Assembly: GCF_006345805.1 (NCBI RefSeq) | Contig: NC_043004.1 | Location: 12,400,001 to 12,464,000, forward strand | Length of the DNA stretch: 64,000 bases | From: Octopus sinensis | Taxonomy: Eukaryota | Direction: 5' to 3' | Shown here: positions 1-64,000 of the stretch, piece by piece | Layout: each line of letters starts with the position of its first letter | Position numbering within the stretch: the first letter of the stretch is position 1 | Program-made: the position numbers and the translations under genes | The notes under the pieces: generated by a model | What the model was told of the DNA's origin: nothing | What the model saw: the letters and a program-made list of their open reading frames with translations, nothing else | Database searches by the model: none

Positions 1-452
1 CCCAGGCTGCAAAGTAGCTATAAATTGTTCTTAATGAGGAATTGTTCCTAATGAAAGCATATTCGGTTTTAATAGAATACTATTTGATTCGGCTTGAAAA
101 GTAATCTTTCATGTAAGAAATTAAATTGTTAACTAATACGTTTACAGCAGTTCGATCTTTAATGCACTGTGCTGCAGATACACACTCAATATTAACTACA
201 TATTTAGTAATTTAATTTTGTAAATGGCATATATCTAATTCAAACAAATTAAGTAAGAATATATGATTAAGCTGATGTGAAAATAGCTTTATTTCATTTG
301 AAACTATTAGTGAGCCTACCATAATATCTTTTATTCTTTGTGTTCTTTAATTCTTAAAAATAGTTCTAAAAATGAGTAGAAATCGTAGTGTTGGTAAATG
401 AACCGTTCGTGGAAATAAAATCGAAGTGCCAAGATGGAGTCCATACAATCAA

Positions 453-756
453 ATATTCTTTTCTACTCTAGGCACAAGGCCTGAAATATTTGGAGAGGGG
501 GGGCATTCGATTAGATTGACCCCCAGTACGCAACTGGTTCTTAATTTATCGAGCTCAAAAGGATGAAAGGCAAAGTCAACCACGGCGGAATTTGAACTTA
601 GAACGTAAAGACAGACGAAATACCTATTTCTTTACTACCCACAAGAGAGGACAGGCAAGGACAGACAAACGGATTAAGTCGATTATATCGACCCCAGTGC
701 GTAACTGGTACTTAATTAATCGACTCTGAAAGGATGAGAGGCAAAGTCGACCTCGC
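453..756 (-). mobile_element. 5'-truncated dimeric tRNA-derived SINE (octopus OK-like family)
   Basis: Reverse complement matches the full dimer at 23612-24018 (gtcgactttgcctttcatcctttcggggtcgat...gtaccagttacgcactggggtcgat occurs twice; tail gtgcctagagtagaaaagaata). Family name is from recall, not a database search. Confidence 0.85.
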
Positions 757-771
757 TCATGAAGTTTCTGC

Positions 772-1027
772 GTGGAGTAAGGAATTTCCGGAAATTGAAA
801 GAAGCCCGTCGTATGTGTGTGTGTGTCTGTCTGTCTGTCTTTGTCCCTGCACCATCGCGTGATAACCAATTCTGGTGTGTTTACGTCCCCGTAACTTAGC
901 GGTTCGGCAAAATGATAGATAGAATAAGGACCAAGCTTACAAGGAATAAGTCCTGCGGCCGATTTGTTCGACTAAAGGCGATGCTCCAGCATCGCCGCAG
1001 TCAAATGACCGAAACAAATATAAAGAA
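772..1027 (+). mobile_element. 3' part of tRNA-derived SINE with internal microsatellite (OR-like family)
   Basis: gaaagaagcccgtcgtat-(TG)n-...tttacgtccccgtaacttagcggttcggcaaa...gctccagcatcgccgcagtcaaatgaccgaaac matches the copies at 14725 and 27367. Confidence 0.85.
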
Positions 1028-1046
1028 ACACAAAAAGAATTGCAAT

Positions 1047-1081
<35 letters not shown>

Positions 1082-1451
1082 CGAACAGCAATATGAATCA
1101 TTGTTATATTTTTACTGAAGAGTATGAATATAGGAAGCGAAAGATTTTAAGTGACTCCTTATATATCGATTGATCAAAGTCTTTCAATGTAAAAAGTAAG
1201 GCCTTTTTCATTCAACTCATTTGTATGTTGATGTAATTCCTCAATTAACTGTTTCTTCAGCTGAGCTTGCCGCAACTAACCAAAAGTAAAAAGAAAAAAA
1301 GAGATAAATTAATTTATTAATTAACAATCAAGATTATTTTCTCTTTTATATTGTAGAAATGTCAGCATTTGTCTCCATCTAGTTTATGTTCTTATGTTGT
1401 TGTTGTGTGAACTTACTATTATTAAAACAAAATATGCGTGTGCGCGCGTAT

Positions 1452-1454
<3 letters not shown>

Positions 1455-1505
<51 letters not shown>

Positions 1506-1646
1506 ATATGTATGCGTACATACATATATATACATATGTATATGTACATATAGTTAAATATGTATGCGTACATATAGTTAAATATATATATATATATATA
1601 TATAATATATATATATATAAATATATACGTATGCATGCATGTATGT

Positions 1647-1681
<35 letters not shown>

Positions 1682-1761
1682 CATATAAATATGTATGCGT
1701 ACATACATATATATACATATGTATATGTACATATAGTTAAATATGTATGCGTACATATAGT

Positions 1762-1807
<46 letters not shown>

Positions 1808-1825
1808 TATACGTATGCATGCATG

Positions 1826-1860
<35 letters not shown>

Positions 1861-1900
1861 GTATGTATGCATGTATGTATGTATGTATACACATACATAC
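1455..1900. repeat. (TA)n/(TATG)n compound microsatellite containing a ~183-bp tandem duplication
   Basis: Block tatacatataaatatgtatgcgtacatac...tataaatatatacgtatgcatgcatgtatg occurs at ~1495-1645 and ~1678-1828. Confidence 0.85.
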
Positions 1901-2074
1901 GTACATACAGAATATAATTAAGATTCAGCTGAATTAGGTACTTAAATTGAGCCACCTTGCCAGTTCCGTATAGTCCGCATGGCACAACAACATTAGTTGA
2001 ATATTGAATATAGGAGTGTTTGTACCTTGTACCCCTACCGTGTAGGGATGTTTGTACATTATATGCCAAATAAG

Positions 2075-2230
2075 TAACAAGGATGTACAAGTGTCAATCC
2101 ATTTCTGCCGTTTCAAGTGGCTTCATTTAATCGATTAAAGAAAACATGAATCAGTTAAATTAAGCATTAATCAATTAAATGGTGCCGCTTGAAACGGCCG
2201 AAATGTATTGACACCTGTACATCCTTGTTA
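2075..2230. mobile_element. Fold-back (hairpin) element with ~64-bp imperfect inverted arms
   Basis: taacaaggatgtacaagtgtcaatccatttctgccgtttcaagtggc...ttaa (2075-2138) pairs with 2167-2230; 28-bp loop. Confidence 0.75.
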
Positions 2231-2939
2231 ATTATATCTATCTATCTATCTATTGCTAGAAATAAGAGTCAAAACAACTATCTTAAGCTAGTGCTTTTGC
2301 TTGCTATTTGTTGTTTTGAAAGGACAGAATTAATAATTTCAAAATTATGATGGGATCCCGTGACTTATTTTTTTTACACTGTTTGTAAGCTACTTTCCCT
2401 AATCTCTCAGGTGGTTTGTACCAAGATGATGCGTTGTTTATAATTCATAACACTAGCAATGTTTGCATTAAAAGGATTTGGAAGCGGTTATGAAAATGTT
2501 TAACAACCATGGACTGAGAATTAATGTGTAAAATAATCTTAACATAGCTAACTTCCTCGACATCACTTGGGACCTTAACTCTGGGTTATTCTATTCATAC
2601 TGCTAGTCGGAAGATAATCTTAATTACGTAAACCACTGCTCCAATCACATGAGAAGTGTAATTAATTTTGTCATAAACGGGGTCTCCAATAGAATTTCTT
2701 ATCTGTCATCTAATGAAAATATCTTTTGTCTGCATTCTCAATATTACAATAAAGCCCTCTATAGGACCGGTTACATGGAGAAAATTACATTTATACCTAG
2801 ATCTAGGAGACCTCTCAGCAATAATGGATTAAGCTACTATAATATTAGTAGCTCTAAACGTAATACTTCTAACACCATTAAGAAAAAATGTTAACAACAA
2901 CAGAAATAATAATGATAATAATTGTAATAATACCGTAAT

Positions 2940-3790
2940 AGAAGACTCACAGATCTGAGCGTGGCATTGATTGGTTATTTGAGGCAAACTATATGACAGT
3001 ACACTCTTGGTTAAGAAGAACTATGGAAATGTATGGAGTAGCAGAAAATATGTGGTGCCTTATATGGAACAGTATGAAATGTTGGAGAACTGAATTGACA
3101 GCGGGGAATCAGGTTTTAAAAGTGGAAATTAGGAAGGGAATCTTCCACGGGGACAATGTATTTCTTTAAGTGAGGACAAAATTGGGATATGATCTGCGAA
3201 GTGGTAAAGCAAAGCTTAATCACCTGCTATTCATCGATGATTTGAAGATGTTGTCAAAACGTGAGACAGAACTGGACAGTGATATCAACATGGAGTTTGA
3301 ACTTTCAAAATATGATGAAATGGTGATGAGACGAGGAAAGTTTGTCAGAATAGAAGTTATACGTATGACAAGTGGTGAAGTGATGAAGGTAATTGAACCT
3401 GAATCTGGATATAAGTACCTGGGAATACTTGAGAATGATGCAATTAAGCATCATGTATGGAAGAAAAGACATCAAAGGAGTATCTATGGCGACTGAGTAA
3501 AAAATATTGAATTTAGAATTGAATGCCAGAAATATTTCGGCAATAAAATCGCGTACAGTTGCAGTAGTTCGGTTTGGCGCTGTAGAGGATGAAATAAAGA
3601 ATTTGGACAGGAAGACAAGAAAACTCATATTAGTGCATGGGGCCCATCATCCACGTGCAGACACAGATCGCCTATATATGAAGAGAGCAAATGGGAGAAG
3701 AGGACTGGTAAGTATGCAAGACTGCATGTATATTGAGCTTGCTGAGATATCTATCCCAGAATGAGGAAACCGAGTTAAAAGAATAGCGAT
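2940..3790 (+). pseudogene. Degraded R4/Dong-like non-LTR retrotransposon reverse transcriptase fragment
   Basis: Frame-shifted peptides HSWLRRTMEMYGVAEN, KVEIRKGIFHGD, KLNHLLFIDDLK (YADD-equivalent), GYKYLGILE, LDRKTRKL...HGAHHPRADTDRLYMKRANGRRGL are typical of R4-clade RT; flanked by (AAT)-like and (GAT)n repeats. Confidence 0.8.
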
Positions 3791-3802
3791 GATGAATGAT
3801 GA

Positions 3803-3836
<34 letters not shown>

Positions 3837-3990
3837 GGTGGTAATGGTGGTGGTGATGGTGAAGGTGATGGTGGTGATGATGGTGATGATGGTGATGGTG
3901 ATGATGGTGATGGTGATGATGATGGTGATGATGGTGATGATGGTGATGGTGATGATGATGATGAGGAGGAGGATGATGATGATGATGATC
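3789..3990. repeat. (GAT)n/(GGT)n trinucleotide microsatellite
   Basis: Direct reading. Confidence 0.95.
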
Positions 3991-4545
3991 ACATTTTTCA
4001 GTATTTTGCAAAAGCGCTCTCCTCCAAGTCAGAACACTGGAATCTTTAACAAATACAAGATTAAGCTGTCCTTTTCTGCCGCACCTAATCTAGCCGAAAA
4101 ACATCGCTGCTATTAACCGTTTTAGGATGACCAAAAAAAAAAAATTAACTCTATTAACAGTAACAGCAATAACCATGACATGGAGGGAACCGAAATCCTA
4201 TCCTTTCGTTCTCACTCAACACTTCAAGCATCGAGTAGTTCGTGCGAAACTGCTTCGTACCATGTTTACGTCGCAATAGAGACATACAGTGAAACAATTG
4301 TAACCGATTCGCGTGTTTTGTCATGATTTTACGCCACAATGAAGGTTCCATTCATCTTTGGAAACTGTTAGATTTGCCGATAATCAAGCGACAGTGAACT
4401 TTCATTCATCGATGTGTTTCCGTGCAATGGTTAATGGATTAGTTAACCATCTGATTTGCTTCATTCTGCTTAGCCATCAAAGGTTGCGTGCTTCACTTCA
4501 ATACTTAATGGATACCCTCTGATCAAATCTATACATACATATGTA

Positions 4546-4622
<77 letters not shown>

Positions 4623-4725
4623 ATATAATTATTATTAAAATTATAATTTAGGGTATCTAAGAGATACCAGCACGCTGGAAATAGCAGCTAAAACTTGACT
4701 TTAAAACCACATTAAATGTTCATAC

Positions 4726-4841
4726 AGCACCAGGAGAGAAGACAAGAAGACAAAATAAACTAGCAAAAAATTACTGGATAATTCCAGAACCTGGATATTT
4801 TTGCCAGTTTGTTTTGTCTTTTTGTCTTCTCTCCTGGTGCT
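4726..4841. mobile_element. Short fold-back element with ~45-bp inverted arms
   Basis: agcaccaggagagaagacaagaagacaaaataaactagcaaaa pairs with ttttgccagtttgttttgtctttttgtcttctctcctggtgct. Confidence 0.7.
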
Positions 4842-5062
4842 AACGTTCCTGCTAGCTTGCTTCCTTAGGCACATTTAACATTAAAATGAAGAATTGCTCG
4901 ATAATTTTTGTAGAGTACATATATATTATACATTTACAAGAAGGGGTGTGATAGTGACTTCGAAGGTTTGGTATACTAGACGTCGTTTTTGTAAAAGTAT
5001 AATACATACATACATACATACATACATACATACATGCATGCATGTATATATGCATGCATACA

Positions 5063-5096
<34 letters not shown>

Positions 5097-5136
5097 CATA
5101 CATACATACAAAGTACGCTGTTGTTGATGTTGAAAT

Positions 5137-5236
5137 NNNNNNNNNNNNNNNNNNNNNNNNNNNNNNNNNNNNNNNNNNNNNNNNNNNNNNNNNNNNNNNN
5201 NNNNNNNNNNNNNNNNNNNNNNNNNNNNNNNNNNNN
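5137..5236. other. Assembly gap (100 N)
   Basis: Run of N. It interrupts a copy of the R4-like LINE 3' tail starting at ~5110 (aaagtacgctgttgttgatgttgaaat). Confidence 0.99.
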
Positions 5237-5549
5237 GGATTAAAGGCGAAACGAGAGAGAGAAATATCGTTTTGAAGCCTATTCCCTGATGTAAGGCAAT
5301 CTCCATATCATTATTCTGTCTGACCTTAGCTGGCCTGTATCACCCAATAACAGCATCAACAATAGTGGCGACAGCAGCAGCAGCAGCAGTGACAGCAACA
5401 ACAACAACAAACACGGTACCCAAGAGCACAAGCCAAGGAGGAAGCCTTTACGTTGTTGCTAGATGTGCCATCAGTAGCAGCTAAATTACTCTAAACACAA
5501 CAACTTAAAGTCGTAATTGTAAAAGGCTTGCAATAGATAACGTATCTGA

Positions 5550-5846
5550 AGGACACACAGACACACACAAACACACACACACACAAACACACACACAGTC
5601 ATGAAGACACACACAAACACACACACACACAAAAACACACACATACAAACACACACACATACACGTATGCATATACGTACACACGCACACAGGACGGACG
5701 GGATGCTCGCGATTGGAACTCCATTGGTCGTACTTCTGCTCTATCAAAGCAGCAATTTCAGAGGCGAAGCTGTAGCAGCAGCAGTAATAACAAACAACAC
5801 CAACAACTACTACTACTACTACACTACTACTACTACTACTACTACC

Positions 5847-5914
<68 letters not shown>

Positions 5915-6025
5915 CCACCACCACCACCACCACCACCACCACCACTACTACTACTACTACAGTAGCAGCAGCAGCTGCTGGTGCTACTATTGCTTTGGTA
6001 CTACCGCTACTATGAAACAACAGTA

Positions 6026-6061
<36 letters not shown>

Positions 6062-6095
6062 GCTGTTGCTACTACTACTACTACTGCTGCTGTTG

Positions 6096-6136
<41 letters not shown>

Positions 6137-6513
6137 GTTACTACTACTACTACTAATACTACTACTTCTACTACTGCTGCTGCTGTTGTTACCGTTGCTG
6201 CCACTATTACTAAATCTACTAAACAACAATTTACGTCATTGGCCGTCTGGAAAGATACATAACACGAAGAAGCGAGAGCAGAGTAAAGAAAGAAGTAAAG
6301 ATACAACAACAAGAAGAACGACAACAACGAAAATAAAAACAATAACAGCGATTGCAATAGTAACAACAAAAACAACAACAACTACCACCCACAAATAAAA
6401 CACTAATTACAATTTCACGAGACAGTGCAAGAAAAAATAGTAATAATAATAATAACAATAATAATAATAATAATAATGATGATATGATAATAATAATAAT
6501 AATAATGATGATG

Positions 6514-6582
<69 letters not shown>

Positions 6583-6835
6583 GAAAAGTAAATGATGAAG
6601 AATAATAAAAATCACTATATACGGAAAATATAAATATAAAAGAAAACGTATATATGTAATATATATATATGTATATATATATACATATATATATATATGT
6701 ATATATATATATGCATATATATACATATATATGCATATATATACATAATATGTATATATATATGTATATATATATGTATATATATATACATATATGTATA
6801 TAGATATGCATATATATATGTGTGTGTGTGTGTAT

Positions 6836-6881
<46 letters not shown>

Positions 6882-6948
6882 CATAATAATCCATTATTCC
6901 AGACTTGTCTAGGATAACAAAGATATTTTTTGTCATTACTTTTACAAC

Positions 6949-6982
<34 letters not shown>

Positions 6983-7055
6983 GGTATTATCATAATTATT
7001 ATTGTTATTGTTATTATTATTGTTGTTCTTGTTGTTGTTGTTATTGTTGTTACTG
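5550..7055. repeat. Microsatellite cluster: (CA)n, (ACT)n/(ACC)n, (AAT)n, (TA)n, (ATT/GTT)n
   Basis: Direct reading. Confidence 0.9.
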
Positions 7056-7419
7056 CAATGTGTATCTTTGTTTCACTTGTGCGAGATTCTCTGAGGTTAT
7101 AAACAAAAAAAAAAAGAACAAGAAAAAGAAAGAAAGAACGAAACAGAAAAATGAATAAAGAAATTAAAGAGACTCGTTGCGATTCATGCAGTAAAGTCCG
7201 CCATTTCTCACGTTTGCTTTCTACAAACTGTTCAAAACTTTGAATATGTTTTCAACAGTTTACTTCATGCGTCATTGTATTTATTTCAATAATCCCTCCG
7301 TGTATTTGTGTGTGTGTATGTGTGTGTGCGTGTTTGTGTGTGTGTGTGTGTGTGCGCGGGGTGGTGGTGGTGTTTGCGTGTTTGCATGCTGAAAAGCCTG
7401 CGTTTATCTGTTTATCTTT

Positions 7420-7600
7420 TAATCCTTTCAGCGACTGAATTGTGGCCATGCTGGAGGAGGCCACTGCCTTGATGAATTAAGTCGGGCAAATCGAACTATC
7501 GAACTCAGTAGTTCGCTACATATCCTATCGATTTTGTCGAACCGCCAGGTAACGGAGACAAAAATATATTGAAACCAGTAGGGAAACAAAAGACATAAGC
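7420..7600 (-). mobile_element. Degraded 3' part of OR-like SINE
   Basis: tttcagcgactgaattgtggccatgctggag...ttgtcgaaccgccaggtaacggagac resembles the reverse-strand SINE tail. Confidence 0.55.
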
Positions 7601-7968
7601 AAGCACATACACATATACATATATACATATACATACACATATACATACACATATACATATTTATGCGTATGTTAAGAATCGGAACACCCGATGACACATG
7701 GATACCGCCTAATGACATGAATTCCTCTTGGCCAAAACTACATTCACCAAGGTGTGTGGAAAACAAGATGTTATATATACGTGTGCATACATATAACACC
7801 TAAGAGAATATGCTTGTTTTCCATTGTTTTCCAAAGTAGAGGCGACCACTTTTCTGTATGTGATCGGCTTGAAAATTTGTTAAGATACTTGGATATTTTC
7901 CCACTCTTCTTAGCATGAAACCAATGGTAGCCTTAATTCTCAAATAAAGAAATTATTTACCCACTAAT

Positions 7969-8041
<73 letters not shown>

Positions 8042-8445
8042 ATATATATATATGAGACCAAAGTGTACATATACAAGCATTCGTAGACAGACTTGTAGAT
8101 TTCTCTTTTCTTAAACCAGTCTAGAGTTGTTTGCTTTTTTTCGTTCTGAATAAATTGCTCGGCAACATGCAGAAGTATTTATTACGGTAATAGAAACTTT
8201 TGCACTTCGTTAAAAATTTGGACCGTTTGCTTGAAAAATAACGCTCGTACACCCGGATTCTCGTAAAGCGGACCCTCGTAAAGTGAGATATTAATGTTCA
8301 TAGCTTTTGCCACGGGTAAATCAGCGCTCTTAGATCTAGAATATGTATGGCCGGCCATGTTTGTACGTGGTTTTGTCTTCGTATATTTGTAAGTCTGTGT
8401 TCATGAGTTAGTGTATAACTGCGTGTGTATATATGTGTATATGTA

Positions 8446-8501
<56 letters not shown>

Positions 8502-8614
8502 TGTGTATGTGTGTGCGCGCGTGTATGCATGTATGCGTTTTTGTGAGTGTTTGGTTAATTTTATATTCTTGAAATTTTATATTTGTGAGTGTGGGTGTTT
8601 TTATCTGTGTGTGT

Positions 8615-9170
8615 ATGTGTGTGTGTGTGAGCGCATATTTTATTGTGAGTCAGGGTATGTGTATATCATTGTAGTTATGTGTGTGTGTTTGTGTATATGT
8701 GTGTGTGTGTGTGTGTGTGAGAGCGTGTTTTATTATGAGTCGGGGTCTGTGTATATCATTGTAGTTATGTGTGTGTGTTTGTGTATATGTGTGTGTGTGT
8801 GTGAGCGTGTATTCTATTGTGAGTCAGGGTCTGTGTATATCATTGTAGTTATGTATGTGTGTGTTTGTGTATATGTGTGTGTGAGTGTGTGTGTGTGTGT
8901 GTGTCAGCGTGTTTTTCATTGTGAGTTAGGTTCTGTGTATTCTATTGTAGTTATGTGTGTGTTTGTGTATATGTGTGTGTGTTTGTGTTGGTGTATGTGT
9001 GTGTGAGCGTGTGTTTTATTGTGATTTAGGGTCTGTGTATATCATTGTAGTTATGTGTGTGTTTGTGTATATGTGTGTGTGTGTGTGTGTTGGTGTATGT
9101 GTGTGTGATCATGTGTTTCATTGTGAGTTAGGGTCTGTGTAATCATTGTAGTTAAGTGAGTGCGTTTGTG
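8615..9170. repeat. ~70-80-bp minisatellite (about 7 units) embedded in (TG)n
   Basis: Unit consensus gtgagcgtgttttattgtgagtcagggtctgtgtatatcattgtagttatgtgtgtgtttgtgtatatgtg; unit length varies with the TG run. Confidence 0.9.
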
Positions 9171-9860
9171 TATATGTATGTGTGTGTGAGAGTTTGTGTG
9201 TGTGTGTGTGTGTATGTGTGTGTGTGTGTATGGATATGTCTATATGTTTGTGTCCGATCATTTGTAACTCAGTGTGCTTGCGTATGTCCGTTCTAATCTT
9301 GTTTTAATGTGTGTGCGTGTATTTACAAGTGAGTGTGTAATTGTGTGAGCGAACGTGTGTATACGTATGCGTGTATGTGTTAATGTGTATATATACGTGA
9401 ACTTGGACACTTCACTGTGTGTGTGTCGTGCGTCTGTGTGCATGTATGATTGTGTGTGTCAGTGTGTGTGTGTGTGTGTGAGTTTCAGTGTATGTATATG
9501 AGTTTAAGCGTGCACCTGTGTGTGTGTGTGTGAGAGAGTGTGTGTCTGTTGGTATGTATGTATGTATGTATGTATGTATGTGTTTGTGTAATTTACATTT
9601 CCATTTTGTTCGTTTTTATTGTCTAAATTGAATATTTTCTGTACCCGTTGATGTGTGTGCTTACATCAGTATGAGTGTGTGTGGTGACTGATTATGTGTA
9701 TGAGATATGCGTGTGTATTTGTGTGAGTGTGTGTGTGATTTAATCATTGCTTTTTTTCTCTCCTCCATCCATCCCCCCACACAGCTACCACTCCAGTTTA
9801 AAGTATATATTACATAGGAACGCTTGTTGTAGAAACTCACTCGCCTATTGTTTTTTTTTC

Positions 9861-9891
<31 letters not shown>

Positions 9892-9940
9892 TATACTGAG
9901 CGAAAGTGAAAGTAGAGAAAATCGAGTACATGACTACTTA

Positions 9941-9983
<43 letters not shown>

Positions 9984-10173
9984 TAGATAGATAGATAGGG
10001 AGGTAGGTAGGTAGGCAGGCAGGTAGGTAGGGGGGAGGGAGGCTAGAAGAGATATGGAAAGAGAGAAGGGAAAAAGAGAGAGAAGAGAGGTATTATAGTA
10101 AAAGAGAAGAAGCCTCACAGCCAAAGACATACAATACAAAGATAGTCAAGCGTTTACACATACATACATACAT

Positions 10174-10220
<47 letters not shown>

Positions 10221-10383
10221 CATACATTTGTACATATACATACACACATACATATATAGTACATAATATATAATATATATGTATATACATACGTATGTAA
10301 CATTATATGTATGTATACGTATACGTATACATATGTACATCCCACATAATACATATATATATAATACACATATATATATATAC

Positions 10384-10422
<39 letters not shown>

Positions 10423-10429
10423 GATATAT

Positions 10430-10474
<45 letters not shown>

Positions 10475-10829
10475 TATATATATATATATATACAAATATA
10501 TATATATGTATATACACACACACATGCATATATATATATATATACATACGCACACTTACAAGAAAAAGTGTGAAATCTAAAGTTATGTAAAGGAATGAGT
10601 TAATAGAAAACTATGAAAATATGACATTGGTATGCTTGTTAATGTCGTTGTTGTTGTTGTTGTTGTTGCAGTAGCAGCTGTTGTTGTTGTTGTTGTTGTT
10701 GTCGTTGTTGTTGTTGTTGTGTTGTTATTGTTATTATAATTTATCGACTCGAATATATATAAATTTTATTTTCTATACATATTTTGTAGTCTTCTTTTTT
10801 ATTGTTTGTTTGCAAATATGTGGCAGTAT

Positions 10830-10864
<35 letters not shown>

Positions 10865-10953
10865 TGATTGTGTGTGTGCGTGTGTGTGTGTTACTTTCTT
10901 TCAAGAAAATTTCATTGTTCTCTTGACATCTTCACTTAATTAGTTTGCAAAGG

Positions 10954-10987
<34 letters not shown>

Positions 10988-11118
10988 TTGCTACTACTAC
11001 TACTACTACTACTACTACTGCTATTACTACTAGCACCACCACCACCACCACCGCCACCACTACCACCACCACATCTACTACTATTATTACCACCACCACC
11101 ACCACCACCACCACCACC

Positions 11119-11169
<51 letters not shown>

Positions 11170-11269
11170 GCTACTGCTGCTGCTATTACTACAACGACGA
11201 GTTTTTATGAAAGAGTTAATATTCGTAATATTTTCTTTTTCTTACAGCGAATAGGGGAGATCGCTTTTT

Positions 11270-12000
11270 TCCCTATTGACAGCGGGGCTGGGGGGTGGGG
11301 GATTATAATGACAGTGGTAGTGGACATTTACGACGGATGTTCTAAATTGACAAAGGTGATGGGTTGTTTTATTGACATTGGGAAGGAAGAACTATACATT
11401 TACAGTGTGCCTTTTATGACGACGGCGCAAATCTTACATTGACATTGGCGATGGTGGTGGTGGTGGTGATGGTGGTGGGGAGTCATATTGATGGCGAAAG
11501 TTTTATAGGGGTTCTTATATTGATGGTGGGAATAGTTATATTAAATGTGGGTATGTTATATTTACAGTAGAATGTCAAACTTCCACTGCGAATGTAATTA
11601 GTCCAGTTTTTATATTGACGGTGAAAGTTTGACATTGACAGTAAGTTTATATTGACGGTGAAGATTTTGATTTGTTATCACGGAGTTTATAATGACGTCG
11701 TGTTTTTTGATTGACAATGGGGTGGGGTTGTAATGAAGGTAGTGGCAGCTCTATGTTGACGGTAAGGTGGGAATTTTATGCTGACCGTGTGAGTTTCCAT
11801 ATTGACGGTAGATGTTCTATAATGACAGCTGACGACATAAGCTTTATATTAATTAATGCTGAAGTTTTTCATGGACAGTGGAGTGGTTTAGATTGACAAT
11901 AGAAGCTTGCTATTGACAGGGGACGGTTTTATATTGGACGTGGAGTTCCTAAATTGACAGTGGGGGTTTTCTACTGACAGGTATTTTATTTTGACAATAC
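11270..12000. repeat. Degenerate ~20-bp minisatellite built on (A)TTGAC(A/G)GT
   Basis: About 30 recurrences such as tatattgacggtgaaagttt, aaattgacagtgggggtttt, ctattgacaggggacggtttt. Confidence 0.6.
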
Positions 12001-13268
12001 ATGTCTGGTGTGTTGTAAGACCACTGTGAATGAGACACACTCTGGCTTTTGCTAAAGTCTGTTTCTAGAGTCCGCTTCAAACCTAGACTGCGTCTGCTCC
12101 GATAATCGATGGAGAATTGGTCAGCGAATCTTCTACGACTGTCGTCAGTTGACGGTAAGACCAGCTGCCACAGATCACATTATCTGATCATGAACTCCAC
12201 ACCTCAACAGATAGAAACATTACTTTGCCTGCTGGAACAGCCACGACTGCGGTCGACAGTCGGATACGGTTAGCATCCCTGAGGCACGTGATGAACTCAC
12301 TGGTCGCAACCGGCTCAATCCATCCAGGTTGAATTCTGCTGTAAGTACAAGTAGTACAACGTTTACATTAACAGTAATGTTTTTTTTACATTGAAGTTGG
12401 TCGCCTATACATTAATTATGGGAGAGGCGGTTCGTGGGAGTTGTCCATCGTCCTCCTGGATAAACACCGAAGTTTATTTTCGTAACCCCCCTTAAATGAC
12501 CTTCATAATATCATCCTTAATGCCTATACTTAACTTTCTATACAACACAAAGGTTAACGCACGGCCAGCCATATTGCCGGATTAGCAGAGAACTTTGAGC
12601 GCCTGGTAACATTACTGGCATATAATCCAAGTTTATGCGTGATACAGCAATGCTATTTGGTTTAAGCTATGGTGAACATTTCTGACCAGACAAATTCGTA
12701 GCAAATGCTGGAGATAATTTAACCTTTCGAGAATTGGGTTTTAGCAATATATAAAGAATCTGACTTGTGGAATCTGTCTCTTCCACTATAATATCTATTC
12801 GTATTAGCATAATGTTCGCCCATCGTGCGCCATCAACGACCGAGTTTCGGCTTTACAAGTGCGTCGTGCGTCTTGAGCTATGGATCGGTTTTCGCCGTTT
12901 CGTCGATGGCTTCTAGAGAGAATCAGTGACATAGAATCATTTTGCCGAGCGTTCTCGCATCTAATCTGGCCCCGCATTCCCTTATTGGTTTTCTAACATC
13001 TTAGACGGGGGTAAGAAGTAATAAAAAAAAAGTCGCATTCATTGTTCAAGAGAAGCGGGTAAGCAGTTCATTTTGGGGTCTCTGATGTGGTCCCTTAAAA
13101 TCTATGTTATGATGATGGTGATATAGATAATGATGATGATGATGATGATGATGAAGGGTAGTGCTGATGAGGATGGGGATTATGATAATTGTGATGGTGA
13201 TGATGAAGACAATTACGATGATATGACGACGGGCATTACAACAACGATGATAAAAGTGCTGAAAATGG

Positions 13269-13306
<38 letters not shown>

Positions 13307-14600
13307 GTGGGGTGGTGGTGGTGGTGGTGATGGTGATGATGGTGGTGGCGATGATGATGATGGTGATAATAATCATGTTGACGATGATGAGCGAAAATTC
13401 CAACATCCGATCTTTTAAACATGATGCAAACCAATACCAATTGATTTCCATACTCAAGAAACTAAACTGAAATGCACATAACAAAAAAAGAAGCGAAAAC
13501 ATGCCACAAAGAACATAAATCACAGGCACACACATGCATACACGCACACGCACACACACAGACACACACATATACACACACACACACACACACGCATATA
13601 TGACATGCTAATAACGGAATCAACTTGAAGAATGGCTATCAATAACTCCAGTGCCACAGAATCTTACATGGATGAACTACTATCATGTCATAAAGATGGA
13701 GAGAAGGGAGATAGCGGAAGGGGGGGGGGGCAGAGAAAGAGACACACACCGAGGGGGAGAGACAGAGAGGGAGAGACAGAGAGCGGGAGAGAGAGAGAGA
13801 AGATGGGAGGGATAGAAGGGCAAAGGAAAAGAGACAGAGAAAGAACGGATTGAGAGAGAGAGAGGGAGAGGGAGAGAGTTGGAGACTATGTCGTACAGAG
13901 GAATAAAAGACTCATACATGCACATACATACACACATAAATACATATATACACAAATACGTACAAACATATACATACAAACATACATACATTCATACATA
14001 CATACACATACATACATGCATACATACACGCATAGACACATACATACACACACATACACATACATGCATATACACGAACATACATACACACATACATACA
14101 CACGCACATACATAGATACACACATACGTACACACACATACATACACATAGATACATTCATACACATAAATAGATACATATATACACACATACGTACACG
14201 CACATACATATATACATACATACATACATGCATACACACATACATACATACACACACAGACATACATACATACCCACACACTTACACACATACATTCACA
14301 CATACATACATACACACACTTCCATACATACATACATACACACACACAATTACATACATATATACACATATACAAACATACATACGTACAAATAAGCGTT
14401 ATTGTTCACAGGTAATAAGATACATTAAGAAAAGAAAGAACGAAAGAACAGAAAAAAAAAACAAACAAACGAAATGTCGAACAGACCACAGAAGATTCAG
14501 GCAATGGTTTAGAAAAATGGCAAATAAATCACATATGCTATGTCACTTGCCAATGTTATATGTGAATACACAAGAAGAATACGACGCACGAGTGCAAAAA

Positions 14601-14631
<31 letters not shown>

Positions 14632-14676
14632 TGTATGTATGATGTTGTGCCATATGTATATGTGAATATATATATA

Positions 14677-14714
<38 letters not shown>

Positions 14715-14724
14715 TATATATACA

Positions 14725-14954
14725 TGGCTGTGTGGTAAGTAGCTTGCTTACCAACACCATGGTTCCGGGTTCAGTCCCATTGCGTGGCGTCTTGGGCAAA
14801 TATCTTCTAATAAAGCCTCGGACCGACCAAAGCCCTGTGAGTGGATTTGGTTGACGGAAACTGAAAGAAAGCCGTCGTATATGTGTATATATATATATAC
14901 ATATATATATGTGGTGTGTGTGTGTATATATGCATGTATAAATATAAATGTTAT

Positions 14955-14987
<33 letters not shown>

Positions 14988-15012
14988 TATATATTACATA
15001 TAATATATATAT

Positions 15013-15043
<31 letters not shown>

Positions 15044-15283
15044 GTAGGTATATGTATGTGTTTGTTTAAGTTTCTGTGTCTGTGTTTGTGCTCCCATCAT
15101 CGCTTGACAACCGATGCTAGTGCGTTTACGTCCCTGTAACTTAGCGGGTCTCCAAAAGAGGCCGATAGCATAAATACTAGGCTTACAAAGAATAAATCTT
15201 GTGGTGGATTTGATCGACTAATGGTGGTGCTCCAGTATCGCCGCAGTCAAACGAGTGAAGCCATAAAAGAATAAAAGAATAAA
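14725..15283 (+). mobile_element. Full-length OR-like tRNA-derived SINE with internal (TA/TG)n
   Basis: Pol III A-box-like tggctgtgtggtaag, B-box-like ggttcagtccc, internal microsatellite, tail gccgcagtcaaacgagtgaag and (taaaaga)n. Confidence 0.9.
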
Positions 15284-15359
15284 AAAATATATATATATAT
15301 AAATCGAAATATTAATATTTCTAAATCTTTCTAAAGGAGCCTACGGCAGTGGTACTGAA

Positions 15360-15832
15360 TATTAATAGCTATCGCCAAGCTAACATGGCAGTCCAGAAAA
15401 ATAGGACGAATGCTGCTGTTGATTAGCTCCAAGAGGGCATCGCCTCTAGCTATCTATGTGGCACACAAACCTGTGTCTATTATAACCTTCGAGCAGGGGA
15501 GGTCAGCAGCTTCCCCTTGCTGGTTCAACATCCACAGTCTAGTTTCGGGGTTGTTGCCACTTATCAATGTGGAGTAGCCTAACCTAGCAGGCTTCGCTGC
15601 TGACCGTCTGTCTGTTCGAAGGTTTATTTACCTATATTCAGTGGAATACCCCGAACCTAGTCTGTGGATGTTGAACCAACAAGGGGAAGCTGCTGACCTC
15701 CCCTGCTCGAAGGTTATAATAGACACAGATTTGTGTGTCACATAGCTAGCGAGAGTCGATGGTCTCTTGGAGCTAATCAACGGCAGCATTCGTCCTATTT
15801 TTCTGGACTGCCATGTTAACTTGCCGATACTA

Positions 15833-15838
<6 letters not shown>
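15360..15838. mobile_element. MITE with ~190-bp terminal inverted repeats
   Basis: 15360-15551 pairs with 15648-15838 with few mismatches; ~95-bp non-coding spacer; TA at both boundaries. Confidence 0.9.
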
Positions 15839-15900
<62 letters not shown>

Positions 15901-15902
15901 GC

Positions 15903-15936
<34 letters not shown>

Positions 15937-16419
15937 GTATGCATAGGTGTGTTTGTGTGTATGTGTGCGTTTGTGTATGAGTGAGTATACATACACATAG
16001 AAGCATATAAAAATATATTATATGTGTACACGTATATATGTAGTATAAACGCATGCATACACATATACGTATATATGTGTATATGGATGCATATTTACGC
16101 GTATATGTAGGAATATATAAACCCATGTATGTATCCATATATACACATAGGTACGCATTTATGGAAATCTATTTCGAAATATATGCTTTTATGCATATGT
16201 GTATGTATGCGCCTGTGTGTGTGTGTGGCTGTGAATGCGTGTGTGTGCCTGCGTGCGTGTGTGTACATATATATGTATATACAGGTAGACAGGTAGAGAG
16301 ATAAATACACATATACACAGATAGATGCATAATATATACATGCACACATAGATGCATACACACATATATACGTACATAGATACATACACAGAGGCATACA
16401 TGCATACATCTGTATATAT

Positions 16420-19388
16420 ATTTAAATATATATGCGCATGTCTAGATATGCAACTATATGCATGAGAATACATACAGGCATAAAGCAAAACATAAATTTG
16501 CACATATGCGTACATACACACATACATACATACACACATACATACATACATACATACATACATACATACACACATACATACATACATACATACATACATA
16601 CATACATACACACATACATACATACATACATACTACATACATACATACATACATACATACACCTACATACATACATACATACATACATACATACATACCA
16701 CATACATACATACATACATACATACACAAATACATACATACATACATACATACATACATACACATACATACATACACACATACAAACATACAATACATAC
16801 ATACCACATACATACATACACACATACATACATACATACATACATACATACATACACACATACATACACATACACACATACATACATACATACATACATA
16901 CATACATAATACATACACACATACATACATACATACATACATACATACACACATGCATACATACATACATACATACATACACCCATACATACAACATACA
17001 TACATCATACATACATACATACATACATACACACATACATACATACATACATCATACATACATACATACACACATACATACATACATACATACATACATA
17101 CATACATACACACATACATACATACATACATACATACATACATACATACATACATACATACACACATACATACATACATACATACATACACACATACATA
17201 CATACACACATACATACATACATACATACATACATACATACATACACACATACATACATACACACTACATACATACATACATACATACATACATACACCA
17301 CACTACATACATACATACATACATACATACACACATGCATACATACATACATACATACATACATACACACATACATACATACCACATACATACATACATA
17401 CATACATACATACACACATACATACATACATACATACATCACACATACATACATACATACATACATACATACACACATACATCATACATACATACATACA
17501 CACATACATACATACCACATACATACATACATACATACATACCAATACATACATACATACATACATATTACATACATACACACATACATACACACATCAT
17601 ACATACATACATACATACATACATAATACATACATACATACACACATACATACACACATACATACACACATACATACACACATACATACACACATACATA
17701 CATACATACATACATACATACACACATATACATACACACATATACATACATACATACATACATACATACATACATACACACATACATACATACATACATA
17801 CATACACACATACATACATACATACATACATACATACATACATACATACATACATACATACATACATACATACATACACACATACACACATACATACATA
17901 CATACATACATACATACATACACACATACATACATACACACATACATACATACATACATACATACATACATACATACATACATACATACACACATACATA
18001 CATACATACAACATACATACATACATACATACATACATACATACACACATACATACATACATACATACATACATACATACATACATACATACACACATAC
18101 ATACATACATACATACATACATACATACATACCACACACATACATACATACATACATACATACATACACACATACATACATACATACATACATAACATAC
18201 ATACATACATACATACATACATACATACATACATACATACATACACACATACATACATACATACATACATACATACACACATACATCATACACCATACAT
18301 ACATAACATATACATACACAATACATACATACATACATCACACATGCATACATACATACATACATCATCATACATACACACATACATACATACATACATA
18401 CATACATACACACATACATACAACACCCATACATACTACATACATACATACATACATACATACATACATACACACATACATACATACATACATACATACA
18501 TACATACACACATACATAACAACATACACACATACATACATACATACATACATACATACATACACCATACACACATACATCATACATACATACATACATA
18601 CATACACACATACTATACACACATACACTACATACATACATACATACATACATACATACATACATACATACACAACATACATACATACATACATACATAC
18701 ATACATACATACATACATACATACACACATACATACATCATACATACATACATACATACATACATACATACATACACACATACATACATACATACATACA
18801 TACTACATACACCACCACATACATACATACATACATACATCACACATACATACATACATACATACATACACACATCATACATACATACATACATACATAC
18901 ATACATACATACAACATACATACATACACACATACATACATACACACATACATACATACACATACATACATACATACATACATACATACATACATACATA
19001 CATACATACATACATACACACATACATACATACCTACATACATACATACACATATACATACATACACATACATACATACATACTAAACACATACATACAT
19101 ACATACATACATACATACATACATACACACTACATACATACATACATACATACATACATACATACACACATACATACATACACACATACATACATAATAC
19201 ATACATACATACATACATACATACATACATACATACACACATACATACGTACATACATACATACATACATACATACATAAAATTACCCTGTTGTTGATGC
19301 TGAAATTCCAGTAAAGGTTCCTTGAATCTAGGTTAGAAACCGACTCCTCTATTGGCAAAAAATCTTGAAATAAAACTGAACAATAACA
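16420..19388 (+). mobile_element. 3' UTR-only copy of R4/Dong-like LINE with ~2.8-kb internal (CATA)n expansion
   Basis: Head atttaaatatatatg..catgtctaga.atg.aactatatgcatgagaatac and tail ccctgttgttgatg.tgaaattcc...ttgaaataaaactgaacaat both match 41011-41348, which directly follows the LINE stop codon. Confidence 0.8.
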
Positions 19389-19465
19389 CACACACATACA
19401 TATGCACATATATACACACATACATACCTACATTACATACATACATACACGCATACATTCATACA

Positions 19466-19580
19466 AACAAAAATACTCTGTTCTTGATGTTGAAATTCCA
19501 ATGAAGGTTCCTTGGATCTAGGTTAGAAACCGACTCCTTCGCTCTTGGCAAGAAATCTTGAAATAAAACTAAACAATGAC
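19466..19580 (+). mobile_element. Second copy of the R4-like LINE 3' tail
   Basis: aaaaatactctgttcttgatgttgaaattccaatgaaggttccttggatctaggttagaaaccgac...aaataaaactaaacaatgaca. Confidence 0.8.
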
Positions 19581-19889
19581 ATACACATATATACATACAA
19601 ACGTACGTGCATACATGTATACATACATACATACATACATACATATACATACATACGTAGTACATAATTACGTACATACATACATACATACATGCGTGAA
19701 TGCATACGCGTATCTACATACATGCATACTTTGTAGAAACCACAAATTCTCAAAGTTTTTTTTTTCTTCAAAAAGACGAATCAAGAATAAAAATAGATTC
19801 GTCAATTTTTACCGTAACACACGAAACACGAAGGAGTAGACACAACAAACACTAAAGAAAACACTACATCAGTGATGTGAGCTGGAACA

Positions 19890-20640
<751 letters not shown>

Positions 20641-21329
20641 CTACCTATGTAGATGGAGGTGTATGTATGTGTGCGTATGTATATGTTACATACATACATA
20701 TACATGCATACACACACATACTTGACATCGAATAAATTAAACAAAGAGTTTTCAAAAGTTCTGATCATAAATAAACGAAAACAAAAAAAGCATATATATA
20801 AAAGAATAAAAGAAAGGTTGAAAAGAACTGCGATAAAACACCCAGCAGACGACGAGTAAGAAAGAATTGTTGGTTCAAAACCTGACTAAGGCAATTCCAA
20901 GAGATAACATATTCCACAGTGTTATTAAATGCTATAGTTTCTTTCCAAACAACTTGTAGATTTATGTGCTACGAGCAAAACGCCCTGCCCCAGTCCAATG
21001 GACGGTGCTTAGTTGTCAAACGTTTAAACCAAATTTTCTCAAAACAACTTGTCCGACCGTCCCATAGGCCTCCCCCTTGAGAAACACTGATTGAGCCTAA
21101 ATTTGAAACACCAGCAAAAGGAGAAATAAAGATAGACTTTTATTCTATTCCAAAGAAAAACGATTTTATTCACACAAATATGCAACCGAAGAGTTTAAAG
21201 TACCAGTAATGATAAGCCTGTTGACTGGGAGAACGCAAACATGGTTTAAACAGTAAGCTTGGCAGGAAAGAAACGTGCCTTTCAGCAGTACAAAAACAAC
21301 AAAAAATGGAAGGTGCAGTTATGTACAGG

Positions 21330-21529
21330 TTGACAGAAGAAAAGCAGGACAAAAACGGCTTTATCGATCGCATTCTCACCTGGAATCGATTTTTGTAATT
21401 TTTTCAAGACTTATACACGCCCTGATACCGTCGGTATCTACATATCAAATTTGAGCGCAATTGGATGGAGGATGCCCGAGATCCTAGAAGACACACACAC
21501 ACACACAGAACGGATTTTATATAATAGAT
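21330..21529 (-). mobile_element. 5' terminal part of a non-autonomous Helitron-like element
   Basis: Minus strand begins a|tctattatataaaatccgttctgtgtgtgtg..., the TC-start plus microsatellite layout of Lep1/DINE-type Helitrons; 3' end not located. Confidence 0.5.
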
Positions 21530-22243
21530 TTTATAAAAGCATCGCATCTCAGAAACTAGCAGGCCTGCGCAGGTGACGGCTAGTGTCGGGAGAAAATGCG
21601 ACTCTGTTTTGGAGGCTTTTCTCTTGTCGGTTTAACGGCGCATCACTGTTTGGTATGAAGCCCTGCTTGCCACATGATATCGAAATGAGACGATTGCTTG
21701 CAGCTGAGCTGTTTGGGCACTGACGATGATATGGAATGGTTGACTGTTGGACTGTAGGGAATTAAGCCTGTTTCGGCGCTTGATGGAATCGCCCATACGT
21801 GCGTGCGTTATTATACACACTCATAGAACGAGAGGGGAGAGAGAGGGTGTGTGTAAGAGAGATTACACAAACATGCAAGCATAACTAGATGCTCACACAC
21901 ATAAACAGAGAGAGAGAGGGGAGAGAGGGACAGACATCGATAGAGAGAGACACAGAGAAAGAGAGAAAGAGGAAGAGACAGACAGACAAGCAGGTAGTCA
22001 GACAGAGAGAGAAAGAGAGAGAGAAAGAGATAAGGAGAAAGAGAGGGAGAGACAGAGAAAGAAAGATTAAAAGGTCAGCCTCGAATCAACGCCGTCAAAA
22101 ACGGCAGTATTAATACGGTTGTATCAAAGCGTCTCATACCCAGATCAAATTGGCTGTTAGCCTTGATTCAATGTTCTACTACTCATCGTTTTGTTTTTAA
22201 TCAAATCCAAATAGCTTGATTTCTCAACTGTGGTTTGGATATC

Positions 22244-22663
22244 GGATCTTTTCGGTTTGAACAGCAGTTTTTTAAATATAATTTCCATGTAACTAAACAC
22301 TTTTAAACTTCGTATATTAGTAGAATGTGTTTATAAAACATCTATTTCTCTTGGCTTTATTGAGAAAATTCTATAGTTTGTATATCTGTTGTTGTTTTTT
22401 CTTCAATTTCTGCAATTTCAACCAATCAATGACGTCTATAGAGTTGAAAACATTCTGTGCCGTATGAATATGTCCCTCGTTTAAGAAACAGATTAGGTTT
22501 ATTTACATTTGTGAAGAACAAAAGATACCCTTCCCCCCACCCCTAACCCTAACTAACCCTAAAACAGATTGAAATGCAATAGATCGATTCTAGGGTCATA
22601 ATTATGGGTGACAATTTCATATGACACCGCTAGAAAAAACTGCCATTCAAACCGAAAAGATTC
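22244..22663 (+). mobile_element. ~420-bp MITE with ~29-bp TIRs and an 8-bp target site duplication
   Basis: TIR ggatcttttcggtttgaacagcagttttt / aaaaactgccattcaaaccgaaaagattc; TGGATATC at 22236-22243 and 22664-22671. Confidence 0.9.
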
Positions 22664-23001
22664 TGGATATCTTTCGTGATGTTATTTGTTTTCCAATAAG
22701 TCGGCCTACCTCGACTGGAGAAGGATCAGTCTTTTAACTTGCTTCTTCACTTTTCCCAAGGAGATATTCGATCGGTTATTCTTCCGATTCACTGCAGTGT
22801 TGACAAAACCTTCTGGGAAACCTTTAGATCAATACTTCTCAAAGTGAGTGGAAAATCTGCCTGAAGTACGGTGGAATATTTTATACAAGCAATCGGCGGC
22901 TCAAAGAAATTGGTTCGGGACGATAGCTGCATCTGTACGATCTTTTTAGTCGTTCACTCCTATTTAACTGTTAACTTTTAAAGCAATGTGAAACGTAAAA
23001 T

Positions 23002-23424
23002 GGATCTTTTCGGTTTGAACGGCAGTTTTTCTAGCGGTGTCATATGAAATTGTCCCCCATAATTATGACTCTAGTATCGATCTGTTGCATTTCAATCTGT
23101 TTTAGGGTTAGGGTAAGGATTAGGGGTGGGGGGAAGGGTATCTTTTTTTTCTTCAGAAATGTAAATAAACCTAATCTGTTTCTTAAACGAGGGACATATT
23201 CATACGACACAGAATGTTTTCACCTCAATAGACGTCATTGATTGATTGAAATTGCAGAAATTGAAAAAAAAAAACAACAAATATCTTACAAACTATAGAA
23301 TTTTCTCAATAAAGCCAAGAGAAAAAGATGCTTTATAAACACATTCTACCAGTATACGAAGTTTAAAAGTGTTTAGTTACGTGGAAATTATTTTAAAAAA
23401 CTGCCGTTCAAACCGAAAAGATCC
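23002..23424 (-). mobile_element. Second copy of the same MITE in inverted orientation
   Basis: Reverse complement aligns end to end with 22244-22663 (roughly 90% by eye); no TSD seen. Confidence 0.9.
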
Positions 23425-23611
23425 ATTGCTTGTTAGCTACAATCAAAACAATAACGGCAATAACAACATTACCAATAATTAAAAGACTTCGAAATGTGAA
23501 TAACTAACGAAACAATACCAAATATATATCCTCTATAGGTTATAGTTTTCGCTTATAGTAGGTTGGTGCTGTGGTGATTAGTCACTCTGCCGAATTAGTA
23601 TTCATACCTAA

Positions 23612-24018
23612 GTAAGGCGGCAAGCTGGCAGAAACGTTAGCACGCCGGGCGAAATGCGTAGCCGTATTTTGTCTGCCGTTACGTTCTGAGTTCAAATTCT
23701 GCCGAGGTCGACTTTGCCTTTCATCCTTTCGGGGTCGATTATATAAGTACCAGTTACGCACTGGGGTCGATCTAATCGACTTAATCCGTTTGTCTGTCCT
23801 TGTTTGTCCCCTCTGGGTGTAGCTCCTTGTGGGCAGTAAAAAAATAGGTATTTCGTCTGTCTCTACGTTCTGAGTTCAAATTCCACCGAGGTCGACTTTG
23901 ACCTTCATCTTTTCGAGGTAGATAAATTAAGTACCAGTTGCGTACTGGGGTTGATCTAATAGACTTGCCCCCCCCCCTCCCACACATTTTGGGTCTTGTG
24001 CCTAGAGCAGAAAAGAGA
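23612..24018 (+). mobile_element. Full-length dimeric OK-like SINE with 12-bp TSD
   Basis: tRNA-like head ggcggcaagctggcagaaacgttagc...gagttcaaattc; second monomer from 23847; ATTCATACCTAA at 23600-23611 and 24019-24030. Confidence 0.92.
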
Positions 24019-24484
24019 ATTCATACCTAAATTTATGTTATTTTGTTAAGGTTATTTCTACAGATTATAGCCAGCACTCCCTTTTGCTACAGCGTTTCGT
24101 ATACGCCACGTCAGATGTAAACAAACAATGAAACCAAAGATGAAAAATGGGTAATGCACGTATATACCATATTTGTACCTATTATGTACCTAAATTTACC
24201 TGATAAATCAGTGGGGCTCTTAGCAAGGGAGGTTAAAAAGTGTTAATAGATGAAAAAGGTGGGTGAAAATTTAAAAGAAGTTCGAGGAGTATTGCATTGG
24301 ATCAATAAGGTTTACTCTGATCTTTTCTTACTGTATCTGGTTTCTTTTTTTTGCCATTATGGAAAAGAATCTTTCTGCAGTTGCCTTCCCAAAATGTTTC
24401 CAGTTTTCACCGTTCGTAGCAACTTATTCAAGCACAGTTCTGAACAAATGAAGGTGCTAAAATCTTTTCTAAGGTTAATTAGTC

Positions 24485-24807
24485 TGTAGGCGCAGTTGCT
24501 TCCCTTGACAGCTTGTTTGACAAGATGGCCAGAGATAGAGGGCGTTACGCAACATTAAGATTCAGACACGTGGACTCATCTCTTCCTCTTTTCTGCACTG
24601 TCATGCAAGCTGTGAGGACGCAACTAGACTGGCTCTTTCTAATACCACAGACCAGTTTGCGGATAGGAGCAGAGTACAGAAAATCATGGCCTCTACACAC
24701 CAATCATTCTATTTATCATTTCATTGTGTATATTCATGTGGCCACAATAAACGTGTTTAAAATTATCACCTTTGTTCCATGTATTTCTTTACCGGGCTGC
24801 TACCACA
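24485..24807 (+). mobile_element. Probable 5' LTR of a Ty3/Gypsy element
   Basis: Starts TGTAGG, contains AATAAA (~24747), ends ...gctaccaCA, and is followed by a tRNA-Trp PBS and integrase sequence; no partner LTR in the window. Confidence 0.5.
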
Positions 24808-24867
24808 ATAAGATTACCCTTCTGAGTGGAGTCACTTTCGATGGAACAACAACCTATCCATCTAAAG

Positions 24868-24885
24868 TGGTGACCCCGACGTGAT
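24868..24885 (+). promoter_or_regulatory. Primer-binding site complementary to the tRNA-Trp 3' end
   Basis: TGGTGACCCCGACGTGAT is the 18-nt complement of the eukaryotic tRNA-Trp 3' end (same PBS as avian sarcoma/leukosis viruses). Confidence 0.85.
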
Positions 24886-24974
24886 GTGGGCACAAAACAT
24901 CTTAAATGGTGACCCTCGACGCTGACACAGCATGGACACTTATCCTTTTAAAATGGTGACACGATACAGCACAC

Positions 24975-25190
24975 ACTACACGCCCGGCGACTTACCGTAT
25001 ACGGACCCCACATATTACGTCATGCGATTCAGGTCATTCCTTGCTGACCTGCCACTAATGCTTCCTCGTGACCAGTCTATTTCCTCTGCAACACCTCCGG
25101 ATATTTATACCAGGACTCACGTGTTTGTAAGAAATGATGCTGTCAAGAGGGCAACTGCTCCTCCAAGTCCAATTCGGTGCTTTACAGTGC
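24975..25190 (+). pseudogene. Ty3/Gypsy integrase C-terminal fragment
   Basis: DPTYYVMRFRSFLADL...PDIYTRTHVFVRNDAVKR.TAPP resembles the Gypsy THVFVRxDAVRxPLxPPYxGP(Y/F) region. Confidence 0.7.
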
Positions 25191-25408
25191 TGCAGAAATC
25201 TTTGAGAACCAAATTGTGTCTCCAAGAATACCTGTGTGGCACCAGTGCAAAGAATATATTTTAGTGCTTCTACTTTTCCGTATCACATCTGCATGTATCC
25301 TTGATACATCTTATTGTATCATTTTTCTTTTTGTATTCCTGTTAAGAGACGGCAAAATGTCATAGTACGACCGAATCGAAAGAAATTATTTCCGTATTTT
25401 GATCACAG

Positions 25409-25562
25409 GTAAACTTGATCAAAAACATGACACCGAAAGTTTTATTTCAGATGATATCGTATTACATGAAAGCTCCGATGCACAAACCATCAAAAGTGAT
25501 GTTGTCATTGATTGCTTAGCTCTGAGTCATTCCGAGAGTAGCAGATCTGTGATCAGCGGCAA
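25409..25562 (+). CDS. Candidate internal exon of an unidentified gene
   Basis: ttttgatcacAG|...|GTaagc; open frame GKLDQKHDTESFISDDIVLHESSDAQTIKSDVVIDCLALSHSESSRSVISG; ends in phase 2. Confidence 0.4.
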
Positions 25563-25716
25563 GTAAGCAAAACAGGTTACACAACAACAACAACTTTTGT
25601 CTCTCCGTGGGCAAAGAGAAAGGGGGTGGGTGGGGAGACTACATTTTTAGACTTCTATCGAAAAACGCTGTGTGGTACATTTACAAATTAATCAATTAAT
25701 TAATCAATATCATTAG

Positions 25717-25892
25717 CGTACGCACTGTTAAGCAAATTAGACAGACCAGTTTAATTGAATCCCAGTTTGTATGCACAGTCGAAAGTTATAAGCAACTACT
25801 GTCTCCATGGACATATTCTTCCTCCGATGAAGATCTACGAAGACAAGAAACTGATCGGTTCGATCTCACTTTTGCGGCCAACAGAGAGGCTA
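25717..25892 (+). CDS. Candidate next exon, phase-compatible with 25409-25562
   Basis: atcattAG| then (N)VRTVKQIRQTSLIESQFVCTVESYKQLLSPWTYSSSDEDLRRQETDRFDLTFAANREA; donor GTATCG is weak. Confidence 0.35.
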
Positions 25893-25904
25893 GTATCGTA
25901 TCCT

Positions 25905-26295
25905 TTATTTTTATTTGCTCCAGTCATTAGACTGTGGCCATGCTGGGGCACCACCCCGAAGAACTTTAAGTCGAATGAATGGATCCCAGTACTTATTTTT
26001 ACTTTTTATTTTTGTTTTTGAGCCTGACACTTATTCTATCGGATACTTTTGCCGAACTGCTATGTTATGAGGATGTAAACTCACCGACACCGGTTGACAA
26101 GCGGTGATGGGGGTCAACAACAGACACAAACACACGCAGTGGACGTGCTTCTTTCAGTTTCCAGCTGCTAAATGCACTCACAAGGGTTTGGTAAGTTCGA
26201 GGCTATAGTAGAAGACACTTTCACAAGGTGCCAAGCAGTGAGACTGAACCCAGAACCATGTGGCTGGAAAACAAAACTTCTTACCACACAACCAC
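25905..26295 (-). mobile_element. OR-like SINE
   Basis: ccagtcattagactgtggccatgctggggcacc...gactgaacccagaaccatgtgg...cttaccacacaacc. Confidence 0.85.
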
Positions 26296-26969
26296 GCTTA
26301 ATAATTTTTTTAAAGATATACTTTACATCACATTCCAACAGAATAGAACCTATAGATAAACTTCCATATTTAGTCACATATTCAATAACCTACAGATTCT
26401 GGGTAGATCTATCACTTTAATATCGATCATTGACACCTAAGATGTTCACTTTGCAAAAAACGAATCACGTGGTTTTGCTTTCAATTGAAATAAAATTTGT
26501 GATACTTTGTGCAATTGTCCTCTACTGTAAGCCCTGGTTTACCATTCTCAGTGAATGGAATTTTTATGGTAAACTGAGAAGAACCTCGTCATATATGTAC
26601 GAATGATATTTTTCTTTGAGTTTTATTCAAGTACTTCTTGAGACAGTTCAGGCCGGGAGCTAATAAAGAGACAAGACCTTTTGAATTAAAGGGGTTCCCA
26701 GTGTTTGCAAATAAGTTGTTGAGTTGTGTGCTGGTTGAATTGTCGATGCATACATCTAAATGTGTGTATCTATTCACACATTTTTGCGATGTTTTACAAA
26801 TCGTCACTGTGCCACTAACAGACTGGGCTTGGAAAATCTAGGTCTGTTTGTTTTCTCCATGAAACTGTATGTATGTATGTATGTATGTATGTATGTATGT
26901 ATGTATGTATGTATGTATCTATCTATCTATCTATCTTATCTATCTATCTATCTATCTATGCACATATGC

Positions 26970-27019
<50 letters not shown>

Positions 27020-27362
27020 CTCTTTTAATCATTTACTTGTTTCAGTCATTTCACTGCAGCCGTACTGGAGCACCGCATTTAGTCGAGCAAATCGAACCCA
27101 GGACTTGTTCTTTGTAAGCCTAGTACTTATTCTATCGGTCTCTCTTGCCGAACCGCTAAGTTACGGGGACAAATATATTAGCATCGGTTGTCAAGTGATG
27201 TTGGGGGAGGGGACAAACACAGAGACACAAACATATATACACACATACATATATACATATACATATATACGACGGGCTTCTTTCAGTTTCCGTCTACCAA
27301 ATCCACTCACAAGGCTTTGGTCGGCCCGAGACTATATTAGAAGATAACTTGCCCAAAGTGCA
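27020..27362 (-). mobile_element. OR-like SINE with truncated head
   Basis: ttgtttcagtcatttcactgcagcc...gacgggcttctttcagtttccgtctaccaaatccactcac. Confidence 0.85.
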
Positions 27363-27366
27363 AGAG

Positions 27367-27529
27367 TGGCTGTGTGGTAAGTAGCTCGCTTACCAGCGTT
27401 CAGTCCCTTCAGTCTCACTACGTGGCACCTAGGACAAGTGTCTTCTGCTATAGCCTCGGGTTGACTAAAGTCTAGTGAGGAGACTTGGTAGACGGAAACT
27501 GAAAGAACCCCGTCGTGTGTATATATATA

Positions 27530-27604
<75 letters not shown>

Positions 27605-27812
27605 TATGTATGTATATGTATGTGTGTGTATATGTTTGTGTATCTGTGTTTGACTCCAACATCACTTGACAACCGATGCTGGGGTGTTTATGTCCCCGTA
27701 ACTTAGCGGTTCGGCAAAAAATAATAAGTCCTGGTCTCTATTTACTCGACTAAAGCGGTGCTCCAGCATGGCCGCAGTCAAATGACTGAAACAAGTAGTA
27801 GAATAAAAGAAT
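27367..27812 (+). mobile_element. OR-like SINE, head-to-head with the previous copy
   Basis: gtggctgtgtggtaagtagc...ggccgcagtcaaatgactgaaacaagtag. Confidence 0.88.
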
Positions 27813-28542
27813 AGAACATGTACCGTTTAGTGATAGGAAATTCAACAAAAATGTACTCCCTCTGGTGAGAGATAAATATTATTTACTTAAAGGTCACAGT
27901 TTTTCGCGGTTTTTTTTCTAGTATTCCATTTTATAGTCCCTTACGATACGTGGTTTGCACCTGAAGAATATGTTTGAGTTTTCTCAAAATATGGAACTAT
28001 TAGCAGCGCTTTAATACATGTATTGTGACCTTTAAAGAAATAATATACATGCATATATATATATATACATATATATATAATATACATATATATATGTATG
28101 TATATGTATGTGTGTGTATATGTTTGTGTATCTGTGTTTGACTCCCAACATCACTTGACAACCGATGCTGGGGTGTTTATGTCCCCGTAACTTAGCGGTT
28201 CGGCAAAAAAATAATAAGTCCTGGTCTCTATTTACTCGACTAAAGCGGTGCTCCAGCATGGCCGCAGTCAAATGACTGAAACAAGTAGTAGAATAAAAGA
28301 ATAGAACATGTACCGTTTAGTGATAGGAAATTCAACAAAAATGTACTCCCTCTGGTGAGAGATAAATATTATTTACTTAAAGGTCACAGTTTTTCGCGGT
28401 TTTTTTTCTAGTATTCCATTTTATAGTCCCTTACGATACGTGGTTTGCACCTGAAGAATATGTTTGAGTTTTCTCAAAATATGGAACTATTAGCAGCGCT
28501 TTAATACATGTATTGTGACCTTTAAAGAAATAATATACATGC

Positions 28543-28570
<28 letters not shown>
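27600..28570 (+). repeat. ~488-bp near-identical tandem duplication (SINE 3' half plus flank)
   Basis: 27600-28080 repeats at 28088-28570; the only difference noticed outside the TA runs is gactcc/gactccc. Confidence 0.9.
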
Positions 28571-28575
<5 letters not shown>

Positions 28576-28582
28576 CATATAT

Positions 28583-28815
28583 ATATTTCTTTATTGCCCA
28601 CAGGGGGCTAAACACAGAGGGGACGAATAAGGACTGACTGAGGGCTTAAGTCGGTTACATCGACCCCAGTGCGTAACTGGTACTTAATTTATCGATCCCG
28701 AAACGATGAAAGGCAAAGTCGACCTCGCCGAATTTGAACTCAGAACGTAACGGCAGCCGAAATACCACTAAGCACTTCGCCCGACGTGCTAACGATTCTG
28801 CCAGCTCGCCGCCCT
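28583..28815 (-). mobile_element. Monomeric OK-like SINE
   Basis: Reverse complement gggcggcgagctggcagaatcgttagcacgtcgggcg...gtcgactttgcctttcatcg...gtgggcaataaagaaata. Confidence 0.88.
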
Positions 28816-28850
28816 ATACACACACACACACCACACACATATATATATAT

Positions 28851-28921
<71 letters not shown>

Positions 28922-28925
28922 AACA

Positions 28926-29560
28926 CGAAGGATTATTGAAGGTATCACATGTCAGAACCTAAAAGCTGTATATTATTTGTGAATTTTAGTAAATCGCTTG
29001 TCTCCCTCACTGAAATTGACGCTGATCCTCGAAAGACATAGCGTTCAAGAAGCCATCATAGAAGCAATCAGCATTCTCCACAAAGACACCACCGCTCAAG
29101 TTTCATCACCTGATGATGATATGAGACAGATTTCCCTGTGATCATTGCAGGAGTACTATATGATGACACTCTTGCAGCTTGCCAGCTTATTGTGAAATTG
29201 GACGGTTCATTACAAAGTAACCTGCTTTCGAAAAAAGCTCCAAAAAACACGCAGACGTCTTTCTACAAACGTCATTACTGAGAGAACGATTATGCAAATG
29301 ATATGACACCCATTTCTAAAATTATCAAGGAATTATCTTTTGAACATATTGAGGAAGTCATGAAACAGATTGAGCTAAACGAGAATAACGATCAGATTGA
29401 GTTTATGGCTTACAATCATTCACAAGAACACGCTTCAAACTTTGAATTCTTTAAAAGACCGCAATAGCCTGCGGTCATTGATGGAAGCACAAAGAGAGAC
29501 AGTGAAGTAATATTTAAATAGGTACGGTCAAAATTGAACAAGATGTCCTCAATATGGATT
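28926..29560 (+). pseudogene. Degraded RTE-clade LINE reverse transcriptase fragment
   Basis: RIIEGITCQNLKAV..FVNFSK, AISILHKDTTAQVSSPD, AGVLYDDTLA, DYANDM correspond to the RTE motifs VDFSKAFDS / AGVLQGDTLAP / DYADD. Confidence 0.75.
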
Positions 29561-31567
29561 TTACATCTATTTCTAGTCTTGCACTAAAGCCATTTATAGG
29601 GTTACAATAACCTGAAGTAGATATTAATCTGTAATACGTGAAGCGTAACGATTTTGAGTTCTTCAGGTCTTATTCCACTTCGTTGCACTCGGAACCACAT
29701 GTCTTTAAGTCTATAAAACAATTATGATTTCCATAATTTATTAATGTACAGTTGTTGGGCTCATTAACACATATCCTAGTTTCACCCACTAGACTGTCCT
29801 TTAAAGGTTCAGTGATGAATATATCGACCCCGGAGGAAGATGAATGGCAATGCCAACCGAGGGTAAAGGGGTCCTTTAATGGGAATATTGCGAGCTATTT
29901 GTGTCTGAAGCGTTTTAGTCATATACGCGCTTTATAACCTCGAATATTCGTTGAAGATTGCTGCGTCAAAATACCTGTGCACCGACAGAAAACCATGAGG
30001 CAAAAATATCAAAAAGTATTCTATACGCAACATTTGCACAGCACTGTATATATATATATTTAAATATCAGAAGCTCATAGCTGTTGGGGAAACTATTAGA
30101 CACATTCTTTCTATGCTATCGATGTGAAGAAGAACAAGTGAAGAGATTCCTAATGGACCGTTTCGCAGCTTGTTGACCTCTCCTCAGTGGAAACGTAACC
30201 AATTTTCTCCTTTTTTCCGTACATCGTAAGTATAGAAAGAATATGTTTGCACTCTTATACTTTCATGCCATAGTTATCGCTTTCTAATATTATTTCAGTG
30301 CTTATGAGGACTTATGCTCGCAGCTGTCCCCCTAGTCTTGCTGCCTTTCATGGGTGTTGAACCCAGATCGCTCGCTTAGTTATACCGGACAGGGTAGCAG
30401 CTTTTCCCAGAGACATACATTCACAAAATTTCAATGGTGCCCCACTTCTAGTGGCCTCGATCACGCCGGACACTAACTGGCGTTATTGTTAGATAGCCTC
30501 TGACCTTAACCACAATAATCCGTTGCTTCGGGACATATTTTACGTATCTAAAATCGTATTGTTAATAAATTATACTATTAAAACCATGTATTGAATTTTG
30601 CTTTTTTAATTATTCTTCACAATCCCGAAGTTTTTTTTCAGGAAAGATTTGTAATCAGCAAACAGTATAGCTGACTTTTTTCATTTTTAAATTACTAAAT
30701 TCTGACTTAATTTTCGATAATCAGTTTGGTCTTTTTTTATTATTGACAGAAGCAAGTTTTAATGCTTCATTATAACTTTAACCTTTAACCAAAGTGGTTC
30801 ACACAGCTGTGCAGGTCGTTACTATATTGGGTTTTTTTACAATAAAGAAAGAAAACTGAGAGTTTAGTTATGCTTTGCGAAAATATTCTCAAGCAGCTGC
30901 CTTCCACTTAAAGATGCCAAGACGCAACCGTTGGAATTAAACCACAGAAAACACCAGTAAATTATCAATTCCAGTAACCAACAAAATTCCTCCAACCTTC
31001 CTGTCCCACACAATAGACTAGAAAACCTCATCCAGTTATTCAGTAAACTTTCTCCCCGCCTTTCTTTCTGCCTGTCTGCCTGCCCGTCTGTCTATCTGCC
31101 TGTCTGTCTGACTATATATATATATATATTTCTCTCTCTGTCTCTTATTTCTCTCTGAGAACAATAAGTCGGCGGCAGAAGAGAAGACGAGCTTTTAAAA
31201 GGTTTGAAGCAATTAACGTTGTTCTTATCAAAGGTATTCTTTTCGTCTTTGTGTTATACAAGTACTAAATTACAAGACTATTCTTCAAAAGAATTCGAAA
31301 TACAAAGATAACTGTTTCGCATCGTTATTAATTAGTTGCCGACTTCCGGTCAGGTATAACCAAATAGACCAAGGATACATTATACCTTGCCATGTGTTAA
31401 CAAAAACAAAAAAAAAAAACCAAAAAAAAACAAAACAAAAACGAGTAGGTTCTGCTTCAGTGACTTAGTACTACGTAAAACTGACAAGAATTAGTTCTGA
31501 CAAGCGGAAAAAAGTATAAGGTTTAATCCCTTTCAGAACTCTGTTTGGTCAATGTCATATTAATTAG

Positions 31568-31661
31568 CAGAGAACGCAGGTGAAGGAAGAGATGTAGCTT
31601 CAGTATTAAATAGAAGAAAAAAAAAAAAAAAGGAGCACAAAAAGGGAGCACTAATACTTAA
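31568..31661 (+). CDS. Candidate exon (basic, Lys-rich)
   Basis: taattAG|...|GTaaat; ENAGEGRDVASVLNRRKKKKKEHKKGALIL; phase 1 entry fits the exon ending at 25892. Confidence 0.25.
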
Positions 31662-31919
31662 GTAAATAAGATTAGCCTTCTCACGTACAGAATAGTCGGC
31701 ATTATTGTAATAATGCGTTCGGTAAGAGGACTCCATCGAAATTGGTATCATTAAGTTGTGTACACGTATTTTCTATTTAGGTATAATTGAATGGCATATG
31801 TTAGTTGGTATCTGGTGCTAATTGGCTGGTTATTGTTCTTGTTAAATATCTAGCCTAGATTATACATTTTAGCATATATATATATATTATATATATATGA
31901 CTCTCCCCAGACACAACAG

Positions 31920-32326
<407 letters not shown>

Positions 32327-32619
32327 GGAAATAGTGTGTAGGTGTTTGTATATAGACTCCGACAGAGATGCAAAGATGAGGCGAAACACAGCCTCAGCGG
32401 GGCTGCTGTACATTGATATCCACATCTGGATCGCAGAGGAATTGAAAACCTGTGGAGGCCAGCAATCTCCTCTTGATACTACGACGCTTGGTTATACATA
32501 TGGAGAATCATCGTGAATATAGGTGAATAGCCTATGACGATCATGATGATGGATCCGCTTACATATCTACGTCTGTCTGTCTATCTAACATAGATGTGTT
32601 TATATATACATAATCTCAC

Positions 32620-32945
32620 GTACCCACTCACTCACTCATTCACTCATTCACTCACTCACTCACTCATTCACTCACTCACTCACTCATTCAGTCATTCACT
32701 CACTCACTCATTCATTCACTCATTCACTCACTCATTCACTCATTCATTCACTCACTCACTCACTCACTCGCTCATTCACTCATTCATTCACTCACTAACT
32801 CACTCACTCACTCATTCACTCACTCACTCATTCACTCACTTATTCACTCACTTACTCATTCACTCACTCACTCACTCATTCACTCACTCACTCATTCACT
32901 CTCTTAATCACTCACTCACTCACTCACTCACTCACTCACACACTC
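32620..32945. repeat. (ACTC/ATTC)n microsatellite
   Basis: Direct reading. Confidence 0.9.
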
Positions 32946-33744
32946 ACGCACACAGACATTCAAACCTTTCCTCTAAATTAAAACACATAATTCTGTGTGG
33001 AAGACGTGCTTGAAATTATCGGCAACGTTGCGCCTATTCTTTCTAAATTTGTACTTCGGTATCACAAATGCTACCTGATTAGCTTTGCACCAGTTTTTTG
33101 TCGTTGTCAGCGTTATCATTGTTGCCACTATTGTTGCTATCATTCTTGTTTCGGTACTGTCAGTCCAGAATGCGTTCACCTTTGAACGAAAGTATTTCTG
33201 CTATGATCATCCTTTCTTCTTGGGTATCTAAAACTATATTATTCTTTACTTATATTTTTCTAACAAAACAAAAAAAAATGGAAGGTCTAATTTGAGGTAT
33301 ATTCGGTGCTTATTTCTAGCAGGTCAAGTTGCAAAATACAGCACTACTTCGTCTCCATGGAACCTATTTGTTAACCTTACACAAAAGTCACAACGCTCTA
33401 CTCGACCCAATCGCTATCAGCTGTAAACCTTAGACAAGACACACCATTCTAGTTATATCAGGAAATCTTGATGGAAACTTCAGACGAAACTCAAGACTCT
33501 GCTTATTTCAGACCACGACACTTGTAGAAACACAGTAGATATGCAACACTGAATTCTGCTTATATTAACCTTGGCTACACGCTTTACTAGGACACCTTTG
33601 AGAAATCTATCAAAGTCAATGATACAGCTAATGGCTGTATATAAGATATTTCTGAACTCGCAAAGCTGCTCTGAACCAACTTAAACAAAGAGCTTCTATA
33701 AATTAAGATAAGAATATCGGGAGAATATTTTTTACCGTTTTCAC

Positions 33745-34200
33745 CTTTTACTTGTTTCAGTCATTGGACTGCGGCCATGCCGGGGCACAGTCTTGTGGAA
33801 TCTTAGTCGAAAGAATCGACCTCAGTACTTGGTTTTTATTATTTTTAAAACGCGTACTTATTCTATCGGACGGTTTTGCCGAATAGCTAATTTAGGGGAC
33901 GTAAGTATAGTAACGCCGGTCGTCAAGTGGTGGTGAGGGACAAATACAGATACAAAGACACAAACACACACACATAAATATATAATACTTACATATACAC
34001 ATACATGCACACACATCCCGCACACACATATAGACGACGGGCTTCTTTCAGTTTCAGTTTACTAAATTCACTCACATGGCTTTGGTCAGTCCTAGGCTAT
34101 GGTAGAAGACACTTGTGCAAGGTGTCACGCAGTGGAACTGAACCCGGAACCATGTGGTTGGGAAACAAGCTTCTTAACACACAACCACTCCAGCGCCTAT
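33745..34200 (-). mobile_element. OR-like SINE
   Basis: ttgtttcagtcattggactgcggccatgc...gaacccggaaccatgtggttgggaaacaagc. Confidence 0.85.
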
Positions 34201-34284
34201 AGCATGTTGTAGTATTTAGTTAGTTACTGACCTTTACGTTTGGATTCCAATCTCACCAAGTTTAACCTTGCATTTTAGCACTAT

Positions 34285-34533
34285 AATGTTCCTTCTCGAG
34301 CCATGCCAGGCTCATAAGGGCCGATTTCCCGATTTCATGGCGTAGAAATTCACCACCTGGATGGGACGCTGATCGGTCGCAGGATTACTCATTTTTGCCA
34401 GCTGAGTGGACTAGAGCAACGTGAAAATGAAGTGTTTTGCTCCATAACACAACGCATCGCCCGATCCAGGAATCGAAACCACAACCTTACGATCATGAGT
34501 TCAACACCCTAACCACTAAGCCACGCGCCTCCA
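34285..34533 (-). mobile_element. Third tRNA-derived SINE family, full length with 15-bp TSD
   Basis: Head ggaggcgcgtggcttagtggttagg...ggtttcgattcc; GCATTTTAGCACTAT at 34270-34284 and 34534-34548. Confidence 0.9.
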
Positions 34534-34728
34534 GCATTTTAGCACTATGGGGTTAACGAAACATCACCAACCAGGAACAGAGTGAATCAAACGTCATTGC
34601 AGCGTTTTGTCTGTTAGAAGATGTCATTTGACACGGATTTGGAAATACGATTAATAAAAGAATCTCCCTTTCTATCCACGAATATTCATCTAAAATGTGG
34701 TCAGATTTATTCGACATAGGCACAGACA

Positions 34729-34890
34729 TGGATGTGTGGTCAAAAAGCTCACTTTTCGGCCATGTGGTTTCGGGTCCAGTCTCACTGCGCAGGACACTGA
34801 GTAAGGGTTTCCCACTATTGTCCCCGACCGACCAATGTTTTGTGAGTGACTCTGATGGACGGAAAATGCGTCGAAGCCCGTTTTGTATGC
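34729..34890 (+). mobile_element. Degraded head of OR-like SINE
   Basis: ggatgtgtggtcaaaaagc...ggtccagtctcactgcg...gacggaaaatgcgtcgaagcccg. Confidence 0.6.
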
Positions 34891-34902
34891 ACGCATAGAT
34901 AC

Positions 34903-34978
<76 letters not shown>

Positions 34979-34984
<6 letters not shown>

Positions 34985-35172
34985 GAGAAAGAAGGTACTC
35001 AGAAATCTGGATGGTTTTATATTTACAGATTTTTAATATGTCACATGAAATCAGAGAATCTACTAGAGTGGATGCAAGCGCTTATATATGATTTATAAAA
35101 ACATGTGACATATTAATAAAAATCTGTAAATATAAAACCATTCAGATTTCTGAGTACCTTAGTTCTTCTAAT
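34979..35172. mobile_element. Fold-back element with ~70-bp inverted arms in a TA tract
   Basis: aaggtactcagaaatctggatggttttatatttacagattttt..aatatgtcacatg pairs with 35102-35172. Confidence 0.8.
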
Positions 35173-35203
35173 ATATAATACCTGTACATCACGTTCAAAC
35201 CCT

Positions 35204-35286
<83 letters not shown>

Positions 35287-35355
35287 TCACACATTATACA
35301 TATGTATCGGTATGTCTTTCTCTTTGTCTCTATATTCTCTCTCTCTCTCTCCCTC

Positions 35356-35403
<48 letters not shown>

Positions 35404-35621
35404 GCATATACATATACATACATACAGATAGATATATTCATATATATGTATACATACACTAACACACATATATAGAGAGTGAGAGAGAAGTAGAGAGACA
35501 GACAGAAAGAGAGCGAATAAAAAGAGAGACAAAAGGAAATAGGTAGATAGATAAGCAAATAGATCAATAAGTGTGTGTGTGTGTGTGTGCGTGTGTGTGT
35601 ACAAACACACGCACACACACT

Positions 35622-35695
<74 letters not shown>

Positions 35696-36059
35696 CTGAC
35701 CGACAGACAGAAACCCACATACACACATACGTGTAGAATACAAAAAAAATATTTTTATTGACACACGCTCACATGCCTCTACGTATGTACAAACATGCAT
35801 ATTTTTATTAAGAAGCGTGTCTGTGAACTTGGCGATATACGAGTCGCTGACGACGATTCCTTCTCACGAATATTAATATTTTGTTTTCTTCTTCTGCGTT
35901 TTAACTCCACCCCTTTTCTACCCCTGTGCAGGACTCCACCCCTTCCCCCCCTGTGCAGGACTCATATTTACGTTTCCCCTCATTTCTTCTAAATCTAGCA
36001 TAAATTCTCAACTGTACGTTCAAACATTCATATACTTGTGTATAAACATGCATACAGGA

Positions 36060-36090
<31 letters not shown>

Positions 36091-36234
36091 ACACACACAC
36101 ACACACAACACACACACATATACTATAGAGAAATACATACAGCACATACACGCTTGTATATATATATATATGCGTGTGTTTTGTAGGTAAGCGTGGCTAA
36201 GTGACTGTGCACACGGGTGTATGTGGGTCTTCAG

Positions 36235-36289
<55 letters not shown>

Positions 36290-36584
36290 GGGGGTGTGTG
36301 TGTGTGTGTGTGTGTGGTGTGTGGTGTGTGTGAGGGCCTGTGTACATGTATACATATATATATGTATAAACATACATATACATTTCCATACATATATAGA
36401 GGGAAACGCTTAGGTGGGCATAACCGTTGCTTTCAAGCTGAAACATTTTAAAGATTTATATATTACTTCAAACATAATATATAATACGCCCACATATTTG
36501 TATATATATGTATGTTGATATGTATATGTGTTCGTATGTGTGTGTATACAAGGTCGTCGATGTGTATACAAGGTCGTCGAAGGG

Positions 36585-37675
36585 TATGTCATAAGTTACA
36601 GAGACTAGGCACAGGCGGGAAAATGGTAGAGTGGGTTGCACGACTTCTTAAAAGACTGAAGCCAAGCTGTAGCAGCCAACCCTGCCCACTCTGAAGAGAA
36701 AGAAACAGGGAGTTAAATACCACTGGGAACTGCCTATGAGTCGCTGCTATTCACGGTAGCTCTCTTTCGGACTTATCAGTTACACAGGCTTACAAGCTAT
36801 GTTGGTGATACAATATTACTACGAGCACTCAAGGAATCTTTCTATAGTAATCTATAGAAAGACCTGGTGTGCCATTTATAAATGGGCTGCAGAAAACAAA
36901 ATGCAATTCAATACAAGAAAACCCTATGCCCTCTGCTATCAGTCGGCCGGTGCTAACATACGGCAAGAAAGATATTAAGACGAAAAGGAGCGGCAATGCT
37001 AGAGTTAAACAGAGTAGGTGATCTGGGGATAGATATGAGCAACAATACCTCGTTTCGTGTAAATATCACGAAGATACTGGACAAGGAAACTACGCTGGTT
37101 CTGTTTAGGATTTTTGTCCACAGCTGCTCTCAACTGTCGTTACCACACAATGTTATATCAATAGCAGAACTCGAAGTAGTTCAGCGGTGTTTCACCAGGA
37201 AGATTGCATATAGAATAGCTAAGGTACTGGGATAGACTGAAAGGATTACGACTCTACTCGTTGGAGAGAAGGCGGGAGAGATTTGCTTGAGTATTCTTGA
37301 AGGATTGGCCCCAAACTTTGGCATCGAGAGTTATACCGACCTTCGAAATGGCTGTCACTGCACTGTTCCAAAGGTTCCGCTCATCTCCTCTGGTTTGTGG
37401 AGCTGGTACTGCAACTGTTTTGGATTCAAAGGTCCATAGCTGTTTAATATCTTGTCAAAACATGAGATCTACATGGTGTGGGGGCAGATGTTTTCAAGAA
37501 GAAAATGACCTCTTGCAATTTACAGTTCTTGATGAACCTACATCACGGCAAGAAACTCAAAAGAAACTCATTCCTTCACCAAAAGCAAATCACGAAAGAA
37601 TGGGCATTGAAAGAATTATAATGGCGGTGACCCAGCATGGCTACAGACTTTGGGCTGAAACACATAAAGGGATGA
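36585..37675 (+). pseudogene. Degraded CR1/L2-group LINE 3' half with 3' tail
   Basis: CHKLQRLG..GKMVEW, IYKWAAENKMQFN, ELEVVQRCFT, LYSLERRRER, DEPT; tail ggcggtgacccagcatggctacagactttgggctgaaac. Confidence 0.75.
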
Positions 37676-37752
37676 AAGAATAAAAATATATCTATCTACC
37701 TACCTACCTGCCTACCTACCTATCTACCTACCTGCCTACTTAGTTATCTATC

Positions 37753-37819
<67 letters not shown>

Positions 37820-37904
37820 TTGTGTATACACATGTATGTATGCATATATATAATATATATACGTGTATATATTTAGTATAATTCGGGTGAAAACGTCATA
37901 ACGT

Positions 37905-38149
37905 GGCTCTCTTACTCTTTTTACTCTTTTACTTGATTCAGTCATTTGACTGTGGCCATGCCGGAGCACCGCCTTTAGTCGAGCAAATCGACCCCAGGAC
38001 TTATTCTTTGTAAGCCTAGTACTTATTCTATCGGCCTTTTATGCCAAACGCTAAGTTACCGGGGCGTAAACACACCAGCATCGGTTGTCAAGCGCTGTTG
38101 GGGGGACAAACACAGACACACAAACATACACACACACACACCACACACA

Positions 38150-38225
<76 letters not shown>

Positions 38226-38400
38226 CATACATATATACGACGGGCTTCTTTCAGTTTCCGCCTACCAAATCCACTCACAAGGGCTTGGTCGGGCCGAGGC
38301 TATACTAGAAAACACTTGCCCAAGGTGCCACGTAGTGGGACTGAACCCAGAACCATGAGGTTCGTCAGCAAGCTACTTACCACACAGCCACTCCTACGCC
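37905..38400 (-). mobile_element. OR-like SINE
   Basis: ttactcttttacttgattcagtcatttgactgtggcc...ctacttaccacacagccactcc. Confidence 0.9.
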
Positions 38401-38748
38401 TGTATAATAACCATAAAGAATGTTATTCTATAATGCTATAATAATGCTACTATAATGCTATCACCAACTTAAACCTGGTGTACGATGCAGAAACAAATAT
38501 TGCGGACTGATTTTAAGACCTGTTATCCTCAATCATCGTGTTAGATTATCCTTATGTATGTATGTATGTATGTATGTATGTATGTATGTATGTATGTATG
38601 TTTGCATGTATGTATGTATGTATGCATGTTTGCATGTATGTGTGTATCTGCATACATAGGTACATATCCATAAACCCAGAATACATGTGATAAAACAATC
38701 CTAGAAACGAATATATATATGCGTGTGTCTGTGCGTGTATATATATAT

Positions 38749-38805
<57 letters not shown>

Positions 38806-39269
38806 AGCGTGTGTCTGTGCGTGTGTGTATGTATGTATGTATATATATATATACATACATACATATGTGGTGTGTGTATGGGTATGTGTGTATGTGTGTG
38901 TGTGTGTGATTGTGTGTGTGTATGCTTGCGTATATATGAATGTATACGTGTATTTGTGTTTACGTTTGCGTAAATATCGGTGTACGAGTTACGCGTGTTT
39001 GAGCGCAAGTATGTCTGTGTGTATGCAAGATTTCCCGCCGGCTTTCCAGCTGGATGGAAATAACTGTAGCTCTTCTACGAAGGAGTATGTCTAATAGTGA
39101 TGTGTTTTAATGAGTAATGCATGCTTGGTTTGTTGTGCTGTTGAAATCATTCGTGAAGAAATTGCGAACTAAGCCGGCGTCTACAGATCTTCTCCTCTCT
39201 CGCCGTTGTTACTGCACTTTGCTATTCTTTCTTCTTGCTAATGATGTTATTGATGATACGCCGTTTTCA

Positions 39270-39381
39270 GGTGATGACGATAATGATGATTATGATGATG
39301 ATTATGATGATGATGATGATGATAATGATGTGTTATGCTCTTATTTTCGTTCTGTTGTTGTTGCTAATGATGATGATGGTA

Positions 39382-39415
<34 letters not shown>

Positions 39416-39828
39416 CGACGACGACGACGATGATGATGATGGCGACGATGATGATGACGACAATAACGACAACGATGCTGATGATGGTGATGATGGTGAT
39501 GAAGATGATGATGATGTCGATGAGGATAACGAAGGTGATGATGTTGATGATGATGATGACGATGATGATGCTGATGCTGATGATTATGATGATGGTAATG
39601 ATGATGATAATGATGATGATGATGATGATGATGATGACGACGACGACGACGATGCTGCTGCTGCTGATGATGATGTTGGTGATGATGGTAACAATGATAT
39701 TGATAGTGGTGGAAGTGGTAATGTTGATGATGATTATGATGATGATGACGACGACGACGATGATGGTGATGATGACGATGATGATGACGACGACGATGAT
39801 GATGATGATGATGGCGATGATGATGGTA

Positions 39829-39890
<62 letters not shown>

Positions 39891-39924
39891 GGTGGTGATG
39901 ATGATGATGATGATGATAATGATG

Positions 39925-39956
<32 letters not shown>

Positions 39957-40025
39957 GATGATGATGATGACGATGATGATGATGATGGTGATGATGATGA
40001 TGATGATGATGCTGATGCTGATGGT
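39270..40025. repeat. ~750-bp (GAT)n-dominated trinucleotide array
   Basis: Direct reading; source of the poly-Asp, poly-Met and poly-His ORFs. Confidence 0.95.
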
Positions 40026-40274
40026 ATAATGAGAAACGCATAGCTGCAGATCTGCTAGTCCGTCTGAAACTTACGTGTACTGATTGACTGTTTTTAGCGT
40101 TTGCATTGGAATTCCTGTTGTTTATCGAATCGTCAAGAGATTCGGAGTTTAGAGACAAGCATACCTACATAGCGGACATGTACACAAACACACTCACATA
40201 TATACGTACATACATGCACAGTCACACACACATACACGTACATACATACATACATACATACATACATACATACA

Positions 40275-40306
<32 letters not shown>

Positions 40307-40358
40307 CATACACACGCATACGTACACATATATGCATAGATACATATATACACACATA

Positions 40359-41348
40359 CTTTGAAGAGTATGCGTTTGCAATCCAGGGACAAGAAATATC
40401 AAACAAGAACCTGATGAATAAGAGGGACAGAGATGCAGGAAAAGCAGAAAAATTTGACAACCGATGCAGAGTTTGTGGAGTTAACACCGAAGATATCACC
40501 ACACATCATAAGCAGTCGTCCGAAAATTTCATCACGGTATTGTCTACCGATGAGATATGATGTTGTAGCTAGGACACTCTATAGTGAAATCCGTCGGAAA
40601 GATAATCCCGAGGACAAAGAAATGAGAACCCACAGGAGTATTGGTGGAATGTCCCAATGAAGCCTCCAATGAACTGTAAGCACAACGGACCTGATATAAG
40701 GATTTGGTATAGAGAAGAGAAACTGTGCACAGTTGTGGAAATTAGCTCTCCAGCGGATGTGAACATAAAGCTGAAGATCAGTTAAAAAGAGAACACCTAT
40801 GCTGAACCGTTGAGAAATCTGCAGTTAATTATCCAGATTACAAGCTCATGTTTATACGTGTAATTACTGAGGCCATGAGATATGTATCACACAGCCAATC
40901 TTGAGAAATTAGGCTTCTCAAAAATAGAAAGGAGAAAGCTGATTTGAAGTCTACCAATCCAATCCATCACTGGAACTCTAAAAATCTGTAAAACTTTCCA
41001 GAAGTTTATCATTTAAATATATATGAACATGTCTAGACATGTAACTATATGCATGAGAATACACACATAATGTAAAACATACAAATCTGCACATATACAT
41101 ACATACATAAATACATACATACATACATACATACATACATGCATACATACATACATACATACATACATACATACATACATACATACATACATACATAATA
41201 CATACATACATACATACATTCATTCATACATACATATATACATACAAAAACACCCTGTTGTTGATGTTGAAATTCCAATGAAGGAACCTTGGATCTTGGT
41301 TAGAAACTGGCTCTTTGCAAGAAATCTTGAAATAAAACTGAACAATGA
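40359..41348 (+). mobile_element. 5'-truncated R4/Dong-like LINE: CCHC zinc knuckle, restriction-like endonuclease remnant and 3' UTR
   Basis: EEYAFAIQGQEI, CRVCGVNTEDI.HIISS, RYDVVART, WWNVPM..CKHNGPDI..W, VEISSP, stop at 41014-41016; the UTR holds (CATA)n and an AATAAA tail. Confidence 0.82.
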
Positions 41349-41361
41349 CATACACACATAT

Positions 41362-41520
41362 ATTGGTGCAGTGTGGTTAAAATGCTCCCATTGCAACGAC
41401 GTGGTTTTGAGTTCTGTCTCACTGCGCGGTACCTTGAACTAGCGTCTTCATGTATAGCTTTGGCTGACCAATAAATTGTTAGGGAATTTAGTAGACGGAA
41501 ATTGTGTGGAAGCCGTCGGA
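41362..41520 (+). mobile_element. Degraded head of OR-like SINE
   Basis: ggtgcagtgtggttaaaatgc...tagacggaaattgtgtggaagccgtcg. Confidence 0.6.
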
Positions 41521-41606
41521 AATACACACATACACATATATGTATGTATGTATGTATGTATATATATATATTTATTTATTTATTTATTTATTTATATTTA
41601 TTTATT

Positions 41607-41637
<31 letters not shown>

Positions 41638-41648
41638 ATATATATATA

Positions 41649-41710
<62 letters not shown>

Positions 41711-41916
41711 AAGGACAACTACTTATTAAGTAGTTGTCCTTAATTGCAAAATTTTTATTCCGAAAAAACTTTTCCTCTCCCGAAATGCAATTTTGTAAAA
41801 GTCTGCCATTCACCCGGATGTAATATATATAAACTCACCCATGTGCTTCGTTGATGTTGATCAGTTAGCTGTTCGGCTTAAGCGAGGCAGGGTCGTTGTT
41901 TATTTATAATACATTC

Positions 41917-41964
41917 AGGCCTGCTGATGATTACGTAAGTATGAAATCACTGTGATACAGGCCT
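41917..41964 (+). ncRNA. Solo type I hammerhead ribozyme motif
   Basis: AGGCCTG-CTGATGA-t TAC gtaa GTA t-GAA-ATCA ctg TGAT-A-CAGGCCT: 7-bp stem I, intact core, GNRA loop II, AUA cleavage triplet. Confidence 0.7.
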
Positions 41965-42102
41965 ATATTTTTAAATGTCTTACTTTGAAAAATTGCATTC
42001 GGTGGGATTAGTAATATTTTTGGTAGAAATGACTGAGTGTCCCTCCTAGCGTTTGGCATGTATATATAATGCCTCCTGGCATGTATGTATAATTATGCCC
42101 TC

Positions 42103-42151
<49 letters not shown>

Positions 42152-42247
42152 GTATGTATTGTTGGAATTTACAAAAGAGAAAAAAACAAAAGACGAAGAC
42201 AGGTGTGTAATCAACAAAAGATGTAATTAGCTCGGGAAGTGAGGAAG

Positions 42248-42285
42248 TCTTTTAGGTTTCGAGCCTACGCTCTTCGATAGAAAGG
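42248..42285 (-). ncRNA. Degenerate hammerhead-like motif in a Penelope-like repeat end
   Basis: ccttt-ctatcga-a-GAGC gtag GCTC-GAAAC-cta-aaaga; the core is mutated; same family at 50203-50239. Confidence 0.3.
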
Positions 42286-42494
42286 AACACAGAAATAAAC
42301 AGGGAGAAAAAATTAAAAAAAGGTTTAGTGGCTAGCGATCAATCATGTGTGTCTGTGTGTGTGAGTATCCAAATTCTTAAAATCCAAATTCTTTGTGTAA
42401 GAGAGGTGAAAAGGTTGGAGCGAAAAACGTTTAAGGAAGATGAACACACATTCGTATGTGTATACAATGTTTCTAGTATAGAATATATATATAT

Positions 42495-42759
42495 TCTTTT
42501 ATTTGCTTCAGTCATTTGACTCCGGTCATGCTGGAGCACCGCGTTTAGTCGAACAAATCGACCCCAGGACTTATTCTTTTTGTAAGCTTATATTCTTTTG
42601 TAAGCCTAATACTTATTGTATCAATCTTATTTTCCGAACCGCTAAGTTACGGGGACGTAAACACACCAACATCAGTTGTGAAGCGATAGTGGGGTGACAA
42701 ACACAGACACACAAACATATATATGTGCATGTATATATATACATATCACCATTTATTGA

Positions 42760-42797
<38 letters not shown>

Positions 42798-42809
42798 ATA
42801 TATATATAT

Positions 42810-42848
<39 letters not shown>

Positions 42849-43025
42849 ATATATATATATATATACAACGTGCCTCCTTCAGTCTCCGTCCACCAAATGC
42901 ACTCACAAGGCTTTGGTCGGGCTGAAGCTATAGTAGAAGACACTTACCCTAGATGCGAGGCAGTGGGACTGAACCCAGCAGCATGTGGTTGGAAGCAAGC
43001 GTCTTACCATACAGCCACTCCTGCG
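42495..43025 (-). mobile_element. OR-like SINE
   Basis: tttgcttcagtcatttgactccggtcatgctggagcacc...cttaccatacagccactcc. Confidence 0.85.
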
Positions 43026-43348
43026 TCTACGTGAGATTTTGCATTATTTTACCAGGCCTATCATAAATGGATTTACGATCCGTTCAAAGGATGTACTGTG
43101 CCTCCAACATGAAGGTACTTACGTATTTATGTATTATTTTTCTTGTTTATTGGTGTTGTGTGCGCTTATGCGCTTTTGAGTAATATTGTCTTATAATTTT
43201 ACACCTCATTGCCTAATAGCCATAGTAATATTCACAATTCGAAACAGCTGTAAATGTTAACGTATTACTACATCATGTCATATGTTACAACGCATGTAAA
43301 TATATCTATACATTTATGGTTATTCACATCTCTTTATATGTGTTTGTG

Positions 43349-43410
<62 letters not shown>

Positions 43411-43507
43411 TAATCCAAACAAGAAAGCACAAAAAAAACACAACAACGCCAGGACGTGGAACAAATATAGTATTATTGAACGCTCAGGAAAGAAGGAAAG
43501 AAGGAGG

Positions 43508-43541
43508 GCTTAACGTTTCGAGTGGAGTTCTTCGTCGGAAA
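43508..43541 (-). ncRNA. Degenerate minimal hammerhead-like motif (CCGACGA core)
   Basis: gttt-ccgacga-a-gaactccactc-GAAAC-gtt-aagc. Confidence 0.3.
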
Positions 43542-43614
43542 CATAGGAGAAGGAAAGATCCAGAGAAGGGAAGACAGAGGAAAAAAAATCGCCAACGGTA
43601 CACACAAGGTCACA

Positions 43615-43661
<47 letters not shown>

Positions 43662-44333
43662 CTTGCATAATATCTGAGAGCAGAATAAATTAGGAGATTC
43701 GGTTACAAAATTTATATATCATAACATAACACATTACATGTCTTTACACGTGTTTCGTTAGCGTGTACTCGTATGCCGTGCAGTAATCGTTACATAATCG
43801 ACTGCATAATTACGCTTGCTTATCAGAAAATAAATATAATTTAATCCATTATTGGTTACCAGTCAATTGGTTGTTAGAACCAAAGTGGTCTTTACTCTGT
43901 ATTCGAATATACACTCTGTAATTTATTCAAATGTGTATCATACCAAACGAAAATGGGAGGATCCAACTGGGAAATGGATATTATGTATCTACTTAAAGCT
44001 CTAAGAAATTGGCATGCTTTCCTATTCAAAATAACTTTTCAATATATATATATATAACTTAGATAAAACTTAGATATGTTTCGACCAAAGATTGCTCCAG
44101 GCCATGTCTAATTTCATAGCACCACCTGATAGGATTATCTAAATTCTGTTTAAGCCAAGTTTTGTTTATGGTCCATTCAAGTAGTGAGTTCTTACTGTGT
44201 GAGTATCCAACCATGGGTGGCTTATCCGGTATTCCTTGAAGAAATCTGTCCAGACTCCGTTTCTTTCAGGACAATGTTAAACAGGGCAGAGCCTGTTGAG
44301 AAAAAGAATTTATACATACACACACACACACAC

Positions 44334-44377
<44 letters not shown>

Positions 44378-44611
44378 ACACATATATATATATATATATA
44401 TAATTATAAATCTCAGAGCGAGTTATAAACAGTAGCGGTAACACATCGTGACGCATATTTGCCATTTGAATATGGCTAACCCCTAAGGGTGGATGCTACT
44501 GTAGTTTGTAGCCCCAGGAAGATATCTCCTCCAGCTGGCTATAGACACACTATCTGTGTCCTCTCAGTATTTGTGAAGGGGAGTCATCCTCCCCGTCTTC
44601 AACTCATGATA

Positions 44612-44656
44612 CACACGGACCCGAGTTTCAAGGTGTTTACCTTTCATCAGCGTGTG
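44612..44656 (-). ncRNA. Type I hammerhead ribozyme (canonical core)
   Basis: CACACG-CTGATGA-AAGGT aaac ACCTT-GAAAC tcgg GTC-CGTGTG. Confidence 0.85.
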
Positions 44657-44960
44657 ACAATCATGGTTGTCGACGAGAAGTCAGCTCCCTTCAAATACCG
44701 ACAGGACGCAGATAGTGTGTCTATAGCCAGCTGGAGGAGATATCTTCCTGGGGCTACAAACTACAGTAGCATCCGCCCTTAGGGGTTAGCCATATTCAAA
44801 TGGCAAATATGCGTCACGATGTGTTACCGCAACTGTTTATAACTCGCTCTGAGATTTATCATTGTTTGATTTCACTTTTTCAATATCAGTGTCAATCGAC
44901 AATGGAAAAAGTATATGTATTTGTGAAGGGAGCTGACTTCTCGTCGATAACCATGATTGT

Positions 44961-45005
44961 CACCCGCTGATGAAAGGTAAACACCTTGAAACTCAGGTCC
45001 GGGTG
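44961..45005 (+). ncRNA. Type I hammerhead ribozyme (canonical core)
   Basis: CACCCG-CTGATGA-AAGGT aaac ACCTT-GAAAC tcag GTC-CGGGTG; predicted cleavage after 44999. Confidence 0.88.
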
Positions 45006-45297
45006 TATCATGAGTTGAAGACGGGGAGGATGACTCCCCTTCACAAATACTGACAGGACACAGATAGTGTGTCTATAGCCAGCTGGAGGAGATATCTTCC
45101 TGGGGCTACAAACTACAGTAGCATCCATCCTTAGGGGTTAGCCATATTCAAATGGCAAATATGCGTCAGGATATATATATATATTTGCACATTTTGAATT
45201 TGTTAGTGATGGCAGTCTGAACGGGTCATCTGAGGTGATAAGTCGCCAAAGGGTATGTTCTTTCTTTTTAGTGCGTCCAAATCCAAAATAAGAAATG

Positions 45298-45358
45298 TTG
45301 AGCTGACGAAAGAAATGCTGAGTTTATTTGGCTAATCTAGAAACGTTAACGTACTCAA
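45298..45358 (+). ncRNA. Type I hammerhead motif, copy 1
   Basis: TTGAG-CTGACGA-[imperfect stem II]-GAA-ACGTTAACGT-A-CTCAA. Confidence 0.6.
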
Positions 45359-45860
45359 ATAATCTTTGTACTTGTGATATTTTTCTGTTTTTACCTCCAT
45401 ACCTTCGTGAGCTATTTTGAGTAAACATTATCTGAGAGAAATTTTCTTTAAGTAGTGGAAATGGCTAAAAAACTTTTTTGGCTGCTATTTCTAGAAAGTT
45501 CAGTATGTGGCAAAGTAATTTATTTTACTAAGCCCTAATTATATAATGTAATATTTTGAATTCGCCTTAAATGGTCCTTTTACATACTGAATACTTGGTG
45601 AAATTGATTAATAACTAATTAATTTTACCCTCAATTGTTGATATTATAATTCATTTCTCTCTGTCATATTGCCTCGGTTCTCACCGTTAAAATATAATGT
45701 TTGCTAGATAGCCCACGTGGGTGGAAGGGGAGAGCAGGAATCTTCACTTGCACATTTTGAATTTGTTAGTGCTGGCAGTCTGAACGGGTCATCTGAGGTG
45801 ATAAGTCGCCAAAGGGTATGTTCTTTCTTTTTAGTGCTTCCAAATCCAAAATAAGAAATG

Positions 45861-45921
45861 TTGAGCTGACGAAAGAAATACTGAGTTTATTTGGCTAATC
45901 TAGAAACGTTAACGTACTCAA
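45861..45921 (+). ncRNA. Type I hammerhead motif, copy 2
   Basis: Same motif, 563 nt downstream. Confidence 0.6.
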
Positions 45922-46105
45922 ATAATCTTTGTACTTGTGATATTTTTCTGTTTTTACCTCCATACCTTCGTGAGCTATTTTGAGTAAATTTCTTTAAGAA
46001 ATTTTCTTTAAGTAGTGGAAATGGCTAAAAAACTTTTTTGGCTGCTATTTCTAGAAAGTTCAGTATGTGGCAAAGTAATTTATTTTACTAAGCCCTAATT
46101 ATATA

Positions 46106-46138
<33 letters not shown>

Positions 46139-46207
46139 AATATATATATGCATATATCTATCTATCTATCCATCTAACTCTATTTATCTATATATATATA
46201 TGTATAT

Positions 46208-46279
<72 letters not shown>

Positions 46280-46299
46280 ATATGTATATGTAAGTGTGT

Positions 46300-46500
46300 A
46301 TATATGTGTGTATGTTTGTGTGTCTGTTTTTGTTCCCTCACTATCAGTTGACAACCGATGTTGGTGTGTTTATGTCCCCGTAACTTAGAATATGTACTAT
46401 GCTTACAAAGAATAAGTCCTGGGGTCGACTTGTTCGACTAAAGGTTTTGGTCCAGCTTGGCCGCGGTCAAAGGACTGAAGCAAATAAAAAATAAAAGAGC
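46300..46500 (+). mobile_element. 3' part of OR-like SINE with internal deletion
   Basis: ttgacaaccgatgttggtgtgtttatgtccccgtaacttag...ggccgcggtcaaaggactgaagc. Confidence 0.75.
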
Positions 46501-48753
46501 ACATACATACATACATACATACATACATACATACATACATGCATACATACATACATACATACATACATACATAAAAACATACATACACGCGCGCGCAAAC
46601 ACATACGTTAACTTGGAGTATTTTATTCAGAAACGTTATATCAATGAATAGGAAGATAGAAGAATGCGACCAAAGCATGTCGTTTTAAATTCTTCAGTGA
46701 AGTCTATCATGTGCCGTAAATCTTCAAGCAGCCTTATTAATCCATTTGACTAGCAACTGGTCGATGCGATTCAGCGCCGCCTTCTAAGCCAACAACAACC
46801 CTGAAAGTTGACCGGCCCCCAGTTACATAACCATTTTCTCTGCATCAGTGTTTGACTCCGACTTGGAATTCGGATTTATAAATGAGACCAGTGCCGTTGC
46901 AGCTCTGCAGAAGATATTTCCAAACTGCAATTGTTGTTCAGCTTTCTCAACGCCGGTCGCTTTCTTCGATACGTCAGCCTTAATGCTATCGTCAAATGTA
47001 GTTTCGACACACCGGTGTTATAATGCAAGAAGAGCTGGTAGTGTTATACGTCAATTACGACAAAAGACGGGATGGCATCACAAACGTCCGAGACACCAGG
47101 TCTCTCAGTTGGGATGTGATATGCAGCCTTATTATCTCCAACTGCAACCTAGTGAAGACAGCGTTAAACCCAGACTTCGTCACTCGATGAGTAGAGGGCC
47201 GCCATCAAACGAAATACTGGTTGGTCTCAGGTTTCTGTTCAAAAGTAAAGGAGAGTCGTCCCACATCCTGGACTTCGATTCAAACCCCCTCTCATTTTGA
47301 TGTAGAAATTGTCATCCGAACGAGTGAGAGTCTTGATGCCGAATAGTTCTTTCAGCACATATCCTTCGCTAGTTTTAATATTAAAGCATTTACCTTTCTG
47401 GCCGCCGGCACTACGAAATAATTGCATGATTCTCGGTAATGTAGTTCACTGTAAACTATTCTTTTTATAAATTAAAAATCGTACTGAAACGTGCCAGAAA
47501 CGCGGTTTAATAAATCATAATTTTATTGCATTTTTCTCTTATTAAAAAAGAAAAATATATTTTCGATCACAACAATATTATTTTTCAAAATCAATGATAT
47601 ACAGAAATCCAGATGTCATTGTGTCGAAGCCTAAAGGTTATCAGAAATATTTTATAGAAGTTACAGTAGTAACGGGATACCAAAGTTTCTGCCAATTAAG
47701 TAAGTCAGTATTCTTTGGTATTCTACGCCAACTGCGCGTTAGCTATCCTCTTTAAAATCATTTTTTAGAGGTGAGAAAATGTTTAAAATACGTTATATGA
47801 AAACGCATTGTTTGATAATAATTTACTAAAAGTTTTCGATGTGATGTTTCTAGTTAAATAAAATAAATTTCATGCATCCAGGTTATTTCAGTTGTATTTT
47901 AGGAGGGCCATTATGCTAATTATTAACAGAGCTGGCGTAGAGATGGTATGTTATTGATGAGGTCGCGAATGGCGATGAAATGACTTTGTGATATCTAGTT
48001 GACTGCTTGGTTGATCGAACAGTTAAACACACAATCGATTAGGTAATTAATTAAATATTAGTCAATTGACAAATAAAGAAAAATAAAGATGTGATATATT
48101 ATAGAACCAGCACGTATGTCTATTATTATTGGCAAAATAAACCTCCTGGGGTACAACAAAATATATTTCAACACGCGAGTTCAGATCAAGAACCTTACAA
48201 TCTAAATGTAAAGCAAAATGATTTCAAGTTATTCAGCTGTTTCATTTTTGACCATCTTTTAAACAAATAACTTTAAAATACAAAATTATTCACGTGAACT
48301 GCCAACAGGATGTTGACGATGAATTCGGGAGAATTCCGACTCTTCTGATTGGCGGAATATTTAAGACACATCACAATTAATCTGCGAACTCTAACGAAGT
48401 GACTGGAATTTCTTTCAATCGTTCGTTTTTGAAGATGGACTTAGAGCGTTTGATAATGTAAAACGAGTAAATAGAAAGAAGAATAACGTAAGTTTGTCTG
48501 TTAAAACTCTCATTGTTTTGGTTTTCTAATTTATAATATATGCGTGTGTGTGTGTGAGTGTGTGTGTGCGTGTTTGTGTGTGCGTGTTTGAGTGTGCGTG
48601 TATTATTTAGATTTACACATATGCATATATACAGACACATACACGCACATACGAACACACAATTACTCCTACGTGCATACAAACGTGCATACATGCATGC
48701 GTACATACATACAAACATACATACATATATATATGTATGTTTGTGTGCTTGCT

Positions 48754-48806
<53 letters not shown>

Positions 48807-49233
48807 GTATGTGCATGTATATATTGTGTATACATATGTATATATGTATGTGCATGTATATATTGTGTATGCATATGTATATATGTGTGTGCATGTATAT
48901 ATATTTATAGATGACACCACATCTAAGATTAGTTCGTATTTTCCCATTAACACGCACCCTTCATAGTGTGAGCAGGTGGTTGTGTTTAAAGAAAGGAAAT
49001 GAGTCAAAATTAAATTGGTGCAGGGACAGCCAAACTGTTGTTGAAATAAAATTGATCGACCGAAAGGCAATAACATAATTACAGCCACAGAGAAAGAGGG
49101 ATGCACACATACGTAGACACATACACAGCCACGCATAATATATATATATATATATATGATATACATACATAGTATAGCAGTAGAACATCAACTCATATAT
49201 ATATATATATATGAATGTATGTATGTATGTATG

Positions 49234-49268
<35 letters not shown>

Positions 49269-50043
49269 TTGTGTGTGTGTGCGTGTATGCAGGAATATTC
49301 TGCAATAGGATACGCAGCATGATGTCTAATAGAGGCAATTTTAAGTGCAATGAGAAACTAGAGCAATGCAAGTAATTTGTTACAACCTCGTGGTCTATTT
49401 CTATGTGTATTAAAAACTGCTCCTGAGTCGGAAGAGGATTTGGATTAGGAGAGAAACCACAGTGGCCAGAATCTCTTTAATTTATCTGCTAAAATTACAA
49501 GAAGAATAAACAAATAGATTAATCTAAAACCAGCGGTATTCGAGAGAGAAACCCGGTAGAGGTCACCACCAGAGGTAGATAGCACCTACTGAAAAAAATT
49601 GCAATGTACCAGGGTAAAATGATGTTTGATATTACAGTCGTGCGTTTGAGCACCATAGCCCATTCGAGTAAAGTCCCATTGTTTGCAGAGGATTTATCCG
49701 GGATTAGATAGTTTATCTGGAATTTGTTGGTGTTACGCACCCAGGAACCGTTTGAATGTTAGATCTTTTTCTTTTCTAATGTCTTAGCACGATGTTAAAG
49801 AGAACAGGGCCAATAGATGTGAAATAGTTATGTTTTAGCATTGAGATGTGGCACGGGCATGGTTTTACAGAAGACGGATGGCACGGGTTCCAATCCTTGG
49901 GTGAATTGTAAAGTTGACGCTATCATCATTTGGGCAATGTTCTTGAAATATTTTCCACATCATAGAGTGCTCACGGTGGCGTTAGAGAGACTAAGTTTGT
50001 CGTCTTCTTTTTATGATAGATTTCTTGGGTGCTTCAATTTTTG

Positions 50044-50076
<33 letters not shown>

Positions 50077-50202
50077 CGCACACATATCCCTTTCACTCAG
50101 CCACTTTCTTCTTGCCATTTCATCATGCTAAACCGTTAATCCCTACACCTTTTTTCTCTCTGTTTTTTATCGTGCTCTCTTCTTTTTTTCCCCACCTCAT
50201 CC

Positions 50203-50239
50203 CTTTTTGTCGAAGTGCTTAGGCTCGAAACGCCAAAGA
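50203..50239 (+). ncRNA. Degenerate hammerhead-like motif (same family as 42248)
   Basis: ctttt-tgtcga-a-gtgc ttag gctc-GAAAC-gcc-aaaga. Confidence 0.25.
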
Positions 50240-50374
50240 ATTTTCCATTCTTCTCGAGCGTCAAACTAATACATCTACTTGTTTTTCTATCACCTATCTC
50301 TGTCTTTTGTTTTCTGTAAATTTGAACAACACACACACACATATACATACATATATATATATACTTCTTTTCCT

Positions 50375-51448
50375 TTTCTTCTTTCAGCTTGAGAGCTGCG
50401 GCCATGATGGAGCACCGCCATTTGCTTTGCTACACTTTCACTAAACCTCCTCTGATGTGTGGCATTTGGTGAATGAGGGAGTTTGATGTTGCTGCCTTCA
50501 TCTGCGTTTCTTGCCGCGAGGTAGGTTTATCCGGAACTCATGACAGATGGAGATCCAGTATTGTTTTGAAGACGCCTAGATCCACGCCATGTAGGTCTCT
50601 CAGGATCTTCAGGTGGATATTGAAGAGTTGCGAGCTTCTGAAGCCCAAGCTGGTGATGGCAATGTTGGGATTTTTGGTACTATGCAGCAGCGCCCCGCTC
50701 TGCTACTTGAGGGACTTTCGATGCTACAGTTTAGTAGAAGTTCAAGGATTTTCTAGATGTATGTTACTGCGTATTTTCCCACCTTCGTTCTAGCTAGTAG
50801 AATGTAGTAGAACTTGTTCAGCCTCTTAAAGTAGCTGATATATCGCATTGAACCGATCTTCTTTGAAAAGCCTCGCTGAATTGCTTTGTGTAGTTCCGTC
50901 ATTAATTTTATACTGTGTGGTGGCCACAGTTGGGACTAGTAATACAAACTGAGGATGAATATATTCCAGAGGACTATCATGGTTTTCTGTTCTCTCATTC
51001 TGAACGTTCGAAGGATCCATCCGACCAATCGTCTACATTTTACTGCCATCTTAGTAATATGCACTGGAAAGATGCATGTCAATGACCGGGTCGCGTACCG
51101 ATTTTGCTTCAGGTATTGCAGTCCTTCCTGGGCCAGTGTATCATGTCTGCTTTTCATTGGTCTTCGTGTGTTTGTAGCGCAGGGCTAGGAATTTTCCAGC
51201 ATTATACTGTATGTTATTTTCCTCAGCCCATCTGTTTATTGCGTTCAACTCCTGTTGCAAATGACAACGTCTCCAGGGTCTCGTATCCTCTGTGTGATCT
51301 GTATAGCTATCAAGGGTGGTTACCTGAGCAGCTGAGGACATGTCTGAGAGGGCCACTATGAATAGCAGCGGTCCCCAGACAGTGCCCTGTCAAACACCAC
51401 TCATTATTTGTATTTCCTTAAAAGTGGCCAACACTACCTGACTTCTAT
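50375..51448 (-). pseudogene. Older CR1/L2-group LINE, 3' part (continues at 53758)
   Basis: RSQVV..IMSGV*QGTVWGPLLFIVALSDM, LNAINRWAEENNIQYN, LVGWILRTFR, LGFRSSQLFNI; tail tggcggtgctccatcatggccgcagctctcaagctgaaag. Confidence 0.85.
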
Positions 51449-53757
51449 CGATTGGCCCGCATCAATTTGTACAACATCTTCCCGGTTCGGCCAGGCCCTT
51501 CTTGACGTGGCTGAAGATTGTTTTCTATCGCAACATGTTGAATATCCGACAAGGCATCGGTCTGGGCAGCAGCCATCTATGCTAGATCTGGTATTCTCCC
51601 GCTATCCAAGATCAGTGTCAGACGTATCTGTGTGCGCCCCTCTTGCCAAGAGTGATCATGCGGTCCTGAAGTTCGTCATGCACACAACTTTTTCCACGCC
51701 CACGATTACTTCGCTGCCACGTAGAGTCTTCTCTGCAATTAATCTTGAAATTCTAACCGAGGCTTCCGCGCTTCTGGACTGGCGTTCCCTGATGACGTTG
51801 TCCTCAGTTGACGAACTATGGTCATCCCTCAAAGCATATGTAATCTGTTTGACTGACCAGGCAGTTCCCGTTGGACTTCCCAAGAGAAAGAAACACAAGC
51901 CCTGGGTGACGAAGAAGGTTAAACGAGAACGTCGACTCAGAGATATTGCTTGGGCTGAATTCAAAAATCTGGATTCGACTGCAGCTTTTGAGGTGTACAA
52001 AACTCAACGAGACCGAGCCGTGAAAATTGAAAAGAAAGAACGCTTCAGTTATGAATACAAAATCGCGGCAAATGCCAGTAGCAATCCAAAAACCTTCTTT
52101 GCCCATGTCCAGTGGATTTCCCGCTTGAACAACCAGATTGCAACGTTGGTAGACTCAACAGGCGTATCGATTGAGGACCCTTATCAACAGAGTCAATTAT
52201 TTGCCGAGGCTTTTTCAACTATTTTCAAACAAGATGATGGTCGTGAACCCCCTCCATTTGATAGAGCGGTACCTCCAATGCTTCGATTGATCATCACGCG
52301 GGACCAAGTCAAACGTGTTATTCAAGGCCTCGATGTCAACAAGGTCACGGCCCTGACGGCATACACCCACGGGTTATCAAAGCGTTGGCTCCGGTCATCT
52401 GCGAGCCCTTAACACGACTATTCAATATGTCATTGGCGACGGGTGTTATACCTGCAGACTGGAGAACAGCGATAATCTGCCCAATTTTCAAGAAAGGGAG
52501 CCGCGAAGACCCGCTTAACTACCGACCGGTTTCCCTTACATCAATAATCAGCAAGATGTTCGAAACCATCCTTAAGAAAAGTATGATGCTCCACCTCCTA
52601 AACACAGCCTCGATCACTGATTCCCAACACGGCTTCGTGCCGAAGAGATCATGCTTGACCAACTTACTAGTAATGGAAGAATTGGTGACGCGCATCCTCG
52701 ATGATAGTGATGCTGTTGACATCGTTTTATTGGACTTTGCCAAAGCTTTTGACTCGGTAAGCCACCGCCTACTACTTGTCAAGCTTCAAGCATATAGTTT
52801 CCATCCGGATATTGTACGATGGGTTGGTGCCTTCCTCTCAGATCGCTCCTTCCAAGTTCAAGTTAATGGTTCGCGGTCCGACGTCTCCAGTGCGAGCAGT
52901 GGCGTGCCTCAAGGTTCAGTGCTTGGGCCCTTGTTGTTCTTAGACTTCATAAATGACTTGCCCGACGACCTCACGCAACACACCCTTCTATTTGCCGACG
53001 ATATCAAACTGGTCGCTCCTCGCGGTAGTATAGAGGATCTTCGTCGATGCCTCCACCAATTTGGAAGTGGTCTAACGATTGGGACCTGTGTCTGAACGTG
53101 TCAAAGTGCTGTCATCTGCCTGTCGGCTCTACTCCTGCAACTCAACTTGATTTCGAGCCGGGTCGTCTGCTGCTGGAGAGGACCGATCAGGTAAATGACC
53201 TGGGTATCTTGGTGGATTCCTCCTTTTCGCCTTCGGCCCAGTGCGTCCATGCTGCCAACAAAGCGCGCGGAATTCTGTTTTTGATTCGACGGTCATTCGG
53301 AATGCTCACAGCAGCCATATTCCTGGCACTCTATGTCACGCTGGTGAGACCCATATTGGAGTATGGGATTCAAGCCTCTTCTCCTTATCTCCTCAAAGAC
53401 ATACAGCACCTCATTCTCGCCCACAACATCATAAGCGGGAAGTGTAACCTCTCGAAAGAGCTGTTCTTCACTCCTGCTCCGGAGCGTCGGCTGCGGGGTC
53501 ATTCCGAAAAGCTCTACCTGCGACGATTTCATCTCAATCGAAGGAGAGGAGCTTTCTCCGTCCGGGTTGCGGATCCGTGGAACAAGCTGCCAGACGAGAT
53601 GGTGAAGATGCCGACGACCGCTTTGTTCAAAGCCTCCCTGGACCTCAAGTGGCCTGAACTCTTTACATGAACACCACCCTGTACTTAACTCCATGTCCCT
53701 CTACATGGCCTTGCTATTTGCTTTTGAGCCAAATTAACTAACTAACTAACTAACTAA
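51449..53757 (+). mobile_element. Younger 5'-truncated CR1-like LINE (endonuclease end plus RT), frameshifted, with (TAAC)n tail
   Basis: ORFs 51408-52412, 52385-53095, 53047-53670 carry LDLVFS/SDH (APE end), NYRPVSLTS, DFAKAFDSV, GVPQGSVLGPLLF, FADD, RVADPWNKLP; ends (taac)6. Confidence 0.92.
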
Positions 53758-54660
53758 CTATGTTTTATAAAGTGATGTAGCCATTCTCCAAGTTCTCTAA
53801 CTTGGTCAGGACTACGCTGCTTGTGACATAATATACCAAGGTCAACTTTGGCAAAGACTTTTGCAAAGTCTAGAAATATCACGTCCACATTTGAGTGGTT
53901 GAGCACTCAGTCGTAATGCTGCAAGAGCGTTATCAGTCAGCTTCTACTTAGTGGAAAACCGTGCTGGGAGTCAGTCAGCAAGAGTCATTCTCTTCAAGGA
54001 ATGCAAGTGATATATTTCGGACTATTCGTTCCATGGCTTTGTGAAGTGTGAAGTCAGAAAGATAGGACTATAGTTTTTAGCATCTGTTTTGCTTCTTCCT
54101 TTATGAATAGGGCGTATTGTTCCCTCCGTCAGTTTGTCCAGGAGCTTACAATTTGCAGAGAAGCTCTGCAAAAGAAGCTGTTGTGGTTTTGTAAGTGTTC
54201 GTTTGCTTGACTTGAAAAGGATTGCTGTGATTCCATCGGGGTCAGCAGCTGGGGTTTCGTCTACTATTACCAGTATTATTATCTATTACCAGTATTACAT
54301 TTTTTTTTCATGTTGATGTAATCAATTGTGACTGCATCTCTTTCTACTTCTGTGGTTATAAAGAATTCTACAGGTTTGTTAACTTGTATGTGCCGTAAGT
54401 TTGGGGTGAATACATTTTTGAATTGGTAATTCAGTGTTTCACTTGACCTCATTGGGTTTCCCAGGAAGGAACCATCTTTTTAGAGGAGGGGTGCCCTACC
54501 TTGTAACGGCCGAAGACAGTTTCCTTGACGTACTTAAAGAAGGCTTTAGGGGTTAATTTAAGATTTTTCATAACCCAGGCTTCTTTGTCTGCTCTTTCGT
54601 TTTCATGCGAGCATTTCACGTTTCTCAATCTCCACCAGTGCTGTTTCTAAGCGGGATCAG
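53758..54660 (-). pseudogene. Older CR1/L2-group LINE, 5' part
   Basis: LNPKAFFKYV, AADPDGI, KNYSPI.LTS, VDVIFLDFAK.F.KVD.GILCHK, LGEWLHHFIK; the frame resumes at 51448. Confidence 0.85.
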
Positions 54661-54696
54661 CACTGCTGGAAATTCATATTATATATATGTATATCA

Positions 54697-54930
54697 TCAT
54701 CATCATCATCATCATTTAGCGTCCGTTTTCCATGCTAGCATGGGTTGGACGGTTCAACTGGGGTCTGGGGAGCCCGAAGGCTGCACCAGGCCAGTCAGAT
54801 CTGGCAGTGTTTCTACAGCTGGATGCCCTTCCTAACGCCAACCACTCCGAGAGTGTAGTGGGTGATTTTATGTGCCACCGACACAGGTGCCAGACGAGGC
54901 TGGCGAACGGCCACGCTCGGATGGTGTTTT
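54697..54930 (-). mobile_element. SINE fragment with (GAT)n tail and central motif GGTTGGCGTTAGGAAGGGCATCC
   Basis: catcatcatttagcgtccgttttccatgctagcatgggttggacg...ggatgcccttcctaacgccaacc. Confidence 0.7.
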
Positions 54931-55239
54931 ATATATATATATATATAAGTAATAATAAGAGGTGAAACTAATTAATTAGGGATAATTATCAATTACACCA
55001 AGTAGATTTCGGCATGTAAAAGCCCCATTCGAGGAAAATTTAAGTAATACTAAGTAGTTAAGGGTTTAGCAACGAATTGCCTCACCAACACACCGAATTT
55101 AGAAATAGCAGTCAAAGAGATATAGCTATTCCTTCTACTAAAAGGGGGATCTCAGTAAAAACAGCACTTGAAAGGCAAACACAGACAGGTAAGAAAGAAA
55201 GAATGAAATGACGGCAATCCATCATGCAATTTAAAGTTA

Positions 55240-55331
55240 CCTACGGACGTACGTTTCGAGATCAAGTTTTAGGATAGCATAAGAATTAGAAAATTCTACT
55301 TTACCCATACTTCTTCTCTCATCGGCGCAGG
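55240..55331 (-). ncRNA. Type I hammerhead motif (CCGATGA core)
   Basis: CCTGCG-CCGATGA-GAG..CTC-GAA-ACGTACGT-C-CGTAGG. Confidence 0.65.
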
Positions 55332-56011
55332 ATACTACAATTATGAATAATTGTATATTAAATTTTGAGATACTAGAATGCATCATCCCAACTCAGAGCG
55401 CGCTAAAGCATGACCAGTACCACGAAATTCAAAGTTTGAATGAAAGTTTGTGTCATCAGCCCCCTTCCACCCGCGTGTAGCCAAGACAGAATGCTGTGGT
55501 CACTTACTGGGATAAAATATGGTTATCAGTAATAATAAGAGGTGAAACTAATTAATTAGGGATAATTATCAATTACACCAAGTAGATTTCGGCATGTAAA
55601 AGCCCCATTCGAGGAAAATTTAAGTAATACTAAGTAGTTAAGGGTTTAGCAACGAATTGCCTCACCAACACACCGAATTTAGAAATAGCAGTCAAAGAGA
55701 TATAGCTATTCCTTCTACTAAAAGGGGGATCTCAGTAAAAACACAGCACTTGAAAGGCAAACACAGACAGGTAAGAAAGAAAGAATGAAATGACGGCAAT
55801 CCATCATGCAATTTAAAGTTACCTACGGACGTACGTTTCGAGATCACAGCATTCTGTCTTGGCTACACGCGGGTGGAAGGGGGCTGATGACACAAACTTT
55901 CATTCAAACTTTGAATTTCGTGGTACTGGTCATGCTTTAGCTCGCTCTGAGTTGGGATGATGCATTCTAGTATCTCAAAATTTAATATACAATTATTCAT
56001 AATTGTAGTAT

Positions 56012-56103
56012 CCTGCGCCGATGAGAGAAGAAGTATGGGTAAAGTAGAATTTTCTAATTCTTATGCTATCCTAAAACTTGATCTTGAAACGTACGTCCGT
56101 AGG
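56012..56103 (+). ncRNA. Type I hammerhead motif (CCGATGA core)
   Basis: Same motif; stem II closes G-T (ctt); predicted cleavage after 56097. Confidence 0.62.
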
Positions 56104-56593
56104 TAACTTTAAATTGCATGATGGATTGCCGTCATTTCATTCTTTCTTTCTTACCTGTCTGTGTTTGCCTTTCAAGTGCTGTGTTTTTACTGAGATCCCC
56201 CTTTTAGTAGAAGGAATAGCTATATCTCTTTGACTGCTATTTCTAAATTCGGTGTGTTGGTGAGGCAATTCGTTGCTAAACCCTTAACTACTTAGTATTA
56301 CTTAAATTTTCCTCGAATGGGGCTTTTACATGCCGAAATCTACTTGGTGTAATTGATAATTATCCCTAATTAATTAGTTTCACCTCTTATTATTACTGAT
56401 AACCATATTTTATCCCAGTAAATGACCACAGCATTCTGTCTTGGCTACACGCGGGTGGAAGGGGGCTGATGACACAAACTTTCATTCAAACTTTGAATTT
56501 CGTGGTACTGGTCATGCTTTAGCTCGCTCTGAGTTGGGATGATGCATTCTAGTATCTCAAAATTTAATATACAATTATTCATAATTGTAGTAT

Positions 56594-56685
56594 CCTGCGC
56601 CGATGAGAGAAGAAGTATGGGTAAAGTAGAATTTTCTAATTCTTATGCTATCCTAAAACTTGATCTCGAAACGTACGTCCGTAGG
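56594..56685 (+). ncRNA. Type I hammerhead motif (CCGATGA core)
   Basis: Same motif; predicted cleavage after 56679, 582 nt from the previous site. Confidence 0.65.
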
Positions 56686-57215
56686 TAACTTTAAATGGCA
56701 TGATGGATTGCCGTCATTTCATTCTTTCTTTCTTACCTGTCTGTGTTTGCCTTTCAAGTGCTGTGTTTTTACTGAGATCCCCCTTTTAGTAGAAGGAATA
56801 GCTATATCTCTTTGACTGCTATTTCTAAATTCGGTGTGTTGGTGAGGCAATTCGTTGCTAAACCCTTAACTACTTAGTATATATATATATCCACAGAATT
56901 AAAGTGTTCAGTCTTTGATATGTTTTAAATTACTTATCGATCAACGGAATGAGTTTATTTAAGGACAGATTACCTACAACGAATGTTCAGAGCAAAATAT
57001 TTGGAATAATAAAGAGCAGAGATTTCACTGATCTTTCATGATTTTATTCTAAATTCTATAGCTGAATTTGCAGTTAAAATGCAAACGTCATAACCATATA
57101 ATTACATGATTAATACATGAATATACATAATTAATAAATTTGAAAGAGATGACTAAGGTATTTCGTCAGGAAATTTATTGGAAATATGTTATGTTTAAAT
57201 GTGTGTGAGTTAGTG

Positions 57216-57277
<62 letters not shown>

Positions 57278-57389
57278 GTGTGTGTGTATCTACTACATAT
57301 ATATATATATATATATATTATATATAAACATACATATGTGTACACATATATATATATGTATGTGTGTGTGATGATGGATAGATAGTTAA

Positions 57390-57467
<78 letters not shown>

Positions 57468-58293
57468 GATAGATAGATAGCTAAAATAGATAGATAGATA
57501 GATATTTCGTTTATACATAAACATATGTATGGAAATGTCTTTCTCATATTATTATAGTTTAAGCCTTTCTTCCATGTGAAATCATTTCACTTTCATGCAC
57601 TTGTACAGTACACTGTTACACCCTCTTCGTCCATTTTGCCTTCCAAATTGCTTTATGAATATCCTTTTTCCCTCACACTCAACTCCTCATATATAAACGT
57701 CTTTCTCACCCGCTGAACGATTATGCACGCACCAACCTCCTCTACCCGAGAATCTATGCCACCAATCGTCAGCACTTCCAACACCTCTGCAATAATACCG
57801 CACGCCGCTTCTTCTCCATGACACGATTTTAGACACGGATACACTCATCTACTCGCATACACACACTCGTTACTTCTTAGATTCTTAACTTACCCCATAA
57901 AATGGCATTTCTATCTGGTTTCCAATCTTTCACCCATTCTTTCGCCAGTGAGTATTTCTCTTTCTCATTCTCTGAATGCATTGCACTTTCTTTTTGCTGA
58001 AGGACTAACATCCGAAACGTTTCGATGTTTTGTATTTGTATTAGGGCGATACTTTAATAGCTTTTTTGTTGAACTTTCTGCCTCCTGTGTTGTCACTTCT
58101 TATACTTCATTGCTTTTACATTATACGAATAAGATTATGATTATACACGTATGTATGTATGTATGTATGTATGTATGTATGTATGTATGTATGTATGTAT
58201 GTATGTATGTATGTATGTATGTATGTACGTATGTATGTATGTATGTATCTATGTACAAATGTACACACACACACAACCACACACACACACACA

Positions 58294-58325
<32 letters not shown>

Positions 58326-58385
58326 GTACACACATATGTGTATGCACGTATATATGTGAGTATATATGTATAAATGTGTGTGTGT

Positions 58386-58722
58386 GAGGCGCAATGGCTC
58401 AGTGGTTAGGGCAGCGGACTGGCGGTCATAGGATTATGGTTTCGATTCCCAGACCGGGCGTTGTGAGTGTTTATTGAGCGAAAACACTTAAAGCTCTACG
58501 GGGATGGTGGCGAACCCTGCTGTACTCTTTCACCACAGCTTTCTTTCACTCTTTCTTATTGTTTCTTTTGTACGTGTATTTCAAACGGTCAGCCTTGTCA
58601 CACTCTTTGTTACGCTAAGTCTCCCCGAGAACTACATTAAGGACACACGTTAATTTCACGAGCAGAATGTTCCTTCGATCGGATCAACTGGAACCCTCGT
58701 CGTCGTAACTGACGGAGTGCCA
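58386..58722 (+). mobile_element. Fourth tRNA-derived SINE family
   Basis: Head gaggcgcaatggctcagtggttagg...ggtttcgattccc; tail ggaaccctcgtcgtcgtaactgacggagtgcca. Confidence 0.75.
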
Positions 58723-58738
58723 CGACGATATATACATA

Positions 58739-58814
<76 letters not shown>

Positions 58815-59215
58815 ATATATATATATATGTATATATATATACATATATATATATGTATAATATATATACATATATATATGTATGTATATATATATATATG
58901 TGTGTGTGTGTATGCATATTTACTCGTACATGAAAATATATATAAGCATCCGGTGGCAGCGGGGTCGGTCCCATTGGTGAATGTGTTGAGGAAGTTTCAC
59001 AATACGTATGGAATAGTGTGTTTAAAGTACATGCTTGTATACATTCCAACCTACCTACATACCTACATACATACATACATATATACATACATATATACAT
59101 ACATATATACATACATACATACATACATACATACATAACTACATACATACATACATACATACATACTCGCATACATACATAAATACATACATACATACAT
59201 ACATACATACATACA

Positions 59216-59251
<36 letters not shown>

Positions 59252-59269
59252 CACATATGCACTCATTGG

Positions 59270-59485
59270 TTTACTCTTTTACTTGTTTCAGTAATTTGAC
59301 TGCGGCCATGCTGGAGCACCGCCTTTAATCGAGCAACTCGACCTCGGGACTTATTCTTTTTGTAAGCCCAGTACTTATTCTATCAGTCTCTTTTGCCGAA
59401 CCGCTAAGTGACGGGCACGTAAACGCATCAGCATCGGTTGTCAAGCAATGCTAGGGGGACAAACACAGACACACAAACACACACG

Positions 59486-59517
<32 letters not shown>

Positions 59518-59690
59518 CATATATACGACAGGCTTCTTTCAGTTTCCGTCTACCAAATCCACTCACAAGTCATTGGTCGGCCCGGGGCTATAGCAGAAGA
59601 CACTTGCCCAAGATGCCACGCAGTGGGACTGAACCCGGAACCATGTGGTTGGTAAGCAAGCTAATTACCACACAGCCAGTCCTACGCCTA
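59270..59690 (-). mobile_element. OR-like SINE
   Basis: ttactcttttacttgtttcagtaatttgactgcggccatgctggagcaccgcc...ttaccacacagcca. Confidence 0.9.
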
Positions 59691-59773
59691 TTGATGTTCT
59701 CTCTGTATGTACGCACATGTATACTCTGAATTATCTATTCACATTTATGTTTGTTCTTCTCTGTATGTCTGTC

Positions 59774-59858
<85 letters not shown>

Positions 59859-60663
59859 GTATATGTGTGTCTGTGTGTGTGTGCGCATGTGCGTGTGTGT
59901 GTTTGCATATATATGCATGTATGTATGTAATTACATATCTATCTATTTATCTATGTATCTACATATATATATATGTGTGTGTGTGTGTGTATGTATTTTC
60001 GTATAGATCTACGTAGTATGTTTGTCACGCCTATCTGCACGATAATATGTGAGACAGCGCATTTATTTGTGCGTATGTTTAAGTCTATATACGCATGTTA
60101 AGTGGATGTCCCACTGGAATTAGTTTTTGAAATGTTCAATAATTCATGCTTACTCTAAAGGCAGAAATTTCTGCGACAACATGACGCTAGCTAGAGAATT
60201 GCCATTTCTTCTATTTCTTCCAAATTCTTCAGCGTTACTTCATTTATTTCGTTCCAATTAGCAGTTTCCAGAAATAAGTTTAGTCCAACAGTATATAAGG
60301 CGACACTATTTTGGCACGTATTTTTGCGAAGAATTCAAACAGAAGAACCACCCTCTGCAGTATTTATTTATGTTTATTTATACATATTTTTTTTTTCGCA
60401 TCTTAGCACAATCCTCCCAATTTTACCGAAGAGAGAATACCACCACACCTTACCGCCACACCTTGGCACCGTAATATGAACTCAGTTGCATGTGATTCCA
60501 CAAGAGTAATATGTCTACAAGAATGCCATATGATTAGTTACGTTACTGCAAATGAGTCTTTCTGATACTGTTTCTAATCTTAAACATGATTTTCTCATCT
60601 GACACAGTCTCTTTTATCTATCTTATCTATATTTTCTATCTCTCTATCTATCGTTATTTGTCT

Positions 60664-60725
<62 letters not shown>

Positions 60726-60726
60726 G

Positions 60727-60769
<43 letters not shown>

Positions 60770-61002
60770 ATAAACATAAATATATATATATATATATACA
60801 CACACACAAGCATATATATATGAGGCAAATAAGAAAATGGGTAAACCTTGGGTAAATTTCTAATTCACCTAATACCTAATACTCAATTGTGATATTACCA
60901 TGCAATAGTAAGCACTTCGTTATAAATACTTAGGTACACATCCAGTAGTATTTGGGATATTTAATATCCCTTAGACGGTTTCTTAGCCTCTAACTCATAC
61001 AG

Positions 61003-61044
<42 letters not shown>

Positions 61045-61110
61045 TTTTTTCGTAATGAGATAAAAAAAAAATCAACGCTCTGTAAATTTAAGAACGTTTA
61101 TAGATAAACG

Positions 61111-61158
61111 ATCTTACAGCTGTTTCCAGGTTATTTATTATATCCCTTCATCGGAGAC
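61111..61158 (-). ncRNA. Hammerhead-like motif (CCGATGA core, ACAGCTGT stem III)
   Basis: GTCT-CCGATGA-AGG gatataataaataa CCT g-GAA-ACAGCTGT-A-AGAT. Confidence 0.45.
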
Positions 61159-61338
61159 GGTGTGAGAGGATAGTTAAGAAATTTTTTTATTTAGATCCGA
61201 TATAAAATAGAGAGTGAGGTGGAGGAAAGAAAAGAAAATAGATGTGAGATAAGTAGGGATGTTGTATTTGTAGATTTTGTATATGCAGAATGGTATATAC
61301 GTAAGATTTCAATACTTATGAGTAAAGTCCAATATATA

Positions 61339-61380
<42 letters not shown>

Positions 61381-61727
61381 TACACACAAGTAAGAATACA
61401 CACATATATATATATAAACATACATACATAAATGCGTATGTATGTATGTATGTATGTTTGTATGTATGCATAATTTGATAAATGTAGTGTAGGCAGGTAA
61501 AGAACTGGTATGAGGTTAAATTAGGACATATTTTTAAACATAATGATTAAGTTGTTACACGATAATAAATCAAAAGAAGGAAAGAAGTTATAAGATGTAC
61601 AGAATATCTCTTACAGCTGTTTCAGGAACGGGTGGTGCAGAAAGTTCATTTTGCGCAAAACAAGTAGGAGGTAACCATATAGCAACGATCAATTCTATTG
61701 TTGGAATATACTTATATATATATATAC

Positions 61728-61815
<88 letters not shown>

Positions 61816-62047
61816 ATATATATATATATAATATATATATATATAGATTATATATTATATATATATATATATATACATACGGCAAGGCATATTTGTGACT
61901 CAAACGAAATTGATAATTGTGTTTATATGAGTGCAAGTCCATGTGTTTGTGTTTGTGTGTATTCATATATGTATGCATGTATGTATGTATGTATATATGT
62001 ATACACATATACATACATATGTGTGTGTGTGTATGCACATATTTATA

Positions 62048-62176
62048 GGCGCAGGAGTATCTGTGTGGTATGTAGCTTGGTTCCCAACCACATTGTTCCG
62101 GATTCAGTCCCACAGCGTGGCACCTTGGGCCAAGTGTCTTCTACTATAGCATCGGGCCGACCAATCCCTTGTGGGA
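62048..62176 (+). mobile_element. Head of OR-like SINE
   Basis: ggcgcaggagtatctgtgtggta...ggattcagtccc...cgggccgaccaatcccttgtg. Confidence 0.75.
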
Positions 62177-62615
62177 TATATATTACTGAGATGTATGCAG
62201 TAATATATATCTGGAAGATCCTGGAAGGAATTGTGCAAAATTTTGGCATTGAAAGCTACACCAATGCCAGGACGAGACGACACTGCATAGTGTCAAAGAT
62301 CCCAGCAATGCCATCACGCTTCAGGACCAGCTACTGCAACAGCCTGGGTTTCAAGGGCCCACAGCTTTTTAATATTCTCCCAAAGAGTCTGAGGAACTTG
62401 TACAAAGAAGATGTAGCGGTTTTTAAATCAAAGCTGGACCTTTTCCTGTCGAGAGTCCCAGATGAGCCTACCTCACAGCAAGAGGTGCAAATGAGGGTAG
62501 CTATATGAAACTCCATTCTTCACCAAGTCCCACATATTAGAGGAGACTCTTAGTAATAACAGTGTAGTACAAAACGGGGATGCATCAGCATGGCCGCAGC
62601 TCTGATCTGAAAGTA

Positions 62616-62618
<3 letters not shown>
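62177..62618 (+). pseudogene. 3' end of CR1/L2-group LINE with tail
   Basis: YAVIYIWKILEG..NFG, GPQLFNILPKSLRNL, FKSKLDLFLSRVPDEP; tail cagcatggccgcagctctgatctgaaagtaa. Confidence 0.85.
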
Positions 62619-62674
<56 letters not shown>

Positions 62675-62693
62675 CTATATATATATATATATA

Positions 62694-63439
62694 TCTATAT
62701 ATATATCTTATTCCAAAAGGCAGATTTTATCTGCCTCCCTTTGTCTCTTATAGAAATCTACAATATAGGATTTCTTCAATTACAATTTACCTAGCATTTT
62801 TAAGGGTAGAATACATCGGGTCGTGCGCATCCAGTTTTTAAAATTTCAACCCCAATTAAGCAAAATTTCGAGAAAACTCACATTGTGGTGTGTAAGTGAA
62901 GTGCTTTTCTTAGTGTGGGCTACAGCACACACACACACACACACAAAAACGGAGCGATCTGCTTCACTCACGCTATCACCCTAATTTCTCCTCCTTTCTC
63001 TTTGCAAGTGTGCAACGATTAAAGTGAAAGTATTTATATAAAACGGATCACTCATGCTATCACCATAATTTCTCATTCTTTCTCTTTGCAAGTGTACCTT
63101 AAACCACTACTAAAAAAAAACACAGCAAACAGAAACAAATAAATACATAACGATTTACTCCTCACACAATTTCTTCAATTAGAGTTTACCTATGATTTTT
63201 CAAAGTACTTCCATTCGGTCATAACATACAAAAGTTCTTTCAATTTCACCCCCATTTCAGAAAAAATTCGAGAAAACTACCTTTTCACTTCAAAGCCTTT
63301 ACTCTGCATATTACTCCCACTTCCTCTTTACACACATAGACACGCAAATATATAAATAAAATTGTAAGCTAATGTGTGTGTGTGTGCGTGTGTGTGAGTG
63401 TGTGTGTGTGTGAGTGTGTGTGCGTGTGTGTGTGTAAGG

Positions 63440-63476
<37 letters not shown>

Positions 63477-63697
63477 TGTGTGACAGGGATGAGCCAGTCA
63501 GACTGGTCATCCTTTTTGCTACACCACTGGCTTTTAGTTCATATTAATCAAATTAATATTCACAACAAGAAGGCCTATTTATTATTATACATCAGTTCCA
63601 CACATTTACCCTGGTTCCATTTCGGACAACTGCACAAACATTTGCCATTTCACACATGTATGTAAACAAATTCCTTTCTTAAAAATTTCCTCACACC
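62694..63697 (+). mobile_element. Probable 5' non-coding part of a Helitron
   Basis: a|tctatatata.. start, aggcaga-tttta-tctgcct hairpin, internal repeats (62965/63050; 62772/63170), and it runs into helicase sequence. Confidence 0.55.
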
Positions 63698-64000
63698 CTC
63701 CTTGCACTTTGCGAAGGCAAAATACCAGGGGATGAAACTGGTAATATTGCCATCGATTCCATTTGTACCTTTGTTAAGACGCCTTCTGATCTCAGAGATG
63801 CAGTGTTCCCAGATCTACAAGCTAATTATCAGAATATGGATTGGATTGGCCAAAGGGCTATTCTGGCCCCGAGGAATAAAACTTCACCATATTAATGATG
63901 AAATGCTAAAACTCATTCCTGGGGAAGTCTATGTATATCAGTCTATCGATACAACTCCTGACCCAGAGGACGTCATCAACTATCCAATAGAGGTACTCAA
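63698..64000 (+). pseudogene. Helitron PIF1-like helicase fragment (frameshifted, runs off the window)
   Basis: LALCEGKIPGD...DAVFPDL..NYQNMDWIGQRAILAPRN /fs/ INDEMLKLIPGEVYVYQSID...NYPIEVL matches the Helitron RAILAPxN..IN..LPGE..YxSxD..YPxEFLN pattern. Confidence 0.85.

What the first reader, a model, noticed from the sequence alone, without database searches (positions are those of the whole stretch)
44612..45005. Two canonical type I hammerhead ribozymes with a compensatory base-pair change in stem I
Seen: both copies have intact CUGAUGA and GAAAC cores, an identical 5-bp stem II (AAGGU/ACCUU, AAAC loop) and a GUC triplet. Stem I is CACCCG/CGGGUG in the + copy and CACACG/CGUGUG in the - copy, so a C-G pair is replaced by A-U through two coordinated substitutions; loop III also varies (UCAG/UCGG). 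Stem I extends past an internal loop (CATGA/TCATG). Established: this is the type I hammerhead topology found in Penelope-like elements and metazoan non-LTR retrozymes, and loop-loop contacts speed up cleavage. Inference: covariation points to selection for folding, so this is a functional self-cleaving RNA family. I do not recall one described for octopus.
Basis: partly seen in the sequence, partly recalled or inferred. Interest (0 to 1): 0.88.

Follow-up and report, generated by a model that had tools for sequence, protein, structure and literature searches.

The report
Inverted hammerhead ribozyme retroelement copies
Two genuine copies of the classic animal-type (type I) hammerhead self-cutting RNA motif sit head-to-head inside a small, protein-less retroelement insertion of the sort spread by Penelope-like elements; it is a well-described kind of genomic repeat, not a new ribozyme class.

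Summary
Two 45-nt motifs (+ 44961-45005; - 44656-44612) carry an intact hammerhead core (CUGAUGA, GAAA, GUC), a 6-bp helix I, an identical helix II and a 2-bp helix III with a tetraloop. A structural descriptor finds only these two in the window and none in 300 shuffles. Rfam hammerhead models match both, but only below their gathering scores.

The motifs are not independent genes. They lie in a 770-bp non-coding composite insertion (44402-45172) within a (TA)n microsatellite. It consists of one inverted copy plus a 1.37-unit partial tandem (period 352 nt), and one outer end extends 43 nt further than the other. This matches published Penelope-like element and non-LTR retrozyme insertions, whose canonical type I hammerheads look the same.

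The C-G to A-U compensatory change in helix I is real. It rests on two sequences only, with a chance probability of about 1% under random placement, and a formal covariation test has no power.

I could not retrieve further copies or confirm the organism. Verdict: a new member of a known kind; self-cleavage is plausible but untested, and probably weak as a monomer.

The parts
44314..44401 (.). (CA)n then (TA)n microsatellite forming the left flank, taken as the insertion target
   Evidence: Sequence read. (TA)n also lies at the right flank, 45171-45186.
44402..44444 (-). 43-nt 3' extension ('tail') of the inverted copy. It is also present in the middle copy (44821-44863) but absent from the right copy.
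   Evidence: Inverted repeat I2, 172-nt arms, 97% complementary; three-way alignment.
44445..44573 (-). 129-nt non-coding body segment (a') of the inverted copy
   Evidence: Inverted repeat I1: 249 nt, 97% complementary to 44924-45172.
44566..44700 (-). Hammerhead-bearing hairpin, minus-strand copy (extended helix I with an internal loop)
   Evidence: RNA fold -60.3 kcal/mol, z -6.6; fold constrained to the active hammerhead.
44612..44656 (-). Minimal type I hammerhead, minus copy. Helix I is CACACG/CGUGUG and loop III is UCGG. Predicted cleavage after C44618.
   Evidence: Rfam Hammerhead_1 22.1 bits, model 1-45, E 0.001 on a 67-nt slice.
44692..44863 (+). Middle copy of body segment a' plus the 43-nt tail. 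It has no hammerhead of its own and forms the 172-bp inverted repeat with 44402-44573.
   Evidence: Repeats D7 and I2; alignment A1.
44864..44916 (+). 53-nt spacer. It is either the remainder of a 352-nt tandem unit or host DNA between two insertions; unresolved.
   Evidence: Direct-repeat spacing of 352 nt (D7). No other copy in the window.
44917..45051 (+). Hammerhead-bearing hairpin, plus-strand copy
   Evidence: RNA fold -65.1 kcal/mol, z -7.8; constrained active fold -59.0 kcal/mol.
44961..45005 (+). Minimal type I hammerhead, plus copy. Helix I is CACCCG/CGGGUG and loop III is UCAG. Predicted cleavage after C44999.
   Evidence: Rfam Hammerhead_HH9 25.4 bits, E 5.7e-5 on a 67-nt slice.
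45044..45172 (+). Right copy of body segment a'. It ends 43 nt short of the other two copies, directly at (TA)n.
   Evidence: D7: 96% identical to 44692-44820; alignment A1.

Best explanation
The locus at 44402-45172 is one composite, non-coding insertion of a hammerhead-bearing retroelement that depends on Penelope-like element (PLE) machinery. It is either a non-LTR retrozyme or a derivative of a PLE pseudo-LTR.

Shown:
- two intact canonical metazoan type I hammerhead motifs, each at the tip of a hairpin of about 50 bp
- a head-to-head arrangement of an inverted copy next to a 1.37-unit partial tandem (period 352 nt)
- a 43-nt extension at only one outer end
- (TA)n on both flanks
- no protein domain within about 1 kb on either side

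Inferred mechanism at the family level:
1. Tandem source copies are transcribed as multimers.
2. The hammerhead cuts after GUC. It may work best as a dimer through an extended helix III, which the UCGG loop allows.
3. This releases unit-length RNA with 5'-OH and 2',3'-cyclic phosphate ends, which a host RNA ligase can circularise.
4. A PLE reverse transcriptase/GIY-YIG endonuclease copies the RNA into (TA)n sites. It primes from both DNA strands and from two internal start sites, which would produce the inverted-plus-tandem structure and the one-sided tail.

Inferred for this locus:
- The two local copies are probably inert relics. They face away from each other, so no single transcript carries two same-sense ribozymes, and no unit-length RNA can be excised here.
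- The helix I compensatory change most likely reflects diversity among folding-competent source RNAs.
For: - Motif: an intact core and three helices in both copies. Hammerhead-clan Rfam alignments reproduce the same helices.
- Architecture match: it fits the published description of 'canonical' metazoan hammerheads (helix I 6 bp, helix II 4 bp, helix III 1-2 bp with a 2-4 nt loop, dimeric action). That paper also reports dual hammerheads 100-700 bp apart on opposite strands (PMC4209133).
- Repeat layout: I1 249 nt at 97%, I2 172 nt at 97%, D7 with period 352.
- PLE insertion signatures described in the literature (PMC8557442):
  - partial tandems plus an adjacent inverted 5'-truncated copy
  - a 30-40 bp tail at one end
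  - a bias for (TA)n/(CA)n microsatellite targets
- PLE enzymology (PMC11167929): the enzyme extends both DNA strands and starts reverse transcription at two internal sites, and the interval between them is the tail.
- Retrozyme properties: units of 170-400 nt, about 350-390 nt in mussel, GC below 45%, highly self-paired (PMC7229834). Here the unit is 352 nt, GC 0.429, with a circular MFE of -120 kcal/mol (z -6.4).
- No coding capacity: no Pfam domain in any frame across 43.4-46.4 kb.
- Dimer helix III: the octamer ACUCGGGU self-pairs over 8 bp at -8.9 kcal/mol.
- Substitution pattern: all four differences within the hairpin spare pairing and the core (p about 0.013).
- Retrozymes as PLE derivatives: bioRxiv 10.64898/2026.07.22.740005.
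Against: - Both copies fall below Rfam gathering scores, and neither is seen in whole-window or 1-kb scans.
- The 10.1-11.1 pair is A-U, where the Rfam consensus and my recollection of natural hammerheads have G-C. This may lower activity.
- The nearest-neighbour MFE pairs core CUGA with loop III (UCAG/UCGG). It is 6 kcal/mol more stable than the active fold.
- In the plus copy, loop III (UCAG) gives a poor dimer helix III (-1.4 kcal/mol).
- Only one tandem junction is seen, so the 352-nt unit is not proven.
- No PLE reverse transcriptase is present in the window. The only RT belongs to an AP-endonuclease LINE.
- No further family copies could be retrieved. Multi-copy status, expression and cleavage are therefore all untested.
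Confidence: 0.75

Rival explanations
1. There were two separate insertions of a solo, SINE-like element of about 300 nt (5' hammerhead hairpin + body + tail) into the same microsatellite. One is a symmetric inverted pair (44402-44863) and the other a single copy (44917-45172). The 53-nt spacer is host DNA, so there is no 352-nt tandem unit and the retrozyme label does not apply.
For: - All copies begin, or switch orientation, exactly at the 5' base of the hammerhead hairpin. That could mark a true 5' end.
- Both arms of the inverted pair end at the same tail position.
- The spacer has no other copy in the window.
Against: - The spacer shows no microsatellite character although both outer flanks are (TA)n.
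- The left and right copies share three states against the middle copy, which does not fit a simple 'pair plus single' history.
- A 352-nt period matches the published mollusc retrozyme size.
Confidence: 0.25
2. The motifs are decayed or intrinsically inactive hammerhead look-alikes. The RNA does not self-cleave at a meaningful rate, and the compensatory change arose by chance or by a mutational mechanism rather than by selection on RNA folding. One such mechanism is hairpin-templated (quasi-palindrome) correction, or gene conversion between the arms of the DNA palindrome.
For: - Rfam scores are sub-threshold.
- The helix II base pair is A-U.
- A competing fold sequesters C3-A6.
- Published PLE minimal hammerheads show low in vitro activity.
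- With two sequences the covariation control has no power.
- Helix I is part of a DNA quasi-palindrome, where templated double changes are mechanistically possible (established knowledge, not tested here).
Against: - All 13 core positions are intact in both copies despite 2.8% divergence.
- Zero of four hairpin substitutions break a pair or hit the core (p about 0.013).
- The internally looped helix I extension and the A-rich loop II resemble the features that allow monomeric cleavage in newt and Schistosoma ribozymes.
Confidence: 0.2
3. The locus is the remnant of an autonomous Penelope-like element. The copies would be pseudo-LTRs whose RT/GIY-YIG ORF was lost by 5' truncation or deletion, not a dedicated non-autonomous family.
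For: - Hammerheads sit in PLE pseudo-LTRs.
- Heavily 5'-truncated copies with an inverted partner are typical of PLEs.
Against: - No RT or GIY-YIG signal in any frame within about 1 kb either side.
- A 352-nt direct period without an ORF is not what a truncated 3-4 kb unit would give.
Confidence: 0.15
4. The 172-bp near-perfect inverted repeat with a ribozyme in its loop is a functional hairpin-RNA locus. It would be a source of small RNAs or an RNA-editing substrate, and would have been retained for that role.
For: I2 arms are 172 nt and 97% complementary, with a 118-nt loop holding the minus hammerhead. The whole region folds very stably.
Against: - This structure is the expected by-product of PLE integration.
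- There is no evidence of conservation or expression.
- The only miRNA-model hit is 24.8 bits against a gathering score of 130.
Confidence: 0.04

Closest known systems
Metazoan non-LTR retrozymes (Cervera & de la Pena 2020, PMC7229834), e.g. the Mytilus galloprovincialis 350-390 bp repeats
   Same: - Type I hammerhead with a 2-bp helix III and a tetraloop
- Non-coding unit of about 350 nt with GC below 45%
- Strongly self-paired predicted RNA
- Mollusc precedent
- Co-occurrence with PLEs
   Different: - Only 1.37 units are present, and one copy is inverted, so there is no pair of same-sense ribozymes.
- circRNA formation and copy number are untested.
- The sequence is unrelated to anything I could retrieve.
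Hammerheads in Penelope-like element pseudo-LTRs (Cervera & de la Pena 2014, PMC4209133; Craig et al. 2021, PMC8557442)
   Same: - Inverted-plus-tandem insertion architecture
- One-sided tail
- (TA)n target
- Dual hammerheads a few hundred bp apart on opposite strands
   Different: - No RT/GIY-YIG ORF is present.
- The motif is the 'canonical' type I form (6-bp helix I, helix III present). It is not the 'min-HHR' form with a long helix II and no helix III that is typical of many PLEs.
Newt satellite 2 and Schistosoma Sm-alpha type I hammerheads
   Same: - Helix I open and extended past an internal loop
- A-rich loop II
- Very short helix III that favours dimeric cleavage
- Residence in short dispersed or tandem repeats
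   Different: - Helix II starts with A-U instead of G-C.
- Helix I continues into an unusually long hairpin of about 50 bp.
- The loop nucleotides match the archetypal tertiary-contact pattern only partly (UUGU/UAU against UUAC/UAC in the HH9 consensus).
Rfam Hammerhead_1 (RF00163) and Hammerhead_HH9 (RF02275), clan CL00010
   Different: - Scores are 22.1 and 25.4 bits, below the gathering scores of 34 and 52.
- Neither copy is reported in window-scale scans.

Membership tests
Hammerhead ribozyme, type I (Rfam clan CL00010) | Conserved catalytic core: C3 U4 G5 A6 N7 G8 A9 ... G12 A13 A14 ... A15.1-U16.1, with H17 at the cleavage site | tested here: met
   Both copies read CUGAUGA ... GAAA ... 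GUC.
Hammerhead ribozyme, type I (Rfam clan CL00010) | Three helices around the core, with helices II and III closed by loops and helix I open | tested here: met
   The descriptor hit has a 6-bp helix I, a 4-5-bp helix II and a 2-bp helix III. There were 0 hits in 300 shuffles. Constrained folds agree.
Hammerhead ribozyme, type I (Rfam clan CL00010) | Covariance-model score at or above the curated gathering score | tested here: not met
   No hit on the window at gathering score. On slices: Hammerhead_1 22.1 bits against 34 and HH9 25.4 bits against 52.
Hammerhead ribozyme, type I (Rfam clan CL00010) | G10.1-C11.1 pair at the base of helix II (strongly preferred, not absolute) | tested here: not met
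   A-U in both copies (AAGGU/ACCUU). The Rfam consensus has G...C.
Hammerhead ribozyme, type I (Rfam clan CL00010) | Loop 1 / loop 2 tertiary contacts | tested here: inconclusive
   An internal loop (UUGU/UA) in helix I and the loop II sequence (U)AAAC(A) partly resemble the HH9 and Hammerhead_1 consensus. No 3D or kinetic test was possible.
Hammerhead ribozyme, type I (Rfam clan CL00010) | Mg2+-dependent self-cleavage 3' of position 17 | not testable with these tools
   Needs in vitro transcription.
Metazoan non-LTR retrozyme | Type I hammerhead within a short (170-400 nt) non-coding unit of low GC | tested here: met
   Period 352 nt, GC 0.429, and no Pfam domain in six frames.
Metazoan non-LTR retrozyme | Head-to-tail tandem arrangement with at least two same-sense hammerheads | tested here: not met
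   There are only 1.37 units. The upstream ribozyme is on the opposite strand.
Metazoan non-LTR retrozyme | Multi-copy family expressed as circular RNA | not testable with these tools
   There are no other copies in the window. External collections returned nothing.
Penelope-like element (autonomous) | ORF with a telomerase-like RT and a GIY-YIG endonuclease | tested here: not met
   No domain across 43.4-46.4 kb. The only RT in the window carries an AP-type endonuclease.
Penelope-like element (insertion signature) | Partial tandem plus an adjacent inverted 5'-truncated copy | tested here: met
   Repeats I1, I2 and D7 and alignment A1, compared with PMC8557442.
Penelope-like element (insertion signature) | A 30-40 bp tail at only one end; microsatellite target | tested here: met
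   The left end extends 43 nt further than the right end, slightly above the published 30-40 bp. (TA)n lies on both flanks.

The most novel reading that the evidence does not exclude
The near-perfect 172-bp inverted repeat with a self-cleaving hammerhead in its loop (44402-44863) is a retained functional unit. In this reading, ribozyme cleavage in the loop would convert a hairpin transcript into a two-strand long dsRNA, feeding small-RNA or A-to-I editing pathways. That would be an exapted 'ribozyme-opened hairpin RNA' rather than transposon debris.
Probability: 0.04. Interest if true: 0.6.

Novelty: new member of a known kind. Interest (0 to 1): 0.22.

Why it matters
This is a clean example of how hammerhead ribozymes travel in animal genomes. 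One 770-bp locus shows a canonical type I motif together with three insertion signatures attributed to Penelope-like element machinery:
- an inverted copy next to a partial tandem
- a one-sided tail
- a (TA)n target

If the window is from a cephalopod, it would add a lineage-specific family to the retrozyme/PLE catalogue. It would also give annotators a seed that current Rfam thresholds miss. It does not change what is known about ribozyme classes or mechanisms.

Tried and rejected
Searches for more family copies (all failed):
- Protein-space trick with the 97-aa ORF spanning the element: no candidates.
- Exact look-ups of that ORF and of a LINE ORF: not on record.
- The 26-nt core pattern returned 0 hits in each collection:
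  - viral contigs
  - metagenome contigs
  - GTDB genome contigs
- A looser pattern in metagenomes gave 18 hits. None has helices I or II, so all are chance.
- BLAST of the unit against the window found only the three local copies.

Organism identification:
- The LINE RT's best homologues are about 52% identical and come from assorted animals and metagenomes. The octopus origin is neither confirmed nor refuted.

Other negatives:
- Formal covariation counting on the two-sequence alignment has no statistical power.
- miRNA-precursor reading rejected: MIR9481 scored 24.8 bits against a gathering score of 130. That is a generic hairpin match.
- Protein-coding reading of ORF 44489-44782 rejected: it simply runs through the palindrome and has no homologues.
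- Supplement searches of the two key papers for octopus or this helix II sequence found nothing.
I repeated it with X at the stops.

Full report

Yes. Reading 44400-45200 shows both motifs.

- Plus strand, 44961-45005: CACCCG-CUGAUGA-AAGGU-AAAC-ACCUU-GAAA-C-UCAG-G-UC-CGGGUG.
- Minus strand, 44656-44612: the same string, except helix I is CACACG/CGUGUG and loop III is UCGG.
- The 26-nt core-plus-helix-II string occurs exactly twice in the 64-kb window, with none expected.
- A loose core pattern gives 3 hits against 0.33 expected; two of them are these sites.
- I wrote a descriptor requiring the core, a 6-bp helix I, a helix II of at least 4 bp and a closed helix III. It finds only these two sites, and none in 300 dinucleotide-preserving shuffles on both strands.
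It then extends into a hairpin of about 135 nt (-65.1 and -60.3 kcal/mol, z -7.8 and -6.6).

**2. What do the curated models say?**

- Rfam gives nothing at gathering score on the whole window.
- In a 1-kb E-value scan it gives no hammerhead hit, only chance-level miRNA hairpin matches.
- On 67-nt slices, where the filters are lax, both copies match the hammerhead clan:
  - Hammerhead_1: 22.1 bits over the full model 1-45 for the minus copy, against a gathering score of 34.
  - Hammerhead_HH9: 25.4 bits for the plus copy, against a gathering score of 52.
- The shortfall comes mainly from helix II, which starts with A-U where the consensus has G-C, and from the loops.
- So every sequence and structure criterion for a hammerhead is met, but the family's curated score threshold is not.

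**3. What surrounds the motifs?**

The motifs are not free-standing. Repeat analysis, direct comparison, BLAST of the unit against the window and a three-way alignment resolve the layout as follows.

| Coordinates | Feature |
|---|---|
| 44314-44401 | (CA)n then (TA)n microsatellite |
| 44402-44693 | Inverted copy: 43-nt tail, 129-nt body, hammerhead hairpin on the minus strand |
| 44692-44863 | Middle copy: body plus tail, plus strand |
| 44864-44916 | 53-nt spacer |
| 44917-45051 | Plus-strand hammerhead hairpin |
| 45044-45172 | Right copy of the body |
| from 45171 | (TA)n again |

- The left and right copies are 97% identical over 249 nt.
- The left and middle copies form a 172-bp inverted repeat, 97% complementary.
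- The direct period between the middle and right copies is 352 nt.
- No Pfam domain is detectable in any of six frames from 43.4 to 46.4 kb.
- The only reverse transcriptase in the window belongs to an AP-endonuclease LINE at 51.4-53.7 kb.

**4. How does this compare with what is known?**

*The motif*
- Cervera and de la Pena (PMC4209133) describe the 'canonical' metazoan hammerhead as type I. It has a 6-bp helix I, a 4-bp helix II, loop-loop contacts, and a 1-2-bp helix III capped by a small, often palindromic loop. It therefore tends to act as a dimer.
- The same paper notes dual motifs 100-700 bp apart on opposite strands in Schistosoma.

*Retrozymes*
- The 2020 retrozyme paper (PMC7229834) places such ribozymes in non-coding tandem units of 170-400 nt with GC below 45%.
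- These include about 5000 copies in 350-390-bp repeats in a mussel, expressed as circular RNA.

*Penelope-like element (PLE) insertions*
- Craig et al. (PMC8557442) describe PLE insertions as partial tandems with an adjacent inverted 5'-truncated copy. They have a 30-40-bp tail at one end and a bias for (TA)n/(CA)n targets.
- The 2024 enzymology paper (PMC11167929) shows that a PLE enzyme extends both DNA strands. It starts reverse transcription at two internal RNA sites, and the interval between them is the tail.
- A 2026 preprint argues that animal retrozymes derive from PLE pseudo-LTRs.

Every one of these structural signatures is present in this locus.

**5. How likely is self-cleavage?**

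*For*
- The core is intact in both copies.
- Helix I has an internally looped extension and loop II is A-rich. These features allow monomeric cleavage in newt-type ribozymes (PMC6155905).

*Against*
- The 10.1-11.1 pair is A-U.
- The nearest-neighbour MFE pairs core CUGA with loop III. It is about 6 kcal/mol more stable than the active fold.
- Helix III is only 2 bp.

*Dimer mode*
- In dimer mode the minus copy's octamer ACUCGGGU self-pairs over 8 bp (-8.9 kcal/mol).
- The plus copy's ACUCAGGU does not (-1.4 kcal/mol).
- The G-to-A difference in loop III lies in a CpG, so UCGG may be the older state (inference).

At this locus the two ribozymes point away from each other. No single transcript can hold two same-sense copies, and unit-length RNA cannot be excised here.

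**6. How strong is the covariation claim?**

- The left and right copies differ at 7 of 249 positions. Four of these lie in the hairpin:
  - the C-G to A-U double change in helix I
  - a U.G to C-G change in the helix I extension
  - the loop III A/G difference
- None of the four breaks a pair or touches the core.
- Random placement gives the following probabilities:
  - about 1.3% for at least one compensated double change among 7 substitutions
  - about 1.3% for four hairpin substitutions that are all harmless
  - about 0.3% for four substitutions that break no pair and include a compensated double
- On the two-sequence alignment, 43 of 49 pairs never vary and the shuffle control is uninformative (266/500).
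- The result is suggestive, post hoc, and open to non-selective explanations. These include templated correction within a DNA quasi-palindrome and gene conversion.
- If both copies were made in one event from one RNA, the changes arose in a dead copy. If they came from different source RNAs, which I consider more likely given the heterogeneity reported for retrozyme RNAs, the pair reflects selection on the sources.

**7. What could not be done?**

- I could not obtain more family members or identify the organism.
- The literature held here has no paper describing hammerheads in octopus specifically.
- It does report 235 Hammerhead_1 hits in the giant squid genome and 31 recently active Penelope-like families in Octopus vulgaris.

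**8. Verdict**

This is a real pair of canonical metazoan type I hammerhead motifs inside a composite, non-coding, PLE-type insertion. It works like, and most probably belongs with, the non-LTR retrozyme / PLE pseudo-LTR hammerheads.

- It fails the Rfam score threshold.
- As it stands in this locus, it fails the tandem same-sense criterion for a retrozyme.
- Novelty is limited to a probably lineage-specific family. Interest is low to moderate.

Noticed in passing
window 45185-45550 and 45748-46110: A tandem duplication with a period of about 563 bp and 99% identity lies immediately to the right of the hammerhead element. It has no protein domain and no obvious relation to the element.
   Followed up: partly
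window 14725-15146, 26142-26295, 27146-27716, 33952-34201, 38040-38460, 42637-43028, 46195-46388, 59394-59689, 62040-62173: A dispersed SINE-like repeat family with at least 10 copies at 70-89% identity. ARAGORN found no tRNA-like head anywhere in the window.
   Followed up: partly
window 51408-53670: A frameshifted LINE with AP-type endonuclease (Exo_endo_phos_2) and RVT_1 domains. Its best database relatives are only about 52% identical. It is not a Penelope-like element.
   Followed up: partly
window 16400-19300: A tetranucleotide (TACA/TATG-type) microsatellite of about 3 kb with strong strand asymmetry (GC skew about -0.7). It produces very long spurious ORFs.
   Followed up: no
window 5137-5236: A run of exactly 100 N, i.e. 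an assembly gap.
   Followed up: no
window 39117-40043: A trinucleotide-repeat tract that reads as a 308-aa poly-Asp/Asn ORF on one strand and poly-His on the other. It is most likely low-complexity DNA, not a gene.
   Followed up: no
window 44967-44970 with 44993-44996, and the equivalent positions in the minus copy: Core nucleotides CUGA are complementary to loop III (UCAG/UCGG) in both copies. This gives a predicted inactive conformer 6 kcal/mol below the active fold. It could act as a built-in monomer-off / dimer-on switch.
   Followed up: partly
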